From Octopus vulgaris (Eukaryota), in contig OX597822.1 in NCBI GenBank assembly GCA_951406725.2, positions 52,886,001-52,950,000 on the forward strand: a stretch of 64,000 nucleotides of DNA. Direction: 5' to 3'. The position numbers and the translations under genes are program-made. This document shows, in pieces, positions 1 through 64,000 of this stretch; the stretch's first letter is position 1, and every line of letters starts with the position of its first letter. The notes below the pieces were generated by a model. It made no database searches. It worked only from the letters and a program-made list of their open reading frames with translations, and was not told where the DNA came from.

Positions 1-700
1 AAACATGTAATGAAAAGAAATATAACAAGTAACTGCAGAATATGTGGAGATGGACAAGAAACAATAAATCATATTATCTCTGGCTGCCCAGTCCTGGCTA
101 AGAAGGAATATATTCACAGACATGACAGAGTTGGAACCTACATACACTGGAAGCTATGTCAACATTATGGAATAACAACAGAAAAAAGATGGTATAGGCA
201 CACACCAGAAAAGGTCACAGAAAACGAGAAAGCAACCATACTCTGGGATATGCCGATACACACAGATAGAGAAATTAAAGCCAACAGACCGGATATAGTT
301 GTCAGAGATCATGAAGAAAAAAATGCTTTCTAATTGATGTATCAATACCGGCAGATGACAACGTTTCTCTAAAAGAAATGGAGAAACTCTCAAAATACAA
401 AGACCTAGAAATAGAGGTAACCAGAATGTGGAATCTAAAAACAGAAACAATTCCTATCATAGTAGGTGCATTGGGCATGATAAAAAAATATTCAGACAAA
501 TACATAACAAAAACACCAGGACTTACAAACACATATAACATACAGAAAATTGCACTACTAGGCACTTCACTCATCCTACGCAGAACACTTTCCATACAAT
601 AACCATCAGAGCATCACAACAAATCACAGCACATACCTAAGGCACAAAGAGCTGCGCATGGTAGTGAAGTGAAAGCACGCTATAAAAATAAAACTACTGA
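1..700 (+). mobile_element. R4/Dong-clade non-LTR retrotransposon, 3' end (zinc knuckle + restriction-like endonuclease, frameshifted) with 3' UTR
   Basis: ORFs 10..333 and 378..602 join across an A-run frameshift: CRICG..ETINHIISGC..RHD..WD..RPDIVV..LIDVSIP..KYKDL..PIIVGALG..IQKIALLGT..LRRTL. The element runs directly into (AAT)n at 701. Confidence 0.9.
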
Positions 701-701
701 A

Positions 702-792
<91 letters not shown>
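701..792. repeat. (AAT)n microsatellite
   Basis: Pure trinucleotide tract. Confidence 0.99.
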
Positions 793-795
<3 letters not shown>

Positions 796-1075
796 GTGCC
801 CTAGGTATGATAAGAAATGGATGTCAGAAACATCTAGTAATATCCCAGGAGAACCATGTCTCAGAGAAATCCAAAAGATTATTATACTCACAAGTACTTC
901 CTACTTCCTTAGAAAAACCCTATCAATTTAAATGTCTGTGTTGTGTTACATGCAGATATTTCTCTACTGCCACTGCCACTTCTCCTCCTCAAGCTTTTAG
1001 TCATACTGTAACATCGCCCTAAGACGCTGGGTGTGTCTCGGCGAGTGACTGTAAAAAACATGCAGACTAAAAAGT
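793..1075 (+). mobile_element. Second, diverged R4/Dong-like 3' terminal fragment
   Basis: Manual translation ALGMIRNGCQKHL/NIPGEPCLREIQKIIILTSTSYFLRKTLSI* (stop at 931) is homologous to the C-terminus at 460-602. Different 3' UTR; followed by (AAT/CAA)n at 1076-1217. Confidence 0.8.
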
Positions 1076-1133
1076 AAATAATAATAATAATGATGATAAT
1101 AATAATAATAATGATAATAATAATAATAATAAT

Positions 1134-1169
<36 letters not shown>

Positions 1170-1217
1170 AACAACAACAGCCAAACAACAACAATAATGA
1201 TAATAATAATAATGATA

Positions 1218-1403
1218 ACTATCCATAAAGATCTGAACAGATGGATAGAGGAAATAGGCAAAAAGCCCAGTTTAGTAGAGCTGCAGAAAACAGAGTTATA
1301 AGGGACAGCTAGGATACTTGGGAGAGTTCTTGGCATCCCAAACTACTTGTTATAACCCTATTTTAGGATTCTTTTCTTTTCCAACAGTCTAATCTGTTGA
1401 GTG
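1218..1403 (+). mobile_element. Third R4/Dong-like 3' terminal fragment
   Basis: TIHKDLNRWIEEIGKKPSLVELQKTEL*GTARILGRVLGI matches the R4/Dong C-terminal LQK..LLGTARILR.VL motif. Flanked by (AAT/CAA)n. Confidence 0.75.
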
Positions 1404-1415
1404 AATAATAATAAT

Positions 1416-1451
<36 letters not shown>

Positions 1452-1496
1452 AATAATAACAATAATAATAATAATAACAATAATAATAATAATAAA

Positions 1497-2034
1497 TTCC
1501 CTGGTGCAGTACCAGGTAGTGGCTCTCATGTCTTCTGATCTTTACTGATTGAAAGTGTTATCATGTACATTGTTTTGTCTTGGTATAAAAGATGGGCTAG
1601 AGCAAATATTCTACTCAATACCGCAGACTTGCTTGTCAGTTGTTTGACCATAACCAGTTGAGCATGTCTATTAATGGCTGACGATGTGTGCATCTCTGCT
1701 CATGAGCAGAAGTAATGGGAGCATCGTAGCCATGTGTTGAAATTCTTTGGAATTTGAACAATCCACCTCTGCAAACATGGGTGTTTCATTCAATATCCTT
1801 AAACAATCCTTATTCAAGAACCTTTTGAGCTGGATGAGCTTTTCGACCTGAAAAAAATTCTAACTTGGCCTCACCTGCAAGGTCACGAGCTGCTTATCTT
1901 GATATGAGATCACGATGTCGCGCACATATGGTTGTGATGCATGTGCCTAGTGTACCCTCATCAGACGAGTAGTCTGATGGGCTTCATATATTTGTACTCT
2001 AGTGTCACTTTGATAGCATGCATTGCTCTCTCAC
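1497..2034. mobile_element. ~555-bp non-coding microsatellite-embedded element, copy 1 (diverged)
   Basis: Colinear with 11043-11597 and 37284-37839, with the same termini. (AAT)n on the left, (TAC)n on the right. Confidence 0.85.
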
Positions 2035-2046
2035 ATACTACTACTG

Positions 2047-2118
<72 letters not shown>

Positions 2119-2119
2119 T

Positions 2120-2422
2120 AGAATACCAGATCCGCCCTACACGCGATAACAGCTGTTCGACAAAGCTCAATGAGACGAGCTACGGAAAATCCTGCTTGAC
2201 AAACGGCGACCACACTTTTTCACCGTGAAGAAAATGTTGGAGATGTAACCTCAACGTGTGTCTGCGCATCATTAACCACGGCACACCCAGTCCTCCACTC
2301 AGCGACTGTTGACAGCAGATGGACCGTCAGACGAGCGGATCACGTTTCTTCCACAGAAAATGGAAAAGCAACCTCTCCAGCTTGGTCAGCCATAAAACAG
2401 GGCAAGTGACGACGGTCAGGCA

Positions 2423-2423
<1 letters not shown>
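2120..2423 (-). mobile_element. L1/Tx1-clade ORF2 fragment
   Basis: Minus-strand translation LTVVTCP..LTKLERLLFHFLWKK..LV*RSICCQQSLSGGLGVP..LQHFLHGEKVWSPFV; the F.FLW and GGLG.P motifs are typical of L1/Tx1 downstream of RT. Confidence 0.7.
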
Positions 2424-2498
<75 letters not shown>

Positions 2499-2499
<1 letters not shown>

Positions 2500-2702
2500 C
2501 CTTCCTATTATAGACACAAACCCTGATTTTTTGGAAGGGGTAAGGTGATTATACCTCCCCCACTGCGAAACTGGTACTTATTTCATCTACTGCCAAAAGA
2601 TGAAAGGCAAAGTCAACTTCAGCGGAATTTGAACTCAAAACGTAAAGACAGACGAAATGCCGCTAAGCATTTTGCCCGACATGCAAACCATTCTGCCAGA
2701 TC
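2499..2702 (-). mobile_element. tRNA-headed SINE family A (diverged)
   Basis: Reverse complement of the SINE at 32801-33023; its tail runs into the (AAT)n tract at 2424-2498. Confidence 0.8.
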
Positions 2703-3743
2703 AATAAGGCCTGAAATCTTGGGGAAAGCTGCTAGTCGATTACATCGACCGTAGTACATGACTGGTAGTTTATTTTATATATGTCTATGATGGGCTTCCA
2801 TACGGTTTCCATCTACCAAATGGAATGTTTTGAAATATATCAGATATTGCCAGTTTTCTATACTTTTTAAGAAATGCTGAAGTTCCAAACTCAATTATAT
2901 CAAAATTGCACAAGCCAAATAAAAGTTCCGGAGTTAAAATGGTAAAACCATTTAGTAAAATAAAGTTACCATATTCAATCTAAGAAATATTACACGAATT
3001 TGACCGGATGAAAATAATCCGCTAATTAAATATTCTTTTATTAGAATAAAACTAGAAGTGAATAAAGAGGGAGAGAGCGGAAATTCTTGAGAGATATTTC
3101 TAAAGCTATACACTTTTGCAGGTGTGGTATAAATTTAAGGATCAATAATTATTGATTTTGTTTCCTCTACTACATTTCAAGCTCAGCCATGTTTTGTTCC
3201 AGTCGGTTTACCCCATTGACATTTAGTAAACAGCTCAAGTTGTTTGGATATTGGATGGCAAAATTAGACTTTCTGTACTTTAATCATATCTTCCGTCTTT
3301 ATGTATGACACTAATATTCTAAATATATATCAGTGTAGCCACTGTTACAGTCCACTGCTCCATTGTTTCATATACAAGAAAAAGCAGCTGCTAAATCTCC
3401 CTCAAATAACACCTTACAGTCTTTATAAATGCGAGATAACTGAAGAATATATATTATTTCTTAAAATGATGACAGCGTTATCATACATGAAATATGTCAG
3501 TTGAACGATTCTTGCAACAGTATGGGGACAGTTTATAGGTCACGAATCTGCATAATCAAAAAGGAGGTCTAAAAGGTAAGAACTTCTGTAGGAAAATACA
3601 AGAAACACCGAGTAGGAAAATTAGTCAAGACAGCCGACACATTTATCTATGAATCTGTTGGTATCATTAATCTTAACTAATTTATACATATTAGCAGACG
3701 TTATTGCCAAATCTTGGCCTCATAGTCTTAGAGGGTACACATG

Positions 3744-3809
<66 letters not shown>

Positions 3810-3811
<2 letters not shown>

Positions 3812-4027
3812 ATGATTTGTTTATAGTGATTGAATGTATGTACATTCGCTCACTCCCTCCATCAAACAGAGTTGCCTGAACAGGTGTACGGTGTATCACA
3901 CGTCAAGTGTCGAAGCGATTGCAGAGCAACGTGAGATGAAGTGTTTTGCTCAAGAACACAACGCATCACCCGGTTTTGGAATTGAAACCACGATCTCTCG
4001 ATCCCGAACCACTAAGCCACGCGCCCT
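3810..4027 (-). mobile_element. tRNA-headed CORE-like SINE (family D)
   Basis: Minus strand has box A/B-like head followed by GTGTTCTTGAGCAAAACACTT; homologous to 9306-9544. Confidence 0.7.
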
Positions 4028-4186
4028 CTTATCATACACATATACATGTATACACACACACGCACACGCACACACACATATTTGTTTGAAAGTCTTTGTG
4101 AAAATTAATACAGTTTTTAAGTATAAAGTGGATATATATACATACACACACGCACGCACACACACACACACACACATGTATGTATA

Positions 4187-5415
4187 CAGGCTGCGAGGGG
4201 TATTTGAGGACATTTCGTTTTTAGCTCATTACACCTTCAAATTATTTAATGTAGCATTGTTTTTTTTCCAGATTACCCTAACTCAAGAAATGAAAAGACA
4301 TGCAGTCATAGTTACTATACTTGCAAACTACAGTGATTTAGAAATTAGCAACTTTCTAAATGTTGCAAGATCATTTGTACACAAAGTTCGGTTGGAATTG
4401 GAGGCATGTGATGGTATTGTTTCACCTGTATCAAAGAGAAAAAGACATTCACAACGCCCAGACACTAAAAGGACACCGGGATTTATATATGTTCAAAACA
4501 TTATTGATGAAAACCCCAGAAGATCAATGAGGTCCATTGGTAAGGAACTTCGGGTGTCAGATTGGACTAAAGCTGTGGTACATCGTGACATTCAATACAA
4601 GTCCTATGTGATGAGGAAGGGCAAATTCTTGTCTGCAAAGACACAGGAAACCCATCTCATCCGTTCAAAACGGTTACTTAACAAAGTGAAAAACCCTCAT
4701 GAACAAAGCATGCTTTGGTGTTTCTCTGACGAAAAAAAACTTTGACCAGGTTCAAAAGTCTAACAGAAGGAATGACAGGTGTTTATGTGCAGACCTTTCT
4801 GAAGTACCCATGAGTGATGCACACGACATTTCCAGCAACTGCGATGGTTTTAGGAGTGGTGAGTAGCGGTCATATGATGCCTCCCCACTTTTTCTAGAGG
4901 GTCTTAGAATTAATGCTGCTGGATACATTGAGGTACTGGAAACTGCTATCAAGCCCTGGATTGATGAAGTATGCAATGGAAGGCCATAATTGTTTCAACA
5001 AGATTCAGTATCTCACAAAGCCCTAATCACCCAAAAATTGTCGTCAGACAATCTTTACGATTATATAACACCCAATATGTGGCCACCAAACTCGCCAGAT
5101 TTGAACCCCATAGATTACTAAATGTGGAGCGCTGATGAGATGGAGACTAATCGTCATCCTCATAATACTATAGCTTCACTGAAGGCCGCCATTGTCCGAA
5201 ATGAATAAGGACCGTATAGTCTCAGCATGCTAGCGGTTTCGATCCCGTATTAAAGCAGTCATCGAAGCCGAATGCGGTTTCATAGAGTAATTTGCTTAAA
5301 AAATAATTATCAGGACTAATTGCACAAATGTTTAGTCAAATACATATTAATTTATGCTGAAGTATAGTTGTTTCATTGTATACCAAAACTGCCCTCAAAT
5401 ACCCTTCGCACCCTG
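4187..5415 (+). mobile_element. Tc1/mariner superfamily, DD37D (maT)-type transposon, full length, degenerate transposase (~4290-5290)
   Basis: TA-flanked imperfect TIRs: CAGGCTGCGAGGGGTATTTGAGG vs rc CAGGGTGCGAAGGGTATTTGAGG. Motifs FSDEK, FQQDS, WPPNSPDLNPIDY; D-D spacing is 36 in this copy. Frameshifts and stops present. Confidence 0.9.
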
Positions 5416-5439
5416 TATATATATATTTTTGTATCAGGA

Positions 5440-7150
5440 GAGAGTCAGTCTCTTTTAGTGCCTTATTATTTAACACACTCACCGGTTCGATTTCCATTAA
5501 CTACCTAGATAACCCCGATCGTAGTAGATTCTACCTCACCAGGTCACGGAGAGGAAGATCACCCGCCATTACCTCGACAGGGATGAAAAGCACCGCAGAG
5601 CGCTGGAGTGGATGGACCACACCCACCCAGGACCCCGAGAACAACTGTCAGGGGAAAAGAATGACTGTACATGCAATAGGGGCTAGCATAAAAACCACCT
5701 TGAAGAACCACCTAGAAAAGTTTAACAGGAAACTATACATACAGGCTCAAGGTGCAGCCATTGATGTCGGTGTGGCTGGAGACGTGGCCGGCTTCTTCAT
5801 GTCTGGTGAGACAGAAAACTTAAGCAATCCTTAGCGGAACAATCCACAACTGTTTTGCTTTACTGTAGGTATGTAGATAACATTATTATTCTAGTTAGGA
5901 CAAACTCTAGTAACTGTAATGTAGAAACCGAGAGGAGCATAAATGGAGATCATCCAGTACGTAGTATCAAGGTATCAAGGTAACAATCGATTACCCCACA
6001 ACACACCCTAACATTAGACTCGCTGTCCTTGATACTGAACTTTGGTTAGAGACTGTGAACACAGAGTGAAGTTCCTCCACTCCTATTACATGAGACCCAT
6101 AGCTTCTAAATATGTTGTTCACAAGGACTCAGCTTTGTTACATAAAAGGAAAATCAACTTATTGATAGCAGACTCAGGAACATAGTGGGAACAACGTGTT
6201 CCCACTATGCAAACCCTATGAAACAAAGAAACATGTACGGAACTTCATGCACTGCATGCAATTCTCTGGATATGATCAGAAAGATAGGGTTCGCATATAC
6301 AGGGAAGCTAGAAAGAAGTTAGATAGCATTATATGTAATGAAACCAATGGTACCTGCCCTAGATATAGAAGTAAATACTGGAATAGGATACAAAGAGTTT
6401 GGGACAAAGCAAACATGATGAACACGTTGTACAAGACCGACAAATATCAAGGAGCGGTGTTTGTAGCGGCCACAACCCATGGAGAATTAGCCCGAAGATT
6501 TAGGAAAGATCTGAAGGAGGCCTAACTCAACATTAAGATCGTTGAAAAGTCAGGGAGCTCCATCAGATAACAACTACGTAGGACGTACCCCTTTGAGAAT
6601 ACTACATGAACCCATGACAACTGCATGGTATGTAAGATTAATCCTGGCATTAACTGTAAAATTAGAAATGTAGTTTACAGCATAAGGTGCATAGAGGGGA
6701 CTTGTAAAGACAACAACATGATATAAATAGGTGAGACAACTAGAAGCATTGAAAGACTAAATGAACATTTGAGACAATATGACGACAAGAAAACAGTCCT
6801 CCATACTCTACCAACAGGCCAAAGACCAATACCGAGGCATACTGGGCCAACTTCACATCCGCATTTTATCCAAGCACCCGAAGGACCAAACACTCTGACA
6901 GACAGAGGAGTACGTCCTCATAAATGAAACATCCCTTGTACTTAATAGGAAATATACGTAGAAGGTAGACATATCTCAATACTCACAATATATATATACA
7001 CAGGTAGAGTTGTTAGAAGGCTGTTATGTAGACACTCACACACACACACACACACATACAAAGACGCACACATACATACAAACATACATACACATACAAA
7101 CACCAAGCATGAATATACAGAATACATACAAACAAATGTACACACAAGCA

Positions 7151-7200
<50 letters not shown>

Positions 7201-7465
7201 CACACACATACATACATAAATACATACATACATACATACATACAGACAGACAGACAGACAGACAGACAGTCAGACAGGTGTATACACATGCACACTAACA
7301 CACACGTGTGCAAACTAATAAACAAAAAGAAAGTAGCTCAACGACAATTGAAAATGTTGCAAGATGCAACGTAAGTTTTGAGAAAAATAAGTAACTAAAT
7401 GAGTGGAAATCGAACCGGTGAGCGTGTTAAATAATAAGGCACTAAAAGTGAATGACTTTCCCCAG
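5440..7465 (+). mobile_element. Penelope-like element (degenerate RT + GIY-YIG) bounded by inverted terminal segments
   Basis: Fragments VAGDVAGFFM, RYVDN, LAVLDTELW, HSYYMRP, SGY, KIVEKSG, CKIRNVVYSIRC..IGETTRSIERLNEH (5700-6800). Segment 5440-5496 is the reverse complement of ~7403-7462. Confidence 0.8.
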
Positions 7466-7542
7466 ACAAAATAAAATATGCTTCAATACACGATTTCACA
7501 TAAAGAATCTTGCAAACCACATTCAAAAATGAAATATATATA

Positions 7543-9153
7543 CAGTAGCGGCCACAATGTTCAGAACGGCATTGTTTTCGTCAGAAAAGTAGGTATAAGT
7601 TTTTATCAAAGTTGTTTTATATTCTATAATTTTCACAGACAATAAATATAATATTAATTATTATTGTCTGAGATTTTGGTGTAATTTAAGAGGATAACAC
7701 AAAAGTTATGGATGATTTAGTGATTTACTGCAAAACCTATGGCGGCCAAAATGATCAGAACGGTTGAAAAAATAACAAAATAATCAAAAATGACAGAGAA
7801 TACTGGAATTATTTACTATTTAGTGTGAAGCCATTTAGCTTCAATCACACTCTGACATCTTCGACTGCATGAGGAAATTAAATTTTCAATTTCTTGCTGG
7901 GTGATCTTATTCCATTCTTCCTGAAGGGCATTCCATAATTGCTCAGTTGTTTTAGGATTTCTGGCTTTCGAACGTTCTCTTAGACTATTCCATACATTTT
8001 CAATAGGATTGAGATCTGGGCTTTGAGCAGGCCAATCCATAACAATAACCTTTTCAGCCTTGAGGAAGTTCATGACCACTTTAGCCTTGTTACATGGGGC
8101 ATTGTCCTGCATGAATATAGGTGGTCGCTTAGTTGAATTTCTCAGCACAGGCAAGACATGATCTTTTACAAGTTGTTTATAAACTCCTGCATTTACCTTT
8201 CCATGTAATCGCACCAAAGGGCCCACACCATCTCCAGATATCATCCCCCAAACCATGACACTTCCTCCACCGAATTTAACACTAGTCTTAAGGCATTTAG
8301 GCGACAATTTTTCACCTACTTTTCTACGAACGTACCTTTTGCCATCTGAGCCAAATAACATAAACTTAGATTCATCACTGAAATGCACCGTTTGCCAAAC
8401 AGATGTTTGGTTGCAAAGGTAAGACGACACTTTTTATTCTTGGAGCTGATCAGTTGCTTCACTGCAGGTGCTCTTGCTTGTAGGTCATGTTCAACTAAAC
8501 GACGAGACAGTTTTTCGAGATAGTTTTCTTCAATACAATACTCATTTTCTGAGAAACAGCAGCAGCAGTTTTAAATCTGTCCTTTTTAACCAACTTTACC
8601 ATAGCACGATCTTCTCTCTTGGTCGTTTTTCTTGGCCTACCTGTAAACTTTCTTGCTTCACACGAACCACAATCATCGTAGACCTTAAGAATACCGTGTA
8701 CAACACTTTTTGACTTGTTAACAATCGTTGCAATAGATCCAATACTTAAATTATCCTTCCTTCGAAGCTTAATAATCTGCTGACGAATTAGTAACGGAGT
8801 AAGTGGCATTATATTGACAAAGTACACTGCAAATATTCTTACTAATGTTTAGTAAACGAATCGTCACGTAAAGAAATTCAAAACATTAGAGCTCGCTGGT
8901 TAAATATACTAAAACACGGAGTAAAAAAGCAACCGTTCTGATCATTTTGGCCGCCATGGGTTTTGCAGTAAATCACTAAATCATCCATAACTTTTGTATT
9001 ATCCTCTCAAATTACACCAAAATCTCAGGCAATAACGAATAATATTGCATTTATTGTCTGTGAAAATTATAGAATATAAAACAACTTTGATAAAAAATTA
9101 TATCTACTTTTCTGACGAAAACAATGCCGTTCTGAACATTTTGGCTGCCACTG
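7543..9153 (-). mobile_element. Tc1 (DD34E) transposon with ~224-bp IR/DR-type TIRs, full length
   Basis: TA-CAGT...ACTG-TA termini. TIRs 7543-7766 and 8930-9153 each carry two GCGGCCA.AATG.TCAGAACGG direct repeats. Confidence 0.95.
7816..8809 (-). pseudogene. Tc1 transposase (HTH + DD34E), disrupted near 8400-8500
   Basis: GRPRKTT, FSDESKF, GGSVMVWG, QDNAPC, WPAQSPDLNPIENVW; 34 residues between D and E. Split between ORFs 8495..8827 and 7816..8430. Confidence 0.92.
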
Positions 9154-9242
9154 TATATATACACACACATACAATCAGACACACACATACACGCGCGCGC
9201 GCACATACACGCGCGCGCGCACATACACACACATATATATGA

Positions 9243-9860
9243 TGGACACTCCCGTCGTTAGCCGACGTATGACGGTTCGACAATTTCTTACCGAAAAACC
9301 ACAGGAATGATTTGTTTATAGTGTTCAAATGTTTGTGTACATATAAGCTCACTTCCTCCATCAAATCGACATTACCTGTACAGGTGCAACTGGGTATCAC
9401 ATGTCATATGTCGAAATGATCGCAGAGCAACGTGAAATGAAGTGCTTTGCTCAAGAACACAATGCAACGCCCAGTCTGGGAATCGAACCCAGGATCTCGG
9501 AATTGTGACTGCAACACCCTAACCACTAAGCCATGCGCCTTCACATGTGTGTGTGTGTGCGATGTGCGATGCTTAGTGTTTAGTATATTCGGCTCACGAT
9601 CGAAAGGTCGTGAGTTCGATTCCCACTAGTGCGTTGTGTCCATGAGCAAGACACTTTATTTCACGTTGCTCTAGTCCACCCAGCTCGCAAAATGTGTAGC
9701 ACCTGTATTTCACTGTATTTGTCACATGCTGAATCTCCCAATGTTAAGGGCACACGTGTCTGTGAAGCGCTGAACCAATTGCACGTTAATTTTATGAGCA
9801 AGTTGCTCCGTTGATCGCATCAATTGGAACACTCGTCGTCGTAACCGACAGAGTGCCGGG
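9243..9860. mobile_element. Two CORE-like SINEs head-to-head (9243-9544 minus; ~9566-9860 plus)
   Basis: Box B GAGTTCGATTCC at ~9612 followed by GTGTCCATGAGCAAGACACTT; a related head lies on the minus strand. Confidence 0.7.
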
Positions 9861-9970
9861 ATAAGTGGATAGATAGATACATAGATATATGTTTATTTTA
9901 TCTTGAAATGGTTTATATTTTTTATCAGTTGACGTTTTTATGTTTCAGGTTCTATATGTGACTGTTTAAT

Positions 9971-10305
9971 CATGCCATGTACAAAAGAAGCTTCGGAACT
10001 GTCCGAATTTCAAAGAGACCGTATTGTGGGTCAATCTGAACTTGGACTAATCGTTAAATCGTAGAAAACCTTAGGATACCGCTTGTTATAGTTAACTGGG
10101 GTGTGCAATTCAGAGAGGGGAAGGAGTCAACATCATCTCGCCCAGGTCAACCAGAGCCCTCAGACAGGACCCTTTGCTTAGTTAAGAGAAGTGTGGCGGC
10201 TAATCCTCTTTGAAAGGCTTCGGACATGGCAGAACAAGTTTATGTCAATCCCAGAACAGCTGTCAGGTATCTCCACAAACAGCAAGAAGGAAGCCATTTC
10301 TTCGA
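9971..10305 (+). mobile_element. Tc1-like transposase N-terminal fragment
   Basis: MPCTKEASELSEFQRDRIVG matches the ELSEFERGRIVG-type HTH start; heavily degenerate. Confidence 0.55.
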
Positions 10306-10385
10306 CCACTCAAAATAAGTGTAGAATAGTCTGGGCCAGTGAGATGCTGGATCCTATATATATATATATAATATGTATGTAGGAA

Positions 10386-10489
10386 TTTTCGCTCAATAAA
10401 CACACACACAACGCCCGGTCTGGGAATCGAAACCGCGATCCTCCGACCACGAGTCCGCTGCCCTAACCACTGGGCCATCGCGCCTCCAC
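10386..10489 (-). mobile_element. tRNA-derived SINE family B head
   Basis: rc GGAGGCGCGATGGCCCAGTGGTTAGGGCAGCGGACTCGTGGTC..GGTTTCGATTCCCAGACC with box A and box B; same head at 39.1, 46.8 and 61.1 kb. Confidence 0.85.
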
Positions 10490-11042
10490 AAGAACCAAAG
10501 TAGCAAATGTAAAATAAACAACTTTAACACAGAAAAGGTAAATCTATTGCAATATAATACAAACGAAACATCACCCCTCCAAAAAATTTATTGAACCAAA
10601 TTCTTCATATTCATACATTGACATTTAAATATACAAGAAGAACTATTAGTTACATCCTTCTACCATTGCCAAGGCACAGCTTTATAACTACTCCATATAA
10701 AATCTCTCAGAAGCGTAAATGCGCTACTGTATGATACGAAAGGCCAAAACAGCAGTAGGAACTTTATAACGTACGCAGATATAAATCTTTCATCCGTATA
10801 TGTGCACATATATGCTATAAACATATATATACTTGAACATTAGTTATGCAAGCATCAACACATTAACATTACATACATTCCAGTGGCAACTAGACAAGTT
10901 TAAACATTTTCACATATCGCTAACAAATACATACCATTATTTAAAAACATTACAACGCATATAAGACGTCTTGGTATAATAATAACAATAATAATAACAA
11001 TAATAATAATAATAACAACAACAACAACAACAATAATAATAA

Positions 11043-11597
11043 TGCCCTGATGCAATACCAGACAGTGGCTCTCGTGGCTTCTGATCTTAACTGATTGGAA
11101 GTGTTATCATGTACATTGTTTTGTCTTGGTATGAAAGATGGGCTACAGCAAATATTCTGCTCAATACCACAGATTTGCTTGTCAGTTGTTTGACCTTAAC
11201 CAGTTGAGCATGTCCCTCAGTGGCTGACGATATGTGCATTTCTGATTACGAGTAGAAGTAGTCGGGGAGCATCATTGCCATGTGTTGAGAGGGATTCTTT
11301 GGGGTTTTAATAATTCACCTCTGGAAACATGGGTGGTTCGTTCAATATCCTTAAACAATCTTTATTCAGGTACCTTTTGAGTGGGATGGGTTACTCGACC
11401 AGAAGAAAATTCTAACTGGGCCCCACCTGCAAGGTCATGTGCTGTTTATCTTGATATGAGATCACGATGTCGCGCACATATGGTTGTGATGCATGTGCCT
11501 TGTGTACCCTTATCAGACGGGTAGTCAAGATAGATATACTGGGTTTCGTATATTTTACCCCAGTGTCACTTTGATGGCATGCACTGGTCTCTCACTC
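11043..11597. mobile_element. ~555-bp non-coding microsatellite-embedded element, copy 2
   Basis: TGCCCTGATGCA...CTCTCACTC flanked on both sides by (AAT/CAA)n (10977-11042; 11598-11780). Confidence 0.9.
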
Positions 11598-11632
<35 letters not shown>

Positions 11633-11645
11633 CAACAACAACAAC

Positions 11646-11677
<32 letters not shown>

Positions 11678-11682
11678 TAATA

Positions 11683-11751
<69 letters not shown>

Positions 11752-11780
11752 TTGATGATGATGATGATGATGATGATGAT

Positions 11781-12310
11781 TTCTTTTATTTGCCACCAGG
11801 GGTGGTAATACTAAAAAGACAGACATAAATGTGGTAAGTATACATAAAATGAAATAATAACAATAAAATACAACATAAAAATAAAGATAAAATGTACATG
11901 AATAAAATAAAAATGTAAAAGGCATATGTGTTAAACAATGAAATAGAAGGAAGAAATATACAAAGTATACATCTCTAAAATAAGACATTGAACGAGTGTG
12001 CGCAGAACTATTTCGTCGATCTGTACACATCTCAGATAAGCTCATATGATAGCACATCCGCGCCTGTAAAGTATGTCCCGAACCAGTAGCACACATCAGT
12101 AGCACTGTTAGGCCAAAGTCTTCTGGAAATTATCTATGGTAACTTCCGACCGGAAAGTTCTTCGTAATAGACGTGCCATTTCGTTTTCGTCAACGCCCAG
12201 CCTTGGTCTTTCCTTCACTCAGGGCTGAAGTTTCATCAAGGAAAAACGTTTCTCACGAATAGAGCCCACATTCGTTCGTCTTTTAGGAATTGTTGCAAGC
12301 GACTCTGCAT
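11781..12310 (-). mobile_element. L1/Tx1-clade 3' fragment, degenerate
   Basis: QQFLKDERMWALFVRNVFP (homologous to the 2120-2423 peptide) and LRRTFRSEVTIDNFQKTLA*QCY; an AATAAAAGAA end runs into the microsatellite. Confidence 0.6.
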
Positions 12311-12570
12311 ATTTTGTGTGAGATATTCTTGACGTTTTGTACGTCGGTTCCTTTTGCTATTAGCGTCTTTTTGTTATAAGAACATTGAAACATGTACGCG
12401 ACAACAACGGTAGCACTACGTCGTGATTCGGTGTATGTATGAGTCTTTGGTGCTTTGTGTTAACAGTTTGTACTATTGTTTATTCTTGTACCTGGGCCTC
12501 GGTAGCATTTTCAACCCGACGAGGTTTTGTTCCGATGCAGTGGCATGTAAGCATGCACCCCAAAGTGTTT

Positions 12571-13465
12571 ATGAGGGTCAGCTGAAAAATTCATAGCCTC
12601 GAATGTGACCAAATGAGGTTTATTTTTCAATACAGACTTCTGCTAACGGTGTTGCAGCGCTTGGATCCCATTGGTGAAGAACTAGTTCAAAGCCACATTC
12701 ACGCACAGCAACGATTGAAACCGAGAAACCGAGGGCTTGTGTGCTGGAGCATTGTCCTGATGAATCATGATAAGTTTTGTCAATTTTCCTGGGCGTTTCG
12801 TCTTGATAGCCTTCTGTAACTGCCTGAGTAAGTTGACATAGTACTCTCCATTGATGGCGTGGACCTTCTGAAGATAATCAATGAATACAAAAAAAAAACT
12901 GAGGCCGTCAACTTCCCTGCAGATGAAACGACCGTGGCCTTATTTGGAGTAGATAAGGAGGGGTGTTTCCACTGCATGGATTGTTTCGTTGTCTCTGACT
13001 CAAAGTGATGAAACTAACACTCATCCTGGCTTATGAAACGTTCAAGGAAACCAGGTGGATCTGCCTCAAATAATGTCCGGCTTTCCTGTATTGTGACCAG
13101 CCTGGTGCGCTTTTCATCGGGCATCAGCAGATGTGGCACCCACCGAGCAGAAACCTTAGGATATGCTTATAACATTGACTATTTGATTTACTGCCAATCG
13201 CCTACCATCCATCATCATGTGGTTAACATGATCAATGTTTTCCTCGGTGATGGTAGTTTCAGGAATCCAGACCTTAGGTAATTTTATGGACTCTCCCTTC
13301 CCCTCCTAAATTTAGCTTTCCACTTTTGCACAGTTGATAAAGCTGGAGTGTCATCCCCTAATGTAGCAACCATATCAGCATGAATATCCTTAGGAGTTTA
13401 ATCCTTTTTCTGCAGATGCTCGATAACAACACGAAGCGAAATTTTGTTCATTTTCAAGAGAAGTT
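12571..13465 (-). mobile_element. mariner transposon remnant
   Basis: MNKISLRVVIEHLQKKG..PKDIHADMVATLGDDTPALSTVQKW..F; internal deletions; TIR-like GAGGGTCAGCTGAAAAATTC at the left end. Confidence 0.8.
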
Positions 13466-13469
13466 TCCT

Positions 13470-13905
13470 ATTGTTTAGTCTATTCTGAGGGTTTAATCCC
13501 ATCTCCTTAAAATGCTCATAGATACTTATTACTTCCCTAGTGTTCTAATTCTTTTATCTCGATGTCTCTGCCCAGGAAGATGCAGTATGTGCTTGATAGT
13601 TTTCCCTTGTTATAGACGTAAGCTTGGCTCATTTGTCAAGCCTACATTCCATTATGATGCTATCACTTGGCTGAAACTGTGCTAAGCAGAATACCGGAGA
13701 TAATGTGGGTCTCCTTGAAAGATCCCACAATTAATATTGAGCTGTCCAGCGTTTATATTCGTAGTGTCAATGCCGAGAATTAATGTTTTCCAGTTCTTCA
13801 TGCAAAATTCCAGATTACTAGTGAAATTTTGAACATCTCCAAACATTGCTTTATCCAGCTGTGAAGAAAACTATCAAAGACCTTCTAGTGTATCCAGGAC
13901 GCTTC
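13470..13905 (-). mobile_element. R4/Dong-like reverse transcriptase fragment
   Basis: VFDSFLHSWIKQCLEMFKI..MKNWKT..INCGIFQGD..LSP..FCLA. Confidence 0.7.
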
Positions 13906-13910
13906 GATGC

Positions 13911-13955
13911 TTCCTCCTCCTCCTCCTCCTTCTCCTCCTCCTCCTCCTCCTCCTC

Positions 13956-13997
<42 letters not shown>

Positions 13998-14022
13998 TTC
14001 CTCCTTATCCCCCTCCTCCTCC
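13911..14022. repeat. (CCT)n/(TAC)n compound microsatellite
   Basis: Direct inspection. Confidence 0.95.
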
Positions 14023-15005
14023 TTTGGAATTAGCCAGATCCTTCTTCGACTCGCGCTTAAATTTTGTTTGCATTAACTGTGTTTTAAACAGGCTTATGTT
14101 AAGTTTTTGCACAATTTTGTAGTTAAAGTGACCAGTGTCTTAAGAAAGTGGTCAGTTACGTCACTTTTTGACCTTAGGGGCAGAGCTTGTTATTTTTTTC
14201 AGGAACGTAACCATTATTTAAGAAATCAAAGCAGCGTTAAAATTTTCGGCAGGATAACGGAGCGAGGTAAATAGTACAGTTCTATATTTAAGAAATGAGG
14301 AATTATGTACATTGTTTACATTATTTACATGAGGACAAATATCTGTCAAATGTAAATAATGTAAATAATGAGGTAAATAGTGTTTGGAACGACAATCTTG
14401 ATGTCGCCTTCCCCACCTTAACGGCAGATGTAGGTCAAAGCATTGTACCACCACCACCACCATCACCACCACCACCAATCCCAACGCAACAGCTGGCAGT
14501 GATGGTAAGAACAGCAAGACCAATATCGACAACAATGGCAACAAATACAAATAATGGACGGTGGCAGTGACGTCACCACTATGAAAGCCAACGACTACGA
14601 CAAAAGTAAACAACAGCAGCAAAAAAATATAACAAGCAAAGCTACTGCAATCGCCGTGAACAACAATATCAATAATAAAAACGCAGTGCTTTTTTGCAAG
14701 CAACAACTTCTCACGGAACACTGAAACATTGCGACCATCAGCCAACATAGTATTGCCACCACCACTACCACCACAACCACTTCAGCAGTGGACAGCGACA
14801 GCAGTAATAAAGCAATAACACTACCGCTACCGCCACCACCACCACCTCAACACCATAAAATAAAACTTTCGACAAACAGGCTTCATCGTCGCCTCTAAAA
14901 TGACTACCATAGCTGACTACTCCATCAGCACTCAACTCATTTACAGCTGAGCATGTGCTAAAAATGGGGATGAAGGTGCCATTGCAACTATGGTATGGGA
15001 AACTA

Positions 15006-15146
15006 TTAGGTTGTCCCAAAAGTTCGTAAACACTTGCGAAAATTGAATTTTTACTCGCCAAGTACTAACAAAAACAACAAAAATTGTTCCTCAAAATAAA
15101 GACCATTATTTTCCAAGACTTTCTACAAACTTTTGGGACAACCTTA
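15006..15146. mobile_element. mariner-type MITE (141 bp)
   Basis: TA-flanked TIRs TTAGGTTGTCCCAAAAGTT / AACTTTTGGGACAACCTTA. Confidence 0.8.
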
Positions 15147-15436
15147 TATTTAAAAATGGAAAAAACCTATCACAGCCGAAAAATTTGGTTAGTAGAGTAG
15201 GACAAAAAATTAATCCCATGTAAGCAAAATATATTGTTAAATAAGTCGGGAGGTCCACGGTAACCTACCGATGTACTGGGCAAAAAGTAGACAGGTTGAA
15301 AGACAAAACCTGGCCCAATGTGAAGAATACATAGAAGCCGTTCTGACTCAAAAAACTTTTATCACTCGTAGCGGTCACTATAATGGAACGGTCGGTGTCA
15401 GATTCTCTACAGTGATCGAAGCAAGAAACCATAATA

Positions 15437-15850
15437 TACTCTTTACTCTTTACTCTTTTACTTGTTTCAGTCATTTGACTGCGGCCATGCTGGAGCACCG
15501 CCTTTAGTCGTGCAACTCGACCCCGGGACTTATTCTTTGTAAGCCCAGTACTTATTCTATCGGTCTCTTTTGCCGAACCGCTAAGTGACGGGGACATAAA
15601 CACACCAGCATCGGTTGTCAAGCAATGCTAGAGGGACAAACACAGACACACAAACATACACGCACATACATATATACACATATATACGACGGGCTTCTTT
15701 CAGCTTCCGTCTACCAAATCCACTCACAAGGCTTTGGTCGGCCCGAGGCTATAGTAGAAGACATTTGCCCAAGGTGCCACGTAGTGGGACTGAACCCGGA
15801 ACCATGTGGTTGGTAAGCAAGCTACTTACCACGCAGCCACTCTTGCGCCT
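15437..15850 (-). mobile_element. tRNA-headed SINE family C, full length
   Basis: rc head GGCGCAAGAGTGGCTGCGTGGTAAG..GGTTCAGTCCC, CORE-like CCTTGGGCAAATGTCTT, (AGAGTAA)n-like tail. Partial copies at ~22955-23205, 33090-33290, 43150-43350 and 51265-51500. Confidence 0.85.
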
Positions 15851-16217
15851 ATATCTTCTTTTAAAAATGAAGAACTAATCCTGTTACCAGTATATCTTGG
15901 ACGTTATGCCTAAAATATAAGCGCTGGTTAGCGACAAGAACAGCAGCGTGCAACAACAGCAGCAGAAACATCAAAGCCAAGAAAAGCAAATATTAAAAAT
16001 TAACAGCGACAGCAGCACCAAAAGACAGCAGCACCAAAAGACAGCAGCAACAATAGTAGCAACAGGAATGGGAAGTCTCCGAAGGAGGTTTAACGTAAGA
16101 ATAATACACAAATATTTAGTGGTGGGAACACCGACAGTAAACTGGAAAAACAGATTGCCTACCTTTTCACGGAAATAACGAAAATTTTTCTTCCCACTTT
16201 TTCCTTTCATCCAAAAA

Positions 16218-16723
16218 TGGGTTAAAAATTGGCCCTTTTTTCCCTCTTGCATGAGGAATACCAAATGTCTTTATGCACTACCTGCCTAATAAGAAACTCA
16301 GGCACTCCCATGTTCCTGGCGATGGACTTGATTGACTTGAAGGAATCGTTGCCCATCATGGCCTGGATCTCACAAACAAATTCAAGAGTTCTTTTCTTAT
16401 CAGAACGATCAGAGTGAGTTTTCCAAGCTGCCTGCAATCACTATTAGACTCATCCAACTCTTTTCGAATCCTCTGCACTGCCATCAGATTGACACACAAA
16501 CACTCTGAATGCTCATATTGGAGCTTCCGACATGAATGCCAAGCTATACAGCATGTCGTTTCAAAATTTCTGGCCGAGTTAATTGCCCCATGTTGCTGTT
16601 TTTCTCACAGGCGGTGTCCAACTGACCTTACAATACTCTGTCGTCGACAAAATCGAAAACAAACAATATGCATGCGAGAAATAAAACAAAGTGAAACGGC
16701 GACAATTTACCCATCACACCTTG
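16218..16723 (-). mobile_element. 5' part of a DD37D/maT element, duplicate of ~20966-21476
   Basis: Near-identical to the 21-kb copy, including TIR GGCGACAATTTACC.ATCACACCTTG. Confidence 0.9.
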
Positions 16724-16789
16724 TATATACGTTAATCATCGGAATAGGTAGTGTAAATAGAGGTCTCCTGCTCAGTGACTTCATTTCAA

Positions 16790-17697
16790 TAGACATAACT
16801 GTGGCAATCTTCATTGTTAATTCCAGTTGTAAAAGTCCACGGCCTCCCTCTTTTCTTGGGAGATAAAATCGTTCTATATCTACCTTAGGGTGGTGCATTC
16901 TATTCATTGTCAACAATGTTCGTATTTTTCTGTCAAGATTACATATTTCCGTAATTGACCAGTTAATGGTATTGAAACTGTAAGTCACAACTGGTATGGC
17001 TAAAGTATTGATCGCTTCGATCCTGTTTCTTGCATTCAGCTCAGTATTGCCCTTACTCTGCGATAACATTCTCTTCTGATCCTTTCCCTCATCACTGAAT
17101 GTTTGATTCTGTCCCCTTCAAATACCCTTAGGGAATTTGTAGCTCTCCTTTATGACATTCTACTGGTCAAGATTAACATCGGATGTTTCTGTCATTTTAC
17201 ATTTGATAAAGGTAGCTTTTTCACATTTAATGAGGCCATATTGTATCCTGATGTCATCACTGAATTGTTTAACAATCGCTAGTAAGCCTTGTAGTTGTTG
17301 GTCAAGTTTTGCAAAGAGATTTAAATCATCCATGCAAATGAGATGATTTATATTTTTATCAAACATTTTTTATCCGTATTTTACATCACTGAATAATTTC
17401 GAGAGAGGTATTAAAGCTAAACAAAAGAGGAGTGGTGATAGAGAGTTACCCTGGAAAATTTCACATGAAATTCTTACATCTCGAGCATTAAGAGATTCAT
17501 TGTTACTGTTCAAAGTCAGTGTGGTTCACCACGATCTCATACAGACAAGAAGTTTCGCAGAGTAGGTGCTATTTTATACGCTTTCTTACATTTCTTAATC
17601 TAGCTATGTGGTAGACTATCAAAAGCTTTTTTATAGTCTATCCAGGCTATCAATAAGTTATTGTGTCGTTTGTGACAATCTTCCAAGATCATTTTAT
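16790..17697 (-). mobile_element. R4/Dong-clade RT fragment
   Basis: AWIDYKKAFDSLPH, IFQGNSLSPLLFCLALIPLS, NHLICMDDL, ELNARNRIEAINTLAIPVVTYSF, HHPK..RFYLPRKEGGRGL. Confidence 0.9.
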
Positions 17698-17927
17698 TTT
17701 TCCAGGGTTTTCTTATAAATTTCTTTTTCGACATTATTTATGATGCTATTTCTCTCTACCTTTCTATTCCACGTTTGCCTCCTTCGTCGTTTCTTTCTTT
17801 TCACCTCCTTCTCCTCCAGCACCTCTTCTTCTTTCCTTCCTTTTCTTCTTGTAATAGCGTTGTCGGTGGTAGTAGTGATGGTGGTGGCGGTTGTAGTAGC
17901 GGTAGTATTACTGGTGGTGGTGGTGGT

Positions 17928-17990
17928 GGTTATAGAGATGGCGGTTATAGAGATGGCGGTTATAGAGATGGTGGTTATAGAGATGGTGGT
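17928..17990. repeat. 15-bp tandem repeat (GTTATAGAGATGGYG) x4 in a low-complexity tract
   Basis: Direct inspection. Confidence 0.85.
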
Positions 17991-18184
17991 TGTTCTAGTA
18001 AAAAAAGCAGCAATTGTTCGTTGATAATGTCAAGAGATTTATATTTCAAAGTTGTTTGCATATCGCTTATAAGATCACACACAAATCAACAGAAATCAAA
18101 TTTCTATTTTAATAACGTAAAGTTTATTTGCCGTGATAGAAGTAAAGTGATCCACGTACGTGTGTATGACTCTGTGTGTGTGTG

Positions 18185-18284
<100 letters not shown>

Positions 18285-18324
18285 CGTATAAACAGTTGCA
18301 TGTATATAAGCATGTGTGTATGTA

Positions 18325-19608
18325 TCAGGTCATCCCATAAGTTCTGTCCGATTTTACCATTTTTTAAAATTGAATGAAATTTAATAGTATTTTAGAATGT
18401 CTAATGGAATTTAAAATTATTTTTATGCATTTGTGTACATTTAAACTAAATTAAATAGTATTTTACAGAATAATAGAATTAAAATTTCTTTGATTAAAAC
18501 CCTTTATTACATGGAAGTATCCAAACAGCATTTGAAGCATATAATGCTTTATGAGTACAAAAAAGGAAACTCTGCTGCCGAAGCGACTCGAAACATACAC
18601 TCAGTTTATGGGAAAGAATGCTTGAATGAAAGAACTTGCAGAAGATCGTTTGCAAAATTCAGAAATGGAAATCTCAGCCTTGAAGATGAAGATCGAACAG
18701 GACGTCCAGTTGAGTTTGATGATAAGCTCCTTGAAACATTACTTGAAGAAAATCCTGCATTATCAGTTGAAGAATTGGCAATAAAGCTTAGTTCAAACCA
18801 TACAACTGGTCATCGTCATCTTCAACAACTTGGAAAGGTTCCTAAACTTGGAAAATGAGTGCCTGATGAATTGTCCGAAAGCAACCGCAAATCCCGAGTT
18901 GACATCTGCTCTTCTCTCCATTCTCGCGAACTAATTTCACCCTTTTTGGATAGACTTGTGACTGGTGACGAAAAATAGATCTTCTATCGAAATGTTAAAC
19001 GTCGTAAACAGTGGCTTGGTAAAAAGGAAAAAGCTCAACCACAACCGAGAAGGGAACTTCATGGGAAAAAGTTCTTCTCTCTATCTGGTGGGATTGCAAA
19101 GAAGTAATTCACTTTGAATTGTTACCACCTAATGCAACAATCAATGTTCAAGTCTACTATCAGAAATTAGAGCGTTTGAAGCAAGCTTTGAAAAAAAAAA
19201 AAAAGACCCGCTTTAGTGAATCGAAAAGGAGTGATGTTTCATCAGGACAATGTGCGACCCCACACTGAAAAGATCACATCATAGAAGATCGAAGAGCTTG
19301 GTTGGGAAAAAATTCCTCATCCACGTTATTCTCCCGACCATGCTCCGTCAGACTACCATTTGTTTCGTAGTTTACAGAATCATTTGGGGAATATAACATT
19401 CGCAAGCCAGGAGGAGGTAGAAACTGACATTTCAAAGGTCTTCGCTTTGAAACCAAAAGAGTTTTACATTGATGAGATTGTAAATAGATTGAAGGAAGTC
19501 ATAGATAATCAGGGAAAGTACATTGATGATTAAATTTCAATTAAATATAACCTTTGATCACTTGTTTTTTTTATTCAAAATTCGGACAAAACTTATGAGA
19601 TGACCTGA
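18325..19608 (+). mobile_element. mariner (DD34D) transposon, full length, pseudogenised transposase 18511-19533
   Basis: TA-flanked TIRs TCAGGTCATCCCATAAGTTCTGTCCG / CGGACAAAACTTATGAGATGACCTGA. Motifs *VPDEL, VTGDEK, HQDNVRPH, YSPDHAPSDYHLF, with stops and frameshifts. Confidence 0.95.
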
Positions 19609-19939
19609 TAAATCAATACGATAATCATTGTATGATTGTATATAATCTCTACCCCAACCGCCTGTCAACTCACAATGATTTAATCTGTTATCGTAACTGT
19701 ATTTCTGTTTGCTGTTTTTTTTTAGATATTGTTCTTGTCTAACTTTCTAACCTTCCTCTTCGCGCAGTACTTTAATCTTTCTCCTAAAAAGGCAGTGTTG
19801 TCTTTGAGGGTTTGCTCTTTACTTCCGTTCCCCTTCGCTTCTCACCTTCTCGTACCAAGTTACTTTTTGTGAACGTTTACTCTTTCAAAATTATTTCCGC
19901 ATCTCGTCTTTTCACTCTCAAACGAAGGACAAGCGCGGT

Positions 19940-20076
19940 AAAACATTATATTCTGCCGAAGAGGTTGCAAGATGCGATGAAAATCTTGGGAAAAATAAAT
20001 AAGTAAATTGAGTGGAAATCGAACCGGTGTGTGTATTAAGTAATAAGGCACTAAAAGCGAATGACTCTCCACAGAC
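19940..20076 (+). mobile_element. Solo terminal segment of the Penelope-like family at 5440-7465
   Basis: GAGTGGAAATCGAACCGGTG..AATAAGGCACTAAAAG.GAATGACT shared with 7401-7466. Confidence 0.7.
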
Positions 20077-20105
20077 ACAATAATATATATATGTGTTTGT
20101 GTGCA

Positions 20106-20169
<64 letters not shown>

Positions 20170-20170
<1 letters not shown>

Positions 20171-21476
20171 AGAGTGCGGTGAATAAATTGTCGTCCAAAT
20201 TACGCAAAAATGAAAATAACACTGACATCTCATTTTAACAGATATATTTACCAAAATTTCATCAAAATATCTTGAAATACTAAAGAGTAAATTTACTCAA
20301 TAAAATCGCCATTGTCTTCAACCACAGTCTCCAGATGACTTTGAAATCTCCTACAACTCTTCTGGAGGTCTCCTTGTTTAAGTTGGTGAATGCTGCCATA
20401 ATCCTTGCCTTCAGTTCATCTTTGGTGTTACAAGGAGTTTTGTTGTTCTCTCGCTCAACCGCGCCCCATACATAACAATCAAGGGGATTGCAGTTTGGGG
20501 AGGTAGGTGGCCAGATGTTAGGAGTGATGTGATCGCAAAAATTGTCTGACATTCATGACTGGGTTCTCCTGCTTGTGTGGCATGGTGCAAAGTCCTATTG
20601 CCAGATATAGGGCCTTCCAGTAGCCACCCTCTTGGACCAGGGCAGCACTACCTCCTCTAGGCACTTGATGTAGACTTCCGTGTTGAGGCTGAGGCCGTGT
20701 GGGAAGATGAATGGAGGCATAACGTCGCCATCGCTAGTGATCACTCTAAACCTCATGACGTTGATTGGATGTTTGATCTTTATCAATCCTTTGATTGATA
20801 AATTTTGGGACACAGCAGACCATCGATTGTTCTGTGCGTTCACCATCTGATCCTGGCAGAAATTTTTACTCGTCTAAGAAAAATCAAAGCATATTCGATT
20901 GTAGGGAATGCTTGAGATTGTTAAAAAGCTTCGTAGCAAGGTCTTTCCTCTTGTCATTGATGGCTTGGGTTAAAAATTGGCCCTTTTTCATCTTGCATGA
21001 GGAATACCAAATGTCTTTAAGCACTACCTGCCTAATAAGAAACTCAGGCACTCCCATTTTCCTGGCGATGGACTTGATTGACTTGAAGGGATCGTTGCCC
21101 ATCATGGCCTGGATCTCACAAACAAATTCAAGAGTTCTTTTCTTATCAGAACGATCAGAGTGAGTTTTCCAAGCTGCCATACCTTCGCAATCACTATTAG
21201 ACTCATCCAACTCTTTTCGAATCCTCTGCACTGCCATCAGATTTACACACAAACACTCAGAATGCTCATATTGGAGCTTCTGGCATGAATGCCAAGCTAT
21301 ACAGCATGTTGCTTCCAAATTTCTGGCTGAGTTAATTGCCCCATGTTGCTGTTTTTCTCACAGACGGTGTCCAACTAACCTTACAATACTCTGTCGTCGA
21401 CAAAATCGAAAACAAACAATATGCATGCGAGAAATAAAAAAAAGTGAAACGGCGACAATTTACCTATCACACCTTG
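20170..21476 (-). mobile_element. DD37D (maT) transposon, full length, degenerate
   Basis: Imperfect TA-flanked TIRs. DFAPCHTSRRTQS..ITPNIWPPTSPNCNPLD gives exactly 37 residues between the catalytic Ds. Confidence 0.9.
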
Positions 21477-21601
21477 TATATACGTTTTAAGAAGTTGTAT
21501 ATGGAGTTATAGATAGCAGTGTCATTGATAAAAATAGTGCAGAGGTTATTTGATAATGATTTTTATCGATAGAGCTGTGAAATAGATCTGAGAACCATTC
21601 A

Positions 21602-21656
<55 letters not shown>

Positions 21657-22305
21657 ACACACACACACACAACACGAGAATAAAGGAAAGGAGACACTAT
21701 ATAATGCAATCAGAAAACTAGAATTAATCTCCAAGACTGACTGTAGATTAATCGCCACTAATAATAACTAACAATGCTGGTTATAAAAACAATATGGTGA
21801 AAAAAATATAAAACAATCATTGTATCACTTCTGGAAGGCTGGTGGTGTTGATCCGAGCAATATATAAATAAGCAATATAAACAACTAATAAATGAATGTG
21901 GCACATACCAAATCTACTGAGTAACTTTGATCAATATATCATCGTTTCATATAGTTGTGATTAACGGTGTCAGCTATAATTATAATTATAATTAACACCG
22001 TCAAAAACAATTATCGTTAACAAAGCAGATACTGCTGTTATTAAAGATTAACAAAACCTGTCGACGGACAGGCAAAAATGATAAATGAAATAGAAGATGT
22101 ATACAAGAGTTGTCATTAGGTTACTGGTTCATTCGAACAGAGTTAAGTCACTTAAAATACACGATTCAAAGGGGAAAGTCAGAGTGCCCTAATCCTCATC
22201 ACCATCATCGCAATCACCACTCTTATCACCAATTATCCTCCGTCACCCACTTACCGCTTTGTGTCTATTAATACACCTATCTTTCTGCCTTTTGCTTATC
22301 TCTCC

Positions 22306-22360
<55 letters not shown>

Positions 22361-22516
22361 GGTCCCGGGTTGATTCGGGGTTAACCACAGTAAGTAAGGT
22401 ACTCAATACATAGCAGAGTAAAATTAATTTATTATATAGAAGGAGCTTCTACAGGACTAGTACTGTTTCATTCAAGAGAAATCTTCAGAAGCAGAGAAAT
22501 CTTCAGAGAAATCTTC

Positions 22517-22550
22517 CTGAAGATTTCTCTTGAATGAAACAGTACTAGTC
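22517..22550 (+). ncRNA. Hammerhead-like core (mirrored on minus strand at 22455-22488); helix I partner missing
   Basis: CTGAAGA-T-TTC-tctt-GAA-T-GAAA-C-agtacta-G-TC, inside a 62-bp-arm palindrome. Confidence 0.5.
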
Positions 22551-22639
22551 CTGTAGAAGCTCCTTCTATATAATAAATATATATATATATATATATATAC
22601 TTACCGCTTTGCATCAATCAATACATCTATCTTTCATAT

Positions 22640-22955
22640 AGAGGGGAGAAACAAGGACAGACAAATCGATTAAGTCGATTACAGCGACCCCAGTGCGTAA
22701 CTGGTACTTAATTTATCGACCCCGAAAGGATGCAAAGGCAAAGTCGACCTCGGCGGAATTTGAACTCAGATCATAACGGCGAGGTCGAATTTGAACTCAG
22801 ATCATAACGCCGAGGTCGATTTTGCCTTTCATCCTTTCGGGGTCGATTAAATAATTACCAGTTATGCATTGGGGTCGATATAATCGACTTAATCCCTTTG
22901 TCTGTCCTTGTGTATCCCCTCTGTGTGTAGCCCCTTGTGGGCAGTAAAGAAAAAG
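22640..22955. mobile_element. SINE family A fold-back pair (minus copy then plus copy)
   Basis: Inverted SINE bodies joined by a tandemly duplicated GAATTTGAACTCAGATCATAACG.CGAGGTCGA segment. Confidence 0.85.
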
Positions 22956-24316
22956 GACACTGAAAGAAGCCTGCCGTATACAGATATATGTGTTTGCGTG
23001 TGTTTAACCCCCCATCACTACTTGACAACTGGTTTTGGTGTGTTTACAACCCCGTAACTTAGCGGTTCGGCATAAGATATTGATGGAACCAGCACTAAGC
23101 TTAATAAATAATTCTTGATGTCGATGTCTTCGACTAAAACTTTTCAAGATGGTGCTTCAGCATGGCTGCTGTCAAATGACTGAAGCAAGTAAAGGAATAA
23201 AAGAACACACACACACATACACACATATATAATGGCATCTAAATATTGGGTTGAAAAGTCCTTTTGCATAGAAAAATTCAAAGGCCACCTTTGACTTTTT
23301 CTACCCTAACGGGTTCCTCTACCCAAAGCCTTGTCAGTGGATTTGGTAGCTTTAAATTACTTCGAAATGCAATTCCAAAAAACGAATTATTTCATGTTCT
23401 TTTGAAAGTTTATAAATTCTTATGATATAAACAATATGTATGTGTGTGTATATTGTTAAAGTTGTGTGTGTTGTGTGTGTGAGTGCTTCTATGTATATAT
23501 TATACATACACACACATGAGCATACAAACATTCCAACATAAATACCTTCAAAGAGTATTGTTCCATTAATGCACGTTATCCATTTGTCCGGTTTACATGA
23601 TTGTCCATCACGTTTTGCTGCACTTCAGTAATTTTTTACTTCATAGAGCCGTCACAGGTTGCCGACATCACTGTCATTGTGTACATTAAAACAGTAGCCG
23701 GCGCAGAATTATTTTTTATCTGCTTTCATACACTTATATACTGTCCGTCCATTAGTGAAAATGTAGTTCAAAGTTTATAATAGTAATCAATTTAAAACAA
23801 AATGTAAAAAGAAAGCGAATATGTCTAACATCGCTTCCGGAAACTGAAATAATATAGCATATGAAAAGAGGCGAAAACCGGAAGGCTTTTGTGCATGAAT
23901 ATATCATAGGCACTGTAGGAAAATATATGACATTAAGTAATATAAGGAAAAGTTAATGCAATTTATGGCCAAATGAAAGGCAAGCAAACATGTTGATTTA
24001 CAGCAGACATTAAAAACATCAGCCTGCTACCGATTACAATGTCGGATGTTTGTGGATATATCTTCATTGTAAAGTCAATTAGTAAAGCACTAGTATCGAT
24101 GATGTGTATGTACTTACATTAATCTATACATAAATATATAAATCCATGAATGCATATAAACATGCATGTACGCATGCGTGCAAACACATATAGACATACA
24201 CATATATATCTTAGAATTTTTGCTTCACCCACTCCCTTCCGGTCATTTGAAAATGTAACCACATGTGAATCGTTGGCTTTTTTCCTCCGTCTTCACTTCT
24301 TTTGGACTTTCTTCTA

Positions 24317-24351
24317 TTTCTGAAGAAGAGTCTTGCTCGAAATGTTAAATC
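24317..24351 (+). ncRNA. Minimal type I hammerhead ribozyme motif
   Basis: ATTT-CTGAAGA-A-GAGT-ctt-GCTC-GAAA-tg-TT-AAAT, in a ~230-bp element (24211-24443) homologous to 42895-43060. Confidence 0.65.
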
Positions 24352-24443
24352 CTCTTTCTTTCCTTTCCCGAACGTCTGATAATACATTATTCGTACCACG
24401 TCCTTGCGTTATTGTTTTTTCATGCTTGTTCTTCTTTGTTTGG

Positions 24444-24593
<150 letters not shown>

Positions 24594-24728
24594 ATAATTT
24601 ATATCTTTATGAGTATTTATATATATATATCATTTATATCTTTATGAGTATTTATAAATATTTATATTTTACAATACAAATCTTCTGCACATATGCATGT
24701 AAATGTGCATATGTATCTGTCTGTCTGT

Positions 24729-24773
<45 letters not shown>

Positions 24774-25501
24774 CACACACACACATATACAATGAGCGTT
24801 TCTGACGTAGCATTTTTTGAAGACATGACTAGACATCATATAGCAGGATTGATTTTAACGCTACAGTTGGGGGATACTTTCATCATAACACGGGCATGAA
24901 ACCGTCGACTGTTTAGCTCGTATGTTCCACTTTTACAATGTCCCACTATTTTGGCCACTGTATGTCTGCTCCTGCTCTTTCTGCTTGCCTTGTTCGTCAC
25001 GTCACCCAGTCAATGATCACGAGAATCATCGGGAATAACAAACACCCTTGCTTCGTTCTTCAGCTTTTACTTCGAACGCTATCGAAAATCGTACACTGGG
25101 TATACAGGACAATGAGTGTTTTTGTACAGCTGTCTAAGATATCAATAAATGTCAAGGGATTTCCGATGTGACAGAGTAGAAACCCGCCAAATATTTTTCC
25201 GTTAATACAATTGAAAACTTTCTCGAAGTCGTTGAATTTGAGAAAGGGCATAGCATGTCACACCTGCAGCTAACCGGTAGATGATCAGGAAAGCATGTAT
25301 CTCATTAACGCGGGAACTATTTTTCTAAACACCTTCCAAGGTGTTTCCTAAACTTCCCTTGCCGGGAACTAATGGAAGAATGGATTTCACGGCAGTTTTA
25401 TAGTTAAGTGATGTGTGTCTGTTTGCACACACGTCATCTTATACATACATACATACATACATACATACATACATACATACATACATACATACAAACATAC
25501 A

Positions 25502-25534
<33 letters not shown>

Positions 25535-25798
25535 CTATTGTCATGGCACTCCCACATTTTCCTTCTTCTTCTTCTCCTCCCCCTCCTCCTCCTCCTTCTT
25601 CTTCTTCTTCTTCTTCTTCTTCTTCTTCTTCTTCCTTACCAAGAATTCACAACGACCTCGAACCCACAAGAGTAAACAAGAGAGACAGTAGACAGGCAGA
25701 AACAAGGAAAATGCCACTTGTATTTGAACACTATACAAATATGGTTTAAAAAAAACTTTTCTTTTAATTTTTCCAAATTTAATTGTTTTCCATACTTA

Positions 25799-25834
25799 CA
25801 GTTGAAAAAGTTTCAATGACTGAAACCGGTACTG
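25799..25834 (+). ncRNA. Minimal hammerhead motif with U3-A8 core variant
   Basis: CAG-TTGAAAA-AGT-ttcaatg-ACT-GAAA-C-cg-G-TA-CTG; helix III region ACCGGT is palindromic. Confidence 0.65.
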
Positions 25835-25994
25835 AAATGTTTTTTTATAAAATTATTTTAGCATTTTCTATCTTGACTTTTTTCCATGTATGTATATATA
25901 TATAGGGAGAGTTTACGAAAAAAACAAAAGACGAAGATATGTGGTGTACAAAACAAACAGATGTATTAGTATAACGCTCAGGAATAGAAAAAGT

Positions 25995-26030
25995 CTTTTA
26001 CGTTTCGAGCCAACGCTCTTCTACAGAAAG
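25995..26030 (-). ncRNA. Minimal hammerhead motif (core A6 mutated)
   Basis: rc CTTT-CTGTAGA-A-GAGC-gttg-GCTC-GAAA-cg-TA-AAAG, in a ~190-bp element between TA tracts. Confidence 0.6.
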
Positions 26031-26093
26031 GGACTCAGAAAAAAACAAGGAGAGAAAAAAAGTGTGTAGTGGCTAACGATCTATCATGGCGAC

Positions 26094-26192
<99 letters not shown>

Positions 26193-26844
26193 TATATGTA
26201 TATATATATATTCATATATGTATGTATGTATATATATATATATAAATAAACACACATACACAGATATCAACCTCTTTCTCATTTTCAGACTGTGGCTTTA
26301 TCCACCTTTATTACTTCATATTGCGTAACAATAGAATATTAACGTAGATAGCTCGTTTGATTAAGATGAACTCATAAATTAATGAATGTCTCTATAATTA
26401 GATTGTCGGTAAGATGCCTGCAAATTAGATCACCTAGCATAGAAGTATTCCAGTATTATTATTGTAGTTGATGATGTGTCACATTTAAACTTGTAAGGTA
26501 GCAATATTAATTGATTAAGGTTATGAGAGATAAAAGAGAAACATTATAAAAATAAAAGAAAACGAGGAGCAAGAGGGAAAGAAAAATGTGGTGAGATAGA
26601 TAAAGAGAAATAGAGAAAGAGGGAGATCGGGAGACAGAATGAGGAAGAGAAACATAGAATAATACAGATTGACTCGCTCTCTCTCTCTCTTTCTCTCTCA
26701 TATCTATATATATATATACTTTATTTAAAGCAGCAGAAAATTCAACAAAATCTGTTACTCTGAGTAACAGATTTTGTTGAATTTCTGCTGCTTTAAATAA
26801 AGCATATTACTCTACCACTGGTATTTGAGTACTCTTTTTTCCAG

Positions 26845-26920
<76 letters not shown>

Positions 26921-27014
26921 GAGTAAACACATAAGTGTGAAACAAGGTGGGAAAAAGAGTACTCAAATACCAGAAGTAGAGTAACATGCTTTATTTTTAA
27001 AAATTTTAACAAAA

Positions 27015-27052
27015 CTGTCCGACGAACGGGAACGTGAAACTCCGAGTAACAG
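27015..27052 (+). ncRNA. Hammerhead motif (C4 variant)
   Basis: CTGT-CCGACGA-ACG-ggaa-CGT-GAAA-CTC-c-GAG-TA-ACAG. Confidence 0.7.
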
Positions 27053-27085
27053 CTTTTGTTAAATTTCTGCTGCTTTTTAAATAAA

Positions 27086-27146
<61 letters not shown>

Positions 27147-28020
27147 TCTCCTGTATGTAAGTATATATATATATATATCTAAATTCTGTACGACTCTTTT
27201 ACTCTTTCTTTTAACCCTCTTCACACTATCTTCGTTCTTTTTCTCGCCCTTCCTTCACATTTCTTGGTCTTCCCTTCATTCTCACTTTCTCTCCTCTTTT
27301 ACTCCACTATGTCCCTTTTCGTTTCTTTTTCTCTCTTTCTCGTCCCTTCCTAATTCTTCAATCCCTCTGCCCCTTCCTCTCTCCTTTCCTTCCGCGTGAA
27401 CGTGTTCCGCCAAGCCTGATCTTTCTTGGTTCGACTACCATCCGTGTAGCATCTGTTATATTCCTTCCCATGACTTTCATCTTTTATGTTCCTATACGAC
27501 AGATAAGTCGTCTTAATAACATATTTCTGTGTACCAGACATTTAGCTGTTATTGTTAGCATAACGAGTTTTCTGGTGCGGGCTTCATTTGCCTTCATTGC
27601 CTGATGTTTCAGTAGAAATCTATCAATGCATAAATGCACAAAACACACGCCAGCTTAATTTAATTCGTCCTTAGTCGAAAGACACCTGTTGTTAATGTCC
27701 TGTTGTTTGTATTTGTAACTGTGTACTATTTCTCCGTTTATTTTTCGACCTTGTTTTCGTATACATTCGCTTGCTTTCTTCCAAGGAGTCTAGTGCTCTT
27801 AGCTTAGATTTTCTTGGGGCCGGCCAGATTGTAGCAGTCTCGAGTGTAACCGGTCGAAACTGCAATGAGGATCTGGAACTCGACTGAGGATAGGAAGTTC
27901 CGAATGACCCGTCCTTGTTTTTTCCTGTCCTTTTTTCCATCGTCTGCCAGGATGTTTTGTTGTCGTCTGTTACATTTTTGTTCCATCTTTTGTTTTCTTT
28001 ATATATATATATATACACAC

Positions 28021-29010
28021 ACGAGCAGAAATACCCGGCGTTTCCCGGGTTAAAGAAAATAATGAAATTTAAATATACCTTTTAAATCTCTAGGTAAAAT
28101 GAAACATGGATTATACAGTTCTCAACAGTAATTAGCTGAGGTTCAAACTATTAATGTCCATAACCTGTTTTATCCGATGTTCTCACTGTCAAAATTGTTT
28201 TAAAAAACCGGGTAGTTCTTTGTCTTTGCAATCACCTTCAATTGTCAGTACTTATTTGAAACATGTTGAACCTGAAAATGCATAAATTTGAGAAGAACCG
28301 GTCTGCGGGCACTCCCCTCCTGTTAATAAGTACATTTAACAAAAATTCTATCAGGTGACGTGAGTATAAACAAATGTATTGAAACAAATCCGGAAATCAA
28401 TGATAGTTTAATTATCTAGAGCTACTAAATATACAATGTTTTCAGTGTGTCCTTTAATTGGTGAATAAATGGAAAGATTTTGGGGACTTCCAGCTCGCGA
28501 ACATTCTACATATAATTGCCCATGAGAGAAGCAAGGTGAAGTCCAACAACCTTGAGAGACTGTCCTTGAGACTTGTTTACTGACATAGCGAAACGGTTCC
28601 AGTTTGAAACTGGGAACTGGAACCGTTTAAATTCCAAGGGGAGGTTATATGGGATTAACGGGATCCGAGGAATGAAGATATCTTCACCTTTATAGTTCCC
28701 AGTCATAATTGTTACCTCTAGGACATGGGGTTGCATCGCTTTCACCACCAGTTTGGTGTCATTGCACAGACGAGGTGGATCCAGATTCCCGAGAAGTAGG
28801 ATTCCCCCCCCCCTTTTTTTTAAGTATGAAGTTGTGAGGTAGCATCCCAGATAGCTGTAGAGAGTTCAGGAACACGGAAAAACTACAGCCCTGTTCCTGA
28901 TCAATGGCAGTGTCGAGGGATCTGAAAGACTGTTCTTGTCCGGGCAACAGCTGCAAGAGATCCCAGTTGAATTTTGTTGACAGCATCATTACTTGGAGCT
29001 AAGATGGCTC
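28021..29010 (-). mobile_element. Helitron 3' portion with degenerate PIF1-like helicase (~28430-29000)
   Basis: FLNSLQLSGMLPHNFILK, NLDPPRLCN, G..IFIPRIPLIP..EFKRFQFPV, FAMSVNKSQGQSL. Terminal hairpin CCCGGGAAACGCCGGG followed by a CTAG-like end (CTCG) at ~28021. Confidence 0.85.
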
Positions 29011-29611
29011 GCCCACGGACCGTTGCTAAAGTTTTGTGCAATGTTTGGGGGCACATGCATTATGAGATCATTGACAGTTGGTACCATCTCACCACAGGCT
29101 CTCTGCCCTGCCCTGCCCCCACTCCGACTTTGGATGATGATAACTTTCAGAAAAAATGGATATTTTTAAATGAAATTTTCTACGAATATGTGTTATATCA
29201 TGTAGATTCCGAATATACAAATTTTTTTGGGGAAAGTGTTTTGGAAGGGGATGGGGAGGATTTTCGGAAAATTCACCGGAGTCCACTTTAATTCGTCTTA
29301 ACGTTCAGGAAAATGGATATTTTTTTTAATGAAATTGTCTACTATTATACTTCTATGTAGATCCCAAGCATATAGGATTTTGTGGGAAAACAATTAAGGG
29401 TTATTTTTACGAACTGTTCCTCGCTGGAAGTGGGGGTCGGAACAAGTCGTCCACATTTGTTTCAGTTTTTCCGTTTTGTGCGTTTGTGCATCCGTATATA
29501 ACCCTTAACTCTAGTAAAATTTCGGGAAAAAATTTGAAAAGTTAACGGGTGTATAAAAAAAGCCTAAAAGTGACTCCTGCTTTTGCATTTCGCATGCAGA
29601 AAGTTCATCGA

Positions 29612-31954
29612 TCGATCGATTGGCCCGCATCAATTTGTACAACATCTTCCCGGTTCGGCCAGGCCCTTCTTGACGTGGCTGAAGATTGTTTTCTATCGCA
29701 ACATGTTGAATATCCGACAAGGCATCGGTCTGGGCAGCAGCCATCTATGCTAGATCTGGTATTCTCCCGCTATCCAAGATCAGTGTCAGACGTATCTGTG
29801 TGCGCCCCTCTTGCCAAGAGTGATCATGCGGTCCTGAAGTTCGTCATGCACACAACTTTTTCCACACCCACGATTACTTCGCTGCCACGTAGAGTCTTCT
29901 CTGCAATTAATCTTGAAATTCTAACCGAGGCTTCCGCGCTTCTGGACTGGCGTTCCCTGATGACGTTGTCCTCAGTTGACGAACTATGGTCATCCCTCAA
30001 AGCATATGTAATCTGTTTGACTGACCAGGCAGTTCCCGTTGGACTTCCCAAGAGGAAGAAACACAAGCCCTGGGTGACGAAGAAGGTTAAACGTCGACTC
30101 AGAGATATTGCTTGGGCTGAATTCAAAAATCTGGATTCGACTGCAGCTTTTGAGGTGTACAAAACTCAACGAGACCGAGCCGTGAAAATTGAAAAGAAAG
30201 AACACTTCAGTTATGAATACAAAATCGCGGCAAATGCCAGTAGCAATCCAAAAACCTTCTTTGCCCATGTCCAGCGGAATTCCCGCTTGAACAACCAGAT
30301 TGCAACGTTGGTAGACTCAACAGGCGTATCGATTGAGGACCCTTATCAACAGAGTCAATTATTTGCCGAGGCTTTTTCAACTATTTTCAAACAAGATGAT
30401 GGTCGTGAACCCCCTCCATTTGATAGATCGGTACCTCCAATGCTTCGATTGATCATCACGCGGGACCAAGTCAAACGTGTTATTCAAGGCCTCGATGTCA
30501 ACAAGGGTCACGGCCCTGACGGCATACACCCACGGGTTATCAAAGCGTTGGCTCCGGTCATCTGCGAGCCCTTAACACGACTATTCAATATGTCATTGGC
30601 GACGGGTGTTATACCTGCAGACTGGAGAACAGCGATAATCTGCCCAATTTTCAAGAAAGGGAGCCGCGAAGACCCGCTTAACTACCGACCGGTTTCCCTT
30701 ACATCAATAATCAGCAAGATGTTCGAAACCATCCTTAAGAAAAGTATGATGCTCCACCTCCTAAACACAGCCTCGATCACTGATTCCCAACACGGCTTCG
30801 TGCCGAAGAGATCATGCTTGACCAACTTACTAGTAATGGAAGAATTGGTGACGCGCATCCTCGATGATAGTGATGCTGTTGACATCGTTTTATTGGACTT
30901 TGCCAAAGCTTTTGACTCGGTAAACCACCGCCTACTACTTGTCAAGCTTCAAGCATATAGTTTCCATCCGGATATTGTACGATGGGTTGGTGCCTTCCTC
31001 TCAGATCGCTCCTTCCAAGTTCAAGTTAATGGTTCGCGGTCCGACGTCTCCAGTGCGAGCAGTGGCGTGCCTCAAGGTTCAGTGCTTGGGCCCTTGTTGT
31101 TCTTAGTCTTCATAAATGACTTGCCCGACGACCTCACGCAACACACCCTTCTATTTGCCGACGATATCAAACTGGTCGCTCCTCGCGGTAGTATAGAGGA
31201 TCTTCGTCGATGCCTCCACCAAATTTGGAAGTGGTCTAACGATTGGGACCTGTGTCTGAACGTGTCAAAGTGCTGTCATCTGCCTGTCGGCTCTACTCCT
31301 GCAACTCAACTTGATTTCGAGCCGGGTCGTCTGCTGCTGGAGAGGACCGATCAGGTAAAGGACCTGGGTATCTTGGTGGATTCCTCCTTTTCGCCTTCGG
31401 CCCAGTGTGTCCATGCTGCCAACAAAGCGCGCGGAATTCTGTTTTTGATTCGACGGTCATTCGGAATGCTCACAGCAGCCATATTCCTGCCACTCTATGT
31501 CACGCTGGTGAGACCCATATTGGAGTATGGGATTCAAGCCTCTTCTCCTTATCTCCTCAAAGACATACAGCACCTCGAAAGAGTCCAGAGGCTGGCTACC
31601 CGCATGGTTCATGGTCTCAAAAATTTGTCCTACGAAGAAAGGCTGAGGACGCTCGACCTTTGTTCTCTTGAAAAACGCCGCCGCCGTGGTGATCTCATTC
31701 TCGCCCACAACATCATAAGCGGGAAGTGTAACCTCTCGAAAGAGCTGTTCTTCACTCCTGCTCCGGAGCGTCGGCTGCGGGGTCATTCCGAAAAGCTCTA
31801 CCTGCGATGATTTCATCTCAATCGAAGGAGAGGAGCTTTCTCCGTCCGGGTTGCGGATCCGTGGAACAAGCTGCCAGACGAGATGGTGAAGATGCCGACG
31901 ACCGCTTTGTTCAAAGCCTCCCTGGACCTCAAGTGGCCTGAACTCTTTACATGA
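29612..31954 (+). pseudogene. CR1 ORF2 (partial endonuclease + reverse transcriptase), one premature TGA at 31808-31810
   Basis: ORF 29549..31810 is open. Reading through the stop gives 47 more codons (FHLNRRRGAFSVRVADPWNKLP...) to TGA at 31954. No native N-terminus. Confidence 0.9.
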
Positions 31955-32046
31955 AAACCACCCTGTACTTAACTCCATGTCCCCCTACATGGCCTTGCTA
32001 TTTGCTTTTGAGCCAAATTAACTAACTAACTAACTAACTAACTAAC
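29612..32046 (+). mobile_element. CR1-clade LINE, 5'-truncated, young, with (TAAC)n tail
   Basis: APE C-terminal motifs (PTR..LDLVF..SDH), full RT (NYRPVSLTS, QHGF, LDFAKAFDSV, SGVPQGSVLGPLLF, FADD), CR1-type C-terminus (LERVQR.AT, LSYEERL, RR.RGDLI, RGH, WNKLP). (TAAC)n at 32019-32046. Confidence 0.95.
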
Positions 32047-32302
32047 ATTTCCCTCAGAGTTTGTTCGCAAATTTCATAAAGTATACTTATAATTAAAGTG
32101 CATCCAGCTCTATCCAATCCTTATAAAATTCATACATAGTGTATCTAGGATTACGTTACTAAGTGAGTCTTTGCCTCTTGTTTTTAAGGCGGTAAAGTAT
32201 AATTTGAAAGATATTTGGTTGCTATATTTTCGCAGATCAAGTTACTACACACGCATTATCTCGCCTGCTGTTGCGCATGAGCATTTGTACGCATGCCTGG
32301 AA

Positions 32303-32372
<70 letters not shown>

Positions 32373-32800
32373 CGATGCGTCTGTACATGTGTACGTATAT
32401 TTGCGTAAATAATGGAGAACCATTATGTACCCATGTCCGTTTATATGGATGTCAGGATATTTAAATATCGAGAAGAGTATGTATATGAGTGCACGTTCAT
32501 CGACTTGTGTATGTGCTAATGTGTGCGTATGTATATATGTACGCTTGACGCGAACTGCTTATATGATTCTTTTATTTTCCAAAATGACAAGACACCAGAC
32601 TAAAATAGAAGATTGATTGGTCTTCATTCTATTGTTAGTGAGAATAGTTTGGAGAACTGTATCACAACACAGAAGAGAGTATTGATATACTGTCTTTCCA
32701 ATACATATCTTTAACAGTAGAAGCCACACAATTGCCTCTTAAGCTCTTGTTACTGAATTGAATATTATTCTTCATGACATGTTGGTAACGAGGGAATCAA

Positions 32801-33023
32801 GGCGGCGAGCTGGCAGAAACGTTAGCACGCCGGGCGAAATGCGTAACTGTATTTCGTCTGCCGTTACGTTCTGAGTTCAAATTCCGCCGGGGTCGATTTT
32901 TCCTTTCATCCTTTCGGGGTCGATAAATTAAGTACCAGTTACAAACTGGGGTCGATATAATCGACTTAATCCGTTTGTTTGTCCACTCTGTATTTAGCCC
33001 CTTGTGGGTAGTAAAGAAATAGG
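32801..33023 (+). mobile_element. SINE family A, full length
   Basis: GGCGGCGAGCTGGCAGAAACGTTAGC (box A), GAGTTCAAATTC (box B), CCTTTCATCCTTTCGGGGTCGATAAA body. Further copies at 41215-41370, 50983-51180 and 51563-51791. Confidence 0.9.
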
Positions 33024-33048
33024 TAACGGGGAAGTTTTATTTTGCAGT

Positions 33049-33089
<41 letters not shown>

Positions 33090-33344
33090 GTTATCCTTTA
33101 CTTGTTCCAATCATTATACTGCAGCCACGCCGGGGCACTGCCTTGAAGAATTTTTAGTCGATCCCAGTACTTTCTTTTGAAGTCTCGTACTTATTCTAAC
33201 GTTCTCTTTTACCGAACCGCTGATTTACAGGGATGTAAACACGCCAACATTGGTTGTCAAGCTGTGGGGGTGGGGTGGAGGGACAAGCACACACGTGTCA
33301 TCGCACACGCGCGCATGCACACACACGTATACATAACCAATATA

Positions 33345-33890
33345 GTAGATTTATAAACAGGGCTTCATGTACTTGTGCTCCATAGTCACCAGTAATAGAG
33401 ACCTGACTCCAGAAATCAACCACAGATGTGGTGTGGCAGCTGGGGTTATATACTTCCGATGAAAGCCCCTCTGGTTTCACTGCTCTATCTCCCGGGAGAC
33501 GAAGCTTTGCATCTACAATGCGTCAGTCCTCTCCATTCTCCTTTATGAAGCAGAAACGTGGCCCTTTTAGAAGACACGGCAAAGTGGGTCGAGGGCTTTG
33601 ATAGCAGAACCTTTGAGAACCATCAAAAACTATCACGTTTCCAACAACAACAACAACAAAAAATTGCGAGCGCGCACGTATGAACCCGCATCGACAACCT
33701 CAGTAGCATGCGCTGATACGGACATGTCTTCCGTTTCTCGCTGGATTATCCTACTAGGGATTTACTCTCATTCAACGCACCAGATGACTAGACATGATTA
33801 AGGAAGCTCTCCAGAGGCTCGACGTTCCTGTAACTTATTGGTTCAGCAAAGAATGCAAAGGGGCTGGCATGGGATCATCGCTAGCATGAA
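33345..33890 (+). mobile_element. RTE-clade LINE 3' fragment
   Basis: FMYLCSIV..EINHR..ISRETKLCIYNASVLSILLYEAETWP..FDSR..*YGHV. Confidence 0.8.
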
Positions 33891-35024
33891 GCTATTTCTC
33901 CTTACTGAGGAACAACTTTAATCGATTTTCGAATATTATTTAATTCTCGCCAGAGAATCAAATCTATAACAATTTGACCAGTATCAGAGAAACAAGCTAC
34001 CAGTCTATTTAAATACTGAACGATTTCAGTTGCTACAAGAAACTGGAGGTACTAATTTGCATACCGTATGTGTTAAAGAAAACCATGGGATTACACGATA
34101 ACATGAATGACCATGGGATTACACCTAGACAGTTACCCTCCGAAGCACAAGTCCGATTGTTTACGGAAGACCAGCAGTCGCCCATGCATACTAGCCTCAC
34201 CTTTCCACATCACCGATGTTATCCAAGAGAAAGACAAAAGCCGACTCAGCTTAGCACCAGTGATGCCGCAAATCATTTCTACAGCTGAGTGAACTGGAGC
34301 AATGTGAATAAAGTGTCTTGCTCAAGTGTTAACACTTTATTTAATATCAGGAGACCTCAGTCCACACAGTGTCGGGGTATGATAGTAGATCTATAGACAG
34401 GGTTAATTTAGCTATTTCTTTGTAGACTGAAAATATGACGATCGACCTTAATCAATTTTTCAAGTAGATTCTCATTAAAGGCGTTACATGAATTTGACTA
34501 TTCCCAGAGAAACAATAAACCAATCTATTTATATGTTCAACAACTTTATCATTTTGATGTACATGAATTTACAAGTGCATTTTCCCTCATGCATATGCAT
34601 ATGCACAAACATACGTGTATGTATGTGAAATTGTGGTAAGATTGATAACTATTCCTAGGCAGGAGTGGCTGTGTGGTAAATAGCTTGCTTTCAGTTTTCT
34701 TTGTCGTAAATTTTCACAACCAGCAACCCTTTACAGTCCGGTTATACACGTTTCTCGTTTTCTCAGTATATTACAACTGACCCATCCTCATTCTTATCAT
34801 GTTCTACCGTTGCTATTAAACAACACTACTAATCAACTCTACTAAACAACAAAAACAACCACAACGTCAGCAGCCTGAGTCACTCCTCAAAATTCGCACA
34901 TCTCTATTTGATTTCATAAAAGTAAACCAAGAATGGGCACCAATTCAGAATTCAAAGTTGTATTATATGAAGTAGACTAAAAAGACTTGCCACTCCACCT
35001 CATATTCTCCATGGACAAAATATA

Positions 35025-36005
35025 AAAGGCATTATCCCTGAGGAAGTCGAGGGAGACACTCTGGAGCAGCCACTCTGACTCACTTGCAGATTGTCATCTC
35101 TGTCACAGTAACAGTTAGCACTATAGCACTATCACAGACTCGACGACAAATCTGTGAGCACCGTCTCCACTGTCGCAGATTCGACCACAAATCTATCAGA
35201 GAGTGCCTGATACTTTGACATTTTGTGCTTCTCTGCTTTACGTGCAGCAAAGCCTGGGCTGAGAGCTATACACACCACGTTGTTGCTGGAGAAGTTGTTG
35301 CAGCTTGTGGAATCCAAGATGAGTGACTTACCACCGAGTAAAGTGAAAATTGTCATGCCATCTCGTCTTTCACCATCCCCCTTGTCTAGCTCGGTTGGCT
35401 CCAGCTGGGAAGGGAAGTCTACAGCGTCTAGGTCATGCATTATAATTTTGTTGAGAGTAGTTTCGCATGTAAGGCGGTCATCACCATAATAGCATGATAA
35501 TGGGTGGCGATCGAAAGAATCCAGTGCGTCCGCAGCGGCAGTTGTGAGGCTCACACATCCGAAAGACAAGACTCAAGGAAGCACTGATCACATAAAGTTC
35601 AGTTGTATTGTTGACAATCCTGTTGATGAAAACGTAGAAAGAAGTCACCGACGAGAGAAATGCCGACAGAGCCAGTGAGATTGAAGACCAGACGATGAGG
35701 CCACCATATCGGACCGGTAGAGCGGCCTGTTGCTACCCAAGTCCGTCAAACCACACATTCCATATCTCCTCAGTGAGCCGTTGGACACAGGCATCAATAT
35801 CTATGAGAAGAGATGTGTGGCTGTTGCGAGGAGCATTTAGGAAGGTATATAGAAATTTTAACATGGCGAGTTTCTTCCTTAATAGGAAGAATGCTGGGCG
35901 GGCGTCGATCAGGTTCAGTCTGCTTGTCAGACTTTCGAGCTGGCGAAATCTGAACCTGAAGGTGGTGGGAATGGCAGGCAGAAGTATCGAAGCACAACTG
36001 ATCAC
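35025..36005 (-). mobile_element. CRE-clade (restriction-like endonuclease) non-LTR retrotransposon fragment
   Basis: AFFLLR, QAALPVRYGGL, HPLSC, LEP..L..GDGERRDGMTIF..GKSLILDST, AARKAEKHKMSKY, SLDFLRDNA. Confidence 0.8.
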
Positions 36006-36592
36006 TTATTAAATTACACAGTCTCTAGCTCTTCTACACAGTCAAGCTACTCAAATTCCTCACTCTCTCAGAGTAACACTAAAAATTCACCATCACCATT
36101 GTTATCCTATTCTACTGCTACAACCATTGCCACTACTACAACTTCTACTCCAATCAATGAAGAATCACTCCTTTCTTCCACCCACTGTCCAATTCAGTCT
36201 GAATGCATACCTCACAGCACCATGATAAATCTACCAACTGCAAATAAAGTGAAATCTATGAACGCACGAAACCCCCAAATATGCCACTATTCTCAACGCG
36301 AGAGACTATGTATAACCAATGACTGCAACTTTACCCATTTACTTGGGGCAAGACGCAAACGTCGTGCAAGCAACACCAAGCACACGTCTTACTTTTCTAA
36401 TCCATGATGAATCTGCTTTTCTAATCCATGATGAATCTCGCAAAAGTAATTCTTCACCACAAAACTTTTTAGCTCTCAAATAACACTAGCCACTGCTGTC
36501 ATTAACCTACAAAGCCAGTTCTGTAATAATGTTGAACGTACAAGGTACGTAATTACACTGCGTGACACGACCTTTGTTCTAAGGTAGCAACC

Positions 36593-36994
36593 GTTATTTC
36601 CTAATAGCTTACTTCTAGAAAGTATGAAAAATGGCTAATATTTCCTTCATACTTTGCTTTTGTTACATTTATTCAAACCCCAAACAACCCCTCTCAACAC
36701 ATTGCTATGATGCTCCCCCACTATTTTTGCCCATGATCAGAGATGCATATGTTGTCAGCCTCTAAGATATGCTCAAGTGGTTAAGTTCAAGCAACTGACA
36801 CGAAAATCAGTGATATTGAGCAGAATATTTTTATGACGCTATTTCTGCTTCATCAATTCAGCGCTGAATCTCTCTGAAATGCAATGGAAGATAGATCAGT
36901 TTCAAAACACTAATGTTCAAGTTACAAAAGCAAAGTTTGAAAGGGATAGAAGTCATTTACTTTGATTTCTAGATAGAAACAAATAGGAAATAAC
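36593..36994. mobile_element. Degenerate MITE-like element with ~75-bp inverted ends
   Basis: 36593-36668 and 36918-36994 are imperfect inverted repeats (CTTTGCTTTTGT/ACAAAAGCAAAG; GTTATTTCC/GGAAATAAC). Confidence 0.55.
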
Positions 36995-37013
36995 ACTAAC
37001 TGATTAAAGACAA

Positions 37014-37099
<86 letters not shown>

Positions 37100-37101
<2 letters not shown>

Positions 37102-37839
37102 GCCCTGATGCAGTACCAGGCAGTGGCTCTCATGGCTTCTGATCTTAACTGATTGGAAGTGTTATCATGTACATTGTTTTGTCTTGGTATAAAAGATGGG
37201 CTACAGCAAATATTCTGCTCAATACCACAGATTTGCTTGTCAGTTGTTTGGCCTTAACCAGTTGAGCATGTCCCTTAGTGGCTATGCCCTGATGCAGTAC
37301 CAGGCAGTGGCTCTCATGGCTTCTGATCTTAACTGATTGGAAGTGTTATCATGTACATTGTTTTGTCTTGGTATAAAAGATGGGCTACAGCAAATATTCT
37401 GCTCAATACCACAGATTTGCTTGTCAGTTGTTTGGCCTTAACCAGTTGAGCATGTCCCTTAGTGGCTGACGATATGTGCATTTCTGATCACGAGCAGAAG
37501 TAGTGAGGGAGCATCATGGCCATGTGTTGAGAGGGATTCTTTGGGGTTTGAATAATTCACCTCTGGAAACATAGGTGTTTCGTTCAACATCCTAAAGCAA
37601 CCCTTATTCAGGGACCTTTTGAGCAGGACGGACTACTCAACCTGAAGAAAATTCTAACTGGGCCCCACCTGCAAGGTCATGTGCTGTTTATCTTGATGTG
37701 AGATCACCATGTCGCGCACATATGGTTGTGATGCATGTGCCTGGTGTGCCTTTATCAGACGGGTAGTCATGATGGGTATATTGGGCTTCGTATATTTTAC
37801 CCCAGTGTCACTTTGATGGCATGAACTGCTCTCTCACTC
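37100..37839. mobile_element. ~555-bp microsatellite-embedded element, copy 3, with 184-bp terminal tandem duplication
   Basis: 37100-37283 is repeated from 37284. Flanked by (AAT)n at 37016-37099 and (AAT/GAT)n at 37840-38031. Confidence 0.9.
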
Positions 37840-37871
<32 letters not shown>

Positions 37872-37930
37872 TGATGATGATGATGATAATAATAATAATA
37901 ATAATAATGATAATAATAATAATAATAATA

Positions 37931-38025
<95 letters not shown>

Positions 38026-38944
38026 AATAAATAGATACATTTTTGTTACACAGCGTTATTTTTCTTCGGACAGTGCGTTTGACAATTTTAGATGTGTAAG
38101 ATGTGAGACAACCAAGTCTGTAATTTTTAGCTTCATCCCTTGTGAATAGCTGCTACTGTTGCGTCTTTCACTAGCTATAGGTATATGCCGGTATCTAGTG
38201 ACTTTTGAAAGAGCATCTTTACTGGTTTGATGATGCTGTTTCTGCACTATTTTAACCGTATGGTGAGGAAACTATCTGGCCCACATACTGAGTTGGAATA
38301 TAGGTTCACACCACAACATTGTGGCTCCAGGTTTGATCCCACTGCGCAATTGTCTTCCATGGTCACGAGATGCCGAACACCTTTTGAGTAGAATATGGTA
38401 GATTTAAGTAGATTTTAGTAGAAATTGCTCTTCCCAGCTGGTCAAGTGATCAAACAGAGGATCCCTTTATACTTGTGACTGAGTGGCAGTCATGGTTGGA
38501 CGGCAGTTATAATTTAGTTAATTGTTGTGGTTTGTCAGGGGTATGTTCGAGGAGTAGAAAAAGTGGTTACAAATTATGTTGATTATGTGTCGTGCGCGTA
38601 GGGGATAACTGTAGCGGTAGTGGTGGTAGGTGTTGTTGTAGTCTTCTTCTTTTTCCAATCAGGACTCACGCCATTAGCCACAAAGAATAATTTCTAATTC
38701 GAGCCTATTCTAAGCTATTAAGAATGCGTGTGGCATCTTGAAGATCCACCCAATACACGCGATAGACTGGCAGCTGCACGGGCGCGAAAGCTACGTTGTT
38801 ATCCTCATTCCGTAAACGGTGGCCATTTTTAACGGGTGGAGAGCTGGACCATCCTGGGGTACAGAGGATTCGCAATCTAGACTAGGGTCTGAAAGTTTAC
38901 CACACCATAGTGGGTTACACGATGGTTCCTCTGCTTTGAGGTAG

Positions 38945-39136
38945 AAGTCGGAAGAAAGAGTGAGAGAAAGTTATGGTGAAAGAGTACAGCGGGGTTCACC
39001 CTCGCCCCCGCCGGAGCCGCGTGGAGCTTAGGTGTTTTTGCTCAATAAACTCTTACAATGCCCGGTCTGGCAATCGAAACCGCGTTCTTACGACCGCAAG
39101 CTCGATCCCCTAACCACTGGGCCATTGCGCCTCCAC
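38945..39136 (-). mobile_element. SINE family B
   Basis: Same tRNA-like head as 10386-10489, plus body. Confidence 0.8.
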
Positions 39137-39843
39137 TATTATTGTGGTCGTATTGAGACAAGTGGCTTGTTGTGGTGTAGCTGGTGATTGTAATGGTTGT
39201 GATATGATGAGAGTGTTTGTGGAAAGAGTCCAATGAATGGCTTGTGTGGTAACGGTAATTGTTATTCTGGTGGTAGTGAGAGCAGTTCAGTGAAGACAGA
39301 GAGAGAGAGAGAGAGAGGGGGGGGAGAGAGAGAGAATAGGATAAAATGAAAACATAAAGAGAAAAATGAGGGGAGAGAGCCTTGGATGTGAGTATTCCAT
39401 TTCACAGATGTGCTGCGATTCAAGGGAAATGGATGGAGGTCACGACAACAAAACATCTAAGTCAGTCTGTCAGTGTCATACGTAACAGTCACGCGTAGTT
39501 CAGTATGCAAGAGATAGCTTTAAGTGCAGGCTGATATAATTTTTTCAGAAAGCCAAATCGTAATTGTTATCAGTTGGTATCAAATTAGTATTGATAAAAA
39601 TATCATTAGCACTAATGATAATTCTTATCAAGAAAAACAAGCGAATCACTGAGTGGTGAGGAAGTCGGATTTTGGTAGCTATGGTGACAACTACTGTAAT
39701 GTTTTGGTCTTATAAGCCCTCTTCATCTTTGCATAGTATAACATATAATTACCTAGTCATAAAACAACCTCCTTTATCACAAAATAATTCATAATTCATG
39801 GACAAATTAAAATAATGACACGGAAAAGTTTTCCTGTAATAAC

Positions 39844-40399
39844 TTCTTTTCTACTCTAGGCACAAAGCCTGACATTTTGGAGGAGAGGACCAGTCGATTA
39901 TATCGATCCCAGTACAACTGGTACTTAATTTATCGACCCGGAAAGGATGAAAGCAAAGTCGACCTCGACGGAATTTGAACGTAAAGCGTAAAGACAGACG
40001 AAATACCTATTTCTTTACTACCCACAAGGGGCTAAACACAGAGAGGACAAACAAGGACAGACAAACGGATTAAGTCGATTAGATCGACCCCAGTGCGTAG
40101 CTGGTACTTATTTAATCGACCCCGAAAGGATGAAAGGCAAAGTCGACCTCGGCGGAATTTGAACTCAGAACGTAGCGGCAGACGAAATACCTATTTCTTT
40201 ACTACCCACAAGGGGCTAAACACAGAGAGGACAAACAAGGACAGACAAACGGATTAAGTCGATTAGATCGACTCCCAGTGCGCAACTGGTACTTACTTTA
40301 TCGACCCCGAAAGGATGAAAGGCACAGTCGACCTCGGCGGAATTTGAACTCAGAACGCAACGACAGACGGAATACGGCTACGCATTTCGCCCGGCTAAC
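39844..40399 (-). mobile_element. Tandem trimer of SINE family A (~181-bp units)
   Basis: Repeated junction GACGAAATAC|CTATTTCTTTACTACCCACAAGGGG at ~40006 and ~40190. Confidence 0.9.
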
Positions 40400-40703
40400 G
40401 TTTCTGCCAGCTCACCGCCTTTCCTGCAATAACTTCTTCATGAAAAAAAGTCGTATCAGCTAGCATTTTTTAATGTGATAAGCAAATAGATAAATAGATA
40501 AATAAAGGAAAACGAAAAAAAATGATGAAATGGAAAGAGATTAATGTTAATGACACTTCTTGTCAAAAAGGGAAAATGGAGTGAGACGCAGACGTGAGTG
40601 TGTTAAGAAGCTTGGTACGTTGGGCATGTGTCTTCTACTATAGCCTGGGGTCGATCAAAGTCTTTTGAGTGGATTTGGTAGACGGAAACTGAAAGACGTC
40701 CGT

Positions 40704-40780
<77 letters not shown>

Positions 40781-41059
40781 ACAATTGAGGGTAAAATTAA
40801 TTAATTAATCAATTTCACCAAGTGTTCAGTATGCAAAAGGACCATTTAAGGCGAATTCAAAATATTACATTATATAATTAGGGCTTAGTAAAATAAATTA
40901 CTTTGCCACATACTGAACTAAGTAGAAATAGCAGCCCCAAAAAAATTTTTTTAGCCATTTCTACTACTTAAAGAAAATTTCTCTCAGATAATGTTTACTC
41001 CAGACAGCTCACGGAGGTTTGGAGGTAAATACAGAAAAATATCACAAGTACGTAGATTG

Positions 41060-41122
41060 TTTGAGTACGTCAACGTTTCAAGATTAGCCAAATAAAATCA
41101 GCATTTCTTTCGTCAGCTCAAA
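41060..41122 (-). ncRNA. Type I hammerhead ribozyme, canonical core
   Basis: Reverse complement of 42592-42654. Confidence 0.8.
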
Positions 41123-41776
41123 ATTTCTTAATTTGGATTTGGAAACACTAAAAAGAAGGAACTTTACCTATCAACGAACTTGTCGCTTCAGATGAACCAC
41201 TCCAACTAACAGTGTCAAATTCCGCCGAGGTCAACTTTGCCTTTCATCCTTTCGGGGTCGATAAATTAAGTACCAGTTACGCACTGGGGTCGATGTAATC
41301 GACTTAATACCTATGTCTGTCCTTGTTTGTCCCCTCTGTGTTTAGCCCCTTGTGGGTAATAAAGAAATAGAAATAGAAATATATTCGGACCTAGTATAAT
41401 ACGATTTAACATGCATGATTCAATATTCAAACCTTAGAGCATCCTAGTGTTCATCTGATAGCGGAATTTATAGCCATATCAGATTTCTCGTTATTTCCTC
41501 TTATTCTTTACACTCAAACTAATTATCTCCTGCTCAAAATTAAGACTATTTAAACCATTATGTACTTAAGTGGCAACACTTTGAATACAGCTGCGTGGAC
41601 TGATTTTTAAACTGGATGAAGTCTGGAAGCAGAAGAACAAACAGGATGTTGATAAAAACCACATTGCGAGATATCCATGCTGTAGAAACATCTGAGAGAT
41701 TTAAATTAGATATGCTATATAAATGACTGTAACAATAAAAACTGCGTAGATGTATAATTGTCCTTTTTGTGAATGC

Positions 41777-41810
<34 letters not shown>

Positions 41811-42090
41811 CAACAATTGAGGGTAAAATTAATTAATTAATCAATTTCACCAAGTGTTCAGTATGTAAAAGGACCATTTAAGGCGAATTCAAAATATTAC
41901 ATTATATAATTAGGGCTTAGTAAAATAAATTACTTTGCCACATACTGAACTTAGTAGAAATAGCAGCCAAAAAAAATTTTCTTAGCATTTCTACTACTTA
42001 AAGAAAATTTCTCTCAGATAATGTTTACTCCAGACAGCTCACGAAGGTTTGGGGGGTAAATACAGAAAAATATCACAAGTACATAGATCG

Positions 42091-42153
42091 TTTGAGTACG
42101 TCAACGTTTCAAGATTAGCCAAATAAAATCAGCATTTCTTTCGTCAGCTCAAA
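42091..42153 (-). ncRNA. Type I hammerhead ribozyme, canonical core
   Basis: Reverse complement of 42592-42654. Confidence 0.8.
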
Positions 42154-42591
42154 ATTTCTTAATTTGGATTTGGAAACACTAAAAAGAAGGAACTTTACCT
42201 ATCAGCGAACTACTCGCTCCAGATGAACCACTCCAACTAACAGTGTCAACAAATTCACAATGCGCAGGCGTAAATTTCTGCACTCCCCTTCCACCCACGT
42301 GGTCTAACTAGCAAACATTGTATTTTAACCGCGAGAACCGAGGCAGTATGACAGAGAGAAATGAATTATAATATCAACAATTGAGGGTAAAATTAATTAA
42401 TTAATCAATTTCACCAAGTGTTCAGTGAGCTGTCTGGAGTAAACATTATCTGAGAGAAATTTTCTTTAAGTAGTAGAATGCGCATTGTGAATTTGTTGAC
42501 ACTGTTAGTTGGAGTGGTTCATCTGAAGCGACAAGTTCGTTGATAGGTAAAGTTCCTTCTTTTTAGTGTTTCAAAATCCAAATTAAGAAAT

Positions 42592-42654
42592 TTTGAGCTG
42601 ACGAAAGAAATGCTGATTTTATTTGGCTAATCTTGAAACGTTGACGTACTCAAA
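42592..42654 (+). ncRNA. Type I hammerhead ribozyme, canonical core
   Basis: TTTGAG-CTGACGA-AAGA(aat)GCTGA-ttttat-TTGGC(taa)TCTT-GAAA-CG-ttga-CG-TA-CTCAAA; predicted cleavage after GUA at 42648. Confidence 0.82.
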
Positions 42655-42836
42655 CGATCTATGTACTTGTGATATTTTTCTGTATTTACCTCCAAACCTC
42701 CGTGAGCTGTCTGGAGTAAACATTATCTGAGAGAAATTTTCTTTAAGTAGTAGAAATGGCTAAAAAAATTTTTTTTGGTTGCTATTTCTACTTAGTTCAG
42801 TATGTGGCAAAGTAATTTATTTTACTAAGCCCTAAT

Positions 42837-42896
<60 letters not shown>

Positions 42897-42992
42897 CTAA
42901 TCCAAACAAGAAAACACAAAAAACACAACAACGCGAGGACGTGGAACAAATATAGTATTATTGGACGTTCAGGAAAGAAGGAAAGAAGGAGG

Positions 42993-43027
42993 GTTTAACG
43001 TTTCGAGCGGAGCTCTTCGTCGGAAAC
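42993..43027 (-). ncRNA. Minimal hammerhead motif (C4 variant)
   Basis: rc GTTT-CCGACGA-A-GAGC-tcc-GCTC-GAAA-cg-TT-AAAC, in a 165-bp element flanked by (TA)n on both sides. Confidence 0.68.
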
Positions 43028-43057
43028 ATAGGAGAAGGTAAGATCCAGAGAAGGGAA

Positions 43058-43108
<51 letters not shown>

Positions 43109-43703
43109 ATGTTTGTGTGTGTGTGTGTGTGTGTGTGTCTCTCTCTCTCTCTCTGAATGTGTGTGTCTTTGTTCCCCACTACCGCTTGACAACCGGTATT
43201 GGTATGTTTACGTTCTTGTAACTTATTGGTTCAGCAACGAATAAGTAAGTATCAGGTTTAACAGAAAAAAGTACAGGAGTCGATCCATGCGACTAAAAAT
43301 TGAACAAGCTGGTGCGAGAACATGGCCGCAGTCTCACGACTGAAACGCGTAATAGGGATAAGATATATATTTTATGTATAGTAATATACTTGAATGATAA
43401 AAAGCGCGCATGTGCCTAGGAGGGAAAAAGAGGGAGAAAGAGAGAGAAATACTGACAAATATATGAACATTTTATATATAATCCTTTCTACTATAGCCAC
43501 AGAAGTACCTGCAATTTTGAGGGAGGGTTTAGTCGATTACATAGAGTCCATTACTCAACTGGTACATATTTCAGAGACCCCGAAAGGGTGATAAGCTAAA
43601 TCGGTCTCGATGGAATTTGAAAGCAGAACATAAACACAGACGGAATGTCGCTAAGAATTTTGTATACATACATACATACATACATACATACATACATACA
43701 TAC

Positions 43704-44010
43704 AATCAAAGCAGTTTGTCATGGACCTATAGCCGGATTACTACCTCTCACTTTGAAGGGTATGCGTTTGCAATCCAGGAACAGGAAATATCGACCAAGT
43801 ACCTGATGCACAAAAGGGATGACGATACAAGGTAAAGCCGTAAATTGTGACAACCGGTGCAAACTTTGTGAAGTTCACACTGAGGATATCACCCACGTCA
43901 TAACCAGTTGTCCGAAAATGTCATCACGGTATTATCTACCGATGAGACATGATGTTGTAGTTTGGTTCTTTCTCTATTGGCAAGAAATCTTGAAATAAAC
44001 TGAATAATGA
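43704..44010 (+). mobile_element. R4-clade non-LTR fragment (internally deleted) flanked by (TACA)n
   Basis: SHFEGYAFAIQEQEISTKYL..CKLC..EDITHVI..C..MRHDVV, then a jump to the 3' terminus shared with 45148-45195. Confidence 0.85.
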
Positions 44011-44112
44011 TATACATACATACATACATACATACGTACACACATACATACATACATACATACATACATACATACGTACGTACGTACACACACATATATG
44101 CGTGTGCATATT

Positions 44113-44163
<51 letters not shown>

Positions 44164-44272
44164 CCTGCTCGCTTAGCCAGCGGGATGGCGTCATTTGAAG
44201 GCTAAAACAATGCGAAGCGCATTGTGACCAGCGATGTGTAGCAACATCTGATAGCCTGGTCGGTCACGTGAT

Positions 44273-44311
<39 letters not shown>

Positions 44312-44356
44312 CATACATACATACCTACATATACACACACATGTATACATTCTCAC

Positions 44357-45195
44357 ATATCTGCATAATCACCCATAATAAAAAGTAATACTGGTGGAAT
44401 GTACCAAGGAAGACCTCAATAAAATGTAAGCAAAACAAACCTGATATAATGATTTGGGATAGAGAAGAGAAAGTGTGCACAGTTGTGGAAATTAGCTGCT
44501 CAACGTATGTTAACATAAAGCTGAAGATCAGTGAAAAAGAGAACACCTACGCTGAACTATTGAGAAATCTGCAGTTACTCTATCCAGATTACAAGTTCAG
44601 GTTTATACCTGTAATTATTGGGGCCATGGAATATGTAACACACTGCCTAAATACCAATCTTGAGAAATTAGAATTCTCAAAACCGGAAAGGAGAAAGTTA
44701 ATTCGAAGACTACAGATCCAGTCCATCACTGGAACTGTAAAAATCTGTAAAACTTTCCAGAAGTTTATCATTTAAATATATATGAGCATGTCTAGATATG
44801 CAACTATATGCATGAGAAGACATACATAAGACATACAAATCTGCACACATACATACATATACGCATACATACATACATACATTCATACATACATGCATAC
44901 ATACATACATACATGCATACATACATGCATACATACATACATACATACATACATACATACATACATACATACATACATACATACATACATACATACATAC
45001 ATACATACATACATACATACATACATACATACATACATACATACATACATAGACACATACATACATGCATACATACAAACAAACAAAAATACCCTGTTGT
45101 TGATTTTGAAATTCCAATGAAGGAGCCTTGAATCTAGGTTAGAAACCGGTTCTTTCTCTATTGGCAAGAAATCTTGAAATAACCTTAATAGTGAC
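44357..45195 (+). mobile_element. R4-clade non-LTR 3' end (RLE domain + 3' UTR containing (CATA)n)
   Basis: KPDIMIWDREEKVCTVVEISC..KISEKENTY..FIPVIIGA..IQSITGTVKICKTF*; ends GAAATAACCTTAATAGTGA-CATACATA. Confidence 0.88.
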
Positions 45196-45223
45196 ATACA
45201 TACATACCTACACACACACGCAT

Positions 45224-45268
<45 letters not shown>

Positions 45269-45854
45269 CACATATATACATATATATATGAATATATATG
45301 TATATATATATATGCGTGTGTATGTTTGTATATATGTACACATTTGATTACACACATATACACACATATATGTATACACTCCCACATATATACATATATA
45401 AATTCCTGTATATATATATATATATATTTGTGTGCATGTTTATATACATGCAAACATACATATATGTATGTATGTGTGTATGTATGTATGTATGTATGTA
45501 TGCAAGGTAGCGACCTGGCAGAATCGTTATAACGTCGGTCAAAATGCTAGAATCTCATTTAATTCAGATTTCTGAGTTCTCACCTTTTCCGCTTTTGTCA
45601 AAAAGTGTCAATTACATAAATCTGTTTCCTTTTCACCAGATACCAATTAATCAAAGGTCATTTCTTGTTTTCTTTTCTTTTTTTTTAATCATTATAACAT
45701 AAAAAAATCTTAGCCTCCACTTACGAATATGTTTTTGGTTTTATATGCATGCAGAAGTCATCGCTGGCTATGTGTAAGAATAAAAGAGAATTTCAGAAGA
45801 AAGGAACAAAAAGGATTCAAGAAAAAGTCGAAAAAATACCCCAAAAACAAACGA

Positions 45855-46229
45855 AGTTGTGTGTCTATCTCCTACGATTTAGATTCCTAACTACTCCCAC
45901 ATTTTGCGGTGCAGTTTAAGCAAAAGCGGGTATCTTATAGTCGTGATTCATATCGAGCCCTTCTGGGTATTAGCGTGCGTCTACGATGAGTCTACGATTT
46001 AAAAAAAAATTACCATAATTGTTTTCCATTTTAATGCATTTTTTCGCTATTATATAAGGGAAGTAACTCTCTAAAAATGTCTACGATGAGTCAACGATTT
46101 AAAAAAAAATTACCATTATTTTTTTCCATTTTTAATGCATTTTCTGCTCTTTTTTGGCTATAACTCTCTAAAAATGCTTATATAGTTATTTCCCTTACAA
46201 ACCCGAGCAACGCCAGGCGATACTGCTAG
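45855..46229 (+). mobile_element. Non-autonomous Helitron 3' part
   Basis: Ends CCCGAGCAACGCCAGGCGATACTG-CTAG-T (hairpin + CTAG); internal tandem duplication; subterminal sequence shared with 63900-63995. Confidence 0.8.
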
Positions 46230-46535
46230 TTTTAAATAAAGGCTGAGATGGAAGAAGATTTGGCTATTTTCTAATGAGAAATCTGTTAAATGAGATTATC
46301 AGCGGAAAACAACTTCCAAGTTACTTTACGTATGTCAGATGACAATATGACACAACAGCAAGCATTTTTTATGGTTTCTTTTCTAGCTTCATGTACGTCA
46401 ATACCATCCAGCATTGGCTTTCCGAGATATCAACACACACAAGCACACACACACACATATGTACAGAGAAAGAGAAATAGTCTACTATTACCTTGGTTAA
46501 ATAGTTAGATTCCGGAGTAGATGGAATATGATGGA

Positions 46536-46848
46536 AGCACTCCGTCGTATCATTGGAACAGCCTGCTCGTGAAATTAACGTGTAAGTGGCTGAGCACTCC
46601 ACAGACACGTGCACCCTTAACGTAGTTCTCAGGGATATACAGGTACAACAGAAACAGGAAGTAAGAGTGGAGTGAGAGAAAGTTGAGGCGAAAGAGTACA
46701 ACAGGGGTCGCCACCGACCCCCTGCTGGAGCCTCGTGGAGCTTTAGGTGTTTTCGCTCAATAAACACACACAACGCCCGGTCTGGGAATCGAAACCGCTA
46801 TCCTCCGACCGCGAGTCCGCTTGCCCTAAGCACTGGGCCATTGCGCCT
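46536..46848 (-). mobile_element. SINE family B
   Basis: tRNA-like head plus body; 3' part shared with 9745-9840. Confidence 0.8.
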
Positions 46849-47368
46849 GGAATATACTTCCATAGTGTAATTAAATGTTTTCTTCAAAATCACGTGAGTA
46901 CTCGTTCGATCCCACTCATCTGTTGAGTTTTTTTTTTTAACATGGTCAACTATAGTTTCGTATCGGCCTGATTCCATTGTGGGAGAAATCGAATAGATTT
47001 CTGTGCTGAAGCTGGTCTTGGGTTTTGGATACAACTTGCTGTCTAAGTGACGAATTAAGTCTCACGAATTTACATTGAGTACTTACGAGTTTTTGGACCA
47101 GATTATCTCTCTGAAGATAACCTACCAATCATGGTTTCTTTCATACTTTGTCTCATCAATCTCAGAAACCATGCAAACAAACTGCTGTGACTTGCTTTAA
47201 AGAAGATATTTTAAAACCAGGATACACAAAAGAAATTACAGGGGTACTCGACATTTGTGGAAACATGAATTTTAAAATAAACACAATCGACTATATATTT
47301 AGTGTTTATATTTTGTAGTGTTTATAAACAAAACTTAGTCAAATACGTTGTTTGAAAAAAAAATTCAC

Positions 47369-47680
47369 GGATCTTTTCGGTTTGAACGGCAGTTTTTAAA
47401 ATAATTTCCACGAAACTAAACACTTTTAAACTTCGTATACTGGTAGAATGTGCTTATAAAACATCTTTTTCTCTTGGCTTTATTGAGAAAATTCTATAGT
47501 TTGTAAGATATTTGTTGTTGTTTTTCTTCAATTTCTGCAATTTCAACCAATCAATGACGTCTATTGAGGTGAAAAACATTCTGTGCCGTATGAGTATGTC
47601 CCTCGTTTAAGAAACAGATTGGGTTTATTTACATTTGTGAAGAAAAAAAGATACCCTTCCTCCTAACCCTAACCCTAACC

Positions 47681-47716
<36 letters not shown>

Positions 47717-47832
47717 TAACCCTAACCCTAAAACAGATTGAAATGCAATAGATCGATACTAGGGTAATAATTATGGGTGACAATTTCATATGACACCGCT
47801 AGAAAAAACTGCCGTTCAAACCGAAAAGATCC
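47369..47832. mobile_element. MITE (464 bp) with 28-bp TIRs, 8-bp TSD and internal telomeric repeats
   Basis: GGATCTTTTCGGTTTGAACGGCAGTTTT / AAAACTGCCGTTCAAACCGAAAAGATCC; TSD AAATTCAC at 47361-47368 and 47833-47840. Confidence 0.93.
47662..47732 (-). repeat. Interstitial (TTAGGG)n telomeric-type tract
   Basis: About 11 imperfect CCCTAA units. Confidence 0.9.
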
Positions 47833-48124
47833 AAATTCACTTACAAATATAATTGATAACAAATTGTAGGTATTCTGATATATAGTTTACATCAACCTGT
47901 ATCTACAAAAAAAAAAAAAAGCTAAAAAAAAGACAGTTTTACAATATATCCTTCACAAGAGGTACGACAATGGTATGCTATAAGAAAATGCTTCAACGTC
48001 AACAAAATTATCAAGTTTATCTGATTTGAGAGGGTTTAATTTAAGGTCAACTAATCTGCCTAGTTTTGAGCCACAGAAGTCTCTTTTATTGTTTAGTTAC
48101 TTGTGTTGTATATGCAACAGTCAG

Positions 48125-49480
48125 CCAGCATTCGCCTTTCTGGGTTCGGGAAGCCTAATTTCTCAAGATTAGTATTTAGGCAGTTTGTTACATATCACAG
48201 GGCCCCAGTAATTACAGGTATAAACATTAACTTGTAATCTGGATAGAGTAACTGTAGATTTCTCAATAGTTCAGCGTAGATATTCTCTTTTTCACTGATC
48301 TTCAGCTTTATGTTAACATCCGCTGGGCAGCTAATTTCTACAACTGTGCACAGTTTCTCTTCTCTATCCCAAATCATCATATCAGGTCCGTTGTCCTTAC
48401 ATTTTATTGAGGTCTTCTTTGGTACATTCCTCCAGTATTCCTTTTTATTATGAGAGGTTATGGCTTTTACCATATTGTGGGTTCTTATTTCTTTTTCCTC
48501 TGGATTATCCTTCTGACGAATTTCATTATAGAGTGTCCTAGCTACAACGTCATGTCTCATCGGTAGATAATACCGTGATGACATTCTCGGACAGCTGCTT
48601 ATGATGTGGGTAATATTTTCAGCGTGAACTCCACAAAGTCTGCATCGGTTGTCACACTTTACGGCTTTACCTGCATCTCCATCCCTTTTGTGCATTAGGT
48701 ACTTGGTTGATATTTCCTGTTCCTGGATTGCAAACGCATACCCTTCAAAGTGGGAGGTAGTAATCCGGCTATAGGTCCATGATAAACTGCTTTGATGATC
48801 GATGTTACAATCATCACGGAGCTTTGTAGTAGCATATCCATGCATAGTCTTCTGCTCAAATAGGCTCATACTTTCACCAGATGATACGTTGCGGTAGAGT
48901 CGTGCGAATTCTTTGGGCATGTATTCTAAGCTATCAGACAAAGAGTGTTGCTCAAGGAGCTACCTTCCAAGTCTTATGATGTTATAAGCCTCATGTATAC
49001 AAACTTGGTCAAGGGATGCACTTCAACACGTGATGGTGCCGAAGGGATATGATGCGACATTCAAAGCATTTTGGATCGATGTTAAGCCTCTTCTGCCTTG
49101 TTTTCGTTTTAGGTAGAGGTGATCTGTTTATATGGAAATTATGTGTGGTTATTAGTATCTTTAGGGTTTTTATATCAATAGCTCCAATCGCATGAAGCGT
49201 CCAATCAAGCAGCCCAAATGTTGCTATGAGTACTGGCACTGCAAGTACATTGTGGACCACTGTTTTATTGAATGCAGAGAATTCTGAGGTCCAAATTTTC
49301 TTTATTTGGCTGTAATATTCTTTAGTGACACGTGTTTTGTTACAGGTGCCACAGTAAAATATATTTTCATTCACCCCTAGATAATTGTAACATTCCTCGT
49401 CAGATACAGGGGAAACAGTCAAATCATTAATAGTGATGTTACTAGTCTGGTTTATTGTTTTCTCCCTTTTCATAGCCATA
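48125..49480 (-). mobile_element. R4-clade non-LTR fragment (same family as 43704-45195)
   Basis: ORFs 49009..49479 (YNYLGV..IWTSEFSAFNK..AVPVLIATFG) and 48195..48941 (CRLCG..HIISSC..RHD..PD..VEISCP). Confidence 0.9.
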
Positions 49481-49487
49481 GTGTGTA

Positions 49488-49524
<37 letters not shown>

Positions 49525-49573
49525 ACATATCTATTTATCTATCTAATATTTTTTGTGTCTGTCTCTCTGTCCC

Positions 49574-49656
<83 letters not shown>

Positions 49657-49673
49657 ATATGTATGTATATATA

Positions 49674-50879
49674 CCAGGTTGAGTCAAATGTTTCTTCGGA
49701 TTTTCTTTGATGTTTTCTGGCGACTTGTATCTTCATGTCTTAACATTAATTTGATACAAATTCCCCAATCGTTGCTGCATTGTTTATTCTTTATTCTCAT
49801 ATATAACATATCTTACAGATTTGGTAATGAGTAGTGACGAAATTGCGGTTAGAGCAATTTTACACTGCCTGTGGAAAAGGACTCAGTGAAAGGCAGCGGC
49901 AAAAGAAATTAATCATGCTGATTGCCCATGAACTGTCACCGAACGTATAGTACAAAATTGGTTCAGATGTTTTAAGAAAGGTAACACTAGCCTCAAAAAT
50001 AAACCAATAAACCAAGATAGAGGAAACTTGTTCATGAAGATGAAGCCTTTCTTTAAATGGTTGAACAACAGCCAAGTACATTGTTGGCTGGACATGATCA
50101 TTCACAGAGCATCATCAACTGACACCTCAATAAGCTCGGTCTTATGAACAGATGCTGTTAAGAAGTACCTTATGAACAGACCAATAACCAGACTCAACGA
50201 TGTATGAACATTTGCAAAACAACTACTGGAAAAAAATCCCGTTTTTTGCCTTGAATTGTAATTGGGGATGAAAAATGAATCTATTTTCATAATCCTAACA
50301 AGAGATATCAATGGATTCGTTTCGACCAGACTTCAGAACTAGTTGTCAAACAAGAGTGGTTTGAACAGACGGCCATGCTAAGTGTTTGGCGGAATTTCGA
50401 GTAGTTGTTGTACTTTGAGCTTGTCCCAGATGGTCATGCAGCCAACGCTAATTTTTATGCTCGAAAAGTGCAGCAAGGATATGATGCTTTGAAAGCCCAC
50501 CACCGGCATTGGTCAATGGAGGACGCGCACTCCTACAGTATGAGAATGCCTCAGCACACACTACCAATCCAAACCTCATGGGCTGGAAGTGCGGCCTTGC
50601 CCTACTTACAATCCAGACTTTGCACCATCAGATTACATTTTCCGAGCCGTGGCTCATTTCCTGCACAGAGGTCAACAATGTAGATATGGTTGAAAACGGG
50701 TGCAGGGAGGGTTTTTGTTTTTCTTGTCTCAAAACCATCCAGATGATATATGCGCGGAATTGAGCTTCTGGCAACAGATGATTGAATATGATGGGATTTA
50801 TATTTTGATAAATAAAGGCTTTTCGTATGCAACCTGTTTGAACTTTTAAATAAAGGAAAGATCTTTTGACACAATCTGG
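49674..50879 (+). mobile_element. mariner transposon, full length, highly degenerate
   Basis: Imperfect TA-flanked TIRs: CCAGGTTGAGTCAAA vs rc CCAGATTGTGTCAAA. Motif remnants IVIGDEK, MLSVWR, YFELVP, YNPDFAPSDY. Confidence 0.8.
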
Positions 50880-51513
50880 TATAGAAAATCATATACATAT
50901 ATTTTAAAATTAAGATAAGTCGATCGCAACAGATCAAGAAGAAGAAAAAAACAGCAACACGGAATGAAAAGAGTAGCAGTTATATTTCTTTACTACTCAC
51001 AAGGGGTTAAACATAGAGGGGACAAACAAGGACAGACAAAGGGATTAAGTTGATTACATCGACCCCAGTGCGAAACTGGTACTTTATTTATCAACTCAGA
51101 ACGGCGGAATTTGAACTCAGAACTTAGTGGCAGATGAAATACCGCTAAGCACTTCGCCCGGCGCGTTAACGTTTCTGCCAGAGTAGCAGTTAATTGTGTC
51201 ACGAAGAATGTTCATAACCAAAAATAGTTTTTAAAATAGATAAAGCAACACATAGTGTATCCTTTTACTGTTCTTTTACTTCATTCACTTATTAGACTGC
51301 TGCCAGGCTGGGACACTGCCTCGAAGAACTCGGTGGATCAAATCGACCTCAATACTTATTTTAAAAAGAATATTCTACTTACTCTATCGTTCTCTTAGGC
51401 TGAATCAGTAAGTGGCAGAGACATAAACAAATCAACACTTGTTTTCAAGCTGTGATGCGTGGTGCAAATACACACAAGCAGACACACAAACCACAAGCAC
51501 ATGCATATATTTG

Positions 51514-51562
<49 letters not shown>

Positions 51563-51790
51563 GGTGGTGAGCTGGCAGAAACGTTAGTACGCCGGGCGAA
51601 ATGCGTAGCCGTATTTCGTCTGCCGTTACTTTCTGAGTTCAAATTCCGCCGAGGTCGACTTTGCCTTTCATCCTTTCGGGGTCGATAAATAAAGTACCAG
51701 TTACGCACTGGGGTCGATGTAATCGACTTAATCCCTTTGTCTGTCCTTGTTTGTCTCCTCTATGTTTAGCCCCTTGTGGGCAGCAAAGAA

Positions 51791-51881
<91 letters not shown>

Positions 51882-52060
51882 GACATATATGTGTGTGAGA
51901 ATGTGCTTCAATACGGTTTGTGTCAAACAAATTCAGTCACAAAGCATTGGTCAGGCCAGCATTAGGACATCTGCCGAAGGTGCTGCGCAAACCAGGCTGT
52001 TGCAAAATGAACTTCTTAACCATATAAGGAAGCCTCCGAAAATATGTTTAAACAGAACAA

Positions 52061-52380
52061 ACCTCCGCCAAGGCAACACCAACGTCCTCTCAACGATTAG
52101 CCGGAGATGATTTTGAAAATGAAAATATCTGAAATTAACTCGACTCCTCTCACAAACGAGAATACTAAAAATGAACTCGACCACACTCAAAAATTAAGTA
52201 AAAAATCCGGAAAAATAATTTAGAATCCTTGTCCGGTACCGGATCGATCCCAAAATCTAATCAGTTCGTGTCAGTTATGGGGCCAAATATCTCTGAAAGT
52301 TTCATCCGAATCCATTCAGCGGTTCTTGACATATCTTGTTCAGGGACAAACAAACAAACAAACGCGACTGAACACAATAC
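52061..52380. mobile_element. Helentron/DINE-like non-autonomous fragment
   Basis: ACCTCCGCCAAGG start, AAAGTTTCATCCGAATCCATTCAGCGGTTC core and (CAAA)n block, as in such elements; recognition by resemblance only. Confidence 0.45.
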
Positions 52381-53439
52381 TTTGTATAGAATGTTACTGA
52401 ATGTGTCTGTAGGTAACGTTATTCAAAAGAATAATAACTTCCTATGTATAAGTCATTGATTTTATGCATAATAAATGTACATCTATACAAGATACTATCC
52501 ATGTTCATGAGAACAACTGATATGTCTGTAACAGGTTCTACATAAAATTTATATTAACCTTTATAATGAGTGCGTGTAAGAATGCATCCAGCAGACAGAA
52601 ACGTGAGAAACTGGGTGAGAAAATGTCTCACATTTGTTATGGCTCTTTAAGGTTCTAAATTTAACGTTAAATTTGTCTTTCATCATTTCGAGGTTGATAA
52701 AATAAAATGCAAGTTAAGTATTGGGATTGACTAACTCACATTCCCTCAATGTCATTGACTTTCTGTCTAGATTCGCTTAGTAAACATTGTGTGTGAGTGT
52801 ATGCGTGTGCGCGCGCGCGTTAATTGTTATATATAGGGGGTGTCCATAAATTACTTTTACAATTTGAAAAATTCAGAAAAATCACGAAAAATAAGGATAA
52901 CTCGGCAGAATTTATTGGAAAACATAGGAAACAAATTAAGTCTTATCAGAATCACCAGAACATTTCCACACTGAGTCCATTGGTTGCAAGCAACACATCT
53001 AGCCGATATTATAGGAGGATATCCAACCACGTTTCGTGGTTCGCTACCTCAACAGCTCTTGTAAAATCCAGTGTCTAAAAACACCATCAGAAGGAACCAC
53101 GTCCAGATTCAGCCCCTACTCCTCAACCGTTTTCAACGTGGTGGGGCCCCCACCTTTCGGAGATGTCTTCAACTCTGGTTCTTGAGCGCATTTTTTCTTT
53201 CTCCTTTTTTTATTTGGACTTTCGTTCTTTGGTTTCTTAGATGCAGCGTCAACGAATGTCAGCGGGCGGATGACCATCCTGCCAAATTTCCCTATAAATA
53301 CTCGCCTGTAGGCTCCAGCAGCCAGCACCAGCTAACTGTCACGTGACACTATCTATGCTTCAACTGACCAATGGTGATGAAGGACGCGTAGTTTTGGCGC
53401 GCGCCCGCTATAAACCTACCTTCCAACAGCGTCGTGTTA

Positions 53440-55975
53440 GTTTCAGTTTCAGTTCCAGTAACCAGAGCTGACTAGCTGTCTGGCGATACATGTCTTCGAA
53501 CTAGAAACGCTGCTTAAGTGGCAGCCAGTCTCACTTAGCGACGCTATTTCCCAGTCGGTATGTTATAGCTTTCAAGCAATTTCGGGTCTTTTCGCTTCAG
53601 CCATATATAGAAGCTGGCTTTGTCGACTGCCTTCTGTTTCCTCCTTGTTACTTTCCTCAGCTCTGTGCTCGAAAATGCAAACCTTTTAAATAACGTCGCC
53701 ATTTTCCTTTCAATGAAGCCTCTAGCCCCCACTGCCAGGTGGTAATACTCGACAGTCCGTCCGTTTCCCACACTCTCCGATTAATCTCTCATACCTCTTC
53801 TTCCGTTGCTCAGCATTAGCGATGCTCTCATCCCACGTCACTGTCAGCTCTAGCAAAATTCCAAATTTTCGTTTTGTCTTCCATCGAATTAAGTCCGGTC
53901 TTTTTTGTTGTTTTTATGAGTAGAAATATTAACAGTCTTTCCAAATCCGTGGCCAGCTCCCAGTATCCTTTCCATCTTTCGTCTGTCTCGTATACTTTTT
54001 TTGAAGGCCTGTTCTTATGACCTTTTCCCTCCTTCTGGAAGTACATCCTTCTGCGCTTTTCCACTTTTGGGCACTCAACCCACTTAAATCCCTCGATCTT
54101 CTCCTTGAGTGCTGCGCTTATGACACCAAGGACTTGGTTTGTGACGCCATGTATATCTGCCTAGTGCTAGCCTACAGTTTGACAGAACATGTCTCGCCGT
54201 CGCTTTCTCTCCGCATCTACATTCATCAGTCGTTTGTATATTCCACCGGACTAAATTGGCCGGTGAAGGCAAAAGTCAAAGGTAGACTTGATCAGTAAGG
54301 ATGTCCTTGCTTGTTTCTAAACCCAAAGTTACTTCCATGAGATTCTGCGACTGACCACGCTGACTACATCGCACCAAATGTACATTTCGCCTTTCTATTT
54401 CCTCCTTTCTCATTTCGTGCACCACTGCCTCTTTCATCTCTTTTGCATTGCTCATGCAAAATGGTTTGAAATTGTGCAACCCTAGACCGGCTCTTACTTC
54501 TTGCTTCGCTTCGACTACATCGGCATGCCTTAGCTTTCCGATTGCGCTGTTTACTGTTTCTTCCGCTTTCCATTACCTCTCTCTTCGTACCTTTATGGGG
54601 TTTTTATCGGATGTTCTGATTTTTCGAATACCTGAGCATCATTACTGTCCTTGCCTTTCCTGCTTTATATTCTATTTTTTTTTTCTCTTTTCTACTCCAG
54701 GCACAAAGCCCGAAATTTGTGGAGAGGGGCCGGTCGATTAGATCGACCCCAGGACGTAACTGGTATTTAATTTATCGACCCCCTAAAGGATGAAAGGCAA
54801 AGTCGACCTCGGCAGAATTTGAACTCAGAATATAAAGGCAGACGAAATACTGCTAAGTATTTCGCTCAGTGTGCTAAAGTTTCTGCCAGCTCGCCGTCTT
54901 TTTCCTACCTTTCATTCTTCGACGATTGATGTTATCGGTAGTTTCAGCACAGGTTTTCCATATAGTGTAGTTGTATTCAGTGGGTTTTGAAGGACCAACC
55001 CGTTTTCTGATGAACGTCTGCATCTTTGTTCCATCCTTTCTACTCTACTCGAGGCTATTTCGTACATTTGCAATGACCACATTATCCTTGGGTACAGTCC
55101 AAATTGCAGTATCCAGCATTTGAATTTCCCCAGTAATGTTGTTCTCTCAATTGCTTTTAGTCCCTGTTCCACTAAATCTCGTGTTTCTTTGCTTTGCTTT
55201 TTATCATTTAATAAATCTCTGTATCATCTGCCGAGACTCTTTACTGGTTGTTCTTTCACCGTTGGTATATCTTAACCTCCTATCCTGAATTTCACTTCTT
55301 TTTGAACTCCTTTCACGAAAGCCACGCTTCGAGATTTTATGACTTTGAATTTCATTCTCGCCTATCCTGTTATTTCGTCCAACCGCCCTAATGTTCCATC
55401 TGCTGCTTCTCTACATTCTGATGATACAATAACGTCGTCTATAAAATCCCTTAATGGTGTCTTTCTAACAGATTTCTCATAGTTTTTTATCTTAGTAACA
55501 TCTCCATGACTTGCACAAATAAGATGACTGATATCGTGCATCTAGCTGCAATACTTACTTCTAGCCGTTGTCACTCCATTGTGAACTTTCCTGCTATAAA
55601 TCTCACCCTCAGTTTATCGTAGTAACACATCAGCATTCGTTGAACATCTTCTGGAATCCAAAAGAAGTCCATAGCTGCTTGAATTAGTGCGTGTGGAACA
55701 GATCTATATGCATTGGCAAGATCTAGCCATACAACGTACAGGATTTTCTTAAGTTGTTTTGTACAGTTGATAGCTTCCCAGATGGCAAATGCATGTTCTA
55801 TGCATCCATGGATTCGAGGGATCCCTGCCTTCTGGATTGCTTAATTAACATATCCGTTATGCTGTACGAATCTGGCAATCATTCCAAACATGATCTTCTC
55901 ATCGATATTTAGCAGTGAAATGAGCCTGAATTGCCCTAGTGTTTTTGCTTCCCTCTCTTTCGGTAAATATATACA
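53440..55975 (-). mobile_element. HERO-like (R2 group) non-LTR retrotransposon, degenerate, 5'-truncated
   Basis: IQKAGIP..GCIEH, VVWLDLANAYRSVPH, FIDD, RMKFK..KSRS, PTVKEQPVKSLGR, GKFKCWILQFGLYPRIMW.L..YEI, LPSPANL..W, CRC..HVLSNC..RYTWRH, VGARGF; (ACTGAA)n-like tail. Confidence 0.85.
54685..54897 (-). mobile_element. SINE family A nested in the HERO-like element
   Basis: Full head and body interrupt the ORF. Confidence 0.88.
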
Positions 55976-57699
55976 CTTCTATACTGAGTTCATTGATTGC
56001 AAGCAACACATCCAGCCGATACTATGCAATAAATTGTGGAAGTTGTAAAGATAATTTATGAACAAACCGTATATTTGTGAGAATTCGTTGTTCTGTGTGG
56101 CGTAGATTCGTTTCACAATATCCGATTAGTGTTTTTTTTTTTAATATTCTCTATCTTTTTTTTCTCCTATCTTTATTCGTCTTGTACACAAACTCTTCTT
56201 GTTTTTTGGGGTTTTTTTTTAACTTCTTTTAACTTCGGTAAAATGCTTAGCGGCATTTCATCTGGCTCAAAACGTTCTGAGTTCAAATCTTACCGAAGTA
56301 ATAAAAAAAACCAATTACTCTTTCATCTATTCGGGACCGATCCAAGTACATGGGCTGATGTAATCGAGTTGCTCTCTCCCCTAAAAAAAGAAATTGCTGA
56401 GCCAAACATTATGAAACAATTTTTTAGCCTTTATTTATTATTTTTTTTTAATATTCTTTTTTTTTAATATTCGGCTAAAAACTCCCTAATATTTCAGTTG
56501 GCTACTCACATAGACAAAAAACTGTGACTGGTGAAAACTTCAGTCTTCCGGTTTCAAATGATATATAAGAGACATTCTTTTGTTGTTTCAGTTGTAATCT
56601 TTTAACAAACAATAAAATGATAGCAAACACTGGTGGCACAGAAACATCTGAAAAACTGAAATTCAAGTTTATGACGTTTACGACAAAAAATGATAAACAG
56701 AAATGACAAAGGATTTCTTCATAGGAAAAGGTGGGCGATTGTTGAAGCTGAAAATCTGTGTTACAAATAAAAGTTGAAAAATAACAAAAAAAAAACCCAA
56801 AAAACAAGAAGAGTTTGTGTACAAGACGAATAAAGATAGGAGAAAAATGAAAAACAAAATAACAAATAAAGGCTAAAAAATTGTTTCATAATGTTTGGCT
56901 CAGCAATTTCTTTTTTAGGGGAGAGAGCAACTCGATTACATCAGCCCATGTACTTGGATCGGTCCCGAATAGATGAAAGAGAAATGGGTTTTTTTATTAC
57001 CTCGGTAAGATTTGAACTCAGAATGTTTTGATCCGGAAGAAATGCCGCTAAGCATTTTTACCGAAGTTAAAAGAAGTGTAAAACTCTAACCTCCTCCAGC
57101 TACTTCGTGAAGGCCTCATGGAAGTCCCCCAAAGTGAAGTTTCTCCGGACCCTAGTCACAGCCTACTTCGTCATCTCAATGTCTTCAAAACAACTTCCCC
57201 TGAGAAACCCCAAATTCGGAGAGAGCAAGGTTTGGACTCGCTTGAGACTTCACCAACCAATTATTGTCCTTCGTTTGTAACACTTCACACATGGTATACT
57301 TAATGATATATATCTAGGAGAATGTTATCAACTTTTAGATATAAAATTGATTTGTAGTCAAAACTTCTGACTGCACTATAGTTGAAAATAATCTACCATA
57401 TTGTGTACTATTGCGCGCTATGGGTAGAAATAATGTACCATATTGTGTACTATACCTGGCCTTACAAGTAAATACCGTTTTATATTTTAAAAATTATATT
57501 TAATTTAAAATAAAAATAAATGCGCCCTTTTAAAGCCTAGCCAGGGTCATGTATGAACCGAGCATCTGTTTGTCCCTGACAGAAGTGGTCCAAGGACACG
57601 GTCGAAAGTGGGTGATACAAAGTGAGGTGTGGGAGGGAGAGGAATGTCAGAATATCAGACAATTCGTAATTATCTGTCTTCAAAAACAATAAGCATACA

Positions 57700-58245
57700 G
57701 TTTGGAGCTGGTTTGGCAACTGCACACAGAATTATTCATGAAGATCTGAATTTTTAATGATTTAAAGTTTGTTCCCAGGGTACTCAGTGACGAACAGAAG
57801 GAAAAACGCGATGGTAACAGCAAATCCTAAAAAAGTAATTAAGAAACTGGTCGCCTGTGGTGAAAGCTGAATCTACTGTTATGATTCAGAGACAAAAAGA
57901 CAGTGCTCAATGGAAGCATCCTCGAACTCCAGATCCAAGAAGGCCTAGCAGAGCATGTTCACCGGGAAACTTACGATGATCCCCACTTTTCGACATCATC
58001 TATATCCACTGGTTTCTCTGTGATGAGACGGTCAACGATAACTATCCTGGGAAGATTTAGAGGGAGTTCAGGGAAGTGTTTTGTTGCAAAGGCCAGATCT
58101 CTTCCACTTGTGCAAGTGGCAATGCGCCAATCCACAATTCCATCCTGGTAAAACCAACTACATGACAGAAATGGCATCAAAACTGTCCCTCACCCGCCCT
58201 ACAAGCCAGATATTGCTCCTCGCTAATTTTGGTCGTTCCCCAAAC
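57700..58245 (+). mobile_element. mariner transposase remnant
   Basis: KFVPRVLSDEQKEKR, GES*IYCYDSETKRQ, HPPYKPDIAP. Confidence 0.75.
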
Positions 58246-58269
58246 CGAAGTCCAATCCCAGTGACAGTT

Positions 58270-59560
58270 ACTTTGAAGATGCAACAGATATTCTGAGTAA
58301 CATGGTATTGTGTTTTAGGCCCAGTGATGATAGTAACGCTGTTTGTGTAAGAGCAGGTACTACATCGTCGGAGAGTGCATTTAAAAGTTGAGTTGGGTTG
58401 GGTGTTGTGAAGCTTCTTACTAGAGGATAGGTTCTTATCTTTTTTAAAGGCGAGAGGTGGTGCGGGAAAGACTGGAGTGGTTGTCGGATCACACAGTAAA
58501 ATACGGAGGGTGTGAATGAATTTATCTTTCAATGGGATGATGAACAGGTGGAATATAGTCCGTAGACGTGCGTAAAGAAAGTTAGAGAACGGTAGTGAGG
58601 TAGAAGGCCTGGATTCGGCGGAGAGCCGGGACCACAACTGATCGATGGCACCTCCTATTCAGGAAAAATAGTGGCATTGTTTGACATTGGGATTCAAAAT
58701 GTGAACTAGCACTACAGAGTTGGCGAAGGTCAAGGAATTTAGAGAAAGGTTTGGCAGATTTAGTGTGTTTGGAGTGAGAAGAAGAGTAGTGGAGTTAAAA
58801 GTGGTAGACAGCTGATTTGTAGTGGACAGAGGTAGATAGGAAGATATTGTTATGTTGATGGAGATATCAAGAAAACTAACAGAATTATCGAATACGGTGG
58901 AGATAAATTTCAATGCAGGGTTGAAATTAACGAAGGGAATAAAATTGCTGAGCTTTGATCGAGTAAGGATGATAGCGTCTACTTAGTCATTAACGATCAT
59001 CGAGCTCTGGGATAGGTCCGGTGAATTGAGCAAAGATTTTCTCTTCAATATGGCCTACAAAGAGGGTGGCATAATCGGGACTCATCCTAGTTCCCATAGT
59101 AACACGGCTGAATTGTTTATAAAATTCCCTAAAGAAAGAAAAGCAATGAAGGTATAGGACTGGCTACGCTAGGCGGAGAAGTGTAGTAGCACTAAATTCG
59201 AGTAGGGAGTGACAGTCTAAGGATTGATAGAGGGCTACTAAGCCGTTGTTATGGAGGATTACGGTGTGCAATGATTTGATATCTATGGTGAAACGGTGCT
59301 TGGGCTCTCTAGAGGGAAAAGAGAACGCGTTGAAGAGATTTAGGAAATCGTTGACGTGTTAGTATGGGAGGGTAGGGCAGCGACAATAGGAGATTATAGT
59401 TTGTCCAAGTACGATAATAGAAGTGTCGTGGTGCAGTTTCAGGATGAGACAACTGTTCGACTAAGAATGCGTGGTTTGTGAATTTTGGGAACAAAGCAGA
59501 TAGTTGAGGTTCGGAGGGTGGTGATGATGAGGTTAGTGACAGTGAAGGGAGCCGGAAGAG
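58270..59560 (-). mobile_element. Penelope-like element RT fragment, degenerate
   Basis: VPKIHKP..RTVVS, FTIDIKSLHT, FYKQ..VTMGTRMSP.YATLFVG.IE, ALKF..SVSFLDISI, CSTC. Confidence 0.85.
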
Positions 59561-59674
59561 ATAAAAACAAATGGTGGAGACTTGTTTCTAGTTGTGGTTT
59601 GTAAGATTGTTTGGTTTTGAAATGAGCATTATTCAGTTGGCGTGGTGATTCTTGTATGTACATGCCAGGCCACC

Positions 59675-59676
<2 letters not shown>

Positions 59677-59755
<79 letters not shown>

Positions 59756-60330
59756 CGTGCGTGTGTGCAAACGCTTGGGCCTGTGTGTGCGTCTGGGAAC
59801 GCATGTGTGTGTATACAAGTAACCTAGTGAGTACGTTGTGTGGAGTGATGTGCGTTTTGTGTATTTGTGTGTGTGTGTGGGCGTATTCACGTGTGTATAT
59901 ATGTGTGCGTGAGTCTCTGTATAGTATGTGTGTAAAGCTATCGTGTATGTCTATGTATAAGTAACCTAGTGCGTGCGTCGGGTGGAGTGATGTGAATTTC
60001 GAACAGGGTGCAGGGGTTATCGTATAATAACGTGGTGTGTGGTGAGAATTTTGGAAAGTATGTGTGGGAGAATGCATAGTGGTGCGTGGTGTGGGTATTG
60101 GGAAGTGTTGGGTGCTAGTGTTTATAGAGTGGGTAGGGGTGTGTGTGTGTACATGTTTGTGTAAATGTGTGTGGGTGTTGCGTAATGGTGTGTGGTGAGT
60201 ACTGAGTTGAACAGTGTGTATTAGTGTTTGTATAGTGGTGTGTGCTGAGGGTACTGAGTTAAGCAGTGCACATGTGTGGGTGTAGGGGAGGGGCAGTTAA
60301 GGGTAGGATGTGTGTAGGAATATGTGTGGG
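59677..60330. repeat. (GT)n and GT-rich low-complexity tract
   Basis: Direct inspection. Confidence 0.9.
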
Positions 60331-60414
60331 GTTAGATGAAGAGAGGTAGCGAATTAAGGTCATAAGGAGCAAAAGAATGAAGGGAAAAGATTAATTCCTG
60401 TTCACGGCGGAGAC

Positions 60415-60690
60415 AGTAGTCTGGGTGGCCCCTGTGCAAGCGTCGCCCCGTTTAACCAACATACAGGGAAGGACAGATAGAGCAGTAGATGACATCGCTT
60501 GAGGTGCAGGTAAAAAAGTCGGTTGTGTGAGAGGGACACTGGTGGGTGCCGGTAAGGGTAGTGGTGTTGGAGAGGTAAGGGCAGGTGCCACAGTGTGGGT
60601 GAGAGATGGGGAAGGAGCCAGGCAAGGTGCCAGGAGTAGAGAAGAAACTGCGGACCAGTAGGTCACGCAGATTATTGGCGCATTTGCACG
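60415..60690 (-). mobile_element. Penelope-like GIY-YIG fragment
   Basis: NNLRDLLVRS..CGTCPY..FTCTSSDVIYC.ICPSLYVG*TGRRL. Confidence 0.8.
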
Positions 60691-60842
60691 CACGCACGTA
60701 TGTATATATATATATATGTATGCATGTGTGTGTGAGTATGTGTGTGGGGGCGGTTTTTGTAAATTGATAGGTGTAGGGAAAGAAGAAGGTAAATCCGAAC
60801 TATATATATATGTGTGTGTATGTGTGTGTGTGTGTGTTTTTC

Positions 60843-61108
60843 TCGCCCTTTTGAAGCCTAACCAGGCTCATGGGCCCGGTTTACCGGTTTCTATGGTGTA
60901 TGTGTTCCCCGCCCCCAGCTGGACGGGACGCCAGTCCATCGCGGCGTTACTCAAGAAACAGGAAGAAAGAGTGAAAAAAAGTTGGGGCCTCGTGGAGCAT
61001 TAGGTGTTTTCGCTCAATAAACACACACAACGCCCGGTCTGGGAATTTAAACTGCGATCCTCCGACCGCGAGTCCGCTGCCATAACCACTGGGCCATTGC
61101 GCCTCCAC
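60843..61108 (-). mobile_element. SINE family B
   Basis: Same head as 10386-10489. Confidence 0.8.
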
Positions 61109-61125
61109 TTATATATATATATATG

Positions 61126-61198
<73 letters not shown>

Positions 61199-61396
61199 TT
61201 GTTGAAATAGAAAGATGAATTTTCTTGTTACAGATTATTCAAAAGTTTAACCGATACCTGGGTAGCAAAAATCACAGCAGAAAAAAAAGCACGGTTGGAG
61301 ATAAGACCATTTGGTGTTGCAACCGTGCGTTGGTGCGATAATTGAAGTTTAATATTATTAGCGAATGGAAGAAATGGAGTTGAACGAAGATTGTAC

Positions 61397-61508
61397 AGAA
61401 TTCCTTTTATTACATTCTACACATGTTTCAAAGGCCACAAATTTCCAAATTCTGATTAAATAAGGGTACCATATTGTGGCTTTCTCTTCAGGAAAAAACA
61501 GGAATTCC
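61397..61508 (-). ncRNA. Type I hammerhead ribozyme (mirror arm)
   Basis: Reverse complement of 61533-61644. Confidence 0.72.
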
Positions 61509-61532
61509 GTTGTTTTGTTTTGTTCTGTCAAC

Positions 61533-61644
61533 GGAATTCCTGTTTTTTCCTGAAGAGAAAGCCACAATATGGTACCCTTATTTAATCAGAATTTGGAAAT
61601 TTGTGGCCTTTGAAACATGTGTAGAATGTAATAAAAGGAATTCT
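61533..61644 (+). ncRNA. Type I hammerhead ribozyme with extended helices I and II
   Basis: GAATTCCT..TTC-CTGAAGA-GAAAGCCACAA[loop]TTGTGGCCTTT-GAAA-C-atgt-G-TA-GAA..AGGAATTC; predicted cleavage after 61623. Confidence 0.75.
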
Positions 61645-62063
61645 GTACAATCTTCGTTCAACTCCATTTCTTCCATTCACTTATATATATATATATATAT
61701 ATCATTGCTATTTTGTTAAACTGTCATATGTCCAAATTTGGCCAAATGTGTTTTTTTCAACATTTATTTTTGCTTTCAATAGCCGGTTCTTTTGGTCAAA
61801 CTATCATATCTCCAGCCACTTCAGACACCAAAAGTGTAGTACAACGATTTTGCCATTTTTTCGTTTTCTGGAAAAGCAACGTTTTGGACTTACGACACTT
61901 TTGCATAATAGCAACGAATTATGTTTCCAAGCCAATATGAACATGTGTTACGTGACTCAAAGGTACAACATATATATTCCCTTTACCATTTCTTCCTGTA
62001 TACGAAAATCTTTTCAGGTCACATTACCTTATTACAATATACACGCGCGCTCACACACATTTA

Positions 62064-63354
62064 TTGGGTTGGCAACTAAGTTCCCGCAGTTTTTTGAAAT
62101 TTTGGAATCTATTGCGTTTTAAATTTTGGAATCTATTTTCTTCGAGAATCCTATTTTGAATCATTTTTGAATCTATTTTGTTTCTTTTCTAGTTAATTTT
62201 AGTTAATTTTTGTTTATTTTCAGATCATCAAAATGGCATGTCAAGTTAAGAAAAATGAGCATTTTCGACACCTCCTTTTTGCTTTTAATCAAGGTTCTAT
62301 GACCGCAAAAGCTGCTCGCGACACTTGTGCTGTGTATGGAGAGGGTGCCATAGCTGAAAGAACCGCACGTGATTGGTATGCCAAGTTCCAAAATGGAAAT
62401 TTTGACCTCAAAGACGCATTCCGTTCGGCCGTCCAGCTGAGTTCGATGAAGAGCAATTAAACCAAATTTTGCACGAAAATTCTCGTCAAACGACAAAGGA
62501 ACTAGCAGAGAAGATGGAATGCTCCCACACTACTATAGAGAAGCATCTTCACTCGATGGGAAAGGTTCAGAAGTATGGAGCATGAGTTCCGCATGCTTTA
62601 AGTATCAACAACAAAAATCAACGAGCCACAATCTCTATTGGTTTGCTTGTTCGTCACTACTCAACTTATGGACACAAACAACGATTTCTTTACCGCATCG
62701 CTACTGGTGGCGAAAAATGGTGCCTGTACATCAATATGAAGCAGCGTAAGGAATGACTTAGCCCCGGTAAACAAGCGACACCGCGTGTGAAACAAGATTT
62801 TCAACTGCGTAAAAACGATGATGTGTGTATGGTAGGACTGGGAAGGAATTCTCCATTACGAATTGCCTGAACGGAACCAAACAGTCAACGCGGAACTCTA
62901 TGTTTAACAGATGGAACGACTCAACACGGCTATTCAAGAGAAAAAGACCTAATCGGCAGAATGGAGTTCTTCTACTGCATGACAACACCCCACCCGCCCT
63001 CATATCGCCATATGACCAAGGAAGCCATTCAAACGCATGGCTGGGAAGGGCTGCCACACCCGCAGTACTCTCCTAATTTGGCACCAACGGATTTCCACCT
63101 CTTTTGATCTCTTTCAAATGCTATGCACTGTTTCGTTCAATACTGATGCAGAATTGAGAGCTTGGTTGGATCAATTTTTCGAGTCGAAATCGGGTGATTT
63201 CTACCAACGATGTATTGAAAATGTTGTTGAACGTTGGGAAGAAGTTGTAAACAAGAAGGGTGAATACATTATTGATTAATTAGTTATTTTTTTATTAAAC
63301 CTTTTACAAAATTTAAATTTAAAAAAAACAGCGGGAACTTAGTTGCCAACCTAA
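62064..63354 (+). mobile_element. mariner (DD34D) transposon, full length, pseudogenised transposase 62233-63279
   Basis: TA-flanked TIRs TTGGGTTGGCAACTAAGTTCCCGC / GCGGGAACTTAGTTGCCAACCTAA. Motifs *VPHAL, IATGGEKW, LLHDN, YSPNLAPTDFHLF. Confidence 0.95.
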
Positions 63355-63647
63355 TATATTATATGTAAAATCATTGGGACTTAGTGATATCTGGTTTGGG
63401 CCCTAGGTACACAATTATCATGCCAGGGGTGGGTTGGGTTTTCAGCCAAATAAATCATAACCAGGAAATGGAGTAAGCCTGGGGTGCATTGTTTATTGAG
63501 TTGGGACACAATTGTACCAACATTTTGTTATCAACTTTTCCAAAAAGTGTGATTGGTCTTGTACAAGCCTTCGTCCTACATCGGGCTGTTGGACCTTTAT
63601 ACGTCGAAATCTACGTGAGAGTCACTATATATATATATATATATATA

Positions 63648-63995
63648 TCTATATATAAACGGCAGTTTGTCTGTGCGTTTTCTGTGTGTCTGTTTGCTCG
63701 TACCCTCACCCTGACCACGGCTTTCAACCGATTCTGATGAAACTTGACACACACATAGCCCAATGTCATAATTCAAAAATAACGCAGCGAAAATTTTGAA
63801 AAGTTCCCCAGTTCTGAAAAAATCGATAAATTCGACATGGGGTCGAGAATCAGAAACACAAACCGCAAACTGTCTAGGGGACGCAACTCCACCTTTTTTA
63901 ACTAAAAAAAAATTTACCATCATTTTTTTTCCATTTTTTTGCTATTTTTTGGCTATAACTCTCTAAAAATGCTTTATAGTTATTTCCCTTACAAA
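63648..63995 (+). mobile_element. Non-autonomous Helitron (3' hairpin missing)
   Basis: A|TCTATATATAAA 5' end after (TA)n; 3' part GGCTATAACTCTCTAAAAATGC..GTTATTTCCCTTACAAA shared with 46155-46200. Confidence 0.7.
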
Positions 63996-64000
63996 GTGTA

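Follow-up and report, generated by a model that had tools for sequence, protein, structure and literature searches.

Two kinds of hammerhead-bearing repeats in animals lie close to the locus described here, the non-LTR retrozymes and the Penelope-like elements (PLEs), and a link between the two has already been proposed. Mobilisation of animal retrozymes by PLEs has been proposed (PMC7229834; bioRxiv 10.64898/2026.07.22.740005), Li et al. 2026 tie these retrozymes to PLE pLTRs (bioRxiv 10.64898/2026.07.22.740005), and a circular or multimeric template has been hypothesised for such elements (PMC4209133, PMC7229834). The same 2026 preprint states that its own coverage is mainly of vertebrates and that life-cycle evidence is scarce (bioRxiv 10.64898/2026.07.22.740005). 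PLE insertions are described as biased towards microsatellites; ahead of the full copy stands a partial one in tandem with it, and frequently a further copy, inverted and 5'-truncated, adjoins the 5' end (PMC8557442). On AT-rich DNA, a purified PLE protein cuts both strands, extends them and begins reverse transcription at two internal sites, and insertion by PLE in vitro did not need ribozyme cleavage (PMC11167929). From Octopus, a TA-targeting and hammerhead-bearing PLE is on record as Hydra-1_Obim (PMC8557442).

Here we analysed a stretch of 64,000 nucleotides from Octopus vulgaris, in the following called the window. We assign a probability of roughly 0.7 to the reading that the locus in question contains three copies of an abundant 564-nt hammerhead repeat, one of them whole and two truncated, which were likely placed there in two insertions by PLE enzymes. 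The element itself is best read as a non-autonomous PLE-type element that resembles animal non-LTR retrozymes. A search of the freely accessible literature found neither a cephalopod retrozyme nor this family, which repeat databases such as Repbase and Dfam or supplements of papers may already list.

Anatomy of the locus

The unit, its head-to-tail joint, the head-to-head inversion and the TA flanks are directly observed at the locus (Table 1), as is the abundance of the unit in other sequencing runs. An earlier note on this DNA had reported near-identical non-coding units beside (TA)n tracts, and this is borne out by three copies of a unit whose longest ATG ORF comprises 23 aa. On the other hand, the 564-nt monomer, its head-to-tail joint and the inverted piece at 42425-42478 had been overlooked.

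Table 1. Features of the locus; positions are counted from the first nucleotide of the window.
Feature	Position	Strand	Remarks
(TA)n tract, 3' end of copy 1	40706..40777		putative insertion target
Copy 1, 5'-truncated	40778..41218	(-)	3' 440 nt of the 564-nt monomer; 96.6% to monomer, 442 columns
Hammerhead motif 1, type I	41060..41122	(-)	predicted cleavage after 41066
Truncated abundant SINE-like repeat, outside the element	41215..41370		joins copy 1 at TCAA microhomology 41215-41218
Host spacer, outside the element	41371..41776		406 nt, no other match in the window
(TA)n tract, 3' end of copy 2	41777..41809		putative left part of one target microsatellite
Copy 2, full 564-nt non-coding monomer	41810..42373	(-)	34.6% GC; longest ATG ORF 23 aa; rod-and-branch fold predicted
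Hammerhead motif 2, type I	42091..42153	(-)	predicted cleavage after 42097, 287 nt from unit 3' end
Head-to-tail repeat of the unit's own 3' end	42374..42426	(-)	53 nt (56 with ambiguous ATA), 100% identity
Inverted internal piece of the unit	42425..42478	(+)	54-57 nt; 2-3 nt microhomologies at joints
Copy 3, inverted, 5'-truncated	42479..42843	(+)	lacks ~107 nt at the start and ~88 nt at the end of the unit; stops at ATTATATAAT
Hammerhead motif 3, type I	42592..42654	(+)	predicted cleavage after 42648
(TA)n tract, 3' end of copy 3	42844..42895		putative right part of target microsatellite

Read on the hammerhead strand, copy 2 amounts to 1.1 units arranged head to tail (42373 to 41810 plus the repeat), the repeat constituting a partial tandem of pseudo-LTR-like appearance, and the hammerhead sits in the middle of the monomer. 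Copy 2 is joined head to head with the inverted copy 3 such that TA tracts lie outside both 3' ends. Copies 1 and 2 share one 3' end position in the unit, each at its own (TA)n; altogether, all three large copies end at (TA)n and two of the three are 5'-truncated. Complementarity of the plus copy extends over 358 nt with copy 1 (97.8%) and over 375 nt with copy 2 (96.3%), in line with the pairing over ~360 bp that had been claimed. Pairwise comparison reveals 11, 6 and 11 differing sites over about 353 nt, from which it follows that the copies derive from distinct templates. Collapse of the array in a better assembly, put forward earlier as a refuting outcome, is therefore unlikely, all the more so as the family is abundant in independent runs.

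The repeat joined to copy 1 is one that we, like the earlier note, take to be a SINE. The switch of copy 1 into this repeat at TCAA is confirmed by the 4-nt overlap at 41215-41218 and by the loss of the upstream part of the SINE, which is retained in four other copies in the window. Copies 1 and 2 are separated by 558 nt, made up of the truncated SINE and 406 nt that are unmatched elsewhere in the window.

Further repeats were noted in the vicinity. The SINE-like repeat found at copy 1 is also present at 39892-40375 in 2.6 head-to-tail copies with a period of 184. Two exact tandem copies (100% identical) of a 184-nt repeat occupy 37100-37467 and represent either a recent duplication or one introduced by the assembly. 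At ~61410-61630, at least 80 nt around 61491 and 61550 read alike on both strands, that is, they form a near-perfect inverted repeat.

The hammerhead motif and the fold of the unit

The 63-nt motif is letter-identical in all three copies, one on the plus and two on the minus strand, and the earlier claim of three identical hammerheads in direct and inverted copies is thereby upheld. A helix I of 6 bp (UUUGAG/CUCAAA) is followed by the CUGACGA box, a helix II of 4 bp (AAGA/UCUU) that is lengthened by a 3x3 internal loop and a further 5 bp, the GAAA box, a helix III of 3 bp (A-U, C-G, G-C) with a UUGA cap, and finally GUA. With CUGANGA, GAAA, an NUH triplet, helices I-III and an open helix I the motif is a type I hammerhead, and fold prediction places an internal loop beyond helix I. 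A hammerhead descriptor finds exactly three sites in the 64-kb window; 300 versions of the window shuffled by blocks of 500 nt gave no site. The cuts predicted on the minus strand after 42097 and 41066 place the two minus sites 1031 nt apart, exactly the distance previously given for the two minus-strand ribozymes.

The motif had also been described as a canonical full-core hammerhead. This holds for the core, the 6-bp helix I and the 3-bp helix III but not for helix II, which is extended, so that loop 2 is not short, and which is closed by A-U instead of the G10.1-C11.1 pair that is highly conserved in hammerheads (PMC4209133). In keeping with the second part of this verdict, Rfam yielded no hammerhead family at gathering score in the whole window and none up to E=10 on 40700-42900. 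The exact 42-nt motif pattern had no match in metagenome contigs and a degenerate version had none in viral contigs. A core-only pattern matched 94 metagenome loci; none of these combined a helix I of at least 5 bp with a helix II of at least 4 bp, and none was similar to the 564-nt unit.

Separate from the ribozyme core, the stretch 42179-42200 (-), 26-46 nt upstream of the hammerhead, contains AG/GTAAAG, which resembles a splice donor, and a pyrimidine tract with AG at its end. Introns can occur in PLE pLTRs. Among the contig joints listed, none matched these splice-like signals.

Folded as a circle, the hammerhead strand of the monomer reaches -144.8 kcal/mol (z -6.5), a stability attained by none of 40 dinucleotide shuffles, and the opposite strand reaches -109.9 kcal/mol (z -3.7). 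The monomer RNA is accordingly highly self-paired in prediction (z -6.5), as is characteristic of animal non-LTR retrozymes. The linear forms are as good as the circle (-149.9 and -150.9 kcal/mol), so the fold supports a conserved structured RNA and not circularity as such. A long series of helices is predicted between 42084-42007, behind the ribozyme, and 42260-42362 in the 5' part of the unit; strong local stems are predicted for the 3' 190 nt. Counted over 40 of the 59 variant rows, which are unphased and stem from related copies, four predicted pairs vary on both sides and three of these are compensatory (41940/41866, 41994/41954, 42021/42318), compared with 0.48 on average over 20000 rounds of permutation (P 0.009) and with 0 or 1 in ten slid controls. 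Only one of the three lies in the long-range rod. Furthermore, 17 of 28 variants at paired sites keep the pairing, against an expectation of 46% (P 0.024), and the other 11 break the pair.

The segment ACGUUGACGU of helix III can pair with a second copy of itself over 10 bp. Two isolated cores are predicted to co-fold as an active double hammerhead (-30.2 versus 2 x -9.6 kcal/mol), and in a single core the CUGACG box pairs with helix III with a probability of about 0.7, which is an inactive state, versus 0.13 for formation of helix III. These values agree with the dimer model put forward for hammerheads with a palindromic helix III (PMC4209133). Strict dependence on a dimer, as suggested by the isolated cores, was however dropped after folding in the full-length context: the active fold of the whole monomer is modelled as 0.3 kcal/mol less stable than the minimum, and the double hammerhead of a modelled tandem dimer as 1.0 kcal/mol less stable. 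With active monomer, inactive monomer and double hammerhead all within 1 kcal/mol, dimer dependence is not established. In a related experimental system, eight of nine predicted Xenopus retrozyme dimers failed to cleave in vitro (bioRxiv 10.64898/2026.07.22.740005). When the truncated copies are modelled in their native context, their motif is misfolded by about 3 kcal/mol, which makes copy 2 rather than copy 3 the better local candidate for a ribozyme. In transcripts that enter from outside, the 375-bp hairpin of copies 2 and 3 would bury both motifs.

The unit family in sequencing runs and candidate helper elements

The 564-nt unit is present in 20 of the 24 runs listed, with 11 studies and 4 organism labels represented and no run listed as RNA among those with the unit, and the contigs of four of the 24 runs were placed on the monomer. 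Matching contigs numbered 2367 and 1044 in two DNA-type runs, and 153 and 105 in two runs (X7 and X14) that are guessed to be RNA but are possibly DNA, and whose coverage is not taken as evidence of expression. Summed contig depth, which is not equivalent to copy number, amounts to about 0.55-1.48 million over the 3' end (41810-41961) versus 0.012-0.039 million over the 5' end (42285-42373) in run X1, and to 0.46-0.88 million versus 0.013-0.021 million over the same intervals in run X5. This gradient hints at copies that are truncated on the 5' side and share a fixed 3' end.

A head-to-tail joint connects 42372 to 41810 at a depth of 61 in X1 and 42371 to 41810 at a depth of 5.7 in X5. The two joints carry different letters in between, and the exact joint of the window is not among the joints listed. 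The occurrence of a head-to-tail joint in two runs with differing letters points to a family-wide feature. As to arrays of whole units, the window holds 1.1 units and the joint is seen in these two runs, the contigs being too short to span arrays. In X7 one contig stops at 41894 beside TA-rich sequence and two others stop at 41901, which weakly hints that the family may have an additional 3' end corresponding to the one in copy 3. Copy 3 and these few contigs end about 88 nt short of the 3' end of the unit, a distance to be compared with the optional 30-40 nt tail of PLEs.

Within the hammerhead, variants account for 2 of the 40 listed rows (59 in all). One of them, A17 to U at the cleavage site, keeps a cleavable triplet according to the NUH rule. 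The other, U11.1 to A, makes up 13-28% of the depth in three runs and breaks the closing pair of helix II, unless the base opposite changes as well. Contigs with loose ends or bridged gaps at 41974, 42030, 42184 and 42273 indicate diverged subfamilies in which segments of 20-80 nt are replaced and the order of the parts is kept. A GT..AG skip from 42055 to 42133 in a single X7 contig was considered as splicing and rejected, as it lies on the strand opposite to the ribozyme; it shares its depth with a second skip, which a DNA run shows nearby, making a diverged subfamily the likelier source.

The unit is devoid of an RT or GIY-YIG ORF and is therefore not an autonomous PLE. The window contains a decayed, frameshifted PLE-type RT at about 58150-59650 (-) that shares no sequence similarity with the hammerhead unit. 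Its translation includes what we take to be RT-like motifs, and the Cys-rich linker that follows presumably resembles that of the Neptune clade. PF26215 is carried by 21 of its 30 atlas look-alikes, on 15-73% of the members in the three that were shown. A homolog search with the decayed fragment returned nothing at E<=0.001 among 310 longer candidates, and Pfam assigned no family to two of its frames. An open frame at 6169-6525 (+) presumably resembles the thumb region of a PLE RT, and Pfam gave only a sub-threshold, unrelated match for it.

Retroelements of other kinds are present as well. A 754-aa open frame at 29546-31810 (+) matches RVT_1 (E 5e-32) and, weakly, an endonuclease, and is a fairly intact piece of a LINE ORF2. 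The segments at 43700-44775 (+) and 48195-48959 (-), which we take to be non-LTR retrotransposon fragments with a zinc knuckle and a restriction-like endonuclease motif, are interrupted by microsatellites and show a weak zf-RVT match (E 9e-4).

No autonomous PLE that shares sequence with the unit was found in the window or in the accessible part of the PMC8557442 supplement. When 11 short motifs of the unit were compared with that same part of the supplement, ten were absent, a negative result weakened by the line breaks in the text, and the remaining one, a 10-mer, had a single match at an unrelated-looking place (PMC8557442).

Origin of the copies and relation to known systems

Part for part, the complex of copies 2 and 3 agrees with the insertion pattern published for PLEs (PMC8557442): a partial tandem (42374-42426) is combined with an adjoining inverted 5'-truncated copy (42425-42843), and 5' truncation is combined with a microsatellite as target. 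A PLE protein that cuts and extends both strands and has two RT start sites, as documented in vitro (PMC11167929), would explain the presence of two outward 3' ends in one TA tract. From PLE-like anatomy together with PLE enzymology we infer two PLE-driven insertions of a non-autonomous unit.

The following course of events can be envisaged. Tandem copies would be transcribed on the hammerhead strand, and 564-nt monomers would be released from the multimer by its ribozymes, acting either singly or as a double hammerhead formed via the self-complementary helix III segment. The monomers might then be ligated into circles. Nicking of a (TA)n tract by a PLE protein would follow, with reverse transcription starting at the fixed position 41810 or about 88 nt inside and ending early in the majority of copies. 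Copy 2 would have been copied over 1.1 units, a length that needs a circular or multimeric template, and the locus fits both. Copies 2 and 3 could have arisen by priming on both strands of one break, with their 5' ends joined via microhomology. Copy 1 would be the product of a separate event in which the 5' end annealed within the SINE and target DNA was deleted.

The same anatomy could be produced if the copies were the 5'-truncated pseudo-LTR or 3' UTR ends of a longer autonomous PLE and the 564-nt monomer merely reflected a truncation point combined with a template jump. We regard this as rather unlikely. Truncated, tandem and inverted ends are the usual product of PLEs (PMC8557442), the steep drop in depth also suits long elements, and 101 and 70 contigs overrun the ends of the unit, the letters beyond 42373 not being displayed. 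Yet the joint occurs at the same place, with variant letters, in two runs of different organism labels, the 5'-most part of the unit pairs with the part behind the ribozyme and does so with one compensatory pair, the unit holds no ORF of more than 23 aa, and the order of its parts is unchanged in diverged contigs.

Quite improbable is the spread of a satellite-like repeat at the DNA level, or an assembly artefact, in which the hammerhead would be a relic with no present role. Tandem and inverted structures do trouble assemblies (PMC8557442), the locus is known from an assembly, and the ribozyme departs from the consensus. These points are countered by the differences between the copies, by a depth that rises towards a fixed 3' end lying at TA tracts, and by the 63-nt motif, which is identical in three copies and contains only 2 of the 40 listed variant rows.

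Hardly credible, finally, is the earlier note's model of a ~1-kb retrozyme-like unit that is bounded by the two minus-strand hammerheads, freed by read-through transcription and circularised: although such a unit is physically possible, given identical same-strand motifs 1031 nt apart with no AAUAAA/AUUAAA between them, and although the active folds of both motifs lie within 3 kcal/mol of the minimum, the spacer is composed of a truncated SINE, a TA tract and host DNA, and its fold is less stable than that of its shuffled versions (z +2.0, 30 shuffles). A separate TA target belongs to each copy, and the repeat length of the family, naturally also the distance from one cleavage site to the next, is 564 nt. 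The hammerhead of copy 1, the second one in this model, does not form in the modelled read-through, though the margin is only 2.4-3.0 kcal/mol.

The insertion of a non-autonomous 564-nt unit by PLE enzymes may be extended into a more ambitious and rather doubtful reading, namely that of a young, mobile, viroid-like 564-nt circular RNA of cephalopods with a selected rod and a palindromic double-hammerhead switch, which PLEs copy around the circle. If this were true, the 1.1-unit copy together with twin inverted priming would be direct genomic evidence of PLEs mobilising animal retrozymes, and the family would be a ready substrate for comparing circular with linear templates.

The kind of system to which the locus belongs is already known, and the addition is the family itself, which is abundant, appears to be young and is likely one of octopuses; the repeat landscape of the DNA is like that described in PMC8967140. 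A single locus here unites a retrozyme-like structured hammerhead RNA with the full insertion signature of a PLE. The family thus lends itself as a test case: is a circle the template, does the ribozyme need a dimer, and which PLE supplies the enzymes?

As in animal non-LTR retrozymes, the unit is non-coding, has a GC content below 50% (34.6%), carries a type I hammerhead and lacks an LTR; the label retrozyme-like, already given in the earlier note, is therefore apt for an ORF-less, low-GC and highly self-paired unit of 564 nt. Animal retrozymes share with it a non-coding low-GC unit, one type I hammerhead and a head-to-tail joint, as well as a highly self-paired predicted RNA and a proposed dependence on PLEs (PMC7229834; bioRxiv 10.64898/2026.07.22.740005). 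With 564 nt the unit exceeds the ~170-400 nt of the animal retrozymes of 2020 (PMC7229834) but lies inside the range of 51-972 bp of the 2026 preprint (bioRxiv 10.64898/2026.07.22.740005). It differs from them in that 1.1 units with truncated and inverted copies are present here and are known from DNA, and in its long helix II closed by A-U.

With PLEs the locus has in common the partial tandem, the adjoining inverted 5'-truncated copy and the (TA)n target, and with the hammerheads of PLE pseudo-LTRs the palindromic helix III, the long helix II and possibly two 3' ends (PMC4209133, PMC8557442, PMC11167929). Unlike PLEs as these sources portray them, the unit has no RT/GIY-YIG ORF, and its two possible 3' ends lie about 88 nt apart, as compared with 30-40 nt for the PLE tail; its motif also has neither G10.1-C11.1 nor the additional base that follows A9 in PLE hammerheads. 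Hydra-1_Obim from Octopus bimaculoides shares the (TA)n preference and a hammerhead near the 3' end and represents a possible type of helper (PMC8557442). However, its hammerhead has another sequence and lies much nearer to the 3' end, the element is autonomous with 2507 bp, and no shared motif was found in the accessible part of the source (PMC8557442).

Plant LTR retrozymes possess two direct hammerheads ~1 kb apart, much like the earlier ~1-kb model (PMC7229834; bioRxiv 10.64898/2026.07.22.740005). In contrast to them, the hammerhead here is of type I and not of type III, no LTR pair surrounds an element body, the spacer is host DNA, and the 4-bp target duplication is not seen. By analogy, the unit would function like an animal non-LTR retrozyme and insert like a PLE, and it is neither an autonomous PLE nor a plant-type LTR retrozyme.
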